DNA from: a phage | Length of the DNA stretch: 64,000 bases | Sequence record: PZ091942.1 | Strand: one strand, 5' to 3' | Shown: positions 1 through 64,000 of the stretch, one piece after another | Layout of the letters: the number at the start of each line of letters is the position of its first letter | How positions within the stretch are numbered: the stretch's first letter is position 1 | Made by a program: the position numbers and the translations under genes | Notes under the pieces: model-generated | Seen by the model: the letters and a program-made list of their open reading frames with translations, nothing else | Databases searched by the model: none | Told to the model about the DNA's origin: nothing

Positions 1-892
1 ATGCTTTGTGCAGAGCAAGGAAGATTGACGGACGGTTCTCTTTCAAGACTTCTTCTTCAGTAGCACCGAGATCGATTGCATATTGCATCAGATTCTGATA
101 AACGCTGTCATCCCAATTAGGAATCTCACGTTTCAATACATTAACACACTCAGTACATTTGGCTTGGAAGGCTTGTTGTTCCTTTGCTTGTGCATCTTGC
201 TTGATTTTGACCTGAGCCTGTTCAAGCTGTTGACGACGAGCAGTGTATTTCTCTAAAAAGCGTTTGTTTTCAACATAGGCTTGTGGATCTTCAACTGCTA
301 GCTTGTCCCAATCAAAACCGTTGTAATCTTCAATTACTCGGTCTGCTTCTAAGGACGCTAATTCTAATACATCCGCTAAACCACCTACACGCTCTTCAAA
401 AGCTTCAACATGACGCTGAAGAACAGATTCCCGTTCAGTCATATCAGAGCCAGTAACATAGCCATTTGATAACTCTTCAATAGTCATCTCACGACCATCA
501 GGAAGGGTGATAACAGTTTCATAATCTACATCGAAAGCATCGCCATCTTCGTAGTCACTGTCAGCATCATCATCGTGATCTGCATCACTTGGTTCATCTT
601 CCACGTCCACTTCATCAGCGTCGCTGTCAGAATCACCTTCATCTTCTTCACCTTCCTCTTCCGAATCATCCCATCCGTCTTCATCTTCGAACGCTAGGCT
701 ATCGCCTTTGCCCAGAATGTCAGAATCAATGTCGAACTGGTCACCGGCATCTTCCGGGAATTCATCGTCAATGTCCACTTCTGGTTCTTGTTCAGATTCT
801 AATCGACTAAGGTCTTCTTTGAAGGAACCTTTTAAGTCATCTAACTGAAGGAATGATTTGAAATCGTTTGGGTCAATAAATTCATTTGCCAT
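1..892 (-). CDS. acidic scaffolding-like protein (3' end beyond window edge)
   Basis: ATG at 892-890 preceded by AGGAGA SD; minus frame stays open to position 1 (not in ORF track because it runs off the edge); D/E-rich then helical; lies downstream of portal. Confidence 0.5.
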   Translation of the reverse strand, partial: MANEFIDPNDFKSFLQLDDLKGSFKEDLSRLESEQEPEVDIDDEFPEDAGDQFDIDSDILGKGDSLAFEDEDGWDDSEEEGEEDEGDSDSDADEVDVEDEPSDADHDDDADSDYEDGDAFDVDYETVITLPDGREMTIEELSNGYVTGSDMTERESVLQRHVEAFEERVGGLADVLELASLEADRVIEDYNGFDWDKLAVEDPQAYVENKRFLEKYTARRQQLEQAQVKIKQDAQAKEQQAFQAKCTECVNVLKREIPNWDDSVYQNLMQYAIDLGATEEEVLKENRPSIFLALHKA

Positions 893-897
893 TAGGA

Positions 898-1128
898 TTA
901 TTCTCCTGCACTATTGATAGCAGCTTTTATGACCTCTTTTAAGCTACCAACCATTTTATACTTTTGATAACACTCTTCGCGTTTCTTGGACTCATGAACA
1001 TCGGTAAGTACGATATCTCTCATAAGTGTTTCTTTTAATGCCTCTAATGCTGCGTCAAGAATGCCGTTATGATTGAGAGCCGCCAAAGCGGCGGCATGCT
1101 CTTCGTTAAATTTATGTCTAGTATTCAT
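898..1128 (-). CDS. hypothetical protein (76 aa)
   Basis: ORF track; AAGGA SD; tightly packed between portal stop (1138) and scaffold-like start (892). Confidence 0.5.
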   Translation of the reverse strand: MNTRHKFNEEHAAALAALNHNGILDAALEALKETLMRDIVLTDVHESKKREECYQKYKMVGSLKEVIKAAINSAGE

Positions 1129-1137
1129 TCCGTGTCC

Positions 1138-3381
1138 TTATTTTCTACTACCAAGCTTTCTATTAGGAATACGTGAATCTTTGAGAGAACTTTGTTGTTC
1201 TTTCTTAGTTTCATTTGCTTCTTTCTTTTGGAGTTCCAAAGTCTTATCTTGAATGTGAGCTTGCTGGTCAATCTTCTCCAAATCAACTTGATGATTCATA
1301 GTCAACTGTAGTTCTTTCAATACTGATTCATACTGACGAACCTGTTGCTGGAGCAGAGATAACTTATGCTTAGCTTGTTCAAGAGTAGCTGAATTGTCTT
1401 CCTTACGATTCTCAAGAGTCATATGATCTGCTGCGTTCTCTTGCTTGAATTGCAGTTCTTCTTGACGTAAACTAAAGTCATCCGCAGCTTTCTGCTGTTC
1501 GAATGTAGTACGTTCACGCTGGTCGAATGCATCAGCAATCATCTTCTGAGAAGAAGCCTGTACGTTCTCAACCTGAGCTTTAGTCATCTCGAGCTGGAGG
1601 ATTTCCATCGGAGAAGGCTGAGGCGGTTGATACTGTTCCAGAGGCATAAGATATTTATGAGTATCTTTAATTCCCATCAGTTCAAAGATTTGAGCAGTCA
1701 TGTAACGATCTTGTTCCAGAGTAAAGAGAGGTGCAAGCTGAGCATCAGCAGCAATCAGTTGCTTCAGACTAATCAGTTTCTGTGCACGTTCTGCTTTCTC
1801 ATTAGGAGAGATAGCTACAACAACTTGTAGATTGTGACGAGCTGGTAATTGTTTAGGGTTCACTTCTACCATACCACGAGGGGTTTGTACCTGTAAAGGA
1901 ACTTCACCATTTTCTCTGATAAGGTTATAAATACCACGCATTAACTCAACCATACCATTATGTGCAATGTTACGACACACCATACGGAGACGGTTCTGTG
2001 CAGCATTCATCATTAAGCCAACAGTTGCATACGCATTATCGTTCTTAAATACATCAGGGTTAATACCCATACCTAGTTTAGTAACACCTGTACGAGTTTC
2101 TTTCAATTCATCAGACATACCCAACAGACCATCAATACCCTGAGGTAGATTGTGGTATGGGAAGAGATCAATCGCATCCTGACGCTCCATTTCTACTACA
2201 CCGCCCGGACGGTTGTCTAGCAAAGAACGACGGTCGTACGTGCCTGCTATCGCCTTATAGCGACCATAGTTGGCATTGTTAACGTTATCAATATAACCGC
2301 GTACTAAAGCTGTACGGAGGTCTTGAATATCCTTAGTAATGTCATACACGGATTGACCATAGAAGGAACCCGGAATCGGATAAGGACAGAAAGTAACAAA
2401 AGGAATACTGGTAACTTCTTCACAGGAAAGAATGTGCTCGCCTGCTTGGATTACTTGGTACAATTTAGATTCTTTATTCTTATCTAGTACACCAGTACGG
2501 ATATAGTGTTCATAGACCCACACCATAGAAGATACATCTTCAGTATCTACACCAATATCTGCATCAATGTCCTGTCTCCAGTCAGTACGTGACCAAGCAA
2601 CAGTTGATTGAGTGGTATCCATTGTGTCAGTCCAATCGTTGAATGCTTCGATTTCGTCTTTAGGAAAACCAAGAGCAAGTAATTCATCTTTAGACTTACG
2701 TGTGCGATGGCAGAAATACTGAGCATCTGCAAAAGAGGTTGCATGTTCATCAACAAAGATTTGCTCTGAAGGAACATATTCAACTTTAACACGTTTAACA
2801 GTTTGTTTGTACGTGACCTTGACGTCAACCGTACCATCTTCATTTTCAGTGGTAAAGATTTCTAAATCCTGTAAACCGCCTGCTTCCATACCTTGAACAT
2901 ATGCAGCAAGAGCTTCCGGTGGAACGCCCTCTGCCTCTTCAGTTTGAGTTGAGGTTTGTTCATCCCAATAGTATTTGATAAAAGAGTTACGTGTAACCAG
3001 ACATTCCTGAGCCGCTGAGGAAATGATGTTATATCCCGGATTATCACGAAGCATGATTTGGTTGACAAGCTTAGTTGCTACATCAGCTGCATCAGAATCT
3101 GCTTGGTTGTCCGCAACAAACGTCACCGCTTCATCGCCTGAACAGAACACGTTAATGATATCTTGCAATGTACCGTTTACTGATTCCCATACTGTACGGT
3201 CTACCCAACTAGAGCTACCATCTGTAACTGGAGCAGGTAAGTTACCATAGAAGTATTCCCAAGCTTCACGAGCATAGCCTTTTACAGCAATGTCTACATA
3301 ACCTTGAGCATAATAGAATCGACGTTGAAGGTCAACGCGCAGTTCATCCAAAATATCTTCACTAAATTTATTCTTAGCCAT
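1138..3381 (-). CDS. portal protein (putative)
   Basis: 747 aa ORF directly downstream of large terminase; GAGGGAG SD; C-terminal charged coiled-coil region as in P22-type portals; assignment by position and size. Confidence 0.6.
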   Translation of the reverse strand: MAKNKFSEDILDELRVDLQRRFYYAQGYVDIAVKGYAREAWEYFYGNLPAPVTDGSSSWVDRTVWESVNGTLQDIINVFCSGDEAVTFVADNQADSDAADVATKLVNQIMLRDNPGYNIISSAAQECLVTRNSFIKYYWDEQTSTQTEEAEGVPPEALAAYVQGMEAGGLQDLEIFTTENEDGTVDVKVTYKQTVKRVKVEYVPSEQIFVDEHATSFADAQYFCHRTRKSKDELLALGFPKDEIEAFNDWTDTMDTTQSTVAWSRTDWRQDIDADIGVDTEDVSSMVWVYEHYIRTGVLDKNKESKLYQVIQAGEHILSCEEVTSIPFVTFCPYPIPGSFYGQSVYDITKDIQDLRTALVRGYIDNVNNANYGRYKAIAGTYDRRSLLDNRPGGVVEMERQDAIDLFPYHNLPQGIDGLLGMSDELKETRTGVTKLGMGINPDVFKNDNAYATVGLMMNAAQNRLRMVCRNIAHNGMVELMRGIYNLIRENGEVPLQVQTPRGMVEVNPKQLPARHNLQVVVAISPNEKAERAQKLISLKQLIAADAQLAPLFTLEQDRYMTAQIFELMGIKDTHKYLMPLEQYQPPQPSPMEILQLEMTKAQVENVQASSQKMIADAFDQRERTTFEQQKAADDFSLRQEELQFKQENAADHMTLENRKEDNSATLEQAKHKLSLLQQQVRQYESVLKELQLTMNHQVDLEKIDQQAHIQDKTLELQKKEANETKKEQQSSLKDSRIPNRKLGSRK

Positions 3382-3478
3382 CTAATCTCTCCCTCGGTGA
3401 TAGCTTGGAAGGAGTTACTAAAGGGAGGACTATGCCTCCCCTACATATCCGGTTAACTTAGACTCCGGCATCCATGTT

Positions 3479-5020
3479 TTAGTAACTCGAATTCCATCTG
3501 TTAATATTTTCTTGATAAAGCGACGAGCTACCATAGCTAGCGTCATGCTTAGACCGACCTCTGTGTGTAACAGAACACGCTGAATATCGCATTGCATCCA
3601 TAAGGTCATCATGTTCTTTAATAATCTTACCAACTTTTCGATGGTAACGTGCTTTCTCTTCAAAGAGCTTAGCACATGAGGTAGTATTAAAGATTTTGAA
3701 TCGACCTGACATCATACGTTCACGAATATCAGTAATTCCTGGCTCCACAAAGAAGTTCTTCTTACCATCCATTCCGATCTTGTTATGGAAGGTCTCACTT
3801 TGTACGTTAACACCTGCATTTTTATAGAATTGAGCTACAGAAGCACCACTACCCTTCTCGGTATTGTCCGCATCATGAGGTAGTATCACTGGAATCCACT
3901 GTCCACGTCCGTTAATTGCAGGAGCATGATACACTGGAGTGAAGCCGCTTTCTTTATAGCAGTCATAAACGTAGATTGTATCGGTGTTCGCATCGTATGC
4001 TGACCATACAGCTGCCGTCGGGTGATCAATACCAATATCAATGGCACATACGCGTTTCCATGTCTCAGGAATTTCAAACGGGTCACACTTAATTGAATCA
4101 TCAGATACATCGTAAATCAAACCTGAACCCAACAGAGGCATACCTTTAGAGCGCATTTCTAATTGCCACGCTGGAATACCTTCAGTCATATCTTTAATAT
4201 CTTGTTCAGAGATGTGTCCACCTATATCGACATGTGCATCCCACCAAGAAGCGTTCTGGAAATACAGAGAACCTGTGTTCTCGTCCCCTTCACCTTTCAT
4301 AAACTTGTCCACCAGCTCTGTTAAACCGTTCTCTGGTGTTGCTGTAATAGTAACTAAACCTTTAGTAGTAAGTGTACGTGTAACGCACTGAGAGAAAATT
4401 GCCATACTTTCGTAAGGATCTTCTTCGTCCAGCCAAATATAGTCCACTGTAGCACCCATTAATGTGTGTTCACCCTGTTGGGTAGAACGGAATTCTAACG
4501 TACTCAGCCCATCGAATTCACCTCTAGCGTTTTGGTGCTTGATTTGTACGATTTGTAATTTATTACCATCTCGTTCAATTGTGTCTATGACAATTGCATC
4601 ACGAGGAATAACTCCTGTTCCTATTAGGTTGGTGTCCTTTCCGATTGGTGTACCAAACAACTCCTTTTGCAATACCTTTCTTGTAGAGTCCCCTGTAATC
4701 CCTACTGCCCAAGCCAATATGGGTCGATTAAATCTATATCCTGTCCACCAAGTTGGATAGCGACCTGTGACATGACAAGCAAACTCGTATGCCTCGCTGT
4801 AAGATTTACCAACACGGTTCGCTGCACACAAAAATCTAAAGCGATGCTTCAATCCTGCTGCATAAAACTCTTTCTGAAACTGGTATGCTTTGAAAGCTAG
4901 AATCCTATTATACTTTCTCCATTGATCTCTATCCTTCAGCATTTCAAGCAGAGCCTTTTTCTCCTCTGTCGTAAGCTTGTCTCCAGTTAGTGCTTCATAT
5001 ATTTCTTTATCTAATGACAT
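3479..5020 (-). CDS. terL: terminase large subunit
   Basis: Track ORF 3479..5149 trimmed to internal ATG at 5020 with GGAGGA SD; Walker-A-like AANRVGKS; C-terminal nuclease-like acidic motifs. Confidence 0.85.
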   Translation of the reverse strand: MSLDKEIYEALTGDKLTTEEKKALLEMLKDRDQWRKYNRILAFKAYQFQKEFYAAGLKHRFRFLCAANRVGKSYSEAYEFACHVTGRYPTWWTGYRFNRPILAWAVGITGDSTRKVLQKELFGTPIGKDTNLIGTGVIPRDAIVIDTIERDGNKLQIVQIKHQNARGEFDGLSTLEFRSTQQGEHTLMGATVDYIWLDEEDPYESMAIFSQCVTRTLTTKGLVTITATPENGLTELVDKFMKGEGDENTGSLYFQNASWWDAHVDIGGHISEQDIKDMTEGIPAWQLEMRSKGMPLLGSGLIYDVSDDSIKCDPFEIPETWKRVCAIDIGIDHPTAAVWSAYDANTDTIYVYDCYKESGFTPVYHAPAINGRGQWIPVILPHDADNTEKGSGASVAQFYKNAGVNVQSETFHNKIGMDGKKNFFVEPGITDIRERMMSGRFKIFNTTSCAKLFEEKARYHRKVGKIIKEHDDLMDAMRYSACSVTHRGRSKHDASYGSSSLYQENINRWNSSY

Positions 5021-5087
5021 GTTTCCTCCAATTGAAAATAAAAAAGGGAGAGATCCCTCGCGAAAAGAACCCTCCCCTTTAATCCTA

Positions 5088-5555
5088 TTAACTCTCGTCC
5101 GCTTCCTCCTCCTTTTCAGCGTCCTCAGAGTCCTCTGGAGGTAGCACATCTGTACCTAATGCTCCAGCCAAGAAGTCCTTGATTTGTGCGTTCAACGAAT
5201 CCTCGTTAATTACATTCTCGTCCTCAATCTTAATCTCAACAGAAGCTGCCTTCGGATATACCAGATCTGCAACTTTACTTGCAGCCTTGAATCTAAGATC
5301 AGGTGGAATATTTGGGTCTTCATAAATTTGAATCAGCACTTCATCAGGGGACAGATGACTTGCAGCAACTCGGTCCAACATGAGCTGTGTCAACTTACCT
5401 CTACTACCTTTGGGTCGTCCGAACTTATTTCCCTTTTGGAACTTCCCTGTGCTTGGCTCCATACCACGGCTTTCCAATTCATCAGTTACACCGGGTAATC
5501 TTCCTGTAACCTCAGCTACCTGTGCAGGTGTGAGTTCTCCTTTTTCTCCAAACAT
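5088..5555 (-). CDS. terminase small subunit (putative)
   Basis: 155 aa ORF immediately upstream of terL; GAAGGAG SD; acidic C-terminus. Confidence 0.5.
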   Translation of the reverse strand: MFGEKGELTPAQVAEVTGRLPGVTDELESRGMEPSTGKFQKGNKFGRPKGSRGKLTQLMLDRVAASHLSPDEVLIQIYEDPNIPPDLRFKAASKVADLVYPKAASVEIKIEDENVINEDSLNAQIKDFLAGALGTDVLPPEDSEDAEKEEEADES

Positions 5556-5620
5556 TGTATACTCCTTCTACATTATCGTTATAACAAAAAGCCTCCCACT
5601 GAAGGAGGCAACACCTTTTA

Positions 5621-6280
5621 TTAGTCTACATCACCTACGTGTAGGTTGAACAAAGTCTGGAGAGCTACCGTTTCACCTTTCCAAGTAACTGGAACGGACT
5701 TGTCATTCTCTACATCAAAAGAAGAGGACGCCAAAAATTTTTTGTATTCTTCAAGCTCGGGGTCCAGAGCTTGTTCACTAACATGCACCCACGTAACTAC
5801 TTCATTACCTTCTTCATCAATTACTACATTACGAGACCATTGCTCTTTTGAATTTAAATAATTATTCAGAGCTTCATACTCGGCTTCTTCAATCATCTCA
5901 ATCATCTCACGGGCATAGTCCGGTAGGTGTGCATGTTTGTCAGCTACATACGGAACAACTTCTAAATTGGAGGGACACTTGCGTTTAACTTCCTTTGCTA
6001 CAGTGAAATAGTCTTTCACATCTTTAGCTTCTGTACGAGGAATCAAACCTTCCCATAATTCACGGGTTGAAGGAGCATAACCATACACAGAACCATGAGC
6101 CAGTTGTTTTACCATCTCAACTTGGGATTTACCTCCAGTAGTTTCATGAACACGGTTCAGATAGAAAGTGTCCTCTGATAAAGGACGGATCGAACCATTG
6201 TAAACAACCTCGCCTTTACATCCCATGTTCTCATAGATTGCATTCAGTGTATTAGTTCCTGTCATATTGTTATTCATCAT
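5621..6280 (-). CDS. hypothetical protein (219 aa)
   Basis: Track ORF 5621..6349 begins with TTG; trimmed to ATG at 6280 with GAAGGAGAGA SD. Confidence 0.5.
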   Translation of the reverse strand: MMNNNMTGTNTLNAIYENMGCKGEVVYNGSIRPLSEDTFYLNRVHETTGGKSQVEMVKQLAHGSVYGYAPSTRELWEGLIPRTEAKDVKDYFTVAKEVKRKCPSNLEVVPYVADKHAHLPDYAREMIEMIEEAEYEALNNYLNSKEQWSRNVVIDEEGNEVVTWVHVSEQALDPELEEYKKFLASSSFDVENDKSVPVTWKGETVALQTLFNLHVGDVD

Positions 6281-6530
6281 TCTCTCCTTCAGTGTCAGTG
6301 TTATCACTATAACGATAATCTTTAAATGTCTCAGCCTTGTAGGACACAAAGCATCTCATGTACAACCAGCCCAATGAACTAAGGTCCATCGTAGCATCAA
6401 AATCTTCGTCGTCGTCTAAGTCTACCAATCTACCCAAACAACTCAATACTTCTCCTCCTTCTTCAAATACAAATGCACATTTTTCAGTGCGGAAGTAAGG
6501 AATCAACTCTGATAAAAAGTCTAGAATCAT
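6270..6530 (-). CDS. hypothetical protein (86 aa)
   Basis: Track ORF 6270..6563 (TTG start) trimmed to ATG at 6530 with GAGGAGAT SD. Confidence 0.45.
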   Translation of the reverse strand: MILDFLSELIPYFRTEKCAFVFEEGGEVLSCLGRLVDLDDDEDFDATMDLSSLGWLYMRCFVSYKAETFKDYRYSDNTDTEGENDE

Positions 6531-6823
6531 TTTATATCTCCTCTGATATAAGAGAGCAATCAACCCATAAAGGCGTACTCATCTAAAGGCCCACCCATGT
6601 ATGAACCCATGTACGCTGATGTAAAGGGGACTTCATAAAGGCCATGTCACATTAAGGCATACCCATTAAGGCTTATCCACCCATGTACTGAATCTCAACT
6701 TACCACATTCCTTGCACTTCCATGTTGATAGGTAGAGACCATGTATTCTTTCATCCCCGTAAGCTTTACGAAGAAGATAGTAATTGTGCTTACACTTCAT
6801 CCGTCTAAATACTTTAATTAGAT

Positions 6824-6970
6824 TCATTCCATCTCCCGTAAAGCTTTAGTTAGCATCATTACCAACGTAGCTGCATCTGAGCGTTCTGTGTAATGGAGGA
6901 AAGGATTGGTAGCCTTCTTTAAGGCCTTCTCAAGTTCAATGTTAATGAGTTCTTTAGTGCTGAGATTCAT
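6824..6970 (-). CDS. hypothetical small protein (48 aa)
   Basis: Internal ATG of track ORF 6824..7147 with AAGG SD; first ORF of the minus-strand late block. Confidence 0.3.
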   Translation of the reverse strand: MNLSTKELINIELEKALKKATNPFLHYTERSDAATLVMMLTKALREME

Positions 6971-7714
6971 ACTTAACCTTATATATAAGAGTTTAAAATA
7001 CAGATTTATAAAAAATAAAGATGTATATATCTGTTTAAAATTCTGATTTGACCGAGTGGACCTAGCCCCTCCGCGAGTGTTTCCTAAAAAGGGGGAGTCC
7101 TCATTTAAAAAAGGGTTATTGGCAATGCCTTTACATCCTTTCCCCACGTTCCAGCGTTTCCCCGTACCTACTCCCCGTTATTCTTTCCCCGTGTATACTA
7201 CCCAATACATTACCTACCCGTTTATTTAGTACCCCTTTAAAGAGTAGGAGAAAGGCTAGTCGCTGATAAGGCCAACTGATTAGTCTGCTAATAATGCCAT
7301 TAATGATGGTCACCACTCCCCATAGTTTGATTGTAAATAGTTTCAATAGTGATTGTTATGAGTGCAATAATGATGTATATATTAATCAAGTGGATGATTG
7401 TGTTTCTTTTAATTATTTCCTTTTTCAGCGTTCTTTTATTCTTTTTCTTTTAACGTTTGATGTTTGAGTAATGCTATTAATAGTTAACTAATTATTTAAG
7501 TGGTATATTATTACCGCACTATCTTGCTATGTTTCCCCGTGGTCTGTCCTGCGGTTGGGTGTTCCCCGTTCGTCCTGGTCTGTTGGTCTGCTACCCGTAG
7601 GATTAGTGTTATAAAGTAACAATAGTCAGTAAGATAATCCCCTGAATGTAGAAAGTTTAGTAAATTAAATTTCTTTAGTTTTCAGTAAGATGCGAGAAAG
7701 TTAGAAAATAGTTG

Positions 7715-7742
7715 GTTGACGGTCTTTTCCTTTATTATATAG
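7715..7742 (+). promoter_or_regulatory. sigma70-type early promoter (TTGACG-16-TATAGT)
   Basis: -35 TTGACG 7715-7720, -10 TATAGT 7737-7742, AT-rich upstream; about 45 nt before first plus-strand gene. Confidence 0.5.
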
Positions 7743-7787
7743 TGGCGATTGTAGTTTGTAGTTTTCATCAACCAGAAGGAATATCAA

Positions 7788-8660
7788 ATGTCTAAAGTAG
7801 CAATTAACCAATTGAACAAAGCAAACGAAAGTCTTTCCTCTTTAGGCTTAACCGTTGGTAGTCCTGATGCGTGGATGGAAAACGAAAGCGCACGTAAAGG
7901 ATTCAAAAACTCAATCATGTTGGCTTGCTTGATCATCAATTCTACTGCGAACGCTTTACAGTGTGAAGATGAAAGCACGTTCAAAGAAAACGGTTTTACC
8001 GATATGCAGGACGCTATTAATTGTTACATTCAGGCAAATTTAGACAGTTGGAATCAGAAAGATTGGCCGGAATCATGCCGCGATGTGAAAGCTGAATTAT
8101 CCCGCTTGTCTGTCATGGTTGAAGCATGGAACAAGAAAAATAAGAAACAGCCAATCAAGCCCACTGTTGCAAGTAAGATTATGAAGTCTATTAATCTGGC
8201 AAGTTATGCACTGGTTGCAGCAATCGGTGTTAGTGCACTGGTAACTTCTCTTTCTGATAAGGCTGTGGCTAGTCCTACTCCTGCAACTGATGCGGCTAGT
8301 GTCTTCGTTAGTTCCATCAATAAAGGTTGGATGATTTGCAACGGTGCAGATAGTGACACTAATCAAGTAGTTTTAAAGGTTAAATTTAGTAACGTTTCCC
8401 GTAGTGGTCTGGTTGTTAGTACCAAAACATTGGACAATCAGGGCAATGAAGATTTAGTCTTAAAGCGTAGTGATAATGATCCCGAACTAGTCACATTTGG
8501 TACTGTACAACATTACAGCCATGCGAAAGCTGTCACGAATCTGGTGAGTTATGGTCCGGTTAATGAGTCGATGATCGCTACCACTGTTTATAATAATGCT
8601 GATAACGCTGTTTATACCGTTCACGTTAATTTAGCCAACTGTATTAAGGCTAGTAAATAA
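7788..8660 (+). CDS. hypothetical early protein (290 aa)
   Basis: ORF track; GAAGGAA SD; first gene of plus-strand block. Confidence 0.7.
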   Translation: MSKVAINQLNKANESLSSLGLTVGSPDAWMENESARKGFKNSIMLACLIINSTANALQCEDESTFKENGFTDMQDAINCYIQANLDSWNQKDWPESCRDVKAELSRLSVMVEAWNKKNKKQPIKPTVASKIMKSINLASYALVAAIGVSALVTSLSDKAVASPTPATDAASVFVSSINKGWMICNGADSDTNQVVLKVKFSNVSRSGLVVSTKTLDNQGNEDLVLKRSDNDPELVTFGTVQHYSHAKAVTNLVSYGPVNESMIATTVYNNADNAVYTVHVNLANCIKASK

Positions 8661-8687
8661 ATAACCTATTTTTCAGGAGTGTAAAAC

Positions 8688-8939
8688 ATGGCTATCAAAG
8701 AAGTTAAATTATCTAGCGGCTTTTCTTGTTTTGTGTGTGATACTTTTATCGCGTTCGGCTTGCGAACTGGTGACGTAATACTGCCTACCGTTGCATTTTG
8801 TTCAATGAGTTTTAACGAGGCCAAAAAATGGCTTCAATTGGTGCGCATTGATATTAATCGCGATGACTTCCGATCGATCTATGTTGACGGTGATTTGTCG
8901 CTTGCTGGTCTTCTTGATTGTGATTTGCCAAAATGGTGA
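8688..8939 (+). CDS. hypothetical protein (83 aa)
   Basis: ORF track; CAGGAG SD. Confidence 0.6.
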   Translation: MAIKEVKLSSGFSCFVCDTFIAFGLRTGDVILPTVAFCSMSFNEAKKWLQLVRIDINRDDFRSIYVDGDLSLAGLLDCDLPKW

Positions 8940-9052
8940 CAAAAAAATGATTCATGATTATTTTTTTGCGTTGCTTGTTCGTTGTTACAGTGTCGTTATT
9001 CGTCGCTGATATGCTTTATTCTTATATCCTTTAATTAAGAAGGTTTATTGCT

Positions 9053-9418
9053 ATGTGGTTTATTAAATTCGTCATTAAAACGGTTGTAGGCTTTTTTCTG
9101 GTCATTCTTCTGTTGGGTGTATTACTATCGGCTATGGGTAGTGTAAAGGCTGCAACGTTTTCCCCTGCTACGGTGGAAGGTTTACAGTGTACCTATTTGA
9201 TAGAAAACTATTCGACTGGTAAAAAGTCACCTAAGGTTATTATTTTACATGTAAACGATTTCGATCATGTACAATCATACGATAAGACTATTCAACTGGT
9301 AAATGAATCCACTGGTAAACAAATCACGGTCGATCACTTGATGCGCTCATCGTTAACACTCTTTGATGAGTTTATGAATGAAATGGCATCCGGTAACGGT
9401 CAATGTGTAAATCCATAG
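9053..9418 (+). CDS. hypothetical membrane/secreted protein
   Basis: ORF track; AAGAAGG SD; hydrophobic N-terminal helix. Confidence 0.6.
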   Translation: MWFIKFVIKTVVGFFLVILLLGVLLSAMGSVKAATFSPATVEGLQCTYLIENYSTGKKSPKVIILHVNDFDHVQSYDKTIQLVNESTGKQITVDHLMRSSLTLFDEFMNEMASGNGQCVNP

Positions 9419-9494
9419 GCTTAATCTTTCTCCTTTATTGTGCCGTGGTCATGCCTATGGTCATAATCTATCTGATGCTTTAAAACCTCCCTAT

Positions 9495-9517
9495 AAGCCT
9501 CTTAATGAGGCTTTTTT
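9495..9517 (+). terminator. rho-independent terminator
   Basis: Stem AAGCCTC/GAGGCTT, loop TTAAT, followed by TTTTTT. Confidence 0.6.
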
Positions 9518-9679
9518 CATTTCTAAGGTGATTGCATACCTTACTACCTTTTAGCTCGCTATAGTGCGTTTTAGGCCGCTAAATATTGCTTTACAAGCCG
9601 TTTCCTATGATGTATCACGTTCGCCCGCTCTTTTACCTCCCTCATAGTGAAAAAGTTTAAAATATTTTGCTTTCCCCTA

Positions 9680-9707
9680 TTGCAACCTCAACTGATTGGC
9701 GTATACT
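9680..9707 (+). promoter_or_regulatory. candidate sigma70 promoter (TTGCAA-16-TATACT)
   Basis: Hexamers read directly; no ORF downstream. Confidence 0.35.
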
Positions 9708-9805
9708 CATTTCTATCGGGTACGATGTAAAACATACAAGGCAAGGAAACTTGCCCCGCTCTTTAAAAATCAGGCTAGAAAGTGAAAATATTCTTAAAAA
9801 GAGTA

Positions 9806-9833
9806 TTGACAGCCGGAAAGCCTGAACTATAAT
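9806..9833 (+). promoter_or_regulatory. near-consensus sigma70 promoter (TTGACA-16-TATAAT) with AT-rich UP-like region
   Basis: -35 9806-9811, -10 9828-9833; downstream ATG opens only a 7-codon frame. Confidence 0.6.
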
Positions 9834-10542
9834 GAGTGTAGAAAGACAAGATGACCGCTCAAGTAACTCCCTAGTGAGTGAAGCAAGTCAGACGTAGGCA
9901 GGCGGATACCATGCCCCCAAATAATCGTGGGTTAACTGATTATCAAGCGGTGTTATGTGAGCCGCACGCTCTTTAAAAACATGATTTGTCTTAAAGGTGG
10001 CGGTGACGTCATTACTATAAGGCGCTCAGTTAATCGGTAGAATTGATTCCTGATTCATACGTGACGCAGGCGGACAATAAGCAATATCAATAAGCCTTAT
10101 TTGTTCGATACTTTCAAAAGATTAATGCTTGAAAGCGTACTAGATTCCTAAAAGACAAATCAGACTTATCATCTTGCCCTTTCGCATAGATTCACGCGAG
10201 ATAAGGGAAAAGAATAAAAGAAGATGATAAAAAAGAGGTTGCAAACGTGGTTAAGATAGTTCATACTAACCACAAGTTAACAAAACAACGTTAACTAGTT
10301 CCCAAATCAACGTATCGCGGGAAAGGTGGCACATAGTGCAGCGAGTAGTTCGGGAGTAGGCGCCCCGTTAATGAATAAGTAAGCCTTTAATGATGCAGTG
10401 ATTAGCAGACACTATAAAAGGCTAAAACGCTCTTTAACAATATGAATCATGATTTTAGCCTCATCGCTTGATCTTCAATCAAATAAAGCTGATTGATATA
10501 TCCTCCCAATAGCGGGAACGACGAAAAAGATTAAAAAAGCGA

Positions 10543-10571
10543 TTGACAGCTAAAACATCATGGTCCATAAT
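10543..10571 (+). promoter_or_regulatory. near-consensus sigma70 promoter (TTGACA-17-CATAAT) with AT-rich upstream
   Basis: -35 10543-10548, -10 10566-10571; no start codon with SD in the next ~120 nt. Confidence 0.6.
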
Positions 10572-18603: not shown

Positions 18604-18830
18604 TTTATGTTATAGGTTGGTGGTTAGCAGCCATCGCAGTTAAGTGGTGCTTCAAAACCCATACATTCTACAACTTCTTCCATTCCTCATGGAGCGGTAA
18701 GCCTGATGAATATTCTATTTGGATGGTGATATTCTTCTGGCCTTTTATTCTGATCACTATCTTACTATTACCTTTCTTTATGTTAATAGGCTGGTTGTTG
18801 GATAAGGTGACAGCCTTTGTTACTAAGTAA
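18564..18830 (+). CDS. hypothetical membrane protein (start uncertain)
   Basis: ORF track; 2-3 predicted TM helices; no clear SD. Confidence 0.4.
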   Translation: MERSMVTAAYVLLIYVIGWWLAAIAVKWCFKTHTFYNFFHSSWSGKPDEYSIWMVIFFWPFILITILLLPFFMLIGWLLDKVTAFVTK

Positions 18831-19106
18831 TATCGTGAAGGATTCTTACGAGAGTCCTTTGAGATAGGACTTCAGATCTCCTATCAACTAACCGCTCAAT
18901 GTTGAGCATTTTAATCACATAAGCCCCTTAAGGGCTGGGTTTAATGCCGGTAAGCGTTTTACGCTATCCACTACAGCATCGGATTGTTAGGTCTTACATG
19001 CAATATTAATCAATAGGATATGGGAGGATTCGTCCCCTCCCCCTATTTATGAAAGCATTCTTCCGAGAGTTCTCTCATAAATTGGTCCATAACTAAAGGT
19101 GGTTAA

Positions 19107-19361
19107 ATGAAAGTTAACAAACCAGCAGGTAAGAGTGCAATACCTCTCAGTGCTTTGCGACTTGGGGATTGCTTCATGTACCCTAACAGTGAAGATGGTG
19201 ATTTGTACATCTTATTATCTACCGAGTTCTCCACTCGACTGTGCATCAAGGGCGCGGACGAGCACAGACTTGTAGCCTGTCTTAACACAGGCCGAGCGAC
19301 AGCGCCTCGTAAAGATGTTGCTGTTATTCCTATCAAAGCTGAAGCAACTATTAAGGAGTAA
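19107..19361 (+). CDS. small protein, GDxF-motif paralog family
   Basis: ORF track; AAAGGTGG SD; LRLGDCF motif. Confidence 0.55.
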   Translation: MKVNKPAGKSAIPLSALRLGDCFMYPNSEDGDLYILLSTEFSTRLCIKGADEHRLVACLNTGRATAPRKDVAVIPIKAEATIKE

Positions 19362-19364
19362 GCA

Positions 19365-19628
19365 ATGGCTCTGACCATTAACAAAACTCGTATTGCGGAT
19401 ATTCCTCTAATGGTGGCAGGTGTTTCTATCGGCTCTTTCTTTACTTTGAAAGAAGATAAAGAACAAACCATTTACATGAAAGTAAACAAAAGCTCTAATG
19501 GTTGTGAATACCACCGAGCTGTGTCGATGCAGAGTGGATATGTTCGTAATATGGCATCCAATATGCCAGTTGGTGTTGTGTTTGAATCGGCAACTCTGGA
19601 TTTAGTGGAGAAGATTAGTGAGACGTAA
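19365..19628 (+). CDS. hypothetical small protein
   Basis: ORF track; AAGGAG SD. Confidence 0.55.
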   Translation: MALTINKTRIADIPLMVAGVSIGSFFTLKEDKEQTIYMKVNKSSNGCEYHRAVSMQSGYVRNMASNMPVGVVFESATLDLVEKISET

Positions 19629-19875
19629 AGATCATCCGAAGTATGTATCACTACTGGATGCAGTCCTTCTCTGCACATATTGGCTCCTCATTGTCGTTGG
19701 GGCTGTGCTGATGGTATGTGGTGTCGTACAGTTCTTTATGTATCTGCAAAGCGTGTTAGATATCACATTAGCTAACACTATAATCCTTGCAACTCTCGGT
19801 ATTATTGCTTTCTGTGTGATTGTCTTCTTCGTTTGGTTATCTATGAACGACGACTCTACACACACCTTCTATTGA
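19618..19875 (+). CDS. hypothetical membrane protein
   Basis: ORF track (GTG start, GGAGAAG SD); two hydrophobic helices. Confidence 0.45.
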   Translation: MRRKDHPKYVSLLDAVLLCTYWLLIVVGAVLMVCGVVQFFMYLQSVLDITLANTIILATLGIIAFCVIVFFVWLSMNDDSTHTFY

Positions 19876-19888
19876 CAGGAGAAAATCA

Positions 19889-20005
19889 GTGAGAAAACGT
19901 GCCTACTCTGAAGAAGAAATGGTTAACTTGAAAGGCTTCGGTCAACGACAGCCTGACGGTTCAGTTATCTGGTACATTAACGGACAGAAAAAGGCAAGTA
20001 AATAA
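19889..20005 (+). CDS. hypothetical small protein (38 aa)
   Basis: GTG start 7 nt after CAGGAG SD; below track cutoff. Confidence 0.35.
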   Translation: MRKRAYSEEEMVNLKGFGQRQPDGSVIWYINGQKKASK

Positions 20006-20073
20006 GCCCTCTTCTCTCCTCCCTTTAGCTACTATGACGCCTCTCTTTTCGGCGCTGTTTTGGAGCTTCAAAA

Positions 20074-20487
20074 ATGTCTGGGAAATTCCCCAACGTAAGC
20101 AAGAAATTGGCTTACCTCACGTATAAAGAAAACATTGATCTTCTGGTCAAACTTTATCCGGCTTCATTCAACAAGCAATTCCCTCTTCCTTTGGAGCTTA
20201 ACATCCATAAGGAGATCGCCCGTAAGACCGGTTGGTCAGCGGAGAAAACAAGCATGGTGCTCAACATCTGGACTACTCGTATGGAGTATGTGATGATGGC
20301 CTGTAGCACTGGTAAACGCTTCAAGCTGCACTCTGTAGCTATGAAGATCCGTAGTCCTATTGACCCTGAGCCAATGGCTGGGTTCAGCAGCCGTCTGAAA
20401 TCTTTCCGTGATCGTGGTCGTGTAGTGAAGTTTAAGCACGACTTCTCTTATAAGTTTGGATACGAAGCGTTCCAATTCGTTGTTTAA
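20074..20487 (+). CDS. ProQ/FinO-domain-like RNA-binding protein (putative)
   Basis: ORF track; by-eye alignment to E. coli ProQ N-terminal domain (LYPASF~RFPHCF, PLPLELNIHKEI~PLKIGIFQDL, SAEKTSMVLNIWTTRMEYV~SKTQLRSALRLYTSSWRYL). Confidence 0.55.
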   Translation: MSGKFPNVSKKLAYLTYKENIDLLVKLYPASFNKQFPLPLELNIHKEIARKTGWSAEKTSMVLNIWTTRMEYVMMACSTGKRFKLHSVAMKIRSPIDPEPMAGFSSRLKSFRDRGRVVKFKHDFSYKFGYEAFQFVV

Positions 20488-20515
20488 TCTCTCTTTAATA
20501 TAAGGTAATAAAAAC

Positions 20516-20749
20516 ATGTCTAAAGTTAGCGCAATTGATGCCATCCGTCAGCCGTTCCAGTTTCAGTCCAAGTCAACTCAGACCCAAAGTGAACCGCGTC
20601 AGATTCGTCTGGGTGGTACAGAGAAGTCTGTGTTTGATATTGCGAAAAACAAAAGCGTAACCATCGTCGAAGGTGGTGAGCTGGTTAATGTTTCCCATCG
20701 TATCCGCACTGGCAAAACTGCCAAAGATCGTGCTAAGAAAGGTCTGTAA
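20516..20749 (+). CDS. hypothetical protein
   Basis: ORF track; AAGGT SD. Confidence 0.55.
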   Translation: MSKVSAIDAIRQPFQFQSKSTQTQSEPRQIRLGGTEKSVFDIAKNKSVTIVEGGELVNVSHRIRTGKTAKDRAKKGL

Positions 20750-21000
20750 TGCAAATTGCTAATAAAACCCCTCCTGAATCAATTACCCAAGTAAAGGATA
20801 TGTCACCGGGAGATGTATTTCGTGCAACGGAATATCCGGGGGATTTCTTTATTCGAATCCCCTCAGCATCTGTTGGTGGCATCGCTAAACCGGTAACAGC
20901 AGTTCAGCTAAGTACGGGTCATCTCTTCCGTTTAGAGATTGATATGGTTGTGATTCCTGTTCCAACAGCAATCCTCCGCTTCGACGGAGCCACAGAGTAA
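20749..21000 (+). CDS. small protein, GDxF-motif paralog family
   Basis: ORF track; TAATG overlap; MSPGDVFRATEYPGDFF. Confidence 0.55.
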   Translation: MQIANKTPPESITQVKDMSPGDVFRATEYPGDFFIRIPSASVGGIAKPVTAVQLSTGHLFRLEIDMVVIPVPTAILRFDGATE

Positions 21001-21002
21001 CA

Positions 21003-21140
21003 TCTATAGCCCTTGTGAGTATCAGAGGGCTATGTGAGCTATTCTGGCTCAACTAACCTAAACTTAATTTAATCTTACCCGTATGGGGCCGATGCTAGGG
21101 AGAGGAACAGTCCTCGAACATCCGTCGGATAGAATATTTT
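21003..21140 (+). repeat. conserved intergenic hairpin element, copy B
   Basis: Same TAGCCCT...AGGGCTA hairpin and downstream blocks as 15825-15960; begins 3 nt after a stop codon as copy A does. Confidence 0.6.
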
Positions 21141-21241
21141 AAGAGCAGGTTATCCACAGATATTGGGTGATATCTATTTAATTGGCCTTAAAGCTTGGCT
21201 CTCTTAGGAGAGTCCTTTTTTAAGTTCAAAGAAGAGGTTGT

Positions 21242-21409
21242 ATGGATAATAAGTTGAAAGTTAAGTTCTTATTGGCAGCAATCTTTATTTGCTTAGCCAC
21301 CGTGGGGTTTGCCCGTGTGACTTCCTTTGTATCTTGTGAATTAAGCAAGAACAACAGAGGGTCTTATAACTGGCTTACCAATCAATGTGATAAACAGGAG
21401 AAGTTATGA
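21242..21409 (+). CDS. hypothetical small secreted protein (55 aa)
   Basis: ATG with AGAAGAGG SD; signal-like N-terminus; ATGA overlap with next gene. Confidence 0.45.
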   Translation: MDNKLKVKFLLAAIFICLATVGFARVTSFVSCELSKNNRGSYNWLTNQCDKQEKL

Positions 21410-21768
21410 ACCTACGCCCCATCAAAGGCCATGTGAACCTGTCTACGCTGCATAAAGTAGCAAATGATCTGGGTGGCATGGACGAGAATGATTTGGAGCA
21501 GCAATTGCTCTGGATTGCTCATGGCATCAAGGCGGCAAAGGCCAAAATGGCTCGTGCACAAAGCAAGTTAAAGGCGAATAAATATCTTATTCGTCGTCGT
21601 AATACCTTACCTCAGGATGTGGTGAGTTTGGCTGTGGCAGGATACAATGCAGCAGAGGTAGAACTTCAGGAAGCAGAATTCGAAAAAATGCGCTTCCAAG
21701 AAAACTACCGAAACTTCCGTAGCATTGCCTACATTCGCAAATCTCTGGGCCTTCTGGTAGCAGAGTAA
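21406..21768 (+). CDS. hypothetical protein
   Basis: ORF track; AGGAG SD. Confidence 0.6.
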   Translation: MNLRPIKGHVNLSTLHKVANDLGGMDENDLEQQLLWIAHGIKAAKAKMARAQSKLKANKYLIRRRNTLPQDVVSLAVAGYNAAEVELQEAEFEKMRFQENYRNFRSIAYIRKSLGLLVAE

Positions 21769-21779
21769 AGAGGTAAAAG

Positions 21780-23000
21780 ATGTTCCCTGTAACACTTCAA
21801 AGCTGGAAAGAATCAGAAGATGTTGTAACCGTCTGGCCTCCTTGTTATGGTTTCCTTAAAGCAGGTTACTATCAGGGTGGTGATTATGATGAAGATGATG
21901 AAGACGATGATCCTGACTACTACAACACGTATGACAGCAACTACGGCTGGAATATCCGCATCAAGGTGTGGAGTAAAAATATGATGGTTCGTCAAGGCAC
22001 TGCTGAAGAGAACGTTCTTGAGAATATGTTGCCTATGTCTGAAATCAAGTATATCTGGAACTCCGGAACACATCTTCCAGCTTACGGTGTAAGACGTTAT
22101 GGTGATACTGAATATATCGCTACTCAGTATTTCCGTGAAGGGTTAGAAAATGAAGACCCTCGTCCTCCTTCTCATGTGGAAACATGGGCAGAAGAAAACA
22201 ACCGTCCTGATATCACTGATCGTGTTGTTATGGAAACCTTTGCAGCATTCATGGATAAAGATCTTGACTCATGTCTGGTGTGGCATGAAGTAGGGTTCAT
22301 GGGTGTTTGCACTGATGGCTGTCCCGCTGATCGTGCTCTGTTCTATCTGATGTTGAATCGCACATTCTATACAGATGATGAAAAATCTGCTGTGTATGAA
22401 ATGTTGAACAAGATGTATAAGAAGGGCTGGTCTCCTTTAGCCTCTCTTGCATTCAGCCGACTTATCAACTCTTCAGTGGATGTATTCGGTAACGAACGTG
22501 TTGCTTTAACAGGGAATGATTACGATTCCTGTATCTTCCAAGCATCTCTGTATACAGTGGGTGTTGGTAGTACGATGATTGAGCCTCGCCAGACCAAATG
22601 GCGACAGTGTGAATACACTGAAGGTGAAGGCCACCTGCGTGATGAAGACTTCTCCAGTCTGATCTATCGCAGTGAAGGTGTTCGTGATTGTCGAGTGAAC
22701 AACTCGATGTTCTTGCCAATCCTTTTGCCTCAATATTGCCATCTGTCAGAAGATACCCGCCCAATCATCACAGAAAAGTCACTCTTGGTTGAATTTATCC
22801 GAGAGGTGACTGAATCTGAAACATCTTTTGCTAAAATTGTGTTCGGTTATAACTGGAACAATGAAACAGCTTCAGCTCGAAGCTACAACATGTATAACAT
22901 TATCAGTAGTATGTCCAATGGACTAACAGGTAGTAATTATACAGTACGTCCCTCAGAAGAGTGGGAAAACATTTTGGAAAAATTATTCTTCAATAAATAG
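21780..23000 (+). CDS. hypothetical protein (406 aa) with acidic patch
   Basis: ORF track; AGAGG SD; DYDEDDEDDDPDYY segment. Confidence 0.7.
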   Translation: MFPVTLQSWKESEDVVTVWPPCYGFLKAGYYQGGDYDEDDEDDDPDYYNTYDSNYGWNIRIKVWSKNMMVRQGTAEENVLENMLPMSEIKYIWNSGTHLPAYGVRRYGDTEYIATQYFREGLENEDPRPPSHVETWAEENNRPDITDRVVMETFAAFMDKDLDSCLVWHEVGFMGVCTDGCPADRALFYLMLNRTFYTDDEKSAVYEMLNKMYKKGWSPLASLAFSRLINSSVDVFGNERVALTGNDYDSCIFQASLYTVGVGSTMIEPRQTKWRQCEYTEGEGHLRDEDFSSLIYRSEGVRDCRVNNSMFLPILLPQYCHLSEDTRPIITEKSLLVEFIREVTESETSFAKIVFGYNWNNETASARSYNMYNIISSMSNGLTGSNYTVRPSEEWENILEKLFFNK

Positions 23001-23008
23001 AGGCGAAT

Positions 23009-23959
23009 ATGTCAATCTCCGCATCGACTGCTCCGGTAACACCATCAGAGGATTTTGGTGAGTCAGTGTTCAGAGGGCGAGCTTGTTTTGGTACTTTCAA
23101 CTGTCAGCATATGTATTCTGTTACAGACATTAACGGCGACAGTATCAATCGCTCAAACCTTCGTGACAGAACTTCAGAAATTGGAGTTATCAACTTCTGG
23201 CCTCACAACTTTTATGGCACACCAGCTAAAGATATCGAAAGAGCTTTAGTTGAAGCAACAGACATTTTTAACTCAATGTCTTGCTATAAAAACATGTTCT
23301 CTGTCACTTCGGTGAACTCAGTTGCCGTGAACCTTCGAGACCACCCAGCAGACAAGGTGTTTACTGGATTAATGACCCTCCGGAGTTATCTGGATGGGGA
23401 TTTTATGGGAATGGAGTTCCTTCAGGAAGGCGTTCAAGACAAGGAAGAGTTACTCAAGCGACAACGAATCGGCTTAGCTTTACGCTTAGCTGGTTTAAGT
23501 CGTAACTTCTTTGGTCGTTGGGATTATTCACACGATGTGGATACTGATGATGAATCAGCAGCGACCTATTTTAATGGTGACATGAGTGCAATTGCATTCT
23601 TGCCACTAGTCTGTACCACTGATGAATTTTCTGAAAACGTATGGGTTCAGAATGTGTTCGGTATTGACGATAACAGAGATGGTTATGTACGAAACCACAA
23701 TGACGGAGTTCTCCGCAGTATGGCTCGTCGTCGTGACCAAGACCCTGACTATTACGAAAGTATGAGTGAGTGGTTACGTCTCTGGTCAATGTGTGCAGGC
23801 CACAAACGTGAAGTATTAGATCAGCGTATGGACAGAATTACTGTTCAAAGTTTTATTGAACGTCTGATGCAAGCAGTACCTTCCTCAATGACACCAGAAG
23901 AAGCTGGTGCCCGTGTTGTTTCCCTTTTTGATGAACTCGTGGAGTATTACAATGACTAA
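23009..23959 (+). CDS. hypothetical protein (316 aa)
   Basis: ORF track; AGAGG SD. Confidence 0.7.
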   Translation: MSISASTAPVTPSEDFGESVFRGRACFGTFNCQHMYSVTDINGDSINRSNLRDRTSEIGVINFWPHNFYGTPAKDIERALVEATDIFNSMSCYKNMFSVTSVNSVAVNLRDHPADKVFTGLMTLRSYLDGDFMGMEFLQEGVQDKEELLKRQRIGLALRLAGLSRNFFGRWDYSHDVDTDDESAATYFNGDMSAIAFLPLVCTTDEFSENVWVQNVFGIDDNRDGYVRNHNDGVLRSMARRRDQDPDYYESMSEWLRLWSMCAGHKREVLDQRMDRITVQSFIERLMQAVPSSMTPEEAGARVVSLFDELVEYYND

Positions 23960-24758
23960 GCGTGCTTTCCTTATTGGTTCTGACCCTGAAATGTTTGTTC
24001 GTACCGCTTCTGGTATTATCACCTCTGTGGCTGGTAAGCTGGGCTGTTCCAAAGATAACAAAATCGATCTGGCCCCTGATGTTCGTCTTCAAGAAGACAA
24101 CGTTCTGGCTGAGTTCGATATTAACCCACAGAAAGGGTTTGAAGCGTTTGATGATAACATCCAGCGTGGTATTGATCTGACCAACAAAGTTCTCCATGAA
24201 CGTGGTATGGAAGCTGCACTTGGGATTAGCTCCCATGTGTACACTTCTGAAGAGCTGGAATCATTCCACCCGTCAGCCTTCGTATTTGGCTGTACTCCTG
24301 ATTTCAACGCCTTCACTGGTCAGAAAAACCCATCTCCGGTAGCGACAGACAAAGGTCTGCGTACCGCTGGAGGTCACGTTCACCTCGGTGTTACTGGTAC
24401 ACTGGAAATTAGTCGTCAGACTCAGATGATGCTGGGTGTGCTGTGCGATTACTTCCTGTCACTTCCAGCGGTTGTGATGGACAAGGACACTCGTCGTAAA
24501 GAGCTTTACGGCAAGGCATCTGCGATTCGTTATAAAGATTACGGTATTGAATATCGTTCTCTGTCAAACTTCTGGATTGGTGAACAGTCCACTCGTAAGT
24601 TTGTTTACGATCAAGTTGATAAGGTTATTCAGGGCTGTGACATGGAAACCCTCATGTCTCTGCATTCCCGTTTGCCTATCGAAAAGCTTCACAACATCAT
24701 CAACAGCAACGATGTTAAAGAAGCGGATAAGTTCTCCTCTCAACTTCAGATTATCTAA
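23952..24758 (+). CDS. carboxylate-amine ligase-like protein (GCS2/amidoligase-like, tentative)
   Basis: Track ORF 23907..24758 trimmed to ATG 23952; motifs LIGSDPEMF and GGHVHLG resemble the GxExE / HVHxG signatures of GCS2-type ligases. Confidence 0.5.
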   Translation: MTKRAFLIGSDPEMFVRTASGIITSVAGKLGCSKDNKIDLAPDVRLQEDNVLAEFDINPQKGFEAFDDNIQRGIDLTNKVLHERGMEAALGISSHVYTSEELESFHPSAFVFGCTPDFNAFTGQKNPSPVATDKGLRTAGGHVHLGVTGTLEISRQTQMMLGVLCDYFLSLPAVVMDKDTRRKELYGKASAIRYKDYGIEYRSLSNFWIGEQSTRKFVYDQVDKVIQGCDMETLMSLHSRLPIEKLHNIINSNDVKEADKFSSQLQII

Positions 24759-24767
24759 GGTGTTATC

Positions 24768-25394
24768 GTGAGCCTGTTAAGAGATTTTCAGCATTATTAT
24801 TGCGGAACATGGATTGCCCAACGTGCAGAACGAGGGATTAATCTCCCTCTGTATGTACTCAACGTAAGCCAACCAAGCCGCTTTGGGGAAGATGACTTCT
24901 CCCACGAAGCCGAAATGGCCTTGACCTTTGAAGTTGAACGCTGGTCTAAGAACTCCGAAGGGCAGTTTGAGCGACAAGTTGTTCAGGGTATCCCTGTGTT
25001 TGATCAGAGTCTGATTCTGGAATCTCCAGATGTGGGCTATCTACAACATGGTAACAACATGGTAAGCTGGACTCATATCAACCCTGTTCGTCAGCGAGCT
25101 AAAGGTCTGATGGGGAACAAGCTGCGTGGTGCACCTCCTTCAATGGGACGTTCAATTCCGGGAGAGCTGGTGTATAACCTGTTCAACCCTGACTTTGAAG
25201 GTCTGGTTACTCGCTTCATCTACATTAACCCTGTTGATGGTAAAGTTTATTACAAAGGGGCGCTTGTAGGTCAAGTTGATCTTTCTGCTGGTTACGGCGA
25301 CAACGGTCGTCAATCTTTAAATCTTCTGGAGAAGTTCAAGCATATTTCTTCAGACCTGTCATCATATAATGTAGAGTTGGTGGAAACGTTATGA
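24768..25394 (+). CDS. hypothetical protein (208 aa)
   Basis: ORF track (GTG start, AAGGTG SD). Confidence 0.55.
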   Translation: MSLLRDFQHYYCGTWIAQRAERGINLPLYVLNVSQPSRFGEDDFSHEAEMALTFEVERWSKNSEGQFERQVVQGIPVFDQSLILESPDVGYLQHGNNMVSWTHINPVRQRAKGLMGNKLRGAPPSMGRSIPGELVYNLFNPDFEGLVTRFIYINPVDGKVYYKGALVGQVDLSAGYGDNGRQSLNLLEKFKHISSDLSSYNVELVETL

Positions 25395-26491
25395 CAACCG
25401 TAGCACAAGTTTTTGGATACCGTAATGCTCGTCTGGCTGAGCCGCACCCAAGCATCGCTTTTCAGTGTGGTATTGGCATCGAGCTGGAAGTTGAAGGAAC
25501 CTCTGAAATTGATGCAGACCTTTGGGTTTGTACTGAAGATGGTTCACTTCGTGATGGCTGTGAGATGGTTTGCGCACGGCCTTACAACGGTGTAGAATTG
25601 CTTCGTGCTATTAACAATCTGAGTGAAGCAGTACAAGACTCTGAAGCTGAAGGGACTTGGCGCTGCTCTACTCATGTTCATATGGATATGCGTGACGCTG
25701 ATAGTAACATCCTGAAGAAAGTAATTCTTGGATGGACGTTCTATGAAAAGATGATGTTCAAATGTTCTGGATACCATCGCTATCGTAGCAACTTCTGTCC
25801 TGCCTTTGCTGTTGTTCAAGCACAGGTAATGAATGCTTCCGCAGCGTTCAACCGAGATGGTGAAGCCTTCTTCAACACTCTTGTTAATAGCTGGGACAAG
25901 TACACCTCCCTTAACCTATTACCTCTGGCTCAGTTTGGTTCTGTTGAGTTTCGTATCTCAGAGCCGAAGTGGAAGAAAAGCCAACTCCTGAATCTGGTCA
26001 ACCGCTTCTTGGTTCTCAAGAAACTGGCTGTTGAATATGCAGATTTGGACAATGAAGCATACGTTGAGAAACTGAATGAGCTTCGCTTCGCTCCTATGAT
26101 TCAGTATCTACCTCTGGACTACACGCCTAATGATAATGATCTTACTGAAGGTTATCGTTTGGCTCGTGACATTCTGTTCTGTCGTGAACGTTCGGTTACT
26201 CTGGTTGGTCGTGTTCGTGTACAACAGACTGGCCCTGATGGTGAAGTCCTTATCAACTTGCGTGATATGGGTGACTTCTATGGTTTCTTGGGATATGTAC
26301 GGGGTAATGCCAACTCTGTTTACGAAGAGATCATGACATATTACACCCCTCAGATTGAAAACACTCGAATCGCAACGGTTCGTGAAATTCGTCACATGTT
26401 TACTTTGATGCGTGAATCAGGTAGCAGTGATGATAACGTCACTGGTTATATTCCAGACCATCTGGAAATGCAATTAGAACGACTGCTGTAA
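25391..26491 (+). CDS. GS/GCS2-like amidoligase
   Basis: ORF track; motifs GIGIELEVEG, EDGSLRDGCE, STHVHMD, GSVEFR typical of glutamine-synthetase-fold carboxylate-amine ligases. Confidence 0.6.
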   Translation: MTTVAQVFGYRNARLAEPHPSIAFQCGIGIELEVEGTSEIDADLWVCTEDGSLRDGCEMVCARPYNGVELLRAINNLSEAVQDSEAEGTWRCSTHVHMDMRDADSNILKKVILGWTFYEKMMFKCSGYHRYRSNFCPAFAVVQAQVMNASAAFNRDGEAFFNTLVNSWDKYTSLNLLPLAQFGSVEFRISEPKWKKSQLLNLVNRFLVLKKLAVEYADLDNEAYVEKLNELRFAPMIQYLPLDYTPNDNDLTEGYRLARDILFCRERSVTLVGRVRVQQTGPDGEVLINLRDMGDFYGFLGYVRGNANSVYEEIMTYYTPQIENTRIATVREIRHMFTLMRESGSSDDNVTGYIPDHLEMQLERLL

Positions 26492-26568
26492 CACAATGGG
26501 CGCTCTGATAAAGGGCGCATTTAAAGGTTAATTAGATGAAAGGGTTTACCCTTCAGGTGGATTAGAAA

Positions 26569-28602
26569 ATTTGTGGTATCGTATTAGCTGGGGGCAACAT
26601 GACCTCCACAGACTTAGACGTATTCAACCAGCTTCTGTATGCCGGAGTCTTCCGTGGTCAGCACTCAACTGGTGTGTTCGGTCAGCGTAAAAGTGATGCA
26701 AGAGTGTTTTCTTATAAAGAAGCACTTCCTTCTTATGCTTTCATGCTTCAGACAGAGTACACGAATATTACTAAGGGGCTTACGAACTATGTAGTTCCTC
26801 CAGCGTGGATTGTTGGTCATAGCCGACATGCCACTCGTGGCGCTGTCAATGCTCGAAATGCTCACCCGTTCTCTCATGGTGACATTACTCTGGTTCACAA
26901 TGGTACATTGATGGACCAAGAGCTGTTACCTGACCATAAGAACTTCGAAGTTGATAGCGAAAACATCTGTCATTCAATCAACACCATTGGTGCAGCAGAG
27001 ACTATCCAGAAGTTGGATGGTGCGTTCACTTTAATCTGGCATGATGCCAAAGACAATACTCTGCATATCATTCGTAACGATGAACGTCCTTTCCATCTGG
27101 CCCGTTGTGGTCTGGATTGGTTTGGTGCTTCTGAAGAAGATATGTTGATGTGGATTCTTAATCGTTCCAAGTCACACAAGAACCGTATCAATGATCACTT
27201 TGAATGTAAAGTGGGAACTGAATACATCTTTGATTTGTCTGGCAACCGTATGACTCTGACTCAAGAGGTGGAGCACAAGCTTCCGGTTTTTACGGTAACG
27301 AGTCGCTGGGGCGGCTATTACTCGAACTCCTCTCTATATCAGAACCAACAGACAAACAAATCAAGCAGCAGCACAAGCGACATTTACGGAAACAAAGACG
27401 ACAAGCCCGGCGTGACAAGCGGGGACATTCGCCGTCGTAAAGCGATTGAAGATCAGAATAAACTGGCTGCCGATCGTGGTCTTCCATATCGTCGTGATGG
27501 TCGTGTGGATATCATCCCTCACGAGTTCCATGCTTACAACAACACTGACCGTGGTAAGATGGTTGGTTATATTTATGATGATGCTGCTCAAGAATATGTT
27601 GAGGGTGATGTTCATAATGTAGCCAAGAGTGAGTACTTGAAGGCTCTCGAAAACCCAAAGGTAGTGTATCGCGGGACAGTTGCTTGTATCTCCGAAGTGG
27701 ACAGTATGATTCGCCTCGTACTCACTTCAGGGCTGTTTGTTGATGCTACCGATAAGGAGCCTCAAAGCACTACCGCTGATTTTGATGATGATATCCCTTT
27801 TGATTTAGAAGACTCCTTCATCACTAAGAATGGTGTGGAAGTCACTCGTAAGTTCTGGGAATCTCATTCTCATGGTGATTGTGGCGGTTGTGACAAGCAC
27901 ATTGAATGGAAAGATGCTAAGAAAGCTGTGTTCGCTTACCAAGCATATTGGCATCCGGCCTGTTTCGAAGCATTGTCCAAACCATCGGAAGAAGATGAAG
28001 ACATCCCTTTAGGTGTCTGTGCTGTGTGTGGCAATGTTAAAACTGATTTCGAGTTTGATAACGAAATGAGTAAACTTCGTGGTGAAGATATTTGTTATGT
28101 CTGTGCCAAAGAAATCAAAGACAAAGTGACTAACACTACATTGTCTGAAGGTTACATTTGGACTAAAGCAGTTGACACAACTAACCCACGCCGCCCTGAA
28201 GTAGCAGTTCGTGTTGATCAGCGTATGCTTAGCCGGATGATCGTAATGGTTAGCTCAGCTAAGCGTTCTGGAGACATTGAACTGTCTGATGTTCCTAATT
28301 CTTATTTGGAGAAACGTGGTGGTGATACTTATGCCATCTCTGTTTATGGTCCAAAGAATGCCCCAAAGGAGGTGCCCGCTGAGAAAGCGGAAACATTTCC
28401 AGAAAAACAAACAACTCTCCGAAAAACAGTTGTCAGTTACGATGGACAGCGAACAGCTGAGTTCACAAAAGCCCTCTGGACTTCAATTGGGTTTTGTGCA
28501 GTCTGTTATAAACAAATTCCGTGGCGTGATGCAGAAGTTTGCTCACTAAACAAAGAAAACAGGGTGATCTGTAATTCAGATTACTGTAAAGGTAAACATT
28601 AA
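26569..28602 (+). CDS. class-II glutamine amidotransferase domain protein with Cys-rich C-terminal region
   Basis: Track ORF 26599..28602; GHSRHATRG...NAHPF...HNG motifs; in-frame upstream codons ATT-TGT-GGT-ATC-GTA encode the canonical CGIV N-terminus, so start placed at ATT 26569 (AGGTGG SD 8 nt upstream); C-terminal half has several CxxC pairs. Confidence 0.7.
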   Translation: MCGIVLAGGNMTSTDLDVFNQLLYAGVFRGQHSTGVFGQRKSDARVFSYKEALPSYAFMLQTEYTNITKGLTNYVVPPAWIVGHSRHATRGAVNARNAHPFSHGDITLVHNGTLMDQELLPDHKNFEVDSENICHSINTIGAAETIQKLDGAFTLIWHDAKDNTLHIIRNDERPFHLARCGLDWFGASEEDMLMWILNRSKSHKNRINDHFECKVGTEYIFDLSGNRMTLTQEVEHKLPVFTVTSRWGGYYSNSSLYQNQQTNKSSSSTSDIYGNKDDKPGVTSGDIRRRKAIEDQNKLAADRGLPYRRDGRVDIIPHEFHAYNNTDRGKMVGYIYDDAAQEYVEGDVHNVAKSEYLKALENPKVVYRGTVACISEVDSMIRLVLTSGLFVDATDKEPQSTTADFDDDIPFDLEDSFITKNGVEVTRKFWESHSHGDCGGCDKHIEWKDAKKAVFAYQAYWHPACFEALSKPSEEDEDIPLGVCAVCGNVKTDFEFDNEMSKLRGEDICYVCAKEIKDKVTNTTLSEGYIWTKAVDTTNPRRPEVAVRVDQRMLSRMIVMVSSAKRSGDIELSDVPNSYLEKRGGDTYAISVYGPKNAPKEVPAEKAETFPEKQTTLRKTVVSYDGQRTAEFTKALWTSIGFCAVCYKQIPWRDAEVCSLNKENRVICNSDYCKGKH

Positions 28603-28613
28603 GAGGTGAAGTT

Positions 28614-28847
28614 ATGGAAGTTCGTAAATTGATGTTGGATAACGTTGTAACCACTCGACGTATCCCAATGACAAGCACAGGATGTGACAACCTTCGAGCT
28701 ATTCAGAAATGGATGCAAGAGGGTATTGGGGGACTGGTTAACTCTCCAGTTGAAATTCCTTTCCCAACCGTTATCAACAACGTGTTGGCTGACTATGTGA
28801 AATTGAAGGGGATTAAAGTTGAGCCTCATGTCAAGCAAGGGAGCTAA
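28614..28847 (+). CDS. hypothetical protein
   Basis: ORF track; GAGGTGA SD. Confidence 0.55.
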   Translation: MEVRKLMLDNVVTTRRIPMTSTGCDNLRAIQKWMQEGIGGLVNSPVEIPFPTVINNVLADYVKLKGIKVEPHVKQGS

Positions 28848-29049
28848 GCCTCACCTGACAATGCTGGAGTATCAACAACTCCGACTTCAACAACTGGTAA
28901 CGGAGCAGCGAAAGCTGTATCCGTTTGCTTTTAACCTAATTGATTCACCAAGCGATGACCAAGAAGACGAGATGTTCGCCAAGTATTGGGAAATCGAAGT
29001 TAAAATTCAATCCTGTCGTAACGAAATTCTTAAACTAAAAGGTATCTAA
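28819..29049 (+). CDS. hypothetical protein (start uncertain)
   Basis: ORF track; overlaps upstream gene; no clear SD. Confidence 0.4.
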   Translation: MSLMSSKGAKPHLTMLEYQQLRLQQLVTEQRKLYPFAFNLIDSPSDDQEDEMFAKYWEIEVKIQSCRNEILKLKGI

Positions 29050-29051
29050 AA

Positions 29052-30299
29052 ATGACTACTCGTATCCGTGTTCTTCCGTATGGCCCTTCTGATTCTGTTA
29101 ACGCTCTGGTAACTGCCATTAATGATACTATCCGTGATGAACGTATCAACGCTAACGTAATGGGTCTTCTTTCAGAGAACAGCCGCTGGCGTTCTCGTGA
29201 AGGTGATGTGGTTGTGAACTACGGGAACCGTCGCTATCCTGAATCATTCTTTGGTTCTGCAACTGTTCTGAACAGCACAGCATCTCTGCATATGGCAGCG
29301 AACAAGCGTCGTGCTTTTAGCGTGATGGACCAAGCAGGTGTTAAAACAGTTGAATATACAGATGTTCAATCAACTGCTCAAGAGTGGTCAAACTCTGGCA
29401 ATATTGTGTATGAGCGTCATGAACTGACTGGTCACTCTGGTTCAGGCATTGTTGTTGTAGAGCCTCGTGATTCGGTTGGTCAAGCTGAACTGTACACCAA
29501 AGGTATCCTAGGCCCACGTCGTGAATGGCGTGTCCATGTGTTCAAAGGTGCTATCACCTATGTTCAGAAAAAGATTCGTCGTAACGGTTATCGTGAAGAC
29601 CCTAACTATCGTGAAGATGTTCGTAACCATCACACTGGTTGGGTTTACTCAAGTTCCTTCACAGACGTTCCGAACGACACCTCTCTGATCAACGCAGTGA
29701 AAGCTGTTGAATCAATGGGTCTGGATTTCGGTGCAGTTGATATCATCACCAAAGGTCAAGAAGCATGGGTACTGGAAGTTAATACAGCACCGGGCCTAAC
29801 TGGCACAACTCTGGATATCTACCGTCATAATATCCTTGAGTTTGTTAAAGCTCAAAACCCTCTTTATACTCCTCAGTATAAAGTAGTTTACCAGACTCCT
29901 GTTGAAGCTCCAATCGAAGACGGAGACGGTGAGTTGGTTGCTGACAGTGAAAGTGCTGACGATGAAAACTTTGCACTGGAAGGCCAAGTAGCACAACCGG
30001 TTGATTCAGTTGATGTGGTTCCTGAAGAAATGCAACTGGAAGGTCAGATGAATACTCAAACTATTCGTAATGCACCTACTGGTTATGTGTTGTCTCGTGG
30101 TTATTGGATTGCCAACATCCGTCATGTTCATAACAACCTGCAACCAAATGCAATGGCTGCCAATGTCATTCTGTTCTGTGATGGTCGTAACTTCTACCGC
30201 TCTGGTTGGAACGTTCCGGTCAATCCAGTCCAGATTCATAACCCTCGCAAGTTAGAATCTGTCAATGTTGAAGGTAGTGAAGTAGCAGTAACTCTGTAA
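29052..30299 (+). CDS. ATP-grasp family ligase
   Basis: ORF track; motifs HSGSGIVVVEP, DFGAVDII, EVNTAPGLTG matching ATP-grasp (RimK/GshB-like) fold. Confidence 0.7.
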   Translation: MTTRIRVLPYGPSDSVNALVTAINDTIRDERINANVMGLLSENSRWRSREGDVVVNYGNRRYPESFFGSATVLNSTASLHMAANKRRAFSVMDQAGVKTVEYTDVQSTAQEWSNSGNIVYERHELTGHSGSGIVVVEPRDSVGQAELYTKGILGPRREWRVHVFKGAITYVQKKIRRNGYREDPNYREDVRNHHTGWVYSSSFTDVPNDTSLINAVKAVESMGLDFGAVDIITKGQEAWVLEVNTAPGLTGTTLDIYRHNILEFVKAQNPLYTPQYKVVYQTPVEAPIEDGDGELVADSESADDENFALEGQVAQPVDSVDVVPEEMQLEGQMNTQTIRNAPTGYVLSRGYWIANIRHVHNNLQPNAMAANVILFCDGRNFYRSGWNVPVNPVQIHNPRKLESVNVEGSEVAVTL

Positions 30300-30325
30300 T
30301 TAAATTAAACAAAAAGGAATTTGTA

Positions 30326-30568
30326 ATGTTGTCTATCGAAGATTTGATCAGCCGTGGAATGACCGAAGAAAAAGAGCCTCTGATTGTAGGCTCTCGTAAA
30401 GCTATTAACCAACTCTGTGAAGAGTTTGGCATCACAAACAAGAGAATGATTGGTAATCAGTTCTCTGCAATCATCACCTTCCTCAAACGAGGTGATAAAT
30501 ATTCAATGGAATGTGTTGAGCGTATCATCGCAATTGCACAAGAAGATAAGGGAGTAACAACTCTGTGA
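30326..30568 (+). CDS. hypothetical protein
   Basis: ORF track; AAAGGAA SD. Confidence 0.55.
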   Translation: MLSIEDLISRGMTEEKEPLIVGSRKAINQLCEEFGITNKRMIGNQFSAIITFLKRGDKYSMECVERIIAIAQEDKGVTTL

Positions 30569-30750
30569 ATAAATATACAATCATGTTTCGTACAGTATCA
30601 GCAGAAGGGAATATTCAATCTCTGGACATTCAAGCAGACCGCTTTGAATCACTTGGAACAAATGTTAATTTCTTCCGAGGTGCAGAGCTAGTAGGTATGT
30701 TCCAATCTGATGTATTGACTGGTGTGATCAAACACTTCGAAGTAGAATAA
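30565..30750 (+). CDS. hypothetical protein
   Basis: ORF track (GTG start overlapping upstream stop). Confidence 0.45.
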   Translation: MNKYTIMFRTVSAEGNIQSLDIQADRFESLGTNVNFFRGAELVGMFQSDVLTGVIKHFEVE

Positions 30751-30807
30751 TTTGCTTTAGCCTCTTCGAAAGAGGGGGCTAGTTCGAATTTAACTGGAGG
30801 TTGTAAA

Positions 30808-31224
30808 ATGGTTGATAATAAACTGGATATGTTTAAAAGTCGTATCTTAGATGTAGAGTATTCCAAAAACCTCTTTGAGAAACATAAGAAAGAGGCAAAG
30901 GAAGAATTAGAAAGTCTTCTGAAAGATGAAGAGATTCCACTCTTTAATCGCTGGTGCCTGTTTATGGAGCACAGCTCCCTTTTCCCTGTGGCTTCTAGCT
31001 CTATCAGCAGAGCTGTTAACTATGCAGTAGACCGTTATTATGACTTGGAGAGATATCGAACCTACACCCTCTCTGATATTTTTGAAGAGTATTGGTTCAA
31101 GGAAAAAGAATTGTCGAACAGTGATCTTGTGGAAGCTGTTAAGGAGAGTTTTGAACTAATCTCTGAAAAAGATGTTCGATCAATCATCTTCTCCGGATAT
31201 TCTGGTTTCCTATACGATTGGTAG
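30808..31224 (+). CDS. hypothetical protein
   Basis: ORF track; GGAGG SD. Confidence 0.6.
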   Translation: MVDNKLDMFKSRILDVEYSKNLFEKHKKEAKEELESLLKDEEIPLFNRWCLFMEHSSLFPVASSSISRAVNYAVDRYYDLERYRTYTLSDIFEEYWFKEKELSNSDLVEAVKESFELISEKDVRSIIFSGYSGFLYDW

Positions 31225-31230
31225 ACAGTC

Positions 31231-31428
31231 ATGAAAAAGATTTTACTCCTCCTCTCCTTATTCAGCGTATCAGCAATCGCCGCTGATGAATGCATCTCTA
31301 AAGATTCAGGGAGAGGTCAAATCGTAACTCAATGTGGCAGCCATGTAACGGTTGTCGATTCTATAACTCAAACAATTCTCGTGTGTAACGGGACTTCTTG
31401 TACAAAAGAAATTCTAAACAAAAGGTAA
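31231..31428 (+). CDS. small secreted Cys-containing protein
   Basis: ORF track; signal-peptide-like N-terminus. Confidence 0.5.
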   Translation: MKKILLLLSLFSVSAIAADECISKDSGRGQIVTQCGSHVTVVDSITQTILVCNGTSCTKEILNKR

Positions 31429-31432
31429 TGTA

Positions 31433-31864
31433 ATGTCTGATAAAGTATTAGTTGCAACGTATGGTTCTCTTCGTAAAGGTCAACACAACCACGCTATCAA
31501 TGCTCGTGCCGGTGGTGTGTCTATTGGTGAAGGGTGGACAGTAAACAACTGTAACCTGTATCAGTATTGCACAGCATACTTCCCAAGTGTATCTCTGGTG
31601 CATGACAGCAATGGCAAGCCTGTTCGTGTAGAAGTCTTTGAAACAACCCAAGCTGGTCTGGAAGGTCCGTATGACGGTCTGGAAGGTTATCGTGGTAAAG
31701 ACAATCCGTACACCTTCTATAATCGTACACTGATTCCAGTAGTGCTGGATAATGGTGAAACTGTGGAAGCATGGATTTATCATATCGACGAAGAACAAGA
31801 TGTTCTGGTTGAATCTGGTGACTGGACAGCGTATCTGGCAGGTGAACAGGATGACAGTAACTGA
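31433..31864 (+). CDS. gamma-glutamyl cyclotransferase (AIG2/GGCT-like)
   Basis: ORF track; N-terminal VATYGSLRKG motif and downstream Glu (EAWIYH). Confidence 0.7.
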   Translation: MSDKVLVATYGSLRKGQHNHAINARAGGVSIGEGWTVNNCNLYQYCTAYFPSVSLVHDSNGKPVRVEVFETTQAGLEGPYDGLEGYRGKDNPYTFYNRTLIPVVLDNGETVEAWIYHIDEEQDVLVESGDWTAYLAGEQDDSN

Positions 31865-32057
31865 GCGACAGAAGCTGAGAAAGCTTGAGTCTGATTACTT
31901 AAAGTTACGGTGGAAGATTAACCGTTATGATAAGTTTGTCAGTATGCTTGACCGCAATAAACATTCTGAAGATTTTATCATGAGAACCCAATCAGCTTTA
32001 CAGGGTTTTAAAAGTCTTCAAGATGATGTGTGGGAAGAAATACGTTCGTTTTATTGA
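31851..32057 (+). CDS. hypothetical protein
   Basis: Internal ATG of track ORF 31752..32057; overlaps GGCT 3' end. Confidence 0.45.
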   Translation: MTVTERQKLRKLESDYLKLRWKINRYDKFVSMLDRNKHSEDFIMRTQSALQGFKSLQDDVWEEIRSFY

Positions 32058-32093
32058 AGAAGTCTGCTCAAGGAATTCCAAGGAGGATAGAGC

Positions 32094-33884
32094 ATGTCAA
32101 AGATCATCCTAGGAGATACAGGTTGTAAAGAATGTATCTCTCATGGTCGTGATAAGACCCACAATCACATGATTCTCTTCCGAAATGAAGAGTCCGGTGA
32201 AGAGTGGGGCAGTTGTAATCGTTGTGGTAGTTATGAAGTTTTCGAAAAGGGAACAACTCCTACACCGAATGAGAAGAAAGAACTATCCCCTGAAGAACTC
32301 CGAGAGATCTTAGACGATTGCTTAGAGCTACCTCAGGGTGAGCTTACTCGTCGTTTGATTCCTAAAGCTGTCTCTGAACGGTATGAATGTCGTATTGGTT
32401 TAAGTCAGACAGATGGGCAAACTCCTGACAGTTATTTCTTCCCTCGTGAACGTGATGGAAACATTGTTGGTTATGAAGTTAAGCTTCTGGACAGCAAGAA
32501 GTTCTATTACATTGGCAGTGTTAAAGAAGCCGACTTGTTCGGCATGGCTCAAGCACAGCGTGGTGATGTATACAACAAGAAGCTCTTCATCTTTGAAGAC
32601 CCACTTTCTTGTATGTCTGGTTTCCATGTGCTCACTGCGTTCACGAACGCTACAAACATCAAACCTGCTTGTGTATCTCTACCGTTCGGTGCAGGTTCAA
32701 TCTCTTCCGTTCTATCACGTAACCGTGACTTCTTGAACGGTTTTGAGGAGATTGTACTCTGCATGGACAATGATGATGCGGGTGAGATTGCATTAACTAA
32801 AGGTCGTGCATTATATCCACATGTTAAGTTTGCTCGTATTCCGAAAGGAACCTTCACTTATAATGGTCAAGAGAAGGAGATCAAAGATGCGAACGACATG
32901 TTACTCGCTGGTCGAGGTCAAGAGCTATTCAACAATCTGAAATACTCAGCGAAGCGGGAATCGCCTGCTGGTGCTGTTACTGTCTTTGATTGCTTAGAAG
33001 ATGCTCTGAAGAAAGCGGAATGGGGTATTCCTTATCCGTGGAAAACTCTGAATGAGATGACCTTCGGCATTCGTTGGGGAGAGATGGTTGCTATCGGTGG
33101 TGGTGTTGGTTCAGGTAAAACCTTAATCGCACACGAACTGGTAGCATGGCTTTGCCTTGAACATGGTTTTAATGGTGGTGGCTTCTTCTTGGAAGAGAAG
33201 GTAGGCATGTCTGTTAAGAACATTGCAGGTAAGTCAGCATCTGTACCTTTCCACCGACCTGATGTTGAGTATGAGGAAGCTCAGTTACGTGACGAAGCAC
33301 TTCGTTACGCTGATAAGTTCTTCTTGTATGACAACTTCGGACAGAACGAGTGGGATGATATTAAGCAGTGTATTCGCTTCTGGGTAGTCGAGAATCAGTG
33401 TAAGTTTATCATTCTTGATAACATTACTGCGCTAGTCTCTCACCTAACTCCGTCTGAGGTGAATACAGAAATCAGTAAGATTGCTTCAGAGCTTGCTGGT
33501 ATGTGTAAGGAATTAGACTTCACTGCTTTTGTATTATCTCACTTGAATGCTCCGGCAGGTGGTGCTCCTCACGAAGAAGGTGGACAGGTGAAAGAAGTTC
33601 AGTTCACTGGTTCACGTTCACTAATGCGTTGGTGTCAGTGCATCATCGGTTTTGAGCGAGATAAGCAAGCTGATGGGTTAGGCAAGAACTTGTCAATCAT
33701 ACGACTCCTCAAAGAGCGTAACTATGGTCAGACAGGTGTTTGCTACACCAAGTACATCAATGAAACAGGTCGACTTGTAGAACGAGAAGATCATGAAGTT
33801 GATGAAGCTAATCCGTTTGTCTTGACCAATGGTGAGGATGCAGCTTCTCTGCTCACACAAGACGGGGAGGCACGACCTTGGTAA
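32094..33884 (+). CDS. T7 gp4-like primase-helicase
   Basis: ORF track; GGAGG SD; N-terminal Zn-ribbon (CKEC...CNRC), [14 protein letters not shown], Walker [10 protein letters not shown], Walker B FIILDN. Confidence 0.9.
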
Positions 33885-34426
33885 AGAAAATATTCGCCTT
33901 CGATATCGAGGGTGATAATCTTTATGAGGGCATCCAAAATGTCTGGTGTATCTGGATATTTGATGCTCTTACAGGTGAACGGTGGGGGTATCGCCCTCAC
34001 CAAATTGAAGAAGCTCTTCACAAACTGAAAGAAGCTGATGTAGTTGTAGGTCATAACATTATCGACTTCGACCTTCCAGCTCTCTTTAAATTCTACTCTC
34101 ATGTAATACCTTTCCACTTCAATGTCTTCGATACACTTTGCCTGAGTCGTTATCTCAAGCCTGACCGTATTGGAGACAATCCAGAATACCCCAAAGGCGA
34201 CCCTAGACATGGCCCTCGTGGTCATGGCCTCAAGCAATGGGGCGAATTCCTGGGTGAGCTGAAGGGTGATTATGGTGAGCAGGAAGAAGCATGGGATGCA
34301 TTCACTGAAGACATGTTCACATATTGTGAGCAAGACGTTAACTTAACAGTTAAGGTTTACATGTGTCTTTGCCAAATGGCAGGATTTGATTATAAGAATC
34401 CCCCATCTCTCAACTGGAAAATGTAG
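33878..34426 (+). CDS. DNA polymerase I-family 3'-5' exonuclease domain protein
   Basis: TTG start with GGGGAGG SD; Exo I FDIE, Exo [14 protein letters not shown]; strong by-eye match to T7 DNA polymerase N-terminus. Confidence 0.8.
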
Positions 34427-34428
34427 AA

Positions 34429-35877
34429 ATGATTAAGATTCCATTGTCTGAATTGAACCTTCAAGAAGGAGAAGCCCTCAGTGTAGGGCTTGACCTAATT
34501 CGTAATTTGATCAGAGATAACGTAGTCCCTGATGGTATCTATCCTGTCATTGCAGGTGGTGCTATCCGTGATACGTTCTTCCAAAATCGAACTCCGAATG
34601 ATGTTGATATCTTCCTAGTTCAAGGAGGGCTTCGTTGGAACACTCGTCAGGAAAACAGCCCTGCTAACGTAGGTAATGCTGCACTTTTCCTTGACAACTT
34701 CTTATCTTGGACAGAAAGTAAGGGGCTTCAGGTTACATCTCGACTAATTCAGCCTGTTAACGGGACAACCTATGCTGAAGCGCTTTTCACTTTCCAAGAG
34801 ATTCTGGAAATTGAGATTGATCAAGTTAAAATCCAGATGATGATTAATCTACCTTTGGATATGGATACTTTAAGCCGTCGCTTCCCTATGATCTGTCAAG
34901 GGTTTATGACTCTTGGTAATCTGTATGTGTCAAACGAAGGTTTGTTTGCAATGTCATACACTCGTGACATTCCTGTGGTATCTAGTCGTGAAATGAAGTA
35001 CGTTCACAAGAAGTGGCCTGAAGCAACTGTTGCAGTTTATAGCAGTTCTACCGAATATATGCACCTTGCAATGGGAGCTTTCGGTGAGCCAGAAGTTCAC
35101 CTGATTAGTGATTTAGTTGGACCTATGGCTGGTGTAAATTTATATCAGAATCAGCGTCGTCATTATACCCTGAAGATGATGGAAACTATATTAAACATTC
35201 CTCAGGAAAGGGGTCGTAGTTATCTGGACGAGGAAGTTAACCTACAGACAGAATGGTCTAGTGGATTAACCACTATCGGTGCTGAAGCAATCACACAACC
35301 TTGGACTCCGGGAACCAACAGACGTGACTCTTGGCAACAGGAAGTCCCAAGATTCGCAGCCCCTTCTACAATGGACCCTCGTAATACTTTTAATGGCAGT
35401 TTTGGTAGTGCACGTTCTTCTGGGACGGACACCCACAACCGTACATGGCATGTTCAAGGGGGAACTGCTCGTCCTATTCCTTCTCCGTCAATGGGTGATT
35501 TACAGCGTTCTCGTCGTTCATGGGAAACAGTAAGCTCAGTTGTTCAGGGTCTACGTGCTGGTGATATAGAACGTGTAGAAGTTGGTGATTTGCCAACCCC
35601 TATGGAAGATCGAGTGTCAACTATAGCGGCTCGTGAAGCTGCTCGTGTTGGTTTTCCATCTTTAGCTAATGATGCTAACAATACTCCTCGACCTGTCGGT
35701 CGTCGTAACGGTCTGGCTCACTCTGACACTGCACTTGGTGCAGAACTTCGAGCTGCTGCTCGTGAACTATCTGGTGAGCTTCATAACAACTTAGCAGGTG
35801 TTACACTATCTCGTGAAACAGCTCGCAACATGATTAACAATTTGGCATCATCTGTACAAGGAAATAGAAACTCATGA
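34429..35877 (+). CDS. Pol-beta superfamily nucleotidyltransferase (CCA-adding/poly(A) polymerase-like head domain)
   Basis: ORF track; IAGGAIRD-x9-DVDIF matches GGxVRD...DxD head-domain motif; C-terminal half is R/S/G/T-rich low complexity. Confidence 0.55.
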   Translation: MIKIPLSELNLQEGEALSVGLDLIRNLIRDNVVPDGIYPVIAGGAIRDTFFQNRTPNDVDIFLVQGGLRWNTRQENSPANVGNAALFLDNFLSWTESKGLQVTSRLIQPVNGTTYAEALFTFQEILEIEIDQVKIQMMINLPLDMDTLSRRFPMICQGFMTLGNLYVSNEGLFAMSYTRDIPVVSSREMKYVHKKWPEATVAVYSSSTEYMHLAMGAFGEPEVHLISDLVGPMAGVNLYQNQRRHYTLKMMETILNIPQERGRSYLDEEVNLQTEWSSGLTTIGAEAITQPWTPGTNRRDSWQQEVPRFAAPSTMDPRNTFNGSFGSARSSGTDTHNRTWHVQGGTARPIPSPSMGDLQRSRRSWETVSSVVQGLRAGDIERVEVGDLPTPMEDRVSTIAAREAARVGFPSLANDANNTPRPVGRRNGLAHSDTALGAELRAAARELSGELHNNLAGVTLSRETARNMINNLASSVQGNRNS

Positions 35878-36407
35878 GTCTTTTAGGTTCTCAAGAATTA
35901 CACAGCGTTATTGATAATGGCTTTTTAGATGCGGAGCATAAATATGTTAACGCTGCTAGCGTGGATATCCGTATTGGTGATACTATCCTTGTTGAAGAAC
36001 AGGCTGACGGCATTGTTGACATTGATGCTAAAGAAAACCTCAAGTGGAAAGAAGTAAAAATCCCTGAAGATGGTATCGTTATCACTCCGGGACAGTTCTT
36101 CTTAGCTCACTCGATGGAAGAGTTTAACCTTCCAGATAATATCTCAAGCCTGTTTGTACTCCGCTCCTCAATGGCTCGTTGTGGTTTAAACCACCTCCAT
36201 GCTGGTTGGGCTGATGCAGGGTTTAACAGCAGTAAACTAACCTTTGAATTTCATAACGTTACCCATAATCATAGCTTACGAGTTCGTGCTGGGATGCGTG
36301 TTGGTCAAATGGTTATGTTCGAACACTCTCACGCTGGTGATGACTCTTATGCAGTGAAGGGTCGATACAACGGCAGTAATGGTGTAGTTGCATCTAAGGG
36401 TGTATAA
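35874..36407 (+). CDS. dCTP deaminase-like (dUTPase fold)
   Basis: ORF track; ASVDIRIG, RSSMARCG, GWADAGF motifs. Confidence 0.7.
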   Translation: MSLLGSQELHSVIDNGFLDAEHKYVNAASVDIRIGDTILVEEQADGIVDIDAKENLKWKEVKIPEDGIVITPGQFFLAHSMEEFNLPDNISSLFVLRSSMARCGLNHLHAGWADAGFNSSKLTFEFHNVTHNHSLRVRAGMRVGQMVMFEHSHAGDDSYAVKGRYNGSNGVVASKGV

Positions 36408-36412
36408 CCAAG

Positions 36413-36604
36413 ATGAAAGAGGAAAAAGCTACTTACTTAGCTGTTGGTTTTATAGTTGGGGCATTTGCTATGGGAGTATTTATATCTAACGTTGGTCCAG
36501 ATTCTAGCGTTAAGATTGAGACGAGAAGAGCTGCTTGTGAAATAAATCTCCCTCGTAGTCAGGTCTGTGTAATGCAGTTTGTCCCTAAATCGGTTGACAG
36601 ATAA
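36413..36604 (+). CDS. hypothetical small membrane protein
   Basis: ORF track; hydrophobic N-terminal helix. Confidence 0.45.
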   Translation: MKEEKATYLAVGFIVGAFAMGVFISNVGPDSSVKIETRRAACEINLPRSQVCVMQFVPKSVDR

Positions 36605-36618
36605 TGGAGTTTGGAACA

Positions 36619-36816
36619 ATGAAAAGACGTTGGGTAGTTCGTATTCACTGGAGTAGTGGTACAGAGTCAATGGGTATTAGGAATACCCGTCAAGAAGCTC
36701 GCGCTCATAAGAAGTTCTTGTTAAGTTGTGAAAGCACAATTAATAAGATCACTATCCACAAAGCTCAAGACTTTAAATCAGGTCGTTTCTATATCAGCGG
36801 AAAGGTACATTACTAA
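36619..36816 (+). CDS. hypothetical small protein, tandem paralog A
   Basis: ATG 36619 with GGAG SD inside track ORF 36604..36816; NTRQEARAHKK...ISGKVHY. Confidence 0.5.
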   Translation: MKRRWVVRIHWSSGTESMGIRNTRQEARAHKKFLLSCESTINKITIHKAQDFKSGRFYISGKVHY

Positions 36817-37031
36817 TGGATAAATTATGGGCAGTTCGTACTAAATGGGCTAACAAAGCTCTTGGTGGTGATTGTATTCAATTATTCAACACAAGACAAG
36901 AGGCTCGTCTTGCTAAGAAAACTATAAAAGCTACAAAAGCTTTAGGAATCGCTGAAAAGGTGGAGATTCATCGTTGGATTGAAAATATCCATAACAGTGC
37001 TGGATTCATATCCAGCAAGGTTTATTACTAG
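36816..37031 (+). CDS. hypothetical small protein, tandem paralog B
   Basis: ORF track; NTRQEARLAKK...ISSKVYY parallels upstream gene. Confidence 0.5.
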   Translation: MDKLWAVRTKWANKALGGDCIQLFNTRQEARLAKKTIKATKALGIAEKVEIHRWIENIHNSAGFISSKVYY

Positions 37032-37101
37032 TTGGTAGTAGATATGATAACTCTCAAATGTATATACAGTATAAGAATATTGTATGAAACAGGAGAGAGT
37101 T

Positions 37102-37431
37102 ATGTTAGATTTGAGTAAAGTGGCCCCGCCATCTGAAGAGATTAGCAAAGCTAAAGTTATGCAGCAGTTCTACCATCGGGATATGCTTGGTCGTTATATC
37201 AAGAATCGTGATGTTGTTGCATGGTCTATTGGAAATCAAGGTTATCTTCTCAAAGTGTTGCAAGTTACTGGCTCAACAGCCAAGCGTGTTAAGGTGTATG
37301 ACCCTGAAATGGGGCGTTCTAAGTCTGTAGACCCACAGAACTGCATCGTTATTACCCAGCAAGTAATGGATAATATTGAACGCAATGTAGCGAACTCAAC
37401 TAACTTAGAGGGAGAATCTCCAAATGCATAA
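37102..37431 (+). CDS. hypothetical protein
   Basis: ATG 37102 with AGGAGAGAG SD inside track ORF 37084..37431. Confidence 0.55.
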   Translation: MLDLSKVAPPSEEISKAKVMQQFYHRDMLGRYIKNRDVVAWSIGNQGYLLKVLQVTGSTAKRVKVYDPEMGRSKSVDPQNCIVITQQVMDNIERNVANSTNLEGESPNA

Positions 37432-37990
37432 TAATGTCTTCGACTTACCAGAACTGACACGAGTGGGTTCTAGCAACCCATTCTCTACAACTGACTCTTC
37501 TATCTCTCGTCTAGAGGGAATGAATAAACTGATCAGTGGTAACAGTCTAGAGCACATCCTATGCGGTGTGCAGGCTAACCTTGAGCTTCTACACATCAAA
37601 GCAAAGAATTATCACTGGAACGTCTCTGGAGCTGGTTTCCAAGGTGTTCATGGTATGTTCGATGAATTAGAAGACTATGCTCGTGAAACTGGTGATCGGG
37701 TAGCAGAGCGAATGCGTTATCACTGTATTAAAGTGGATGCAACAGCTAGTAGCTATCTTGGTTGTGCTTGGTTCCGAGAAGGTAACGCTGATCTCGACAT
37801 GGACGGTATGCTTTCCGACATGTGCATGACTCTTATGTGTATGATTGAGAAGATGGATGAGTTTGATTCAGACTTGTGCACCTATCCAGTAGACCAGAGT
37901 ATGCTTCAAGAAATTAATGAAGGTCTTGGCAAGTTCTGTTACTTCGTCAAGAGCAACATGTCCCACTCTAGTGGCGATGTGTCTTACTAA
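37424..37990 (+). CDS. Dps/ferritin-like protein
   Basis: ORF track; GAGGGAG SD; LQANLELLHIKAKNYHWNVSGAGFQGVHGMFDELEDY matches Dps signature. Confidence 0.55.
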   Translation: MHNNVFDLPELTRVGSSNPFSTTDSSISRLEGMNKLISGNSLEHILCGVQANLELLHIKAKNYHWNVSGAGFQGVHGMFDELEDYARETGDRVAERMRYHCIKVDATASSYLGCAWFREGNADLDMDGMLSDMCMTLMCMIEKMDEFDSDLCTYPVDQSMLQEINEGLGKFCYFVKSNMSHSSGDVSY

Positions 37991-38053
37991 TCAAACCTCC
38001 GCCCTGTCTCTTTGTTTAAGAGGTGGGGCGAACTTCTTTATAAGGATATGAAT

Positions 38054-38233
38054 ATGTTTTCAGCAATCGTATGGTCTGTGTGGGCAATTTTTGTTGGTGG
38101 TATCGTTTATCTGGCTCAGAAGCAGATGCTTAAAGAGAATCCAAATGATGCTAAACCTATTAAACATGGTAGCATTGCTCTGGTAGTTTTCTCTGTTGTC
38201 ATTCCTTTCCTTCTCCACCTGTTGACTGCATAA
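38054..38233 (+). CDS. small membrane protein, tandem paralog 1
   Basis: ATG 38054 with AAGGA SD inside track ORF 38012..38233 (TTG); two hydrophobic helices. Confidence 0.45.
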   Translation: MFSAIVWSVWAIFVGGIVYLAQKQMLKENPNDAKPIKHGSIALVVFSVVIPFLLHLLTA

Positions 38234-38242
38234 GGGTTTGAT

Positions 38243-38428
38243 ATGATTTCACTGATTGTGTGGGCCGTGTGGTCATTAATAGTTGGTACTGTTATATATA
38301 AAGCTCGAAATTTAGCAATTAAAGAAAACCCAGCAGAAGAGGATGTTAAAGCTATCAAGCTGGGTAGTGTTGTTCTGGTACATTTTGCTATAACACTACC
38401 TCTTGTTATTATTCTTTGTATGCTATAA
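38243..38428 (+). CDS. small membrane protein, tandem paralog 2
   Basis: ORF track; AAGGG SD; similar two-helix layout and KENP motif. Confidence 0.5.
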   Translation: MISLIVWAVWSLIVGTVIYKARNLAIKENPAEEDVKAIKLGSVVLVHFAITLPLVIILCML

Positions 38429-38618
38429 GGAATCCAAAGAGTGAAACTAAACCTACCTGAAGAATTACAAGCACATGCCATTATCGTTAGTGGCTGTGTG
38501 ATGGGTCTTGGTCAAACAAAGAAGATTGCTCACGACTTAGCAAAAGGTCAGTATAAATCTTTTATTGTTGTTCCTGCTACCCAGCGTCATATCAACCTGT
38601 TTATTAACAAGGAATAGA

Positions 38619-38897
38619 ATGAGTAAAGTAATTAAGTTTTATAGTAATTCATGTGCTCCATGTGCAGCTATGGCTCCTGTGTTTAAGAAGGTTGTAGCTG
38701 ATTACAACGTAGAGGTTGAAGAAGTAAATATCTCTGAAGGTGATGGTCGAGAGCGAGCCATTGAATACGGTGTTCGCAGTATCCCAGCCTTTGTTGTCCC
38801 TGACCGTAATAGTGGTGCACATTATAGTTTATCAGGTATGCAGACCGAAGCAAACCTGAAAGCATTTTTGGATACAGCTCTGAATGGTAATCGATGA
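38619..38897 (+). CDS. thioredoxin/glutaredoxin-like protein (CxxC)
   Basis: ATG 38619 with AAGGA SD inside track ORF 38565..38897; FYSNSCAPC active-site-like motif. Confidence 0.7.
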   Translation: MSKVIKFYSNSCAPCAAMAPVFKKVVADYNVEVEEVNISEGDGRERAIEYGVRSIPAFVVPDRNSGAHYSLSGMQTEANLKAFLDTALNGNR

Positions 38898-39354
38898 TTT
38901 AGAGTATATCCCCGAAACTGGAGAGTTCTTCCGAAATGGTAAGAAGTTAGGAGGAACTCGAAGTAAGTACATAACCCTACGGTTTAAAGGGAAGGTACAC
39001 AAAGCTCATAAAGTGGCATGGTTCTTTTATTATGGAGAATGGCCTTCTTCTCAGATAGATCATATCGACAGAAACAAGAAGAACAACTCAATACAGAACT
39101 TAAGACTGGTAGACACTTCGACAAACTGCCACAACCAGTTCGGGGCTAGAGTATCAAACAAGGAAACAGGGCTTCAAGGTGTTAAGGTTGTCAAATATAG
39201 ATCAGGGACTATTAGATATAGAGCTGTTATCTGTATTGATAAAGTAGACATACATCTAGGTATGTATGGCACTGCCGAAGAAGCCCATCAAGTTTACATG
39301 AATCGAAAAAAGGAACTTTTAATTGAACGAACAACTACAAGCAACACTGATTGA
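38884..39354 (+). CDS. HNH homing endonuclease
   Basis: ORF track; IDHIDRNKKNNSIQNLRL HNH motif; sits between trx-like and thyX-like genes. Confidence 0.7.
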   Translation: MVIDDLEYIPETGEFFRNGKKLGGTRSKYITLRFKGKVHKAHKVAWFFYYGEWPSSQIDHIDRNKKNNSIQNLRLVDTSTNCHNQFGARVSNKETGLQGVKVVKYRSGTIRYRAVICIDKVDIHLGMYGTAEEAHQVYMNRKKELLIERTTTSNTD

Positions 39355-39976
39355 AGCAATGGGTAGTGACAAATCTGTAGTCAACGCAGCTAGGGTATCT
39401 TTCGGTGTTGTTCGAGAAGGTGACTTAAATGAGAGAGACACAAAACTTATCAATTTCCTTGCACGGGAAAAACACTGCACGCCTTTCCGTCATCCGACAA
39501 TTAGCTTCCGATGCAAAGCGCCAATCGCAATTGCGAGACAGTTGGGCAAGCATCAAGTTGGATTCTCGTGGAACGAAATGTCCCGGAGGTATAAAGATGG
39601 AGCAGTTGAATGCTTTGTCCCTGAAGAGATTTTTGAAAGACCTTCAGACCTCCATGCAGGTTCGGGGAGCCTCCTTATCGGAGCCAATGGTGAAGCAGCA
39701 AAAGTAGCCTTTGAACGTGCTTATACTTTAGCTGTTCAGACATACGAAGGGTTGTTATCAGAAGGTGTTGCACCAGAACAAGCTCGATTCGTATTGCCTC
39801 AGGGCATGATCACTGAGTGGGTCTGGACAGGTTCTTTATTCGGTTGGTCAGAGTTATGTCGTCAGCGACTGTCAGACCACGCTCAGTATGAAGTACGAGT
39901 GTTTGCATCAACTATTGATGAAGAGCTTCGTAAAATCTACCCAATCTCTTGGGATGCATTACGTGAAGCCCACTAA
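39323..39976 (+). CDS. thyX: flavin-dependent thymidylate synthase (ThyX)-like protein
   Basis: TTG start with AAAGGAA SD; AARVSF, TPFRH, KAPIAIARQ, NEMSRRY, RFVLPQ...WT, SDHAQYE align with T. maritima ThyX; RHR signature reads KHQ. Confidence 0.7.
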   Translation: MNEQLQATLIEAMGSDKSVVNAARVSFGVVREGDLNERDTKLINFLAREKHCTPFRHPTISFRCKAPIAIARQLGKHQVGFSWNEMSRRYKDGAVECFVPEEIFERPSDLHAGSGSLLIGANGEAAKVAFERAYTLAVQTYEGLLSEGVAPEQARFVLPQGMITEWVWTGSLFGWSELCRQRLSDHAQYEVRVFASTIDEELRKIYPISWDALREAH

Positions 39977-40148
39977 AGCATGTAGCTTCTGTCGAAAGCA
40001 GAAGCTTCTTATCAATTTCAAGCTGAACGAGGAAACAGGTTTGGGTCATGCTTTTTGTCATGATTGCAGGCACTACCTCGAACAGAAGCAATACATAAAC
40101 TGGTTGCATTACTGCAACCCTAACATCTATAAGCACAAGGTTATCTAA

Positions 40149-40628
40149 ATGAAAGCTATTTTTGAAGGAAGGGAGTATGATGTTCCTGATTGGGTTAAAT
40201 ACATAGCTCGTGACTATGATAATCTGGTTTGGGCATATGGAGACGTAAGACCTGTGTTTAATGAAAACACTGGTAGTTGGTCTAACATGTCAAAATTACC
40301 AGGATTTATTCGGGCACTTGGCTCTTCTAGTCGTCCTGTAGGTTTCGCTGCTGACTCACTTGTTGAGGTTGGTGTTGAAAAGGAAATAGACAAGCCAGAA
40401 ACGATTTGGGTTTTATCTTCAAGCACACCAATCAAGGGAAGTCGTGGGATTTCCTTCTATGTTGAGCCTGTCGCTTACTTCAAAAACAAGCCGACCATTA
40501 ATGCTCTTATGTTAAAGAATATCCCTTATTCGCAAGTTACCACCCTGTTAGACAATGGGACAGTGCTTGTTGAGAATAACGGGACAAATCAAATCTTTTA
40601 TGATTTAGAAGAAAGGGTTTTAGAATGA
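40149..40628 (+). CDS. hypothetical protein
   Basis: ORF track; AAGG SD. Confidence 0.6.
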   Translation: MKAIFEGREYDVPDWVKYIARDYDNLVWAYGDVRPVFNENTGSWSNMSKLPGFIRALGSSSRPVGFAADSLVEVGVEKEIDKPETIWVLSSSTPIKGSRGISFYVEPVAYFKNKPTINALMLKNIPYSQVTTLLDNGTVLVENNGTNQIFYDLEERVLE

Positions 40629-40837
40629 AAGGTTTAGGATTAGGAAAGCACCGTTTTACTTTCCGCATCTCCGACAGGAACCCATACCCAACGAAGATTG
40701 AACCTTACGAGATCATCTCTGAGGTGTTTATCTGGCCTTGGCAGAGTATCTATGATGTTGCTCTTAAGTCCAAGAAGAAGCTGATACCTGTTGGTATTTG
40801 GGCTGATGTTGATTTAATTAAAATCGAAAAGGTTTAA
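40625..40837 (+). CDS. hypothetical protein
   Basis: ORF track; ATGA overlap. Confidence 0.5.
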   Translation: MKGLGLGKHRFTFRISDRNPYPTKIEPYEIISEVFIWPWQSIYDVALKSKKKLIPVGIWADVDLIKIEKV

Positions 40838-40838
40838 A

Positions 40839-41159
40839 ATGATTAATGATAATACATTTAGGACTGGTAACGGAAACGAGATTAGTCCTGCTGAAGTGAT
40901 TAAACGACACAGAACACAGATGCTTATCCACTCCTATTTGTATTATTGGTTGGATGACCCAATCTGGTCTGACGATAAGTGGCAACAAGTGGCTGATGAC
41001 TTAACCACCTTGCAGGAGATGTATCCCGAACCTATTGGATTCTTTGATTCAGAGTTTGAAGGATGGAACGGTTCTACTGGTATGCATCTCCCACATGACG
41101 AGCGTATTGCTTGTATGGCTACTGAAGTATATCGTTTACATAAGGACAAATCAATCTGA
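40839..41159 (+). CDS. NAD-dependent DNA ligase domain-Ia-like protein (tentative)
   Basis: ORF track; IHSYLYYWLDDPIWSDDKWQQVADDLTTLQEMYPEPIGFFDSEFEG resembles LigA N-terminal domain Ia (YxYYVxDxPxISDxEYDxL...LE...PEL...DSP). Confidence 0.5.
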   Translation: MINDNTFRTGNGNEISPAEVIKRHRTQMLIHSYLYYWLDDPIWSDDKWQQVADDLTTLQEMYPEPIGFFDSEFEGWNGSTGMHLPHDERIACMATEVYRLHKDKSI

Positions 41160-41337
41160 AATGTTTTAAATGTGAATCAACTCTTCTCCATTTGAACTCG
41201 AAAGTAATACGGGAGCTTGCCAAAGGCTCCCCGACTAAAGGGAAGAATAAGAAGTTTGTCGAAATTAAGGTTATAGGTATACATTGTTCAGAGTGTAAAT
41301 CCTGTAGCTTCTTATATGAAGAACACGGAGGTAGGAA

Positions 41338-42078
41338 ATGAGTCGTAGAGAATCTCGGAAAGCATCACGGAGAGAATTACGTCGTGAAGCTCTCGTCACC
41401 AAGAAAGGAAAGCGGGAATTTGAAGAAGTAGTTCTTGCTAAGCCGGTAGTACCTCAGAACCAATTCCAGAGTGAGCTACTCAATGCTATCAAGACTAAAC
41501 AAGTGGTGTTCACAGACGCTCCTGCGGGCTGTGGTAAGACGTTCGTCATCACCTCTACTGTCATTGATGCACTGAAGAGTGGTAAGATTCAAAAGATTAT
41601 CATTAGCCGACCCTCTGTTGGCATGGGTAATTCTCTTGGATTACTTCCGGGCGGGCTTCGTGATAAGTTCGAACCATACCTAATGCCTATTGTTGATGTG
41701 ATTACTCAGCGATACGGTAAAGGTTTCTATGAATGTCAGCTTGGTAATGGGAACATTGAGTTTGTACCTCTGGAATATCTCCGTGGTCGATCTTTCAATG
41801 ATGCCATTGTTATTGTGGATGAGTTCCAGAATACAACCAAAGATGAGGCATTCTCTATCATGACCCGCTTGGGTGAAACATCCCAGCTGTTCTGTATGGG
41901 TGACACAAACCAGCACGATATGAAAGGTCGAGAGAGTGGTCTTACTTGGGCTACCGAGTTTATTGATGAGCACGACCTGTATGAGTTCGCTGATATTGTT
42001 GATGGCGACTCAGGTGATATTGTTCGTTCTGGTTTCTGTAAAGCAATTGTTAAAGCTATGGAAAAGGATGGTAATTAA
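41338..42078 (+). CDS. phoH: PhoH-like ATPase
   Basis: ORF track; GGAGG SD; Walker A DAPAGCGKT, Walker B IVDEFQN. Confidence 0.8.
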   Translation: MSRRESRKASRRELRREALVTKKGKREFEEVVLAKPVVPQNQFQSELLNAIKTKQVVFTDAPAGCGKTFVITSTVIDALKSGKIQKIIISRPSVGMGNSLGLLPGGLRDKFEPYLMPIVDVITQRYGKGFYECQLGNGNIEFVPLEYLRGRSFNDAIVIVDEFQNTTKDEAFSIMTRLGETSQLFCMGDTNQHDMKGRESGLTWATEFIDEHDLYEFADIVDGDSGDIVRSGFCKAIVKAMEKDGN

Positions 42079-42264
42079 ATGCAAGTTGCCCTAGTTATCC
42101 GAGACTGTGGTGATGGTACTTCTACCATTGACTTCTACAAAAACATTGAACAAGCATGTTTTGAGTGTGAAGAATTTAATGAAGATACCTGTGTAAATGA
42201 TGGTGAACCAACTATTATTGATGTTCCTGACACTTTTGTACCACCTACAGGGTGGTGTGACTAG
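42079..42264 (+). CDS. hypothetical acidic small protein
   Basis: ORF track; TAAATG overlap; D/E-rich. Confidence 0.5.
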   Translation: MQVALVIRDCGDGTSTIDFYKNIEQACFECEEFNEDTCVNDGEPTIIDVPDTFVPPTGWCD

Positions 42265-42335
42265 GGCTGGCAACTAAAGCCACCCTCTCATAATGTATAC
42301 TCCTTAGTGTACACTGATATGTTAAGGAGTTGTAA

Positions 42336-42650
42336 ATGACTGATAAGGCTAAAAGAGATTATGCACAAGAACGAAGAACTGCAATCGCAAGGGGTGAGAC
42401 CGGCGTTGGTAGCAAGAGCGGAGATGCTCAGCGCCACCGTGCACGTCGCATCGTTGAAAAGCGCGATGGAAAAGCTGCTGTCCGAGGTAAAGATGTTGGA
42501 CACAAACGATCAATCAAGTCGGGAGGTTCTAATGCGTCAAGTAACTTACGTGTTGAATCAATCTCTGGAAATCGCTCGAACGGCGGCAAAAGTGGAGATC
42601 GTGCTGGAAAATCAGCAGGCGGTCGCAAAGGAGCTTTAAGCTCAAGTTAA
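42336..42650 (+). CDS. basic Gly/Arg/Lys-rich protein
   Basis: ORF track; AAGGAG SD 7 nt upstream; NNT-biased codons match other phage genes. Confidence 0.5.
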   Translation: MTDKAKRDYAQERRTAIARGETGVGSKSGDAQRHRARRIVEKRDGKAAVRGKDVGHKRSIKSGGSNASSNLRVESISGNRSNGGKSGDRAGKSAGGRKGALSSS

Positions 42651-42655
42651 TATAA

Positions 42656-42684
42656 GGCTACCCATTTCGGGTGGCCTTTTCTTT
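42656..42684 (+). terminator. rho-independent terminator (UUCG-type loop)
   Basis: GGCTACCC-ATTTC-GGGTGGCC then TTTTCTTTT. Confidence 0.7.
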
Positions 42685-42706
42685 TATATAACCTAAGGTA
42701 ATAAAT

Positions 42707-42958
42707 ATGTCTAAAGTAACTTATATCACTGTAACTGATTTCTTTCCTTTTCTGGATGTAACTGAAAGCTACACCTTCCCCGTGAGCAATGTTACAAGCT
42801 CTGTTGAGATGATTCAATTTAACCCAACAACAGCTCGTACTAACGTGGCTCTTCGTGGTCCTGATGGCAAGTTCATCTCCTTCCGTGATAAGAGTGTTCC
42901 TAAGCGTATTGCTAAGTCTATTGAAAACTTGAAACCTTTCCCTAACTTTGGTGCATAA
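42707..42958 (+). CDS. hypothetical protein, tandem paralog 1
   Basis: ORF track; TARTNVALRGPDGKFISFRD...NLKPFP. Confidence 0.55.
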   Translation: MSKVTYITVTDFFPFLDVTESYTFPVSNVTSSVEMIQFNPTTARTNVALRGPDGKFISFRDKSVPKRIAKSIENLKPFPNFGA

Positions 42959-42959
42959 T

Positions 42960-43217
42960 ATGAAGATCAGCTTAATCCAAATCCGTGATCATCTCTTTAA
43001 TGGTGATGCTCAGACTCATGATTACAAGGTTAATCAAGGACAACACCCTACCAATCATCTTATTGGAGGGATTTCTCTATTACCTAATAAAACAGCACGG
43101 ACGAATGTAATGATTCGTGGTAAGGATGGTAAATTCCTCTCTTATCGTGACCCTGAAATCTGTGATGATGTTCGTACAGCTATGAACAATCTGAAACCTT
43201 TCCCGACAGTGGAGTAA
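42960..43217 (+). CDS. hypothetical protein, tandem paralog 2
   Basis: ATG 42960 inside track ORF 42948..43217; TARTNVMIRGKDGKFLSYRD...NLKPFP. Confidence 0.5.
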   Translation: MKISLIQIRDHLFNGDAQTHDYKVNQGQHPTNHLIGGISLLPNKTARTNVMIRGKDGKFLSYRDPEICDDVRTAMNNLKPFPTVE

Positions 43218-43220
43218 GTT

Positions 43221-43574
43221 ATGCCAGTACCTCAACGCCTAGAACGTCACTGCGTTCTCAAATGGGACAATATTCATGACAACCTCTCCATTCAAGAGTT
43301 TCGTCAGTTTATTGAATTAACAGCGAAGATTAACCGAAACCAACCAGCTCGAAACTTTGTAGTGGTTAGTGATAAGTATCCTGAGTTGTATGAGCAGGTG
43401 TGGGGTATGAAACTTGCACAGGTTCAGAGGAACAGTAATGAACGGAGAGAAGCTCGTAGGCAGCGAGCAGAAGATATTCCAGCAGTCTTTTATGTGGATG
43501 AATTGACGGAATCCTATGAACAGTTAGATATCGTTGAGGATAACCAAGCGTTCACTGATTTAATATACCAATAA
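43221..43574 (+). CDS. hypothetical protein
   Basis: ORF track; GGAG SD. Confidence 0.6.
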   Translation: MPVPQRLERHCVLKWDNIHDNLSIQEFRQFIELTAKINRNQPARNFVVVSDKYPELYEQVWGMKLAQVQRNSNERREARRQRAEDIPAVFYVDELTESYEQLDIVEDNQAFTDLIYQ

Positions 43575-43590
43575 TTATAAGGAGTGGGTG

Positions 43591-45435
43591 ATGGATAACC
43601 CTGATAAGTTACCTTTCATAACGGAGATGACAGTCGCTGATATAATCTCAAAGCAGGCGAAGCATGGCGTCAACTTCCACAGAAGAAACGCTCGGTGGTT
43701 TGTTCACCTTCTCAAAGAGATTATTGTCAATATTGATAAAGAACTGATTCCTCTCCTCCCCAAAATGCGGGTGGATGGTTCAACTTATTCGAAACCTTTT
43801 AAGAAGTCAGGTGCTTTGCAAAAGTGGCCTCAGCTCTATTGTGACAGAGTTGGTCTTAAAAGAGAAGATATCGGTGGGGCGTTTACTTGCGTTGAGTATG
43901 TAGACTTTGACCCATCGAAAGATGCACGTATTAAAGAAGCCTTGATGGATGAAGGCTTCATTCCTCCAGAGTGGAATACATCCAAGAAACCTTGGAATAC
44001 TTATGAAATCCGTAAAGCGATGAAGAAGTATGGCACATATGCTGCTTGGTATTCTGCTTGGATGCGAGGAAACGCTAAAGAAAAACAGACAGCTGAGATG
44101 ATTGATGCTGACATTCGTCGGTTCTTGGATAAACACTTCCGTTATCACACTGTCAACTACATGAAAGCCTACGTCAGCGGTTTAGGTTTGAATCCTAATA
44201 GGAAGAAGCCTGTAACCTTTGATGAAATCAAGAAAGCTTTAGCCATGTCAAACAAGTGGCCTACAGCTCCTACAAACCTTGAGGAGACACTTGAAGAAGG
44301 TCTTGGTGGTGATCTAGGAGGTGTGGGAAGTCTGCTTAAGAGACGCGTTGTAGCGGCTCACAGACTTGGTTTGATTAGCGGGCTTATCGACAAGGAACGT
44401 AAAGATGGTAAGTTGTCCGCCGAAGCTAATAGCTGCGCTACTCCGACATTTCGTTTTAAACATCGCATTGTTGTTAATATTCCTTCTCGCGGTTTGTTTG
44501 GTCACGAGTGCCGCAGTCTTTTTCAATCTGACTATTCCTCAGACGATAGTCATAACTATCCTTTCATCATTACCAACCATATCCCTGATGGGTGTTACGT
44601 ACGAAAAGGTACTAACATTATCTACGAAGTGGGAAAACCGGGCAAGAAAGACAAACCTGTAGGTGCCTATAAATTCTATGTACCTGCTGGTCGTGAAATC
44701 TTCTTAGGTTACGATGGCTCTGGTCTTGAGCTGAGGATGCTAGCTCACTACCTTATTAAAGAATGTCGTGAGATGCTCGCTGAAGCAGAGCGAGAAAACA
44801 ACCCAGCTAAGAAACGAGAAGCTGAACGTGGTCTAGCTTCTGCTGTTATGTACAGAGATATTCTTTTAGAAGGAGATATTCACTCACATAACCAAAAACT
44901 TGCTGGTCTTCCTACTCGCGATAACGCTAAGACGTTTATATATGCCTTTAACTATGGGGCAGGTGACGCTAAGCTAGGAAGTATCGTAGGTGGTGGCTCT
45001 GACGAAGGGGCTATTATGAGAGCAAGATTCTTAGCAGAGAATCCTTGTATTGCAATCCTTATTGAACGTATGACCGAGAAAGCACAAAGTGGATACATCT
45101 ACGGTGTGGATGGACGTCGTATTACAATGAGAAGGGATGCAACTGGAAAGGTTATGGTTCATAAAGCCTTAAATACGCTCTTACAGAGCGCTGGGGCGAT
45201 TGTTATGAAGTATGCAATGCTATTCCTCAATAAATGGATTGAGCGTGATGGTGTTCGTTGTGCGAAGGTTATCGACATGCATGATGAAGGCCAGTTCACT
45301 GTACATCGTGAAGATGTTAACAAACTTCGTACTCTCACTGAAGAGTGTGTTCGTAAAGCGGGTGAATACCTCAAGATGGAATGCCCTCTTGCATCAGATT
45401 GTAAGATTGGGCTTAACTGGAATCATACTCACTAA
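43591..45435 (+). CDS. family-A DNA polymerase, polymerase domain (T7 gp5-like)
   Basis: ATG 43591 with AAGGAG SD; motif A region GYDGSGLELRMLAH, motif B RDNAKTFIYAFNYGAG, motif C VIDMHDEGQF, C-terminal His. Confidence 0.9.
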   Translation: MDNPDKLPFITEMTVADIISKQAKHGVNFHRRNARWFVHLLKEIIVNIDKELIPLLPKMRVDGSTYSKPFKKSGALQKWPQLYCDRVGLKREDIGGAFTCVEYVDFDPSKDARIKEALMDEGFIPPEWNTSKKPWNTYEIRKAMKKYGTYAAWYSAWMRGNAKEKQTAEMIDADIRRFLDKHFRYHTVNYMKAYVSGLGLNPNRKKPVTFDEIKKALAMSNKWPTAPTNLEETLEEGLGGDLGGVGSLLKRRVVAAHRLGLISGLIDKERKDGKLSAEANSCATPTFRFKHRIVVNIPSRGLFGHECRSLFQSDYSSDDSHNYPFIITNHIPDGCYVRKGTNIIYEVGKPGKKDKPVGAYKFYVPAGREIFLGYDGSGLELRMLAHYLIKECREMLAEAERENNPAKKREAERGLASAVMYRDILLEGDIHSHNQKLAGLPTRDNAKTFIYAFNYGAGDAKLGSIVGGGSDEGAIMRARFLAENPCIAILIERMTEKAQSGYIYGVDGRRITMRRDATGKVMVHKALNTLLQSAGAIVMKYAMLFLNKWIERDGVRCAKVIDMHDEGQFTVHREDVNKLRTLTEECVRKAGEYLKMECPLASDCKIGLNWNHTH

Positions 45436-45746
45436 TGATTGATATCAAAACTGAAGTTAAATATAATCCCAAGCTCAATTTTGATGCTTGGGCAAAACTG
45501 ATTCTTAATATACCTCTCCAAGATGTGGGTTACACACAAGTAACCTGCACAGCAGAACTTCCTACTTATGGGTTACGTCCGTGGAAAGGCGAATCAGTTG
45601 TAGATGTGATAAAAGAGATGGTTAAAAGATGTGCCACTCAGTACGGAGGTGCATTAGAAGGTCGTCATTTCTACTACACCCGTAAGCAGGAATCAACACA
45701 ATACGAAACTTTCATTGAAGTTAACCTCTTTGTGGTGGAGAAGTAG
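45435..45746 (+). CDS. hypothetical protein
   Basis: ORF track; TAATG overlap with polymerase stop. Confidence 0.55.
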   Translation: MIDIKTEVKYNPKLNFDAWAKLILNIPLQDVGYTQVTCTAELPTYGLRPWKGESVVDVIKEMVKRCATQYGGALEGRHFYYTRKQESTQYETFIEVNLFVVEK

Positions 45747-45827
45747 TGATTAGTTCAGTGGAAGAGTTGAATGGTATTACGAAATGAACTAGTCATATTG
45801 ATTAGTTCTTTTTAAGGAGACAAGGAA

Positions 45828-45962
45828 GTGGAAGAAGTGAAAAGTTCTGAATGGTGCTTGAATCAACAGAAGCTCGCACAGGATGAAGGGCGTTTTGAAG
45901 ACGCTAAAGATTACGGTGAATTATTTCAAACATGGGTAGAACGAGAGGAGAAAGCCAAATGA
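45828..45962 (+). CDS. hypothetical small protein (44 aa)
   Basis: GTG start 8 nt after AAGGAG SD; below track cutoff. Confidence 0.35.
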   Translation: MEEVKSSEWCLNQQKLAQDEGRFEDAKDYGELFQTWVEREEKAK

Positions 45963-46126
45963 TGGACCTGATTCGTAAACCTGCTCCAAAGTGGAATATC
46001 TATTATCAAGACTCCACTGGTAAATTTCATAACCAACTCGTTTACTCTGATGAAGAACGCGATGAAGTCGTTGCTCAGATTGAAGCAGACGGTGGTACAG
46101 TTCTCAAAATCTACGAAAGGAATTAA
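45959..46126 (+). CDS. hypothetical small protein
   Basis: ATG 45959 with GAGGAG SD inside track ORF 45932..46126. Confidence 0.45.
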   Translation: MMDLIRKPAPKWNIYYQDSTGKFHNQLVYSDEERDEVVAQIEADGGTVLKIYERN

Positions 46127-46128
46127 TA

Positions 46129-46371
46129 GTGACTCTAACCTCTAAAGAATTAAAAGAAACTCTGGAAACATCTGAAGGTAAACAACACCTCCTTGCACAG
46201 ATTCACTCAATGAGTAAAGATACCTTACGTCAGGCTCTATATGAGCTGACCACTGCTGTTATCCAGATTGAAGCTAACGCTGAAGAAAGTTTGATTAAAT
46301 TAGAAGCTGCTGATGCAGAAATCAATGGATTGAAGGTTCGTATTGCCGAGCTGGAAACACAAAATAAATAA
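46129..46371 (+). CDS. hypothetical coiled-coil protein
   Basis: ORF track (GTG start, AAGGA SD). Confidence 0.5.
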   Translation: MTLTSKELKETLETSEGKQHLLAQIHSMSKDTLRQALYELTTAVIQIEANAEESLIKLEAADAEINGLKVRIAELETQNK

Positions 46372-46396
46372 GCTACCTTCGGGTGGCTTTTCTTGT
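46371..46396 (+). terminator. rho-independent terminator (UUCG tetraloop)
   Basis: AGCTACC-TTCG-GGTGGCT then TTTTCTTG. Confidence 0.7.
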
Positions 46397-46409
46397 CTAA
46401 GGAGCTGGT

Positions 46410-46802
46410 ATGAAGATTGGCTTAGATTATGACGACACTTTTACAGCGGACAAAGAGATGTGGACACATATCGTAGGACTTATGAAGTCTAGAGGTCATG
46501 ATGTTCGTATCGTGACTTACCGATTCGCTGAACCTAATGGGTACACAAACGATGAATTGCTGGCAGATGCAGCTGTTCTAGATATCCCTGTTATCTTTTG
46601 CAATGGTGTTCAGAAGGATTCTGTCACTCAGAGCTTAGGTTTCTTTGTGGATGTTTGGATTGATGACTTCCCTGTTGGTATCCCTAAAATGGACCACCTA
46701 GAAGGTATGCTGAAGGGCGTAAGGCTTAATGACCTTAGAGCAGCACCTCCAGTAGAAATAGCCTCTCCTAAGTATTCTGAAGAGCCTTTGGTGATACGAT
46801 GA
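46410..46802 (+). CDS. HAD-superfamily phosphatase (possible nucleotidase)
   Basis: ORF track; AAGGAG SD; motif I LDYDDT, motif IV VWIDDF. Confidence 0.6.
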   Translation: MKIGLDYDDTFTADKEMWTHIVGLMKSRGHDVRIVTYRFAEPNGYTNDELLADAAVLDIPVIFCNGVQKDSVTQSLGFFVDVWIDDFPVGIPKMDHLEGMLKGVRLNDLRAAPPVEIASPKYSEEPLVIR

Positions 46803-46981
46803 AGAAATTCCTAATCTGGTCTATTATCATTGCTCTATTTCTTTGGGTGATGGATGCTCTTGGGGATGCTAGCAAAGAAGACTGTGAGACCCGAATCTCA
46901 AGAGAGTTTAATGCACCTACCAAGTTTGTGGGTGGTCGCTGTTATGTTGAAGGTTGGAGTCGCACCAACACTCGTTACTAA
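46799..46981 (+). CDS. hypothetical small membrane protein
   Basis: ORF track; ATGA overlap; hydrophobic N-terminus. Confidence 0.5.
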   Translation: MKKFLIWSIIIALFLWVMDALGDASKEDCETRISREFNAPTKFVGGRCYVEGWSRTNTRY

Positions 46982-46989
46982 GGATTAAA

Positions 46990-47214
46990 ATGATTTACGT
47001 TCACACTTACACGATTGGAAAGAAAGTAGTTGACCGAGTTCATACTGATGAAGCAGAAGCTCAGGCTTCTCTAGCAGTTCTAGGTGGAAAGGTTAAGAAT
47101 TACGTGGAGGCTGGTAAACCAGTTAGTAGTCCACCTGTTCTAGAGTATCTTGGAACAAACAACCCAATCACAGCAATGTCAGTCATTAACGCTAAACAAA
47201 GGGAGATCTTATAA
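46990..47214 (+). CDS. hypothetical protein
   Basis: ATG 46990 with AAGGA SD inside track ORF 46954..47214. Confidence 0.5.
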   Translation: MIYVHTYTIGKKVVDRVHTDEAEAQASLAVLGGKVKNYVEAGKPVSSPPVLEYLGTNNPITAMSVINAKQREIL

Positions 47215-47417
47215 TGTCTAATATTTACGTCGTACAAAGCGCACCACATATTAATGACTACAAATACCAAGTGATTGCTGACCGACACGAGCTACTAACC
47301 TTTGTTGACCTTATGGCTCTGAAAGAAGAGGTTGACAAGTTGGTATCAGATGAACAATCCCGGCTCTTGCAAGAGTCTCTAAGCGGAGATTACATCTGCG
47401 ATGGTTGCACTATCTAA
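47214..47417 (+). CDS. hypothetical protein
   Basis: ORF track; AAAGGGAG SD. Confidence 0.55.
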   Translation: MSNIYVVQSAPHINDYKYQVIADRHELLTFVDLMALKEEVDKLVSDEQSRLLQESLSGDYICDGCTI

Positions 47418-47560
47418 ACGATATAAAGTCTGGCTAGACGAAGGAGCTGAGTATCCTGATGGTTCTGGCTGGAAAGTGATTCTGGAAACAGACGACATGG
47501 AGGAGGCTGAAACGAAAGCTGAATCCTTCAACTACTCATATTATGAGGACACATACGAGA

Positions 47561-48139
47561 ATGGCTGAAGTTTATTTTGCAGGTGATGGTCACCTAGGCC
47601 ATCGTAACATCTGTAACTTTAGGAAGAAGTTTAGTAGTATTGAAGAACACGACAAAGCTATCTTAGCAGCGTTTGACCATGTTACTAAACGTGATAAAAC
47701 TTTCTTTACAGGTGATTGGGTGTTTGAGAAATATGCACTTGATATTATCGCTGAAGTAAAAGGAGAGAAGCATCTTGTCTTAGGAAATCATGACAGATTA
47801 GAACTTCTCCCTGATATGATGAAAGTCTTTAGACACATCAGTGGTGATTATAAGTACAAAGAGTTTTGGGTAACTCATATTCCTATTCACTCTGATGAAA
47901 TGAGAGGAAAGTATAATATCTATGCTCATACTCATAACTCTACTATCAAAGATTGGAGATACTTTTGTACTTCTATGGAACAAATTGATTACAGAGCTGT
48001 GTCTCTGCAAGAGATTAGAAAAGAGTTTGATAAAAGAAAGGAAGATGAACTTAATCTTCTTACTAAACAGAGAGAATCTAATCTTCAGTTTCAGAGAGAA
48101 GTTAAGTATACTAATCTAAATCAGTTTATTGAATGGTAA
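47561..48139 (+). CDS. calcineurin-like metallophosphoesterase
   Basis: Internal ATG of track ORF 47543..48139; GDGHLGH, TGDWVFE, GNHD, AHTHN motifs. Confidence 0.7.
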   Translation: MAEVYFAGDGHLGHRNICNFRKKFSSIEEHDKAILAAFDHVTKRDKTFFTGDWVFEKYALDIIAEVKGEKHLVLGNHDRLELLPDMMKVFRHISGDYKYKEFWVTHIPIHSDEMRGKYNIYAHTHNSTIKDWRYFCTSMEQIDYRAVSLQEIRKEFDKRKEDELNLLTKQRESNLQFQREVKYTNLNQFIEW

Positions 48140-48345
48140 GTTAATTAGTTTTCTTTTGATTTTAATAGAGAATCAAAGTCCTAGGAGTCCTCAACCTAAA
48201 TCAAGGATTTCCTTAATTCTCTATTTTTATCTCGCAGGTGTCTCCTGCCCTTCCGGTAGTCTCTCAATTTCTAACAAACTTATGAGAGGTGGTTGTCCGC
48301 GCCTTATAGTCGTCGGTCCCGTGCAATAGTTTTACTAGCTATACC

Positions 48346-48357
48346 ATATATACATTA
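48346..48357 (-). promoter_or_regulatory. TAATGTATATA-type motif (candidate phage-sigma promoter), minus strand
   Basis: Minus-strand TAATGTATATAT; no minus-strand ORF downstream. Confidence 0.35.
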
Positions 48358-48419
48358 CTGTTTGTTATTATCTACTACCAAAAAGGTTATAGTATAATAG
48401 AACCTTATCTGTATAGGTG

Positions 48420-48431
48420 TAATGTATATAG
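48420..48431 (+). promoter_or_regulatory. TAATGTATATAG motif (candidate phage-sigma promoter)
   Basis: Exact 12-mer also on minus strand at 57629-57640, both 35-55 nt upstream of a gene start. Confidence 0.5.
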
Positions 48432-48487
48432 TATACCAACCGCTCAAAGAGAGCAACAATCTTAAATTTATATAAGGAAATATTAAT

Positions 48488-49228
48488 ATGTCTATGATCC
48501 CTGAACTGTCTGTATCCCGTAAATCCAACTACGATGTAATCCCTGATGGCGAGTACGAAGCACGCATTGTTCGTGTAGTAGGTTTAGGTGTTCACAATCG
48601 TGACCCTTGGATTGACCCTAAGACCAAAGCAGTTACTCCTAAGAACCCAGCTTTCCGTATGGACTTGGCTTTTGAACTGATTGGCGTGGATGCAACAGGG
48701 ATTGATAATGAAGGCAAACCTCTGGACCCTCGTCCTGCTTGCCAGTTTAAAACTTTCGATGTAAACCCACGAGCTAAGAATTCTGGTATTCTGAATTTGA
48801 TTAAAATGATCGACCCAAGTGTTCAAGCACTGAAAGGTGATTTGGGTTGGTTTAAAGATATGCTGTTAGGTCAGCCTGTTAACATTCTGGTTAACTCCTA
48901 TGTAAACAAAGCTGGGGAGAAGAAAAATTCTATTAAGAGTATTACTCCAATCCCGACCAAGTATCGTGATGCAGTAGGTGCTCCTCGTAGCGACCTTATC
49001 TTCTTCGAACCGTATGCTGAGACTGATGCTAACTTAACCGCTTATCAAGCTATGTTCCCATTCCAACGTAACCTTCTGACCCAAGCTAATGATGCTAAGA
49101 ACATTCCTCTGGCTGGTCGTGAAGTTACTCGCGCTTCTGATACTGAACAGAAAGATGCGACTCCTAGTATCCCTACTATTAATGAAGAGCCGCAGTCTAC
49201 CTTTGAAGAAGATGATAGCCCTTTCTAA
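48488..49228 (+). CDS. ssDNA-binding protein-like (acidic C-terminal tail)
   Basis: ORF track; AAGGAA SD; NNT-biased codons; C-terminus FEEDDSPF resembles SSB acidic tail DFDDDIPF. Confidence 0.55.
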   Translation: MSMIPELSVSRKSNYDVIPDGEYEARIVRVVGLGVHNRDPWIDPKTKAVTPKNPAFRMDLAFELIGVDATGIDNEGKPLDPRPACQFKTFDVNPRAKNSGILNLIKMIDPSVQALKGDLGWFKDMLLGQPVNILVNSYVNKAGEKKNSIKSITPIPTKYRDAVGAPRSDLIFFEPYAETDANLTAYQAMFPFQRNLLTQANDAKNIPLAGREVTRASDTEQKDATPSIPTINEEPQSTFEEDDSPF

Positions 49229-49251
49229 TGAATCTCTCCTTGTAATAGCTT

Positions 49252-49275
49252 AGCCACCTTCGGGTGGCTTTTTTC
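49252..49275 (+). terminator. rho-independent terminator (UUCG tetraloop)
   Basis: AGCCACC-TTCG-GGTGGCT then TTTTTTCG. Confidence 0.75.
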
Positions 49276-49287
49276 GTTGGGGTTAAA

Positions 49288-49635
49288 ATGGAAAAGCTTC
49301 AAAACAATATAGGTTTCTTAGTCTTTACAGCTCTGGTTTTCTTTGGTGGTATGAAGTTTGAGCAATATCGAAATGATAGTAATGCTCTTGACCAAGAGAA
49401 GAAACAGCAAGAGATAGAGATAGAGAGAGCTAAGGCTGCTGATGAAGTAGCTCAGAAAGTTCTGACTGGTTTAACTAACTGGAAGAAGAACACAGAAACT
49501 ATTTACAAAGAGATGCATTATGAAAAGACTAAGCCAGTTTTTTACAATGTGTGTGCTAGCGATGAATTTGTCAGCTTGTTCAACGAGCGACAACAGCAGG
49601 CAGCTAGTGCCCTTACCAACAAACCTAAAAGCTGA
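49288..49635 (+). CDS. i-spanin-like protein (Rz-like)
   Basis: Internal ATG of track ORF 49264..49635; N-terminal TM helix then coiled coil; contains embedded lipoprotein gene in another frame. Confidence 0.5.
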   Translation: MEKLQNNIGFLVFTALVFFGGMKFEQYRNDSNALDQEKKQQEIEIERAKAADEVAQKVLTGLTNWKKNTETIYKEMHYEKTKPVFYNVCASDEFVSLFNERQQQAASALTNKPKS

Positions 49636-49780
49636 ATGCGATATAGACCTCCCTTTACTTCAGAGTGGACAAGGAGTAGCATTTGCAACAACACTTGAGT
49701 GGTATCAGGATAACTACACAATCTGTGCTGCTAACCACAATGGTTTACTTAAAGCTCTCAAAGAGAGAGGAATACAATGA
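49520..49780 (+). CDS. o-spanin-like lipoprotein (Rz1-like)
   Basis: ORF track; signal peptide with lipobox LSAC; Pro-rich mature region; starts inside 49288..49635 in a different frame. Confidence 0.5.
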   Translation: MKRLSQFFTMCVLAMNLSACSTSDNSRQLVPLPTNLKAECDIDLPLLQSGQGVAFATTLEWYQDNYTICAANHNGLLKALKERGIQ

Positions 49781-50001
49781 TCAGAGCAGAACTTACAATA
49801 CCAGAAGGCGTTACTCAGCTTCATGCAGTATGGGAGTATAACAACCAGATTTGGGGACGAACCTTTAAGTTCTTTGTCGATGGAGATCAATCCTATTGGG
49901 CCTATTATGACTCTGAAGAGGATATGTGGATTAAAGTGAGTGGCATTCAGACAGCCATCCCTTGCCCTGAAACGGCTATGTATTTATTCTGCGTAGTTTA
50001 A
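49777..50001 (+). CDS. hypothetical protein
   Basis: ORF track; GAGAGG SD; ATGA overlap. Confidence 0.5.
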   Translation: MIRAELTIPEGVTQLHAVWEYNNQIWGRTFKFFVDGDQSYWAYYDSEEDMWIKVSGIQTAIPCPETAMYLFCVV

Positions 50002-50025
50002 TGTAAAGTAAGTTAAGGATGACTT

Positions 50026-50676
50026 ATGAAGAAAAAGACAACACCTACACGCTATCGTATTCATGGCATTCCTATTAAGTATTATCCAACCTTCGATGAA
50101 TTCTATCGAGAGAACTGGAAAGTTGTGCATAAGTATTTTATGTATGACATTAAAGATTATCACGAAGCAGAGGATGTTGCTCAGGAAGTGTTACTAAACG
50201 CTTGGCGTTTTGTGTTTGCAAAGCAAGAAGAACTTCTGCTCACTGATGAAAAAGATATTGAGCACATGACTTATCGTGTCAAGAATATCATCTGGTCGAT
50301 TCGTTCTAATCGCCAGACAGTTGGAGACCGACGTATCTACTCTATTCCAGAGGCTGATATGTTTAGACCTCCTGAGATGAATTCATGGGAAAGCCCTTTA
50401 GAGATTGCAATGGATAAGCATGACTCTACTGGAGACCCATTCTTGGAATCTAGAATCTTTTTCTTCTTCCAAGACTTAAGTGATATTATGGATACCAAGA
50501 AAATGGCAAGCATGTTCTCTATGCTCTTCCTTGGAATACCTCATGATCACATCCAGCAGGAGCTGGGAATTTCACACGGAACTTTCTATCGCCGTTATGC
50601 AGAGAATCGTGATCTATATGAAGCGGTAGTAGAGAAGCACTTTGATAAAGAAGATCTTCAAGGGATGATTCAATAA
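50026..50676 (+). CDS. ECF-type sigma-70 family sigma factor
   Basis: ORF track; AAGGA SD; region-2-like [14 protein letters not shown] and region-4 HTH-like [15 protein letters not shown]. Confidence 0.75.
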
Positions 50677-51272
50677 TGAGTAAACCATTAGTAGTAATTC
50701 TGAATGGACCACCGGGTTGTGGTAAAGATACAATCGCTAATTCTTGGTTAGAGAAGACACTCGGTAACGATGAGTTTAGACCGCATGTAAAGGCTTTTAA
50801 GGAGCCTATGCATCGAGTGGCTGCTGCTGCATTAGGTCTCCCTCTTCATGAGTTCATGGAGCTGTACAACGACCGTGAGTGGAAAGAACATAACCGTCCT
50901 GAATGGGGCGGTAAGTCAGTTCGAGACTTGATGATTGTAACTAGTGAGAGCTATCTGAAGCCTATGTTTGGTGAGACCTGCATGGGTAAACTTGCTGTTA
51001 GTAGTATTCAACAACGCATCCCATCACAGAATGATGTTATCGTCTTCTCTGATGGTGGGTTTAAAGCAGAAGTTGAAGAACTAGAGAAGCATTTCCATGT
51101 TCGAGTAGTTCAGATTCTCCGAGATGGCTGCTCCTTTGAAGGAGATTCCCGTTCTTATATTGAAGGAACAAACCTACCAACCTACCTCCTATTTAATGAC
51201 CGTTCTGTAGAAGAGGCAGTGGAGGATTTGGAGTGGATTATTGAAGGGACACGGAGAGGTCTCTATGTCTGA
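50676..51272 (+). CDS. P-loop nucleotide kinase (T4 dNMP kinase-like)
   Basis: ORF track; Walker A LNGPPGCGKDT resembles T4 gp1 LSGVKRSGKDT. Confidence 0.6.
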   Translation: MSKPLVVILNGPPGCGKDTIANSWLEKTLGNDEFRPHVKAFKEPMHRVAAAALGLPLHEFMELYNDREWKEHNRPEWGGKSVRDLMIVTSESYLKPMFGETCMGKLAVSSIQQRIPSQNDVIVFSDGGFKAEVEELEKHFHVRVVQILRDGCSFEGDSRSYIEGTNLPTYLLFNDRSVEEAVEDLEWIIEGTRRGLYV

Positions 51273-52086
51273 TGTAATCTATCCTGAAGTAGCAATTGTG
51301 GATGCAGATGTTCTACGGTATGAGGTTGGTGCTCTTACACAAGAGCATCCTTTCCTAGACACAGGTCGTGTTCCAGTTGATTATGGATTTCTGATTGAAC
51401 GTCTCCAACATAAGATTGATGTAATCATCTCAAGAGCTGGTTGTGAAAGAACAATCTTTTATTTCAGCGAAGGTGGAAACTTCCGCTTCGATGTTGCCAA
51501 GCAGCAAGGTTATAAAGCTAACCGACCTCCGGGAGAAAGGCCACATCACTGGCAGAACGTTAGTGATTACATCAAAGAACATTATCAGTACGTTGAAGTG
51601 TTTGGTAGAGAAGCAGATGATGCACTCGCTGAACGGCAGCGTATAGAGAAGAACACTATCATCTGTACTCGTGATAAAGATTTGTTAATCACTCCCGGAT
51701 GGCATTATCGCTGGGCTTGTGGTGAACGACAGAAAGAAGTACCACCTCATTATGTATCAGAGGAAGTAGCATGGCAGAACTTCTTCTATCAGATGTTGAT
51801 TGGGGATAGTACAGATAACATCCCCGGATGTGGTGAGAAAGTTGAAATGATGTGGGGCGGTAATTTAGTTATGCGTCGTAAGGGTATTGGTAGCAAAGCT
51901 GCTATCAAACTTATTGAGAAGGTATTCGATAAGTGGACTCTTTATCATATTATACGAATGGAATACTATAAGAGGTTCGAGGAAGAAGCAGAAGCTAAGA
52001 TGTTAGAAAATGCTCGATTGCTCTTCGTTGGACAAGCTGAAGGCGACCTGTTCGATTGGTCGTGGTTAGATAAAACTTGGGAATAA
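51265..52086 (+). CDS. 5'-3' exonuclease / flap endonuclease (T5 D15-like)
   Basis: Internal ATG of track ORF 51241..52086 with GGAGAGG SD; YKANR, EADDAL, GDSTDNIPG motifs. Confidence 0.7.
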   Translation: MSDVIYPEVAIVDADVLRYEVGALTQEHPFLDTGRVPVDYGFLIERLQHKIDVIISRAGCERTIFYFSEGGNFRFDVAKQQGYKANRPPGERPHHWQNVSDYIKEHYQYVEVFGREADDALAERQRIEKNTIICTRDKDLLITPGWHYRWACGERQKEVPPHYVSEEVAWQNFFYQMLIGDSTDNIPGCGEKVEMMWGGNLVMRRKGIGSKAAIKLIEKVFDKWTLYHIIRMEYYKRFEEEAEAKMLENARLLFVGQAEGDLFDWSWLDKTWE

Positions 52087-52096
52087 GGATATTATA

Positions 52097-52288
52097 ATGG
52101 GTAAATTTGACTATCGTTCGTATGATGAAAATTCCTCTAATCGTGAGTCTCGCAAAGACCAGAAGATTAAACATCAAGCATTTGATCGTCGTACTGGACG
52201 TATCCCTCGTGCTGAAAAAGAATCACATCGTATTAACAAACGTATTTGGGAAGACGCTGATATGGATGTAGGTTATGGCGAAGGCTGA
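52097..52288 (+). CDS. hypothetical basic small protein
   Basis: ORF track; AAGGA SD. Confidence 0.5.
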   Translation: MGKFDYRSYDENSSNRESRKDQKIKHQAFDRRTGRIPRAEKESHRINKRIWEDADMDVGYGEG

Positions 52289-52679
52289 GAAAACAAGATG
52301 TTCAAACCAGTGGACTGAAGCACGTTACAATTCCTTCATCAAGTCAGGGATTCGTTCTCTGACTAGAAAGTGGAAGCCTATGTTTGATGCTCTCAAAGAA
52401 GCTCAGACAGAACGTAAGACCAACCCTAAGACTGGCAAGCTGGCAATGCACTACAAGTGTGCCATGTGTGGTAATGACTCTCCTCTTAAGGAAGTAGCTG
52501 TTGACCACATTAATCCTATTGTTCCAGTGGACCATGAAGCATCTTGGGATGAAATCATTGAGAGAGCTTTGGTTGAGGTAGATGGCTTTCAAGTCTTGTG
52601 TAAAGAACCTTGCCATAAGATTAAAACTAAGGAAGAGAATGATGCAAGACGCGAATTTAAAAAATCTAGAGACTCCTGA
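52275..52679 (+). CDS. HNH endonuclease
   Basis: ORF track; CAMCGN...VDHINPIV...H...LCKEPCH motif. Confidence 0.65.
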   Translation: MAKAEKTRCSNQWTEARYNSFIKSGIRSLTRKWKPMFDALKEAQTERKTNPKTGKLAMHYKCAMCGNDSPLKEVAVDHINPIVPVDHEASWDEIIERALVEVDGFQVLCKEPCHKIKTKEENDARREFKKSRDS

Positions 52680-52941
52680 AGAGAAGGAAGTCTTTGAATC
52701 TATGAACAAGGAAAATACAAATGATCAAGTATCTACGACACAAACTCTTCGCTTTAGCTATCGTAATTGGAGAGGCGAAGTTGCAGACCGCTCCGTTATT
52801 CCTTTACGAACCTCAGTTGCTTCTTCCCGTTATCATAATGGGGGCAAACCTTGTTGGATAATGACCGCTTGGGACAATGACAAGAATGACATTCGAGAGT
52901 TTAAGCTCTCTGATATTATTAAGTATTATGATTTAATCTAG
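52639..52941 (+). CDS. hypothetical protein
   Basis: Internal ATG of track ORF 52582..52941 with AAGGAAG SD. Confidence 0.45.
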   Translation: MMQDANLKNLETPEEKEVFESMNKENTNDQVSTTQTLRFSYRNWRGEVADRSVIPLRTSVASSRYHNGGKPCWIMTAWDNDKNDIREFKLSDIIKYYDLI

Positions 52942-53127
52942 GAGGTCTTATGATTGACTTCGAAGAAGAAAATTGGGATGTATGATGAATTCGATGGATT
53001 CTAATAGCCTTGGGTTTTCTCTTTGTTCTAATGGTTTCTATTAAGAGCAAGGACACACCCCTACTGTATAGTAGATATGGCAAGAGAAGTGATAAAGGTT
53101 TGATATCAAAATGTCGAATCTATATCT

Positions 53128-53177
53128 AGAAATAAAGAAGCCCCCTTCCTTTTTACAGGTTGGGGGCTTTTCTTGTT
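53128..53177. terminator. bidirectional terminator at convergence of plus and minus blocks
   Basis: AAGCCCCC...GGGGGCTT inverted repeat flanked by A-rich tract upstream and TTTTCTTGTTT downstream. Confidence 0.6.
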
Positions 53178-56100
53178 TACTCCTTAGCTCGAACTCTAAC
53201 ACGGAGTTTAGCTTGACGCTTACCTCTCTCCAACTTGTCAGACAGAGAACCACGTTTGACTTTCAACTCTCCCTCGTCATTATACTTCTCCAAGAACTGT
53301 AAATACTCTTGTCGAGTAGTTGTCTTGTAAGAAGGAATCTTAACATCAGGATTCTCTTCAATCACACGTCTAATCTTCGCTACATCATCTCGCCCTAAAA
53401 GTTTCCCTTTAGCTTGTTCAGCAGTAGAACCAAAGATTTTCTCCAGTGCTCTAGATTTGTTACCACCCGCTGAAGCAGCACCAAGTTTCGCAATAGCAGA
53501 GTAATCGTCAGCACTAAACCAAGCCACTGGATTATCTCCATATTGTTTCTTGTTCTCCGCAGCAGTTTGTAAAGCACGCACAAAGCGACGGTTATTACCA
53601 GCTTTGTCAGCACCATGAACCCTATCTAGAACCTCCGCTACACTAGCCAGCTCCTGCAAGTCTTTCCCTTCGATAAAAGCTTTCTCTGCTTTGTTAGCAA
53701 AGTCATCTTCCTGCTTCTTAATACTTTCCAGTATATCAGAGGAGGCTTGAGATCTTTCATCTTCCGGCAACGCCGAACGAACTTTCTCCATTTCCAACTC
53801 TTCATCCTGAAGTTTCTTCAACCCAGAATCTACCTTCTTCGCATCTTCGATAGCTTTCGAAGTGTCTGCATCCACCTCTACCTTTCCATCCATATCACCA
53901 GTTGCCTTAGCAATATCTTTCTCGATTGGTGTCATCTTCTCAAAATCCTTAGCAAACTTAGAGATATCAGATTCAATACGAGAGCGAGCATTCTGGTGCT
54001 CAGTAGGAGTCATGGGTTTCTCCAGAAGAGAGTAACGGTTATCCATATAAGAACCTGCAAAGATTTCTGCATCTTCCTTAGGAATGCCCTTATCCTCCAT
54101 AGAACGCATCAGGCGCTTGTGAATGTCATCACGTTGACGTTGTACTGCCATACGATCATTCTCTGCTTCCTGAGCTTCCTTGAGCTTCTTATCACGCTGT
54201 ACACGAGAGTCAATGTCGAATTTACGGTTCATCTCTTCCGCTTGCTCATACATCTTATTCCACTTAGCTTCACGAGCATCTTCTTCCGCTTCAGTGAGTC
54301 GACGTTTACGGTCGATGTAATCACTCTCTGCGTTGTGGATACGTTCAATGATACTACGGAAACGCTCTGGTGGTACAGGAGAGTTCTTCTCATGGTGAGC
54401 TGCTAACTGTTTCAGCGTACGACCTTCCTGAGCTTCACGTACTGACTCTGGCAGATCTTTCATCAGTTTCTCCATCTCCGATTTCTGAGCCGCTATAGCT
54501 TCGAGAGACTGCCTTTCTGTCTCTACCGCTGCCTTGGCATCACTACGAGCCTTAGCCCTGTTACGGAGCGTATCAAGACGTTCCTGACGTGCTTGCAGGT
54601 GTTTAGCTGCTGCTTCGTACTGAGAGTTCTTATTAGCTTTGTTGAACATGTTAACTTCACGGTTATAGGTGTTGATAAAGCCATCCCATATATCCTTCAT
54701 CTGTCCCACTTCCAAAGCATCTTCCCTTCCAGCCCTCTCTGAAGCTTTAAACTTCCCATCTACAAAATCTTCCATCATCTTACGCATAGCATCTTTCTGA
54801 GCTGGACGTAATGGCTCTGCATCAAGAAGTGTATTGATTTCACTGTGTAACTCTTTCTTCTGGTCAACCAGTTTAGGGGCATCAGCTTTGTCAATCTTCT
54901 TATTCTCTGCAAGAGCTTCCTCATACAGCTTGTTAAATTCATCATCACGTTGTTTCTGATACAGACGTTCAGACCTACGCTTCAGTGAATCCAAACTAGT
55001 CACGTTCCCACCAATACCTTTCTCCTCAGCACGTAATGCCTTGGTAGCAATATCAGAAGGCAGACCACGTTCCTTAACCCAATCAGCAAACGAAGAACGA
55101 ACACGTTGTGACTTAGCAGCAGCAATACCCTGTTGAGAAGCAAGCTGGTTACGAGCCATCTCAGCATGACGTTCAGAGTTGTTCGCTTGGTCTTCCTGAC
55201 GAATACGACGCATCAACTCTTTCGGGTCACCTTTATAAGAAAGGAAGTTCTCAGCTGTAGCTTTAGCCTTCGCACTTGCCGTATACAGAGAACGAGCAAA
55301 GCGATCTGCACGGTCTTTAGTAGCTTGACGAGCAGCACTTGACATAGCAGCCAGACGTTCGATTCCAGTAGCCGGTTTAACAGGCTCAGCCTCAACCTCA
55401 GGAGCTTTAGGAGCACGGGTAGGCAATGGCTCTGCTTGAACAGTTGGCTCCTCAGGGGCGCTCTCAGCAGCCTTGCTGGCCTCTTCTGCTTCTTGACGTT
55501 TACGAGCTTCTGAAACAGCACGACGTTGAGCAACTAAATCTCTCGCTGTAGTAACTGGTTCTTGTGGCTCTGGCTCGGGAGTTGGCTCTTCCTGAATCTT
55601 ACTAGCTTCGGCTTCCTGACGTCTAGCTTGAGCTTCCTTCAAAGCACGTCTTTGTGCGACCAAATCACGAGCAGTTAAAGGAGAGGTTTGAGGAGAGGAA
55701 ATTTCTTCCGTCACAGTAGTAGCAGAAGGCTCCCGAACCGGTTCGATTTCCGGGTCATTTTGAGTTCTAAATTTAATGTCATCAACTTCAGGTTCTTTCT
55801 CCATCGCAGCACGAGCTTCATCAGCCTGAGCACGAGCACGAGTTACTTCCATATCACTACGAGCAAGAGAACGAATAGCTTCGCTGTTAGCCGCCTGTTG
55901 ACCTTCACGTTGAGAGCGAGCACGGTCAGAACGGAAACGGTTGAGAACATGTTTAGCAGCACCAAGTGGATTCTTAATCAGAACCGGAGGAGCAGCTTCT
56001 TTGAAACCGTCAGCAGTTAGAGAGGTCCAACCACGGTCTTGGTTACTCATTAACTTAGCTGTGTTATTCAGAGTGAAAGCATCTTGGATTGGGTTGAAAC

Positions 56101-57595
56101 CTTCAGGCATACCTTTGAGTTTCTTCAAACCACCAATAGCAGTTTTCATCTCTGGAGATACATTATCAGAAAGCTTCTGTAGTTCAGTAGCTTTCTCAAT
56201 GAAGTTATTGAAGTCTTCACCATCACGAGCTTTGAATCGGTTAGCTTCATTATAGAAAGTTTTGTAAGCATCAATGAAGTCACGGTCAGCTTGAGTACGG
56301 TTCTTAATATCCATAGCACTACCGGTAAAGTCACCACTAGCACGAGCAGATGTTAATTCACGGTCAAGATTATCTAGTACGTCAGATAGAGACTTAGTGT
56401 TGTCTTTCGTATAGTCAGCCATTGCATCTTTCATTGCTACAGCTTGTTTCTGGTTATGTTCGTTATCAGCGTTCGCTTTACCTTGACGCTTATTAGGAGC
56501 AGCAAGAGGATTCAAACCCGGAACATTAGAACGATCTTCCAGAATAGTAGCAGCCTTCTCAGCACGACCTTGGTCAGTGTTCAGGATACGCTGAGCAGCA
56601 GGAGAATCCATAGCCACAGCATCAGTAACACGGAAACCATTCTCGTCCAGAAGGTTAAGGGCAGAAGCAGTGTTAGCATTGTCAGCTTTAGAATACGCTT
56701 CACGTAATTCATCAGCATTAGTAGCACTACGTATCGCTTCATCTTCAGCAGCAATATCTGTCTTCACATGATCAGGAGTACGGTCAAAGACTTGAGGACT
56801 AGGACGACTTATCAATCCATGAACCCCACCGATAGCCCCACCGTAAGCAGCACCCATCGCACCTTCTTCTACAGCACCTTCAATAATATTAGCAAGAGTA
56901 GTGTCATCACTATATTTGTTCTGTGCTTCAGCAGCACCTACAAGAGCACCACCTTTAGCACCAGCCACTGCGTTAGATGCTACACTCTGACCAACACGAC
57001 CTAGAGTAGTAGAAGCAGTGCCTGTCATCCCCGGAAGAATCTTCTGAGCTGCAAAGTTAGCACCACCAACTAAACCAGCATCAAGAACAGACTTCTCTTC
57101 ACCCTCTTCTGGAGTTTGGTCTGCATAAGCTCTACCTGTCTCACGAGCTGCAATAACAGCAGCAGCTACAGCAGGGTTAGCAACTGTCAAACCGATATCA
57201 GCAGCGACACCAGCATACTGACCAGCTGACTTCCCAATCCCATCTTCAATCTTAGAGAGACGTTCTTCTAATAAATTCTTAGAGTTCTCTTGAATACGCT
57301 TACCATAGCTTGTCTGTGAACTAGTTAGATTCTCTCCAATCTCAACTAATCCACCAATACCTCTAGCAGCACTAGCTGCAATATTAGCACCACCTGATTG
57401 AATAGCATTGGACACACCTTGAGCAAAGTCACCAATTAATCCCGGTTGTTCTTCTTGTTTCAGAGCTGGAGCCGCCTCAGGAATTGTTCCACCTGCTGCT
57501 TTATATTGTTCTCGCATCTGAGACTGTTGCTCAGGGGAGGCATTCAAATACGCAGGGCTTTTAGAAGCTTCTTCCCACGGTTTTAAGTTAGCCAT
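53177..57595 (-). CDS. large virion protein (internal core/ejection protein-like, 1472 aa)
   Basis: ORF track; AAGGAG SD; Gly/Ala-rich N-terminus, long coiled-coil regions, internal tandem repeat. Confidence 0.6.
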   Translation of the reverse strand: MANLKPWEEASKSPAYLNASPEQQSQMREQYKAAGGTIPEAAPALKQEEQPGLIGDFAQGVSNAIQSGGANIAASAARGIGGLVEIGENLTSSQTSYGKRIQENSKNLLEERLSKIEDGIGKSAGQYAGVAADIGLTVANPAVAAAVIAARETGRAYADQTPEEGEEKSVLDAGLVGGANFAAQKILPGMTGTASTTLGRVGQSVASNAVAGAKGGALVGAAEAQNKYSDDTTLANIIEGAVEEGAMGAAYGGAIGGVHGLISRPSPQVFDRTPDHVKTDIAAEDEAIRSATNADELREAYSKADNANTASALNLLDENGFRVTDAVAMDSPAAQRILNTDQGRAEKAATILEDRSNVPGLNPLAAPNKRQGKANADNEHNQKQAVAMKDAMADYTKDNTKSLSDVLDNLDRELTSARASGDFTGSAMDIKNRTQADRDFIDAYKTFYNEANRFKARDGEDFNNFIEKATELQKLSDNVSPEMKTAIGGLKKLKGMPEGFNPIQDAFTLNNTAKLMSNQDRGWTSLTADGFKEAAPPVLIKNPLGAAKHVLNRFRSDRARSQREGQQAANSEAIRSLARSDMEVTRARAQADEARAAMEKEPEVDDIKFRTQNDPEIEPVREPSATTVTEEISSPQTSPLTARDLVAQRRALKEAQARRQEAEASKIQEEPTPEPEPQEPVTTARDLVAQRRAVSEARKRQEAEEASKAAESAPEEPTVQAEPLPTRAPKAPEVEAEPVKPATGIERLAAMSSAARQATKDRADRFARSLYTASAKAKATAENFLSYKGDPKELMRRIRQEDQANNSERHAEMARNQLASQQGIAAAKSQRVRSSFADWVKERGLPSDIATKALRAEEKGIGGNVTSLDSLKRRSERLYQKQRDDEFNKLYEEALAENKKIDKADAPKLVDQKKELHSEINTLLDAEPLRPAQKDAMRKMMEDFVDGKFKASERAGREDALEVGQMKDIWDGFINTYNREVNMFNKANKNSQYEAAAKHLQARQERLDTLRNRAKARSDAKAAVETERQSLEAIAAQKSEMEKLMKDLPESVREAQEGRTLKQLAAHHEKNSPVPPERFRSIIERIHNAESDYIDRKRRLTEAEEDAREAKWNKMYEQAEEMNRKFDIDSRVQRDKKLKEAQEAENDRMAVQRQRDDIHKRLMRSMEDKGIPKEDAEIFAGSYMDNRYSLLEKPMTPTEHQNARSRIESDISKFAKDFEKMTPIEKDIAKATGDMDGKVEVDADTSKAIEDAKKVDSGLKKLQDEELEMEKVRSALPEDERSQASSDILESIKKQEDDFANKAEKAFIEGKDLQELASVAEVLDRVHGADKAGNNRRFVRALQTAAENKKQYGDNPVAWFSADDYSAIAKLGAASAGGNKSRALEKIFGSTAEQAKGKLLGRDDVAKIRRVIEENPDVKIPSYKTTTRQEYLQFLEKYNDEGELKVKRGSLSDKLERGKRQAKLRVRVRAKE

Positions 57596-57628
57596 AATTT
57601 CTCCTTATAAATAAAAATGTCCTACCTC

Positions 57629-57640
57629 CTATATACATTA
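57629..57640 (-). promoter_or_regulatory. TAATGTATATAG motif (candidate phage-sigma late promoter)
   Basis: Minus-strand 12-mer 33 nt upstream of ATG 57595; identical to 48420-48431. Confidence 0.55.
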
Positions 57641-57660
57641 TAAGAGATAGGACTTAGGTC

Positions 57661-59292
57661 TTACTGAATCATCCAATCAACATTAGAAGACAGAGCACCA
57701 TTAAGTTTGGGATTAGTTGCTGCACCACCAACAGCTTCATCAGCTTCTGCATCAAAAGTCTTGTATGGGTCATAGAAACCACCAGAAGGGATACCACGGT
57801 TAACCACAGCAGTTGCACGCTTCTTATCCATGCCAGAACCAATATAAGCATCAATTGTAGCTTTCTTAGATTCCAGAACACCCTTATCAGCGGAAGAAGC
57901 ACCAACTGTTGCCTGCTTACGAGCATAAGACAGAGCTGCATCAGAAGGACGATAACCAGCTTTGAGAGACCAAGTGTTACCAGTCTTAACAAAGATTGAC
58001 GGGTCTTCTGCAAAGTGGGATAAGTCATCTGCTTGCAGAGAGCGGTTAGCACCAATTTCAGCCCTTGCGGAGTTCATGATAGCCTGCATGTAAGCGGTAC
58101 GAGCAGATTGATAATCACCATCTTTAATGGCTTTGTCTGCCAAATCCAAGTCTTTGTGAGACTGTTTAAACAGAGCTGCTTTTTCTGCCCACTGTTTAGC
58201 AACAGAGCCTTCAGCAGTATTCTGAACGTTACGAAGCTCTTTCGTACTGAAGTTGAAGCTCTGAGCAGCTTGTTCTGCACGGTCTGCTTTAACCTGATCA
58301 CGATAGCCAATAAGCTCTTTCTGTTTAGCAAACTGTGCATCGGCACGTTCTTCAGCAGCACGACGAGTTTCAGCAGCACGTTCACGAACCGACTGGTCTT
58401 GAATCTGTTGACGTCTATCCCACTCTCGATTAGCACGAGCTTCATCCTGAGCAGCAAGAGCCATCTTCTCCTGAGGACTAATCTGACGCATCTTCAACAT
58501 CGAAGGATCACCAGAAGCTATAGCAGCAGCTACAGAATCTTGAGAGTAACCTTGTTCAATCAGGTTATCACGGTTCAACTCCAACTGTTGTTTAGCTTCA
58601 TCCTGAGATGCCATACCAGAACCAATCTGGAATGCTTCAATCGGAGACTTACCAGACATAATAGAAAGACCTACACCCATCAAACCAGTATAGAAACTAG
58701 AGTTCTGATAGAAAGGTTGTTTCTGCATAGTCTTCCAAGCTTCTGCTGGATTCTTAGATTGAGCAACTTTAAGAATATCTTGGTTAACTCTTTCTTGGTC
58801 AGCAGCACGAGTAGCACCACCCATACCTTCACCTTGAGGAACTCCAGAAGCGATAGTGTTCATTACACCTTGTGCCTGCTGTACTTGTTCAGGGGCAAAC
58901 TCTTTATCTGACTCTTCAATCGGTTTAGCAGGAGCAGTAACCGGAAGAGGACTAGAAGCAGGAGCTGCATCAGGAGGAATCATAGAACCTTCATCACCCG
59001 GATTAATACCAGCATCAACACCAGCCAAACTAGCAGGAGCAGTGACACCTTGTTGTTCATACAGACGTTGCTTGAATCCTGGATTAACCATAGCTTGCTG
59101 GTCAGCCTGAGCTTGTTGTACTTGTTCTTCTAAACTAGCCGGTACAGCAGGACGCTGATACATAGAAAGGTCAGCAGCTGGGCCAGCAGGTCTAGACATG
59201 TAAGGAGAGGCCGTAACCCCTCTCTGACGATCACCATAAATCTGATTTCGCGGGTCTTGACTACGAAGATACGCGTAAGATGTTTGTTGCAT
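57661..59292 (-). CDS. virion protein (543 aa)
   Basis: ORF track; AGGAGA SD; Pro/Gln/Ala-rich. Confidence 0.55.
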   Translation of the reverse strand: MQQTSYAYLRSQDPRNQIYGDRQRGVTASPYMSRPAGPAADLSMYQRPAVPASLEEQVQQAQADQQAMVNPGFKQRLYEQQGVTAPASLAGVDAGINPGDEGSMIPPDAAPASSPLPVTAPAKPIEESDKEFAPEQVQQAQGVMNTIASGVPQGEGMGGATRAADQERVNQDILKVAQSKNPAEAWKTMQKQPFYQNSSFYTGLMGVGLSIMSGKSPIEAFQIGSGMASQDEAKQQLELNRDNLIEQGYSQDSVAAAIASGDPSMLKMRQISPQEKMALAAQDEARANREWDRRQQIQDQSVRERAAETRRAAEERADAQFAKQKELIGYRDQVKADRAEQAAQSFNFSTKELRNVQNTAEGSVAKQWAEKAALFKQSHKDLDLADKAIKDGDYQSARTAYMQAIMNSARAEIGANRSLQADDLSHFAEDPSIFVKTGNTWSLKAGYRPSDAALSYARKQATVGASSADKGVLESKKATIDAYIGSGMDKKRATAVVNRGIPSGGFYDPYKTFDAEADEAVGGAATNPKLNGALSSNVDWMIQ

Positions 59293-59306
59293 AATTAATC
59301 TCCTAA

Positions 59307-60275
59307 TTAAGAACTAGCCAACCCACCGATAACCCCACCTGCTAACGCACCCCAAGGTCCGAAGGAAGAGCCTGCTGCTGCGCCACTCATAGCACCACCT
59401 AAGAAACCACTCCCACCACCTGAAACTTTATTAGTAGTCGTTGTTCCTAGAGCACCATTAAGTACACCTGCTGCACCGAGTTGGTTGTTGATATCTTGCC
59501 AGCCCCAATTGGCTGCGTTCTGAGCATTGGTATAAGCATTGTCCAAATCAGACTGTTGCTGTTGTTGCTGTTGCAAACCAGCTGCCCATTGATTCTGCAT
59601 CTGCTGTTGAGAAAGTTGACCTGCCTGAGTACCAAGGTTAGACATAGTGTTACCGATACCAGAGAGACCACTTAGAGCAGAAGCCTGAGATTGTCTATTA
59701 CCAGACAGGATACTCTGAGCCTGATTAACAGCAGAGTCATAAGCACTGTTAGTAATGTTGGTTGCTGTATTCTGCATCTGATTCAGAGCATCACCCTGAG
59801 CAAAAGATTTAGCCATACGTGCACCTGAACCTTGCTGACCAGCATATTGCTGAGCCAATTGAGGAAGAGCATTACGAGCCAAGTCTTGCTGAGTTTGTTC
59901 ATTGTTTGCTGTAATAGCAGCCTGAACAGCATCGTCATCATAGAGCTGACCAGCCAGAGCACCAATCTGTTCTCCAGTGATTTGACCAGAGTTAGCCAAG
60001 TTATTATAACCAGCATTAGCTTGGTTGAGATAACCTAAACCAGATTGAGCAGCATCCATATACTGAGAAGAGAGAGCACCTAGTGCCCCTGATTGAGAAA
60101 GGTTATTCAGAGCCTCAGTTTGGTTCTGATTAAAACCTACATTGTCTTTATAAACATAATCGCCTGAACTTGTGTTATTCACCTGATTGACTAGTTGGTC
60201 AATATAATTTTGAATATATTCAGGTCTTGTCATTTTGGAAGTAGACGTGCTACCCCCTCCACCAAATAAACCCAT
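59307..60275 (-). CDS. Q/N/G-rich virion protein, paralog 1
   Basis: ORF track; AAGGAGG SD; low-complexity Q/N/G/A-rich, Gly-rich hydrophobic C-terminus. Confidence 0.55.
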   Translation of the reverse strand: MGLFGGGGSTSTSKMTRPEYIQNYIDQLVNQVNNTSSGDYVYKDNVGFNQNQTEALNNLSQSGALGALSSQYMDAAQSGLGYLNQANAGYNNLANSGQITGEQIGALAGQLYDDDAVQAAITANNEQTQQDLARNALPQLAQQYAGQQGSGARMAKSFAQGDALNQMQNTATNITNSAYDSAVNQAQSILSGNRQSQASALSGLSGIGNTMSNLGTQAGQLSQQQMQNQWAAGLQQQQQQQSDLDNAYTNAQNAANWGWQDINNQLGAAGVLNGALGTTTTNKVSGGGSGFLGGAMSGAAAGSSFGPWGALAGGVIGGLASS

Positions 60276-60284
60276 AACTCCTCC

Positions 60285-61334
60285 TTAGTTCGCCCCGAAG
60301 GCTCCGAGAACACCACCTAAAATATTACTCCCAGCTGTAGACAACCAGTTACTCTGACCAGAAGAGTTGGAAAGGTTAGACCCACCAATCATAGGACCAG
60401 CCATACCAGATTGACCACCAGAAGCATTGTAGGAGTTCCAAGCATTCGTAGTTTGTTGACTAGGAGTGAATGCACCTAACCGACCTGCAATACCTAGACC
60501 AGTGACACCAGCTCCAAGAAGCTGTTGAGTTGTATTAGGAGCGGCTCCTTTGTTAGTAATTGTGTAACCAGCCATAGGACTTACTGAGTTTAATACATTC
60601 AGTTGGTTGTTGAGTTGATTCCACCCATATTGTTGACTACCAATAGCGTTCTGCCAATTAAGGTCAGCTTGTGCTTGATCTTGCTGTTGCTGTAGATTGC
60701 CAGCAGTAAGTTGGTTCTGAATAGCCTGTTGAGCAGCTTGTGTACCTTGAGCACCAAGATTCAAATTCTGTCCAGCTAATCCAGTCTGAGCATTAAGCAA
60801 CCCTTGTTGGAAAGAGTTATTAGACTGGAGCGCATTAACACCCAAGTTCTTGCCAGAGATGCTACGAGACAGATTAGTATTAGCAGAGTTCAAAGCAGCA
60901 CCTTGAGCAGAAGCACGACGGAGAGAACCTGAGTCAGAGCCATTACCGAGAGATACATTAGAAGCTGCTTTACCAGTTGACTGAGCAAGAGCTGAGTTAT
61001 TAAGTCCAGAACTGAAGTTATTAACATCGTCAGCACTGATAGAGTTATTACCTAGGGCAGAGTATTTCTGAGCTAGAGTATTCATCTGATCTAAACCTTG
61101 CTGTGTACGAGGAGTGTACATACCACTCAACTGATTCAAGGTAGAAGAGTTAGCTAGGTTAGAAAGAGCAGCTTGTTGGTTAGGATTGAGACCAGCCAGT
61201 TGCTGAGAGATGAAACCAGCATCATTGCTATTCATATTCTGAGCATTAGCTACAATCTGTTTTAACAGAGCATCAACCTGAGAAGATGGAGCCACTGTAG
61301 TTTTAGTCTTAGAAGCAGACCCGAATAAAGACAT
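60285..61334 (-). CDS. Q/N/G-rich virion protein, paralog 2
   Basis: ORF track; AAGGAGG SD; same composition and MxLFG N-terminus as 59307..60275. Confidence 0.55.
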   Translation of the reverse strand: MSLFGSASKTKTTVAPSSQVDALLKQIVANAQNMNSNDAGFISQQLAGLNPNQQAALSNLANSSTLNQLSGMYTPRTQQGLDQMNTLAQKYSALGNNSISADDVNNFSSGLNNSALAQSTGKAASNVSLGNGSDSGSLRRASAQGAALNSANTNLSRSISGKNLGVNALQSNNSFQQGLLNAQTGLAGQNLNLGAQGTQAAQQAIQNQLTAGNLQQQQDQAQADLNWQNAIGSQQYGWNQLNNQLNVLNSVSPMAGYTITNKGAAPNTTQQLLGAGVTGLGIAGRLGAFTPSQQTTNAWNSYNASGGQSGMAGPMIGGSNLSNSSGQSNWLSTAGSNILGGVLGAFGAN

Positions 61335-61346
61335 ACGTCCTCCTTA

Positions 61347-62141
61347 TTATTTAGTAACACCAACACTTGCCAGACGTCTAAGAACGGCTTGTGTCTGTGG
61401 GCTGTATTGAGAACCTGCTTGAGTTGGTGCATGTGCTCTTTGAACTGTTTGAGACTTAGGAGCCTTGCCTGCTAACATTGCAGCAGCAGCTAGTGCAGCA
61501 TTACCAAAGTTCTGTTGTGGCTTCTGGTCTTCCCCAGCTTCTTCTACATCATCAGAATAGAACTCAGTAGGAGAACCACCAAGAGCACCTGTTTTAGCAG
61601 CAGCAATCTCAGCTTGAGTAGGAGCATTAGCAGCACCTTCCCTAGTAACCAATTCAGGAGAGAACTGATTCACTGGCTGTACTGACTGTAAAGCACCTAT
61701 TGGGTTAGCAACCTGACCAGCAGCATCGTTAGCTGTATAGAAAGGAAGGAAGTTCTTATTGTTCATAGAGTCCAAAGCCTGAGGTGTGAATCCTTTCTTA
61801 CCAGCGAACATTTGTTTTGCTCCACCCGTCCCTTCAGAATATCCCACCATAGCTTTCTTCACATCACCATTAAAAGCTTTCAAGTTATCTCGAATGTACC
61901 TAGCACCCATGTCAATGTTTTTGGCTGGGTCTAAACGATCTTCTAGTTTGTATCCATAGTCTTTAGCCAACCCTTTACTGATTTGCATTAAACCTACTGG
62001 CCCTGTACCTGATGCAACAGAAGGTCTACCACTAGACTCCCTCTGAATGACTGCATGGATAAGAGCAGCAGGAATGCCATACTTCTTAGAAGCTTGCTGG
62101 ACCATAGGGTCAAGCTCAGACACTCCCATGCGAATTGTCAT
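61347..62141 (-). CDS. lytic transglycosylase (SLT-domain) virion protein
   Basis: Internal ATG of track ORF 61347..62183 with AAGGAGG SD; SLT motif IQRESSGRP...GLMQI. Confidence 0.7.
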   Translation of the reverse strand: MTIRMGVSELDPMVQQASKKYGIPAALIHAVIQRESSGRPSVASGTGPVGLMQISKGLAKDYGYKLEDRLDPAKNIDMGARYIRDNLKAFNGDVKKAMVGYSEGTGGAKQMFAGKKGFTPQALDSMNNKNFLPFYTANDAAGQVANPIGALQSVQPVNQFSPELVTREGAANAPTQAEIAAAKTGALGGSPTEFYSDDVEEAGEDQKPQQNFGNAALAAAAMLAGKAPKSQTVQRAHAPTQAGSQYSPQTQAVLRRLASVGVTK

Positions 62142-62154
62142 AAAATCCTCCTTA

Positions 62155-63186
62155 TTATAGACCCGCAAAAACTTTAGCCGCATTTATTACCGGAATTGAT
62201 ATGTTAATGGCAGAGTTAGAACCTAGGTCATAGTTGGTAGACCACTGGAACATATACCTACCATAGCCAGTACCTATAGAAGATCCTGTCATTACATGAG
62301 ATCTCATTTGCTGATAGTACCAACCACTACCACTACCCCGAATAGCACCTACACCAGAGGAGAGTGGTATCATTGGGTATGCCATACCAGTATCACCTCC
62401 AGCAGAACCTACAAAATTATCAACAGTAAAAGGTGTTCTATTAGTAGAGAACACACACTGAGTTGTTCCGGGAGAATAAATATTTAATCCACCATTGTGC
62501 TCAGGAACTCCTGCTCCATTACAGAATACTGCGACCCTAGCAAATACAGAACCGCCTTCGTTAGAGTTTCCGTTATTATAAGATCTGTTCTGATATACAC
62601 GGATCACTCTATCTCCAGATGTATAAGAAAGGCCAACCCCTCCGTCAGACCAGTTAGCAAAGACTACAGCATTAGGCATATAAAACCCACCAATGTCAGG
62701 AATCTGTAAAGCGCCGTTTATAGTCCCTTGCCAAGCCCAAATACACTGACCAACAACACCAGCATCAGAGATAGAGAAGTAATCAGCTGTATTAGAGAAG
62801 GTAATACCATAATTTCTGTCAGCTCTTGGGTAGATTTGGTAAACGTTAAACCCACAATCAAACAGGGGGTTACTTCCGGGATTCTGGTTTAAGTTAACTC
62901 TGAAAGAGGAGTTATTCTCTACATAAATGTTATTAACACAATAAACATCAGGAACCAAGTTAGGAGGAACTTCCCACTGCCAGCACAGAGATCCAGTAGG
63001 GACGATAATTATCTGACCGCTACCATCCCAACCATTAATAGGGAAAGATCTCCCACCCCCATTAAAGTTGAAACTTCCACTAATAGAGTTCTTAATCTGA
63101 GGGAATGTACTCCCACTATCAATAAACAAAGGAGCCGGAGAGGCTGGCCCCGGTCCTACAGGTTGACACCATATTCCATATGCCAT
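62155..63186 (-). CDS. tail protein (beta-rich, putative)
   Basis: ORF track; AGGGAG SD; G/S/N-rich. Confidence 0.5.
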   Translation of the reverse strand: MAYGIWCQPVGPGPASPAPLFIDSGSTFPQIKNSISGSFNFNGGGRSFPINGWDGSGQIIIVPTGSLCWQWEVPPNLVPDVYCVNNIYVENNSSFRVNLNQNPGSNPLFDCGFNVYQIYPRADRNYGITFSNTADYFSISDAGVVGQCIWAWQGTINGALQIPDIGGFYMPNAVVFANWSDGGVGLSYTSGDRVIRVYQNRSYNNGNSNEGGSVFARVAVFCNGAGVPEHNGGLNIYSPGTTQCVFSTNRTPFTVDNFVGSAGGDTGMAYPMIPLSSGVGAIRGSGSGWYYQQMRSHVMTGSSIGTGYGRYMFQWSTNYDLGSNSAINISIPVINAAKVFAGL

Positions 63187-63187
63187 A

Positions 63188-63985
63188 TTACCAACTCCCT
63201 ATTCTAATTCTCAAAGCACCACCACCATCGTAGAAATCAATCCTGTTACCATTCATCCACAGCTGTGCCCCACCTGTACCACCCATAACAAAATCCCCAC
63301 CAACCGTAAGTCTCCAGTTAGAACCACTCATAGAGCCAGCAGTAATCTTGTTAGCAGTAAGGTTAGCAATCTGTCCATCTTGAATCCACACGTTATCAAT
63401 CTGAGCAAATTGGATTCGAGCATTAGCAATCTGAGCAGTTGTAATGTTGACATTCTTGATATCAGCGAATTCCATTCTAGCTCTACCACCTTCAAAAACA
63501 AAAGGAGTGTTACCAGAGTTACCATCACCGACAATAAACTTGTTAGCTGTTACTTGGAATTGACTATTCGTACCGTTGTTAGTAAGTTTAACTCCAGCAT
63601 ACTGACCGTTAACAGAAGAGTTGACACCCCATGTAGCTTCATAGCTGTCTAATCTCATGTATTGAGAAAGAGAGTTCTGTACGGTAGTAACCTTACCATC
63701 CACTTCAGCAATCTGAGTACCCTGAGCAGTAAGTTCTGTTTGAACTAAAGCAATCTCCTCTCCCTGTTCGTTCACAATCCCTTGTACTGTCTGAATCTTT
63801 AAGTCATTACCTTCAATAGAAGTTTTGAAACCTGCAACTGTACCATCCAATTTAGTAGGAGGATTAGTGCTTCTATCCCAAATATCTTCAGTGGATAGAT
63901 TACCCATCTGTGTTTGGATATCAGCAATTGCTGTTTCAATCTCTGTAGTAATTCGGTTCTCAAGTTCATCGAATTGTAGATTCAT
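63188..63985 (-). CDS. tail fibre-like protein
   Basis: ORF track; N-terminal coiled coil then repeats (IANARIQFAQIDNVWIQDGQIANLTANKITAG) typical of fibre proteins. Confidence 0.55.
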   Translation of the reverse strand: MNLQFDELENRITTEIETAIADIQTQMGNLSTEDIWDRSTNPPTKLDGTVAGFKTSIEGNDLKIQTVQGIVNEQGEEIALVQTELTAQGTQIAEVDGKVTTVQNSLSQYMRLDSYEATWGVNSSVNGQYAGVKLTNNGTNSQFQVTANKFIVGDGNSGNTPFVFEGGRARMEFADIKNVNITTAQIANARIQFAQIDNVWIQDGQIANLTANKITAGSMSGSNWRLTVGGDFVMGGTGGAQLWMNGNRIDFYDGGGALRIRIGSW

Positions 63986-64000
63986 TGCATGAAGAGCTTT

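Follow-up and report, generated by a model that had tools for sequence, protein, structure and literature searches.

A putative backward gp36 promoter and a predicted folded non-coding RNA upstream of gene 40 in phiEco32-like phages

Results and Discussion

The locus and its flanking genes

The window, i.e., the whole 64,000-nt stretch of phage DNA analyzed here (PZ091942.1), belongs to a phiEco32-like podovirus, a coliphage whose nearest relative is ECBP2 (96% for the match over 47500–49300). The same interval was matched in 103 phage records, nearly all of which were Escherichia/Shigella podoviruses of the phiEco32 group (Gordonclarkvirinae). Kuraviruses are commonly isolated as therapeutic coliphages. 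The locus of interest is the gap between two plus-strand genes, 48140–48487. A phosphoesterase gene (47543–48139, with the stop codon at 48139), which matches Pfam Metallophos and PHROG 547, lies on its 5' side, and the homologue of phiEco32 gene 40 (48488–49228; 246 aa, 83% identity to phiEco32 gp40) lies on its 3' side. The gene on the 5' side varies among relatives: it is the phosphoesterase gene in the window and in ECBP2, and a gene for a 35-aa hydrophobic or membrane peptide (gene 41) in phiEco32 and most relatives. A gene homologous to that of the phage sigma factor gp36 was located at 50026–50676 of the window.

The gene 40 homologue had been labeled SSB-like from the sequence. This label is tentative. 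The C-terminal end of the 246-aa protein is an acidic tail of the DDxPF type, as is usual for SSB proteins, and single-stranded DNA-binding protein is the name given in a few GenBank records, but no Pfam, PHROG-function, or PDB sequence match and no structure match was obtained. The SSB-like gene and the gap are situated in a cluster of genes for replication and nucleotide metabolism.

The gp36 promoter element and the plus-strand promoter P40

For the RNA polymerase holoenzyme with phiEco32 gp36, the promoter element has been established by experiment as tAATGTAtA, with TAATGTATA as the core recognized through this phage sigma factor. Transcription by the gp36 holoenzyme is stimulated by gp79. 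Six gp36 promoters have been mapped in phiEco32, upstream of genes 6, 13, 26, 40, 58, and 68. In these promoters, the center of AATGTA lies at −11.5, and transcription starts 6–8 bp past the element. The −35 region is read by the C-terminal domain of gp36, which touches −37G and −34A, and mutation of these bases abolishes activity, as reported in a cryo-EM study (PMC12276001).

The exact 11-mer TAATGTATATA was found in three copies in the 64 kb of the window against 0.05 expected from shuffles, and none of 100 shuffles reached three copies. Two of these exact copies lie in the gap, one on the minus strand (48347–48357) and one on the plus strand (48420–48430), and the third, on the minus strand at 57630–57640, lies upstream of a large minus-strand structural gene. 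The two divergent motif copies that the original prediction placed in the gap were therefore present, with coordinates off by at most 1 nt, and the motif was identified as the published gp36 consensus. A second antisense motif (41278–41286, minus strand) was dismissed because it lies inside coding sequence.

The plus-strand copy had been proposed to drive the SSB-like gene, and this is supported: the copy corresponds to the published P40, the gp36-dependent middle promoter of gene 40, and the gene in the window is the gene 40 homologue. The P40 motif (48420–48430) is invariant in relatives, with a predicted start near 48435. Past it on the plus strand, positions 48438–48481 hold the gene 40 leader AACCGCTCAAAGAGAGCAACAATCTT, a conserved 5' UTR, together with its ribosome-binding site TAAGGAAAT; the stretch is invariant or nearly so among 26 unique sequences. 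A TATAAT-like hexamer had also been pointed out in the gap. The hexamer is present in the window at 48393–48398 on the plus strand but is not conserved among relatives, and it was not paired with a −35 hexamer in a sigma-70 scan. A weak sigma-70 promoter in the gap was predicted by the authors of the SU10 study.

The minus-strand promoter

On the minus strand, the extended −10 element TAATGTATATA at 48347–48357 matches the gp36 consensus tAATGTAtA exactly and is accompanied by a −35 box, TTGGTAGTAGATA, at 48369–48381 (minus strand), which spans −39 to −27 and carries −37G and −34A. With AATGTA centered at −11.5 and starts 6–8 bp downstream of the element, transcription is predicted to begin at 48340–48342 on the minus strand, with an A at 48342. 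The −35 box is identical at 13 of 13 positions, and with the same 11-nt spacer, to that of phiEco32 P68 and that of the P68 homologue in the window (37030–37042). In the window, the P68 homologue consists of TTGGTAGTAGATA, the 11-nt spacer, and then AAATGTATATA, at 37030–37066, and in phiEco32 the box TTGGTAGTAGATA with the same spacer is found just upstream of gene 68, where it belongs to the verified promoter P68. This gp36-dependent middle promoter is said to have been described by Pavlova et al. in 2012. Among related genomes in IMG/VR, the bipartite −35/−10 pattern was found only at P68 and at the gap locus.

The minus-strand copy and P68 share the −35 box TTGGTAGTAGATA, the 11-nt spacer length, and the extended −10 element (T/A)AATGTATATA, and they are alike in their GTATA start regions; both have −37G and −34A, the bases contacted by gp36. 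The minus-strand copy thus has both sequence features of a gp36 promoter, the extended −10 element and the −35 contacts, but no gene downstream. Unlike P68, this putative promoter opposes all neighboring genes and is not among the published six.

The conservation of this promoter was evaluated in 39 related loci, which represented 20 distinct promoter sequences. The −35 core, TGGTAGTA(G/T)AT, was fixed in all 39 loci, and the −10 core, TAATGTATA, was unchanged in 38. The sole exception, a metagenomic contig, has TAATATATA, a G-to-A change at the critical position −11 (locus L039). The 12 nt between TGGTAGTA(G/T)AT and TAATGTATA vary freely across the 20 variants. As both boxes are fixed while the spacer drifts, the minus-strand promoter appears to be under selection. 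Moreover, module swaps downstream have left it intact, as has, in myPSH2311-like phages, an insertion of 150 nt that separates it from P40. Since it persists through both kinds of change, the minus-strand promoter and P40 are considered independent units.

Accordingly, by its sequence the minus-strand copy is a complete promoter for gp36, bipartite and of the same type as P68. It would be a seventh gp36 promoter, absent from the six published, and is regarded here as a candidate known from its sequence. In the accessible literature, the gap is nowhere described as holding a backward-facing promoter, a non-coding RNA, or an origin; the primary promoter-mapping paper, which may have noticed such a promoter, lay outside that search.

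The region downstream of the minus-strand promoter

The original prediction described ORF-free sequence in front of the minus-strand motif, and this description was correct. The 180–205 nt downstream of the promoter contain no ORF and no AUG on the minus strand. The only ORFs of the gap are TTG-started ones on the plus strand, and their frames are broken in relatives by 1- and 2-nt indels. A protein-coding role of the gap was rejected because these TTG-started ORFs are disrupted by such indels and by module swaps and because the minus-strand RNA has no AUG. The hypothetical protein genes that several GenBank records place inside the gap are probably spurious.

The gap itself is well conserved within the group. 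It was found in 99 of 99 matching phage records, at 71–98% identity, whatever gene lies upstream. Its distal 90 nt (48154–48243) showed a mean pairwise identity of 0.91–0.98, which is equal to or above that of the adjoining, well-conserved gene 40. Outside the group, the element was not encountered. In 7-11-like, GAP52-like, Proteus, Cronobacter, and Aeromonas phages, 75–100 bp precede the gp40 homologue and the element is absent; the 7-11-like phages keep the homologues of gene 40, the sigma factor, and the exonuclease. Pattern scans of IMG/VR and metagenomes returned the known relatives and unrelated chance matches. By blastn, no match to the gap was obtained in 5,426 E. coli genomes, and the exact core sequence was absent from 185,579 bacterial and archaeal species genomes; host mimicry or a host origin was rejected on these two results.

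Known RNA families were also considered. The whole window was searched against Rfam at the gathering threshold, and the long form (window) and the short form (phiEco32) of the region with permissive E-values. All matches were at chance level, those of the two forms lying below 23 bits on both strands. No tRNA or tmRNA was detected in the gap by ARAGORN. 6S RNA, phi29 pRNA, and CRISPR repeats were set aside, their defining structural features being absent. A repeated element was likewise rejected, as no 11-mer of the core recurs in the window and recurrence is limited to the promoter boxes.

Predicted structure of the RNA

The inverted repeats noted originally were all present, namely, CTCTCA (48261–48266) with TGAGAG (48283–48288) and GCAGG (48234–48238) with CCTGC (48244–48248). 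When folded from the predicted start, the window RNA gave −49.5 kcal/mol (z = −3.75) for the minus strand and −42.3 kcal/mol (z = −1.53) for the plus strand. The structure was then derived from an alignment of 23 distinct sequences, in which the RNAalifold consensus agreed with manual reading.

The RNA is predicted to begin at +1 with a 5'-terminal hairpin, H1 (AUAGCU-AGUAA-AACUAU; 48324–48342, minus strand), which contains one C·A mismatch in the window. Covariance among related phages had been suggested as a check on the structure, and H1 does show compensatory changes. Both sides are changed at pair 2, which is U-A or G-C, and at pair 5, which is C-G, U-A, or A-U, while pair 4 is G-C in 12 and G·U in 11 of the 23 sequences. 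The double changes amounted to nine cells of the alignment, a count matched in none of 500 shuffles. The C·A mismatch of the window lies at pair 5 and is restored to U-A in ECBP2 (98% identical).

H1 is followed by a variable middle module, for which relatives have two non-homologous forms, one long (~67 nt) and one short (~45 nt); every combination of form and flanking parts occurs. The window carries the long form (48251–48323, minus strand), with hairpins at 48297–48316 and 48261–48288, the latter closed by the CTCTCA and TGAGAG repeats. One C-G to U-A exchange was observed in the long module, and the short module contains an AUUC-NNN-GAAU hairpin whose stem is kept with four different loops. 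Beyond the module lies the GCAGG-N5-CCTGC hairpin (48234–48248, minus strand), the stem of which is invariant in 23 of 23 sequences while its loop varies between A and C.

The last element is a nearly invariant core hairpin of 62 nt (48164–48225, minus strand), for which RNAalifold predicts the same fold. It comprises a lower stem of 15–16 bp, internal loops, two short upper stems, and the apical loop UUG(UA)GG(G)ACU. The stems never vary; the rare substitutions are located in loops or linkers or yield G·U on the minus strand, as do the single core substitutions in XT32, L018, and KM01. Two direct repeats, AGTCC(C)TA, lie in the core approximately one helical turn apart. Covariation backs the 5' hairpin and the modules; we infer the pairing of the invariant part from the predicted fold, since the invariance of the core stems leaves covariation no purchase. 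The loops of the core are as invariant as its stems, which is more than an antisense role needs and hints at protein binding or a role at the DNA level.

Strand preference and ends of the transcript

Several strand signals were compared to determine which strand the structure belongs to. On the minus strand, approximately 75 cells of the alignment hold G·U pairs that the plus strand would turn into A·C mismatches, and the reverse is seen in two cells, which hold C·A. The energy of the consensus fold is −30.6 kcal/mol for the minus strand versus −25.1 kcal/mol for the plus strand, on which H1 is lost, and the core hairpin has −21.7/−23.5 kcal/mol on the minus strand versus −15.7/−18.2 kcal/mol on the plus strand. 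GC and AT skew are reversed in the gap, and the minus strand is purine-rich, as sense strands are elsewhere in the window. With mononucleotide shuffles, the z-scores were similar on both strands in some relatives. Together, the strand signals favor the minus strand, moderately rather than overwhelmingly. In sum, the comparisons show the 180–205 nt past the minus-strand promoter to be non-coding, conserved, and structured, with the minus strand as the favored one.

As for the ends, a terminator scan detected no minus-strand intrinsic terminator past the structured region, in either the window or phiEco32. On the plus strand, the core hairpin starts approximately 25 nt past the upstream stop codon and is followed by TTTTT (48224–48228); the sequence directly after the core hairpin on this strand, TTTTTATCTC, is invariant. 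The plus-strand core hairpin (48164–48225) was not called by the terminator scan; its stem beside the U tract is A+U-rich, with 2 G-C pairs in 10, and its loop is ~40 nt.

The predicted RNA, from 48342 to about 48150, is complementary to the sequence right after the upstream stop codon at 48139, and its conserved part overlaps untranslated sequence only. Read-through of the minus-strand RNA would cover the phosphoesterase gene in the window and gene 41 in phiEco32. The original prediction held that a minus-strand transcript would be non-coding or antisense to the 3' end of the phosphoesterase gene. Its non-coding character is supported by the lack of an AUG and the broken frames, but the antisense relation to the phosphoesterase is not general, gene 41 being the upstream gene in phiEco32 and most relatives. 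Because the upstream gene differs between relatives, no single antisense target gene is conserved.

Proposed explanation and alternatives

The locus, read as a whole, is explained here as a conserved RNA gene with a backward gp36 promoter and a folded non-coding RNA, an explanation in which our confidence is slightly better than even. The stretch of ~190 bases past the minus-strand promoter is most likely an undescribed small phage RNA. In the proposed mechanism, host RNA polymerase with gp36 would start at ~48342 from mid-infection and run leftwards. The product would be a non-coding folded RNA of ~180–205 nt, composed of the 5' hairpin, the exchangeable module, the small GC hairpin, and the long 3' hairpin, and the two terminal hairpins may confer stability on it. 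Its 3' end could be made at the long hairpin, by trimming or by processing of the RNase III type, or transcription might continue as antisense. Among the possible functions, that of a stable antisense RNA is favored. The RNA would match the untranslated 3' end of the upstream operon with perfect complementarity and could pair with transcripts that reach or cross that end, and such pairing would uncouple expression of the upstream genes from the P40 unit. On the plus strand, the core hairpin and UUUUU probably double as the end signal of the upstream operon. Our confidence in the antisense step is clearly below that in the reading as a whole.

Other explanations were weighed against the same observations. 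The locus could be a transcription-primed replication origin, in which a structured minus-strand transcript would stay hybridized to the AT-rich DNA past the core and serve as the primer of leading-strand synthesis. A phage-specific middle-class promoter with neither gene nor terminator downstream would suit such an origin, as would the invariance of stems and loops, which fits joint constraints on RNA and DNA. The lowest G+C content of the neighborhood, 27%, occurs immediately downstream, at 48050–48199 (partly coding in the window), the unit adjoins the SSB-like gene within the replication and nucleotide-metabolism cluster, and the direct repeats of the core are spaced by about one helical turn. 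However, the cumulative GC skew has no inflection at the gap and tracks gene orientation, no literature was found on an origin in the phiEco32 group, and in the 7-11-like relatives the neighboring genes (homologues of gp40, the sigma factor, and the exonuclease) are present but the gap is missing. Moreover, the covarying 5' hairpin suggests selection for a stable RNA, for which a primer has no obvious need. An origin is therefore considered unlikely. The core could instead be a plus-strand terminator or RNase III-type processing hairpin, the minus-strand promoter being only a DNA element, e.g., a roadblock or polymerase sink that insulates P40, and the RNA functionless. A terminator would be expected at such a site, where an operon ends just ahead of an independent promoter, the hairpin lies ~25 nt past the upstream stop codon with the invariant TTTTTATCTC behind it, and the minus strand has no terminator of its own. 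This explanation is considered as unlikely as the origin. The hairpin escapes the terminator scan, has few G-C pairs beside its U tract, and is 6 kcal/mol weaker on the plus strand, where three invariant wobbles and one single-sequence G·U become A·C mismatches. It also leaves unexplained the covarying H1 at the predicted minus-strand start and the hairpins of the middle module.

An RNA that acts in trans or on the polymerase was considered as well. It might bind or sequester a protein (e.g., CsrA, Hfq, ProQ, a phage RNA-binding protein, or a host defense factor, with the module as specificity domain), or it might be a put-like anti-termination element. The invariance of the core loops alongside the stems, the swapping of two unrelated middle modules between otherwise similar scaffolds, the presence within ~95 nt of four AGGA/AGGGA motifs, including one in the apical loop, and a structure that directly follows the promoter and has no terminator are all compatible with this idea. 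Against it, the RNA has no extended complementarity elsewhere in the window, the longest being 12 nt and at chance level, and pairing with the invariant gene 40 leader was not significant, 34 of 300 shuffles being as good. No family in Rfam resembles the RNA, nor do 6S, CsrB, or put-type elements in particular, and most GGA motifs are paired in the predicted fold, unlike those of known CsrA sponges; of seven GGA motifs in 203 nt, one is in the apical loop of the consensus fold, so the loop display of the CsrB/RsmZ type was not seen. We regard this explanation as distinctly improbable. Least credible of all, and strongly disfavored, is that the promoter motif on the minus strand arose by chance or is a relic, with the gap a mere spacer. 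The copy is indeed missing from the six mapped promoters, and one relative has a mutated −11 position, but three exact 11-mers were found against 0.05 expected, the −35 box matches at the correct spacing, both boxes are conserved while the spacer drifts, and the downstream sequence is conserved as well as the neighboring coding gene. Lastly, invariant loops and stems together with a swappable module suggest something more specific than antisense. A modular RNA driven by the phage sigma factor, and not a simple antisense RNA, can be imagined on these grounds, either as a replication-origin primer of phiEco32-like phages or as a protein-binding scaffold with its specificity set by the module, e.g., a decoy for host defense; this is offered as a speculation to which we assign a rather low probability.

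Comparison with known systems

The favored explanation, a conserved non-coding RNA from a backward gp36 promoter, was compared with known phage elements. Lambda OOP and P22 sar are likewise small non-coding transcripts whose promoters lie on the opposite strand and which are complementary to the region where the adjacent operon ends. By its likeness to OOP, the predicted RNA would be expected to work together with RNase III at the level of the duplex. However, OOP is 77 nt long, has a clear intrinsic terminator, and overlaps the coding end of cII, whereas the predicted RNA is ~190 nt long, no terminator was found for it, and its conserved overlap is with untranslated sequence only. Furthermore, its upstream gene differs between relatives, and its promoter depends on a phage sigma factor, unlike OOP. 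By analogy, it would as an RNA be most like the OOP-type antisense RNAs; it is not filed as a member because it has neither a terminator nor a conserved coding target.

Transcription-primed origins, i.e., the T7 primary origin (1.1A/1.1B), T4 ori(uvsY) and ori(34), and ColE1 RNA II, resemble the locus in that a phage promoter active in mid-infection leads into gene-free DNA with an AT-rich stretch next to it, in the structured transcript without a terminator, and in the position of the unit in a replication gene cluster. T4 ori(uvsY) consists of a middle promoter plus an unwinding element. A covarying 5' hairpin and an exchangeable module, both present at the gap, are not found in these origins, and the GC skew of the gap is uninformative on initiation. 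The RNase III processing hairpins of T7 and bidirectional intrinsic terminators are similar in being long irregular hairpins with internal loops between transcription units, flanked by an A tract and, at the opposite end, by a T tract. Unlike these, the core hairpin is markedly more stable in the direction opposite to the genes, where only 2–3 U follow. The kind of element that is supported is a phage-encoded non-coding or antisense RNA transcribed from a phage-specific promoter, in agreement with the original prediction.

Implications

Phage-encoded sigma factors have their reference system in phiEco32, whose six mapped gp36 promoters all precede genes. A seventh gp36 promoter would add a non-coding product to the phiEco32 transcription program. 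The backward promoter would also give a handle on how the middle transcription units are separated or shut down and on where replication starts. As an unannotated conserved RNA gene in Kuraviruses of the therapeutic type, the locus would be worth knowing.

Variation of the gap element among relatives

When the window was compared with related phages in alignments A1 and A2, the core hairpin of the predicted minus-strand RNA (48164-48225) was found in two haplotypes, set apart by concerted small insertions. The window carries AGTCCTAGG...AGTCCTCAACC where relatives carry AGTCCCTAGG...AGTCCCTACAACC, so that both copies of the direct repeat AGTCC(C)TA are altered in concert. One recombination event or a paired constraint could underlie this joint change.

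In a subgroup of relatives, represented by myPSH2311 (L011:1005-1180), an insertion of approximately 150 nt separates the minus-strand promoter from P40, the plus-strand promoter of the divergent pair. The same insertion was present at loci L018, L039, L042-L045, and L066. It holds a plus-strand ORF of approximately 47 aa, MKFNHKYAATEKARAYVTARQSRVYKRQ...TKPTTFR, the ATG of which overlaps the -35 box of the minus-strand promoter. The differences in this ORF between phages look largely synonymous, and a separate promoter for it was not found.

One natural relative, L039 (metagenome contig ERZ1034915 NODE-75), shows TAATATATA in place of TAATGTATA in the minus-strand promoter, at approximately 3090-3100 on its minus strand. 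The substitution hits -11G, the base read by the phage sigma factor gp36, and the remainder of the unit is intact; the change may represent an error in sequencing or a promoter silenced in nature. The window also contains a homologue of P68, the verified gp36 promoter of phiEco32, at 37030-37071 (+), with the form TTGGTAGTAGATA-11 nt-AAATGTATATA, and its -10 region is overlapped by a partial reverse copy, TACTGTATA, at 37063-37071 (-).

Gene annotations and other elements

Genes for hypothetical proteins are annotated within the gap in several GenBank records, namely, 4E8 g037c (L001:2394-2588), a gene of EK5 (L061:279-458), and SU7_35 (L002:2189-2296); these genes overlap the predicted RNA and both promoters. 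Their reading frames are not conserved, and they are probably spurious. Elsewhere, 41160-41340 (+) is an apparently unannotated coding stretch for a zinc-ribbon-like peptide, CFKC...HCSECKSC...EEHGGRK*, which has no obvious in-frame ATG start and stops just short of the ATG at 41338. The near-consensus CAATGTATA within it, at 41278-41286 (-), is probably a chance occurrence.

Acidic tails of the type ...(F)DDD(I/V/S)PF are a hallmark of bacterial SSB C-termini. In alignment A3, such an ending is found in the SSB-like gp40 (window 49205-49225, at the C-terminus of the 48488-49228 gene) and is common to its homologues in 7-11-like, Proteus, and Aeromonas phages, which are 40-47% identical to it. 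For the body of the protein, sequence comparison with Pfam, PDB, and PHROG-function gave no match.

Within the window, a tRNA-Arg gene with anticodon TCT at 17927-18002 (+) was the single hit from Rfam and ARAGORN. In the distant relative PKM.Lu.22.1, a relatively G+C-rich stretch of 240 bp without genes (L026:2268-2509) lies immediately 5' of the sigma-factor gene, with a strong hairpin resembling a terminator, AGCCCCTCTTCGGAGGGGTTTTC, at its end. This stretch has no sequence relationship to the gap element of the window and may be another non-coding RNA.

Follow-up and report, generated by a model that had tools for sequence, protein, structure and literature searches.

Between the phosphatase operon and the SSB-like gene (48488-49228) of this phage lies a non-coding region that holds, from left to right, a near-invariant block of ~95 nt (48166-48258), a perfect copy of the 9-mer TAATGTATA on the minus strand (48349-48357) and another perfect copy on the plus strand (48420-48428). 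The two 9-mers are 62 bp apart and point in opposite directions, the minus-strand copy facing the block, against the plus-strand gene flow. The whole stretch of DNA analysed, 64,000 nt and hereafter called the window, belongs to a phiEco32-like coliphage (Gordonclarkvirinae) with ECBP2 as its nearest relative, and 6 kb around the motif are 90–94% identical to ECBP2, TH42, Bas88, SU7, 4E8 and other Gordonclarkvirinae coliphages. The genes follow the order of phiEco32 (NC_010324) in reversed orientation: plus-strand genes at 7.8–53 kb constitute the early and middle set (phiEco32 genes 128 to 27), and minus-strand genes at both ends of the window are late structural genes (phiEco32 genes 9 to 1 and 26 to 20). 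A tRNA-Arg gene (anticodon TCT; 17927-18002, plus strand) is located within the early gene cluster, likewise in phiEco32. About 2 kb between the gp125 and gp124 orthologues (9400-11500) are poor in ORFs, and phiEco32 presents the same unannotated gap at 72786-74731; this stretch contains four to five scattered copies of CGCTCTTTAA(A/C)AAT and two of TTAAAAAG..ATTGACAGC, similar to an UP element with a -35 element.

Promoters of the phage sigma factor gp36

In phiEco32 the middle and late promoters, read by E. coli RNA polymerase with the phage sigma factor gp36, share the consensus tAATGTAtA (PMC4331800, PMC8948821, PMC12276001), for which the evidence comprises primer extension, in vitro transcription and a cryo-EM open complex. 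Six of these promoters have been reported, those of genes 6, 13 and 26 (late) and of genes 40, 58 and 68 (middle), with transcription starting 6–8 nt 3′ of the motif (PMC4331800, PMC4281155, PMC8948821). The same six promoter sequences are given for phiEco32, NJ01, ECBP2, KBNP1711, SU10 and 172-1 in Table S3 of PMC8948821. The open complex, reported in 2025, was determined on P68, with AATGTA centred at -11.5; gp36 contacts -14A and -13A through N95 and S91 and the A opposite -12T through S94, stacks W90 on the -12 pair, and binds -11G, the first unwound base, through E79 and H80 (PMC12276001). Further upstream at P68, the gp36 C-terminal domain uses R187 and Y186 to contact -37G and the T opposite -34A; its binding to the promoter is stabilised by a second phage protein, gp79, which also displaces region 4 of sigma70 (PMC12276001). 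P26 is also transcribed in vitro by the gp36 holoenzyme (PMC12276001).

The 12-mer TAATGTATATAG was found exactly twice in the window, at 48420-48431 (+) and 57629-57640 (-), with 0.01 copies expected and none of 100 dinucleotide shuffles holding two or more, and the view of the initial annotation that such a recurrence is unlikely to arise by chance was upheld. The 9-mer TAATGTATA occurs four times, at 42291 (+), 48349 (-), 48420 (+) and 57632 (-), against an expectation of 0.51 (none of 100 shuffles with at least four). When one mismatch was allowed, AAATGTATA at 37056 (+) and TAATGTAGA at 5567 (-) were added, amid many non-specific matches. All six sites are intergenic and retain the AATGTA core, and five of them lie in the correct orientation 13–53 nt 5′ of genes, by the listed ORF starts. 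The 3′ TAG of the 12-mer is outside the conserved element: P58 continues with CTC and P40 of the phiEco32 type with CTA, and P40 and P26 have the TAG extension in common in the window, in ECBP2 and SU7 and in further close relatives, whereas phiEco32-type genomes lack it.

Recurrence of the motif by chance in AT-rich intergenic DNA has next to no probability, being refuted by conservation and orthology. The 8-mer AATGTATA alone is only weakly enriched (six copies against 2.6 expected), and single-mismatch copies do occur unconserved inside genes, as at 41278 (-), but the counts of the 9-mer and the 12-mer exceed those of all shuffles, every copy is intergenic, the motif stays invariant across relatives while its flanks diverge, and the sites are orthologous to mapped promoters. 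Two further matches were rejected as sites, CAATGTATA at 41278 (-), which falls in coding sequence and is unconserved even in ECBP2, and TAATGTATT at 7204 (-), where phiEco32 reads TAATGAATA.

Positional orthology to mapped promoters holds for P6, P26, P40, P58 and P68, and the counterpart of P13 lies in the part of the genome beyond the window. P40, a middle promoter, carries an exact match at 48420-48428 (+), is the positional orthologue of phiEco32 P40 and is invariant in all 18 aligned relatives; its predicted start at ~48435, derived from AATGTA centred at -11.5 (PMC12276001), lies 53 nt 5′ of the SSB-like gene. In phiEco32-type genomes the P40 motif is embedded in a perfect palindrome, ATGTATA-C-TATACAT (phiEco32 36622-36640), which places a one-mismatch copy of the motif (TTATGTATA) on the opposite strand; the clade of the window does not have this palindrome. 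P26, a late promoter, is represented by the perfect 9-mer at 57632-57640 (-), orthologous to phiEco32 26014-26022, with a predicted start at ~57625, 30 nt 5′ of the gene for a 1472-aa virion protein (53177-57595), and with motif and leader kept in relatives. The distance of 33 nt first noted between the 12-mer and this 4.4-kb gene is accurate, the motif ending at 57629 and the ATG lying at 57595. For the middle promoter P58, the perfect 9-mer at 42291-42299 (+) (phiEco32 42937-42945) is found 37 nt 5′ of the gene at 42336, and the predicted start at ~42306 would give a leader of 30 nt. Its motif and leader are conserved to invariant among genomes that are unrelated upstream of ~-16 and near-identical from the motif on, and a mosaic junction consequently coincides exactly with the promoter (42200-42300).

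The two remaining sites deviate from the consensus in the same way as their phiEco32 counterparts. P68 (middle; 37056-37064, plus strand) reads AAATGTATA, an aAATGTATA deviation also present in phiEco32 and relatives, with a predicted start at ~37071. P6 (late; 5567-5575, minus strand) reads TAATGTAGA and corresponds to phiEco32 1677-1685, with the same TAATGTAgA (Table S3 of PMC8948821). This site is immediately 3′ of a terminator-like hairpin with a T-run, and at the usual 7-nt spacing transcription would begin at ~5560, giving a leader of only ~5 nt ahead of the gp6 orthologue's ATG and leaving the AGGAG Shine-Dalgarno sequence upstream of the start; its main role may be to serve the downstream terminase genes.

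The list of sites in the initial annotation was therefore partly accurate. The variants at 37057-37067, where AAATGTATA occupies 37056-37064, and at 48346-48357 (-), with its perfect TAATGTATA at 48349-48357, are real. Two other entries were spurious: 14471-14486 reads TAATGAcTGTATATAG, in which the motif is split by 2 nt inside a hairpin loop, and 7368-7382 reads TGATGTATA, with a G at the gp36-contacted position -14 and TGATATATG as the phiEco32 orthologue. The perfect site at 42291-42299 (+) and the site at 5567-5575 (-) had been omitted. The proposed position upstream of genes of the middle and late classes was borne out at P6, P26, P40, P58 and P68 and failed at 48349-48357 (-), which has no gene downstream, and the phiEco32-like late element TAATGTATA named there does exist, with a class that comprises middle as well as late promoters.

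Both the sigma factor that reads this promoter class in phiEco32 and its helper gp79 are encoded in the window. The gp36 orthologue (50026-50676, plus strand) shares 81% identity with gp36 and matches chain F of PDB 9m7y (E = 2e-119), and every listed DNA-contact residue is conserved (E79, H80, Y83, R84, W90, S91, S94, N95, Y186 and R187). The gp79 orthologue (30326-30568, plus strand) shows 76% identity (PDB 9m7y chain G, E = 5e-38). Whole-sequence phmmer matches of residues ~46–78 of the latter to TAL-effector repeat proteins reached E values down to 2e-12; no single stretch exceeded the threshold, so that the likeness may be a compositional artefact. The sequence TAATGTAAA at 49999-50007 (+) also has an intact AATGTA core; it overlaps the stop of the upstream ORF, lies 18 nt 5′ of the ATG of the sigma gene (50026) and is conserved in close relatives only (ECBP2, 4E8, SU7), making it a weak candidate for a possible autoregulatory promoter of that gene.

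The gene at 50026-50676 had been described as an ECF-type sigma factor. It is indeed a phage sigma, whereas "ECF-type" is a database label and not a tested classification, since the Pfam match to Sigma70_r2 fell below the gathering score; no region-4 match was obtained in the same Pfam search. The published work describes gp36 as a distant sigma70-family homologue. Bacterial ECF (group 4) sigma factors share with it the two domains (sigma2-like and sigma4-like), and databases and the PDB entry name gp36 an "ECF sigma factor", but the -35 AAC and -10 CGT motifs typical of ECF promoters are absent here, and the gp36 C-terminal domain, in which one helix is shortened, engages the flap-tip helix in a different way (PMC12276001).

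The suggestion that the motif marks promoters for a phage-encoded sigma factor agrees with the published gp36-holoenzyme consensus. Use of the same sites by host sigma70, alone or together with gp36, is most improbable. The AT-rich motif, with TG followed by TATA (TG-T-ATATA), does resemble an extended -10 element, and both holoenzymes were proposed for the middle genes in the SU10 genome paper (PMC4281155), but transcription in vitro places the promoters under the gp36 holoenzyme, and sigma70 is shut off by gp79 (PMC12276001, PMC8948821). In the window a TATAAT is present 21 nt upstream of the P40 motif; it is unconserved, phiEco32-type genomes having TATTATATAG, and no TTGACA-like -35 element is found at the right distance. 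In line with the lack of sigma70 likeness claimed at the outset, a consensus scan of 47400-48700 returned only three weak matches, where 3.8 were expected, and none of them coincided with a motif site on the right strand; no plus-strand promoter was called at P40, and the region did not rise above shuffle level.

On sequence evidence, the motif very probably serves this phiEco32-like phage as the -10-like element of its middle and late promoters. Its identity is already known, also for ECBP2, the near-twin of this phage: Table S3 of PMC8948821 holds the same sequences, and the earlier interpretation is right on a known feature. Compared with phiEco32, the 9-mer (including the deviations at P6 and P68), the positions before orthologous genes, the sigma factor with its contact residues, the gp79 co-factor and the P68 -35 element TGGTAGTAGATA are the same, and nothing essential differs at the five sites. 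The late promoters of T4 (TATAAATA, gp55) are similar in having a short AT-rich single -10-type element, a small phage sigma-like protein, the host core enzyme and a phage co-activator, but they rely on unrelated proteins (gp55, gp33 and the sliding clamp), lack a -35 contact and have another consensus. Phage 7-11, whose sigma factor gp47 also works on host core RNA polymerase, has late promoters at similar genome positions, for instance before the SSB-like gene, but with a bipartite consensus of its own, GTAAtg-(16)-aCTA, a sigma only ~15% identical, no gp79 and no middle class (PMC8948821).

Initiation at the motif sites of this phage would proceed as in phiEco32, from which the start sites are extrapolated. 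The early genes would be transcribed with host sigma70, after which gp36 and gp79 would be made. The N-terminal domain of gp36 would then read AATGTA from -14 to -9, with -14A, -13A and -12T recognised in the duplex, W90 acting as a wedge at -12 and -11G captured unwound, and its C-terminal domain would touch the -35 region (-37G and -34A at P68). Meanwhile gp79 would oust region 4 of sigma70 and stabilise the gp36 C-terminal domain, and transcription would start ~7 nt 3′ of the 9-mer.

A divergent seventh site upstream of P40

The minus-strand site at 48349-48357 is a perfect -10-like element whose predicted start, at ~48342, would direct transcription leftward, where no gene is present on the minus strand. 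It was kept in 24 of 25 relatives (18 of 18 aligned genomes, which span Kuravirus, Suseptimavirus and Nieuwekanaalvirus, and six of seven further metagenomic ones), and its phiEco32 counterpart is at 36704-36712 (+). The exception, the metagenomic sequence L120, reads TAATATATA (positions 1241-1249), in which -11G is replaced by A and the contact made by gp36 E79 and H80 is lost; its conserved block is intact. The site is missing from the published six-promoter lists, Table S3 of PMC8948821 included. No published mapping of the phiEco32 site was found, nor any report of an antisense start in phiEco32 in the literature, and no RNA is annotated at this locus in the sequence records. In the relatives L006, L017 and L116-L120, an insertion of ~130 nt separates the divergent site from P40, and the -35 element there reads TGGTAGTATATC; in EcM-vB1 a 47-aa CDS is annotated in the ~130-nt insertion between the divergent motifs.

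The -35 region of the divergent site is that of P68. The same 12-mer TGGTAGTAGATA is found at 37033-37044 (+), where it covers -38 to -27 of P68, and at 48369-48380 (-), in both cases with G at -37 and A at -34 and with an identical 15-nt spacing to the -10-like element. The bases at -37 and -34 are also G and A at P58 and P6, A and A at P26, and T and A at P40; the -35 region differs at P40 and P26 and is not conserved at P58, which is unrelated upstream of ~-16, so that a specific -35 sequence is not general among these promoters. The composite of TGGTAGTAGATA and the -10-like pattern occurs in two places only in the window, P68 and the divergent site, against 0.02 expected, and at these two sites only in the Kuravirus genomes examined. 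A scan of IMG/VR with the pattern GGTAGTAG-N14-16-AATGTATA retrieved mostly unrelated chance matches, together with two exact matches in each of three Kuravirus contigs, one in phiEco32 and one in a single metagenomic contig; P68 of phiEco32, read directly, also has the -35 and -10-like element. From its sequence, the site at 48349-48357 is most likely a seventh gp36-dependent promoter that would fire leftward into the conserved non-coding block. What is new here is this conserved and unlisted seventh copy, facing backwards into an unusually conserved non-coding stretch.

The conserved block and a putative leftward RNA

The block at 48166-48258 is downstream of the divergent site on the minus strand. 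Across 20.7 kb aligned from five genomes, its segment 48171-48250 ties for the most conserved 80 nt (0.97, the mean being 0.67; 99.9th percentile), and differences among relatives are confined to a few substitutions and indels of 1–3 nt, the latter indicating that the block is not coding. On the minus strand it comprises a GCAGG/CCTGC hairpin and a long stem-loop (AAUAGAGAAUUAAGG...CUUUGAUUCUCUAUU), and it contains a long inverted repeat (ATAGAGAAT/ATTCTCTAT) as well as the palindromes TCCTAGGA and AAGGA(T)TTCCTT. At the opposite end of the putative leftward transcript, a 5′-terminal hairpin is predicted at 48320-48342 (-), beginning at +1 and reading AUAGCU-AGUAA-AACUAU in the window. Between hairpin and block (48259-48330), a segment of 50–80 nt exists in two unrelated alleles, a long form in the window, ECBP2, MN05, EcM-vB1 and one metagenomic contig, and a short form in phiEco32, SU7 and others; this distribution departs from overall relatedness and suggests recombination at the conserved flanks.

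Two pairs of the 5′ hairpin stem show compensatory changes (UA to GC; CG to UA or AU), and a GC to GU change was observed in seven sequences. The covariation score of 0.056, with the two compensatory pairs in seven cells, exceeds those of all 500 shuffles at a low sequence diversity, too low for covariation because the element is confined to Gordonclarkvirinae. The three 3′ helices are invariant except for one AU to GU change, and covariation is uninformative on helices that never vary. The 203-nt region folds with z = -3.75 on the minus strand and z = -1.53 on the plus strand, the 5′ hairpin is predicted on the minus strand only, and for the block alone the strand asymmetry of the fold is small and is absent in phiEco32. 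Taken as predictions, the folds modestly favour the minus strand.

The block may instead act in plus-strand mRNA reading through from the upstream middle genes, as a terminator or as an RNase III-type processing or stability element that parts the upstream operon from the P40 unit, with no functional RNA made from 48349-48357 (-). This explanation is regarded as unlikely, if deserving of some weight. A 10-bp stem (AAUAGAGAAU/AUUCUCUAUU) followed by UUUUUAU is present on the plus strand, yet the terminator scan made no call there, and near-invariance over ~95 nt, loops included, goes far beyond what a terminator needs. Plus-strand folds do beat shuffles (z = -2.8 for the window, z = -2.6 for phiEco32), but consensus folding gives the better value for the minus strand (-31.5 against -24.3 kcal/mol), and four positions, two each in the long stem and the 5′ hairpin, have G.U pairs that would turn into A.C mismatches on the plus strand. 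Other gp36 promoters are also situated just 3′ of terminator-like hairpins (P6 in the window and P13 in phiEco32). The plus-strand reading leaves unexplained why a full P68-type promoter facing the block is conserved.

A DNA-level element made up of the divergent promoter pair and the block, such as a transcription-activated replication origin or a protein-binding site, is a distinctly more doubtful proposition. It draws on the two palindromes, whose centres are too short for RNA hairpins, and on the placement of divergent promoters around an AT-rich spacer beside the SSB-like gene; the primary origin of T7 depends on nearby promoters. GC skew, however, tracks gene orientation only and does not switch at 48.3 kb, neither iterons nor repeated copies turned up, some relatives tolerate the ~130-nt insertion between both promoters, and more distant relatives with the same replication genes do not have the element. 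No location of a replication origin was found in the literature consulted. Grimontviridae and Lahexavirus phages and a metagenomic relative at 63% identity, sought as more diverged genomes that might add covariation, are without the long intergenic region, the motif and the block. In the 7-11-like, GAP52-like and Lahexavirus relatives examined, the SSB gene is preceded by a short intergenic region that has neither divergent site nor block.

A non-coding RNA is preferred over both the plus-strand and the DNA-level element. It is proposed, tentatively and at somewhat less than even confidence, that the promoter at 48349-48357 (-) makes a small structured RNA of ~165–195 nt in the middle to late phase, starting at ~48342, comprising the 5′ hairpin and the block, and specific to Gordonclarkvirinae. 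Terminator scanning and folding of the minus strand gave no clear terminator for such a transcript. Rfam 15 reported only the tRNA-Arg in the whole window at the gathering threshold, and a permissive scan of 47900-48600 returned only sub-threshold chance matches. A similarity search with the 196-nt candidate RNA gave no match in 5,426 E. coli genomes, which argues against a host mimic or target of appreciable length, and a search of the window for trans complementarity of at least 11 nt or for paralogous copies gave chance-level matches only, located in the variable segment. Possible roles of the putative RNA include regulation, replication priming and transcriptional interference with upstream read-through.

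Meaning for the gp36 regulon

Regarding the motif itself, nothing is added beyond Pavlova 2012, Lavysh 2022 and Xu 2025. For annotation, the middle and late transcription units of this phage can be drawn with confidence, and the BPROM-style "promoter" features in related GenBank records are corrected by this assignment. The item worth an experiment is the unlisted divergent site together with the ultra-conserved non-coding block that it faces. If transcribed, the site would provide a simple way to ask in vitro whether TGGTAGTAGATA marks out a -35-dependent subclass among gp36 promoters, and the gp36 regulon would gain its first assigned non-coding RNA.

Follow-up and report, generated by a model that had tools for sequence, protein, structure and literature searches.

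The two overlapping genes at 49288-49635 and 49520-49780 of the window, i.e., the 64-kb stretch of phage DNA analysed here, very probably encode the two-component spanin of a phiEco32-like coliphage, a functional class defined according to Summer et al. 2007 and Kongari et al. 2018. Spanins are proteins with which a phage ruptures the outer membrane of its host when infection ends. Among the coliphages of the phiEco32 type (Kuravirus/Suseptimavirus), from which the window derives, ECBP2 is its nearest relative, and the pair itself is already known, being covered both by a curated compilation and by GenBank annotations. In the compilation of Kongari et al. 2018 (PMC6139136), ECBP2_0034 and ECBP2_0033 are catalogued as an overlapped i-spanin/o-spanin pair ('ovl') with an overlap of 116 nt; the phiEco32 pair phi32_39/phi32_38 is listed too, its overlap likewise measuring 116 nt. 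The i-spanin is assigned there to family 'JH2', and the o-spanin to a family formed by NJ01, ECBP2, KBNP1711 and phiEco32 (PMC6139136). Numerous GenBank records label the locus "Rz-like spanin" or "o-spanin", and phi32_39, which has phi32_40 directly upstream, is annotated 'Rz-like spanin'. We assign the pair from its architecture and from the topology signals in its sequence, and the i-spanin/o-spanin interpretation of the first-pass annotation is further borne out by a match of the first protein to phrog_1152 'Rz-like spanin' (E=7e-37, residues 2-115) and by the near-identity to the curated ECBP2 pair.

Both open reading frames (ORFs) were found where that annotation had placed them, on the same strand (+) and in different frames, with the o-spanin frame at +1 relative to the i-spanin frame. 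They share 116 nt (49520-49635), in which frame 0 encodes the i-spanin C-terminus and frame +1 the o-spanin signal peptide together with the first mature residues. The pair had been described as embedded, however, the o-ORF continues for 145 nt past the end of the i-ORF, and the layout is therefore of the 'overlapped' class.

The i-spanin gene (49288-49635, + strand) encodes 115 amino acids from its ATG and specifies a transmembrane (TM) anchor, a predicted helical periplasmic domain and Cys89. A GTG at 49264 was considered as an alternative start and rejected, since it lies inside a terminator hairpin and the curated entry starts at the ATG. A single N-terminal hydrophobic segment is present at residues 8-22 (IGFLVFTALVFFGGM, nt 49309-49353), with a Kyte-Doolittle 15-mer mean of 2.23, and the same scan reveals no second segment of that kind. 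The charges flanking the TM segment are not decisive for topology, and we therefore only infer an N-in/C-out orientation. The AF2 model is nearly all helical (H2-29, H31-75 and H92-110) at low confidence (pLDDT 60), and one N-terminal TM anchor followed by a largely helical remainder, as far as the helices of this pLDDT-60 model can be taken, is the architecture of an i-spanin. Of the TM-plus-coiled-coil organization proposed earlier, the TM part stands, whereas the coiled coil is not upheld: the published coiled-coil table gives no such segment for the phiEco32 i-spanin (PMC6139136). The protein is 98% identical to its ECBP2 counterpart, from which it differs by two point substitutions and nothing else, and 80% identical to that of phiEco32; its similarity to the 'JH2'/PHROG 1152 family is full-length. 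Cys89 (nt 49552-49554) is invariant in the family alignment (n=14 sequences) and sits within the conserved block WKKNTET..EMH.E.T.P.FYN.CA.D. of the protein. Searching PDB sequences with the i-spanin profile yielded nothing meaningful.

The o-spanin gene (49520-49780, + strand) encodes an 86-aa precursor that consists of a signal peptide with the lipobox LSAC and a 67-aa mature part. Its N-terminus combines K2/R3, a hydrophobic stretch and the lipobox L17-S18-A19-C20 (nt 49568-49579), reading MKRLSQFFTMCVLAMNLSAC through the lipobox and continuing with ST. With the lipobox Cys20, Ser at +2 and no retention Asp at that position, the precursor has the features of a signal-peptidase-II substrate, and because the +2 Ser provides no inner-membrane retention signal, the mature protein is predicted to be sorted to the outer membrane. 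The lipoprotein signal claimed for the 86-aa ORF is thus present, and it is the only one of its kind: when every pairing of a start with a stop that yields 40 aa or more in the six frames of the 64-kb window is considered (1593 candidates), this ORF alone passes the lipoprotein-signal filter. The mature part had also been called Pro-rich, but holds only 3 Pro in 67 residues. The o-spanin matches phrog_2425 (E=2e-23, residues 6-84) and is identical to ECBP2_0033 at 82 of 86 residues (95%), with four point substitutions; it is similar over its full length to the o-spanin family of the phiEco32 group/PHROG 2425. The AF2 model is partly helical with predicted C-terminal helices, at low confidence (pLDDT 52). 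Cys40 (49637-49639) and Cys69 (49724-49726) of the mature protein are invariant in an alignment of seq­uences from seven family members (n=7), so that, taken with Cys89 of the i-spanin, both partners contribute invariant periplasmic Cys residues, between which disulfide formation is predicted. The possibility of a unimolecular spanin (T1 gp11 type) was rejected for the 86-aa lipoprotein, as no hydrophobic window exists outside the signal peptide, where the top Kyte-Doolittle 15-mer mean of 1.6 falls at residues 7-21. Several public entries give a shortened o-spanin that starts after the i-spanin stop, i.e., 57 aa in phi32_38 and in database clusters and 41 aa in Bas88_0028.

In ECBP2 and phiEco32, the pair is flanked by the same genes as in the window. 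FelixO1-like myoviruses differ from the phiEco32-like phage in virion type and genome context, however, their pair (Felix01 p014/p015) is overlapped too and of similar size (115 and 89 aa). The FelixO1 i-spanin falls into the same family and shows the conserved block as YEKTKP.FYNVC..D..V..FN, the o-spanins are 29% identical (E=5e-10), and at the start of the overlap segment the DNA itself is 82% identical over about 68 nt. In its periplasmic part, the FelixO1 o-spanin carries a single Cys compared with two here, and it belongs to a separate o-spanin family according to Kongari et al.

Lambda Rz/Rz1 shares the two-part logic, in which a type II inner-membrane protein is paired with a lipoprotein of the outer membrane that is read from the same DNA in the +1 frame, and as in the window pair both partners have periplasmic Cys. 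Lambda Rz1, however, is fully embedded, Pro-rich and only 40 aa long in its mature form, whereas the o-spanin of the window is partly overlapping, Pro-poor and 67 aa long when mature, with predicted C-terminal helices. Membership in the sequence families of lambda Rz (Pfam Phage_lysis) and Rz1 was rejected: neither protein matches Pfam at E<=0.1 or a spanin model of NCBIfam, and hhalign assigns the i-spanin profile a probability of 0.1% for a relation to lambda Rz. Homology to the T4 PseT.3/PseT.2 families was not supported either. In this comparison phage 133, a T4-family member, took the place of T4 itself; its PseT.3 is matched with a probability of 68% over residues 1-31 only (TM/juxtamembrane) and its PseT.2 with 28% in the lipobox region only, so that the matches are confined to the TM and signal-peptide segments and leave the periplasmic domains unmatched. 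The T4 PseT.3/PseT.2 genes are moreover 'separated', in contrast to the overlapped pair of the window.

The first-pass annotation had remarked that the pair stands without an adjacent holin or endolysin. This holds, as tblastn searches with the holin and the T4-type lysozyme of relatives found no match to either protein in the 64-kb window. In close relatives, the late structural module includes genes for a holin (phrog_11161, E=8e-47) and for a T4-type lysozyme (PF00959, E=5e-31), in line with published descriptions of Kuravirus phages, in which the two lysis genes stand amid those for morphogenesis (PMC7881722; PMC4281155). By collinearity with these relatives, the late module would lie about 4 kb beyond position 64000, on the opposite strand, within the roughly 13 kb of the phage genome that lie outside the scanned 64 kb; there, a 72-aa holin and a 163-aa T4-type lysozyme would be expected amid tail genes. 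The puzzle of the missing partners thereby dissolves, and their absence appears to be mostly a window-edge effect. The same annotation had named the genes at 13990 and 61347 as the only muralytic candidates. Their domains are confirmed (PF07486 Hydrolase_2, E=2e-7, and PF01464 SLT, E=4.5e-24, respectively), but not a role as lysis enzymes: since relatives carry the holin and T4-type lysozyme in the late module, the SleB-like and SLT proteins are not the enzymes on which the spanins depend.

A canonical lambda-type holin-endolysin-spanin cassette was rejected for this phage group. In ECBP2, holin and endolysin occupy 15126-15866 (+), far from the spanins at 34587-35080 (-); correspondingly, some 18.5 kb would separate the window pair from the holin and lysozyme genes on the opposite strand, whereas the lambda spanins are part of the S-R-Rz lysis cassette. 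Spanins are not defined by such linkage, however, as the T4 spanins encoded by pseT.3/pseT.2 are unlinked to the holin and endolysin genes (t, e) (PMC6139136).

The spanins are instead located in a middle-gene cluster, downstream of a P40-type promoter and a hairpin and upstream of a sigma-factor gene; genes about 25-68 are described as the middle class in PMC4281155, where the assignment is made by homology to phiEco32. An exact TAATGTATA element (48420-48428, + strand) corresponds to the middle/late promoter consensus of the phiEco32 gp36 sigma factor, tAATGTAtA, for which promoters have been mapped upstream of phiEco32 genes 6, 13, 26, 40, 58 and 68 (PMC4331800, PMC8948821). It lies about 60 nt upstream of the gene 40 homologue and is probably the promoter of the transcription unit that holds the spanins. 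A scan for sigma-70 promoters near the spanins gave nothing above shuffled expectation. The first gene of the unit is the phiEco32 gene 40 homologue (48488-49228, + strand; 246 aa; phrog_6599, E=2e-106; synteny with phi32_40). This neighbour had been called SSB-like, a designation that finds no family support: phrog_6599 is a family of unknown function, a PDB search returned no relative, NCBIfam gives only a sub-threshold match to the NGO0469 phage replication-initiation family, and the sole hint is the acidic C-terminal tail ...EEDDSPF.

A terminator-like hairpin, AGCCACC-TTCG-GGTGGCT followed by T6 (49252-49275, + strand), was identified by a terminator scan and folding, 13 nt before the i-spanin ATG. 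Its stem is invariant in ECBP2, phiEco32, KBNP1711, NJ01, EK010, Bas87 and SU7, where the loop alone varies, and the distant L010 has a hairpin of different sequence with T6 straight after its own gene 40 homologue; promoter motif and hairpin are both conserved in position. We infer that the hairpin separates gene 40 from the spanins as an attenuator or leaky terminator. In an Rfam scan of all 64 kb, one tRNA was the only match. On the downstream side, a 74-aa ORF (49777-50001, + strand; phrog_30479, E=3e-48, function unknown) without a TM segment overlaps the o-spanin stop with its ATG (ATGA), and is co-oriented with the o-spanin and probably co-translated. L010 has a 75-aa ORF at this position, and phiEco32 the macro-domain gene phi32_37 instead. 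The sigma factor reported as a neighbour is indeed present, as a homologue of phiEco32 gp36 (50026-50676, + strand; phrog_1740, E=9e-45; weak Sigma70_r2 match; synteny with phi32_36), but is not directly adjacent, as the 74-aa ORF intervenes.

This placement beside the sigma factor and away from holin and endolysin would speak for the view that the two products are envelope proteins with a middle-phase role other than lysis, e.g., that the lipoprotein, as a small protein of the outer membrane, excludes superinfecting phages or masks their receptor as T5 Llp or the Cor proteins do, with the outer membrane disrupted by other means. In favour of such a role are also the lack of sequence relation to validated spanins, and the literature searched, which contains no experimental lysis report for 'JH2'/PHROG 1152 i-spanins or their o-spanins. 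We nevertheless regard it as improbable. The tight overlapped coupling of the two genes is kept across podoviruses and FelixO1-like myoviruses, the periplasmic Cys residues are invariant in both partners, the pairing survives even a split by homing endonucleases (see below), and the 64-kb window offers no other ORF with a lipoprotein signal as an alternative spanin, while the location apart from the lysis genes has its precedent in the validated T4 spanins (PMC6139136).

Codon-position variation, counted over eight relatives, indicates that both frames code. In the part unique to the o-ORF, 43 of 49 columns are variable at o-frame codon position 3, compared with 11 of 48 at position 2; in the part unique to the i-ORF, the corresponding i-frame counts are 66/77 and 38/77. 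Variable columns make up 35% of the overlap and 53-66% of the unique parts. The position-3 variation in each unique part together with the lowered variation in the overlap argues that both frames are coding and under purifying selection. The overlapped pair, the lipobox Cys and the two mature Cys are furthermore retained in phiEco32, NJ01 and KBNP1711, as well as in an 88-kb contig of 51% identity.

Whereas the window phage has the overlapped, uninterrupted form of the pair, the two spanin genes are split in Bas87, SU7 and EK010 by a gene for an HNH homing endonuclease, as is also noted in Bas86 and PAS59; the enzyme is of the HNH-AP2 type. In the split variants, the o-spanin signal peptide is unrelated in sequence; the mature protein is the same, and the lipobox Cys keeps its register with it. 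That an unrelated replacement still ends in a lipobox Cys after HNH insertion points to selection on the lipoprotein signal itself. The Bas87 record models this locus as a spliced gene (two-piece join). An intron was rejected here, as the i-spanin frame ends at a stop of its own, almost the whole insertion is taken up by the HNH frame and no Rfam intron family matches. A comparable history is described for T5-family spanins, where an endonuclease gene likewise splits an overlapped into a separated pair (Shivani and phiR201 versus T5; PMC6139136). The i-spanin C-terminus is changed and the o-spanin signal peptide renewed both in the T5 family (PMC6139136) and in Bas87, Bas86, SU7, PAS59 and EK010, although the endonuclease of the T5 family is of the GIY-YIG type.

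The disruption of the locus in some relatives, and the distance from the lysis cassette, might be taken to mean that the pair is a decaying relic and that the outer membrane is breached otherwise, e.g., by a peptide of the disruptin type or by a spanin from another locus. This is very improbable given the strong purifying selection in both frames, and given that the ORFs are intact at every locus examined and that both genes were repaired, not lost, after HNH insertion. Least credible of all is that the 86-aa ORF arose by chance in an alternative frame and the Rz-like TM protein is the only gene, as might be thought from the gene callers, most of which, along with several GenBank records, omit the full ORF and give a 57-aa or 41-aa product: the signal of the o-ORF is more than chance, and comparative sequence data already contradict this reading through the o-frame signature past the i-spanin, the start codon, lipobox and Cys conserved down to the 51%-identity relative, the lipobox signal re-created in HNH-split variants and unique in the window, and the homology to the FelixO1 o-spanin.

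The assignment as a spanin pair is correct but ordinary, as the pair is catalogued in a near-identical phage and the partner lysis genes lie just past the window. Its value as a discovery is small, the pair being present in a compilation and in GenBank, and spanins unlinked to holin and endolysin being textbook knowledge for T4. It has practical use in explaining the "missing lysis partners" by the edge of the window, and in view of the many public records that shorten or omit the o-spanin.

As to mechanism, the lambda Rz/Rz1 model (Rajaure et al., as outlined in PMC6139136) suggests that the i-spanin would sit in the inner membrane by its TM anchor and extend its helical domain into the periplasm, while the mature o-spanin would be attached by its lipid to the inner leaflet of the outer membrane. 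By the same analogy, the C-terminal parts of the two proteins would bind each other across the periplasm, i-C89, o-C40 and o-C69 would form intermolecular disulfides, and the complexes would be kept inactive while enclosed by the peptidoglycan mesh. Towards the end of infection, the holin would permeabilise the inner membrane and the T4-type lysozyme would clear the peptidoglycan, both being products of the late structural operon outside the window, some 18.5 kb from the spanin genes; the spanin complexes, once freed, would then fuse the two membranes, inner and outer, so that the progeny is released. Because the peptidoglycan would hold the spanins in check, they would need no co-regulation with holin and endolysin. 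The unit to which they belong would run from the gp36-type promoter upstream of gene 40 into the sigma-factor gene, and their expression would probably occur by read-through of the hairpin/T-run, earlier and at a lower level than that of the late lysis genes. It is conceivable, though unlikely, that this Pro-poor, partly helical spanin family, unrelated to Rz/Rz1, departs from the lambda model, and that its placement in the sigma-factor unit behind a leaky terminator is functional; the spanins may then be pre-loaded before the burst of holin and lysozyme, or may have a second role before lysis.

The putative i-spanin is encoded by a 115-residue ORF read from an ATG at 49288-49635 (+), and the putative o-spanin by an 86-residue ORF at 49520-49780 (+), whose frame is +1 with respect to the i-spanin ORF; both were located exactly where the first-pass annotation had placed them. 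The ORFs share 116 nt and the o-spanin ORF continues 145 nt past the end of the i-spanin ORF, i.e., the pair is overlapped, as the body of that annotation stated, and not embedded, as its title had it. The i-spanin contains one hydrophobic segment only, residues 8-22 (IGFLVFTALVFFGGM; Kyte-Doolittle 15-mer mean 2.23), which agrees with the TM segment proposed earlier, and this is followed by an 89-residue charged tail rich in Lys, Glu, Ala and Gln with one cysteine (C89). The o-spanin starts with MKRLSQFFTMCVLAMNLSAC followed directly by STSD. Its lipoprotein signal has the anticipated lipobox L-S-A-C (Cys20) after a hydrophobic core, which is preceded by basic residues 2 and 3, and position +2 is Ser. 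Under the Lol sorting rule, such a lipoprotein is predicted to go to the outer membrane. The mature protein of 67 residues has two further cysteines (C40 and C69) and three prolines, and the description of it as Pro-rich does not hold. The original observation is otherwise confirmed, and the interpretation of the pair as i-spanin and o-spanin is supported.

The overlapping pair is more than a chance arrangement on three independent counts, i.e., signal uniqueness, codon-position signature and conservation. Every start-stop combination that would encode 40 aa or more in any of the six frames of the whole window (n = 1593) was passed through a simple lipoprotein-signal filter (basic N-terminus, uncharged hydrophobic core, lipobox, and Cys at positions 15-28), and a single candidate, the o-spanin ORF, was retained. 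In an alignment of eight loci (the window, ECBP2, Bas88, phiEco32, three other Kuravirus-type loci and a distant 88-kb relative with 51% i-spanin identity), variable columns in the o-only part amount to 43 of 49 at codon position 3 of the o-frame versus 11 of 48 at position 2, and in the i-only part to 66 of 77 versus 38 of 77 at the corresponding positions of the i-frame. Only 35% of columns vary in the 116-nt overlap, compared with 53-66% in the unique parts, as expected from dual coding. All aligned relatives retain the o-spanin start codon together with its lipobox Cys and the two cysteines of the mature part. The analysis shows two genes with selection on both frames, topology signals and conserved cysteines. 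Where the overlap begins, a stretch of ~68 nt (49519-49588) is 82% identical to FelixO1-like myoviruses (e.g., JH2, KF055347.1 6971-7040), while the rest of the spanin locus has no detectable DNA-level similarity to FelixO1-like genomes; extreme dual-frame constraint or horizontal exchange could account for this identity.

The spanin pair is already known. Identity of the region to Escherichia phage ECBP2 is 94.7%, and ~100 phiEco32-like coliphages match it; the gene pair alone has matches in 151 phage records. ECBP2_0034 (i-spanin, 115 aa) and ECBP2_0033 (o-spanin, 86 aa), from which the present proteins differ by two and four residues, respectively, have been classified as "ovl" with a 116-nt overlap, as have the spanins of phiEco32, NJ01 and KBNP1711 (Kongari et al. 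2018, PMC6139136). In that compilation, the i-spanin family "JH2" includes FelixO1-like myoviruses, and the o-spanin is placed in a four-member phiEco32-group family; although the FelixO1 o-spanin falls outside the latter, it is homologous to the o-spanin described here (29% identity, E = 5e-10). The i-spanin matches PHROG 1152 "Rz-like spanin" (E = 7e-37), and GenBank/RefSeq labels at the locus read "Rz-like spanin" and often "o-spanin" (e.g., phi32_39, SU7_31, IMEP8, ShigP1 and Paul). Many records and gene callers cut the o-spanin to 57 aa (phi32_38, at 1774-1947 of the phiEco32 locus L011, and database clusters P0002-P0005), and Bas88_0028 (32946-33071 of the Bas88 locus L003) is shortened to 41 aa; these calls begin past the i-spanin stop, the signal peptide is lost and the product is labelled hypothetical.

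Further information on the o-spanin signal comes from relatives in which ~545 nt with an HNH-AP2 homing endonuclease gene (PF13392, E = 3e-14; AP2, E = 7e-7) lie inside the overlap, i.e., Bas87 (L002 3815-4852), Bas86, SU7 (L001 3911-4948), PAS59 and, in diverged form, EK010 (L013 401-1438). Part of the overlap is duplicated in these loci: the upstream copy completes the i-spanin with a variant C-terminus and has its o-frame interrupted by a stop codon, and the downstream copy retains the o-frame. The o-spanin start now lies within the 3' end of the HNH gene and the signal peptide sequence is unrelated (MLTKKKQKSCLVI[FL]LASSLMAC in Bas87/SU7; (V)HIKKKLLSCTGILLAFSLSAC in EK010), and in both versions its final residue is a lipobox Cys joined in register to the same mature o-spanin. 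This shows that selection acts on the lipoprotein signal itself and not merely on nucleotides common with the i-spanin. The Bas87 record gives the Rz-like spanin as a two-piece join around the HNH gene (Bas87_0030, L002 3815-4707), thereby implying an intron. A free-standing homing endonuclease gene is the more likely reading, given that the i-spanin ends at an in-frame stop of its own, that almost all of the insertion is taken up by the HNH frame, and that no match to an Rfam intron family was obtained; the join is probably an annotation artefact. We found no paper on the HNH insertion in these five phages; the phenomenon itself is not new, and parallels the GIY-YIG homing endonuclease located between the spanins in Shivani and phiR201 of the T5 family, where the overlap in T5 is 70 bp (PMC6139136).

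The first-pass annotation had remarked on the lack of an adjoining holin or endolysin, and tblastn of the window with the ECBP2 holin and endolysin indeed gave nothing (best E 1.5). The late structural module of Bas88 and ECBP2 contains both genes, set between tail genes: one for a holin of 72 aa (phrog_11161, E = 8e-47) and one for an endolysin of 163 aa (Pfam Phage_lysozyme, E = 5e-31). A location of holin and lysozyme among the morphogenesis genes has already been described for Kuravirus phages (PMC7881722; PMC4281155). In ECBP2 they occupy 15126-15866 (+), ~18.7 kb from the spanins (34587-35080, -), the two clusters being transcribed in opposite directions. Position 64000 of the window corresponds to Bas88 18543, and by collinearity the endolysin and holin would be expected ~4.1-4.8 kb beyond the window end. 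The separation of the spanins from these genes has been described before and is in large part explained by where the window ends. The two distant muralytic genes noted earlier are real: a SleB/CwlJ-type cell-wall hydrolase at 13990-14376 (Hydrolase_2, PF07486, E = 2e-7) in the early region, and an SLT protein at 61347 (E = 4.5e-24), which is located among ejection proteins and has matches in families of internal-virion and lytic tail proteins. Both probably have roles other than lysis in partnership with the spanins. About 200 nt past the hydrolase gene, a 101-aa ORF (14578-14883) whose N-terminus carries a hydrophobic segment and whose highly charged tail appears helical by eye is called "DNA helicase" in PHROGs and Bas88 and looks mis-annotated. 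The sole Rfam match in the window is a single tRNA gene (17927-17999, 72.5 bits), probably the tRNA-Arg annotated in Bas88.

Upstream of the spanins lies a 246-aa gene (48488-49228), the homologue of phi32_40, with phi32_39/38 being the spanins. It had been described as SSB-like, but no SSB family matches it, an acidic ...EEDDSPF tail being its only such feature; the best match is the NGO0469 phage replication-initiation family, which is sub-threshold (E = 6e-5, 22.7 bits versus a cutoff of 75). The sigma factor named as the other neighbour is present, of gp36 type, past a 74-aa ORF (49777-50001, +) whose ATG overlaps the o-spanin stop (ATGA). This slot is variable: ECBP2 and the 88-kb relative also have a 74-75-aa ORF with such an overlap, and phiEco32 has a 146-aa macro-domain (Appr-1-p processing) gene (L011 1334-1774). 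Gene order is preserved in the 88-kb relative (gene 40, spanins, small ORF, sigma factor, dNMP kinase).

An exact TAATGTATA element (48420-48428, +) is found ~60 nt upstream of the gene-40 homologue. The phiEco32 gp36 holoenzyme uses tAATGTAtA as its promoter element, and promoters have been mapped upstream of phiEco32 genes 6, 13, 26, 40, 58 and 68 (PMC4331800; PMC8948821); on the basis of homology to phiEco32, genes ~25-68 have been placed in the middle class (PMC4281155). The window holds six copies of TAATGTATA versus 2.6 expected by chance. Within the ~350-nt non-coding gap that separates the gene-40 homologue from the phosphoesterase gene (48140-48487), a second, inverted element (48349-48356, -) faces no ORF, and a further antisense copy lies at 41278-41285. 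A terminator-like hairpin (49252-49275; 7-bp GC-rich stem, then T6) ends 13 nt before the i-spanin ATG; its stem is invariant in all examined Kuravirus/Suseptimavirus loci, and the 88-kb relative has a differently sequenced hairpin with T6 in the same place, directly past its gene-40 homologue. From this arrangement we infer that the spanins would belong to a middle transcription unit driven by a P40-type promoter and be expressed via read-through of a leaky terminator. Furthermore, CTCC just past the gene-40 stop can pair with the i-spanin Shine-Dalgarno GGGG/GGAG, enclosing the hairpin (49236-49283); all close relatives are predicted to form this long-range pairing, which may dampen translation of the i-spanin.

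The assignment of the pair as spanin is based on architecture and not on homology to any validated spanin. Neither protein matches Pfam or NCBIfam models, the i-spanin profile is unrelated to lambda Rz (hhalign probability 0.1%), no related solved structures were found, and matches to a T4-like spanin pair are confined to the TM/juxtamembrane and lipobox segments. AF2 models, used for secondary structure only, are of low confidence: the i-spanin (pLDDT 60) is almost all helix, interrupted at the conserved Cys block, and the o-spanin (pLDDT 52) is coil in its N-terminal half and has two helices in the C-terminal part. For the phiEco32 i-spanin, no coiled-coil segment is given in the published coiled-coil table, and no experimental tests of this spanin family were found in the searched literature. 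A juxtamembrane GGM.K..YRND motif (residues 20-30, 49345-49377) recurs in unrelated i-spanins (phage 133 PseT.3 LGGMWKIQDYRND; lambda Rz NHYRDN; FelixO1 YSYRDY) and may have arisen by convergence in the membrane-proximal region.

The anatomy of the pair fits the two-component spanin model (PMC6139136), by analogy with which the i-spanin would adopt N-in/C-out topology and form a disulfide-bonded complex with the o-spanin. Such complexes would be freed once the endolysin strips the peptidoglycan, and would then fuse the inner and outer membranes. Since peptidoglycan restrains spanins until then, early synthesis from an unlinked locus, the expression timing suggested here, is possible, and T4 pseT.3/pseT.2 provide a validated precedent for unlinked spanins (PMC6139136).
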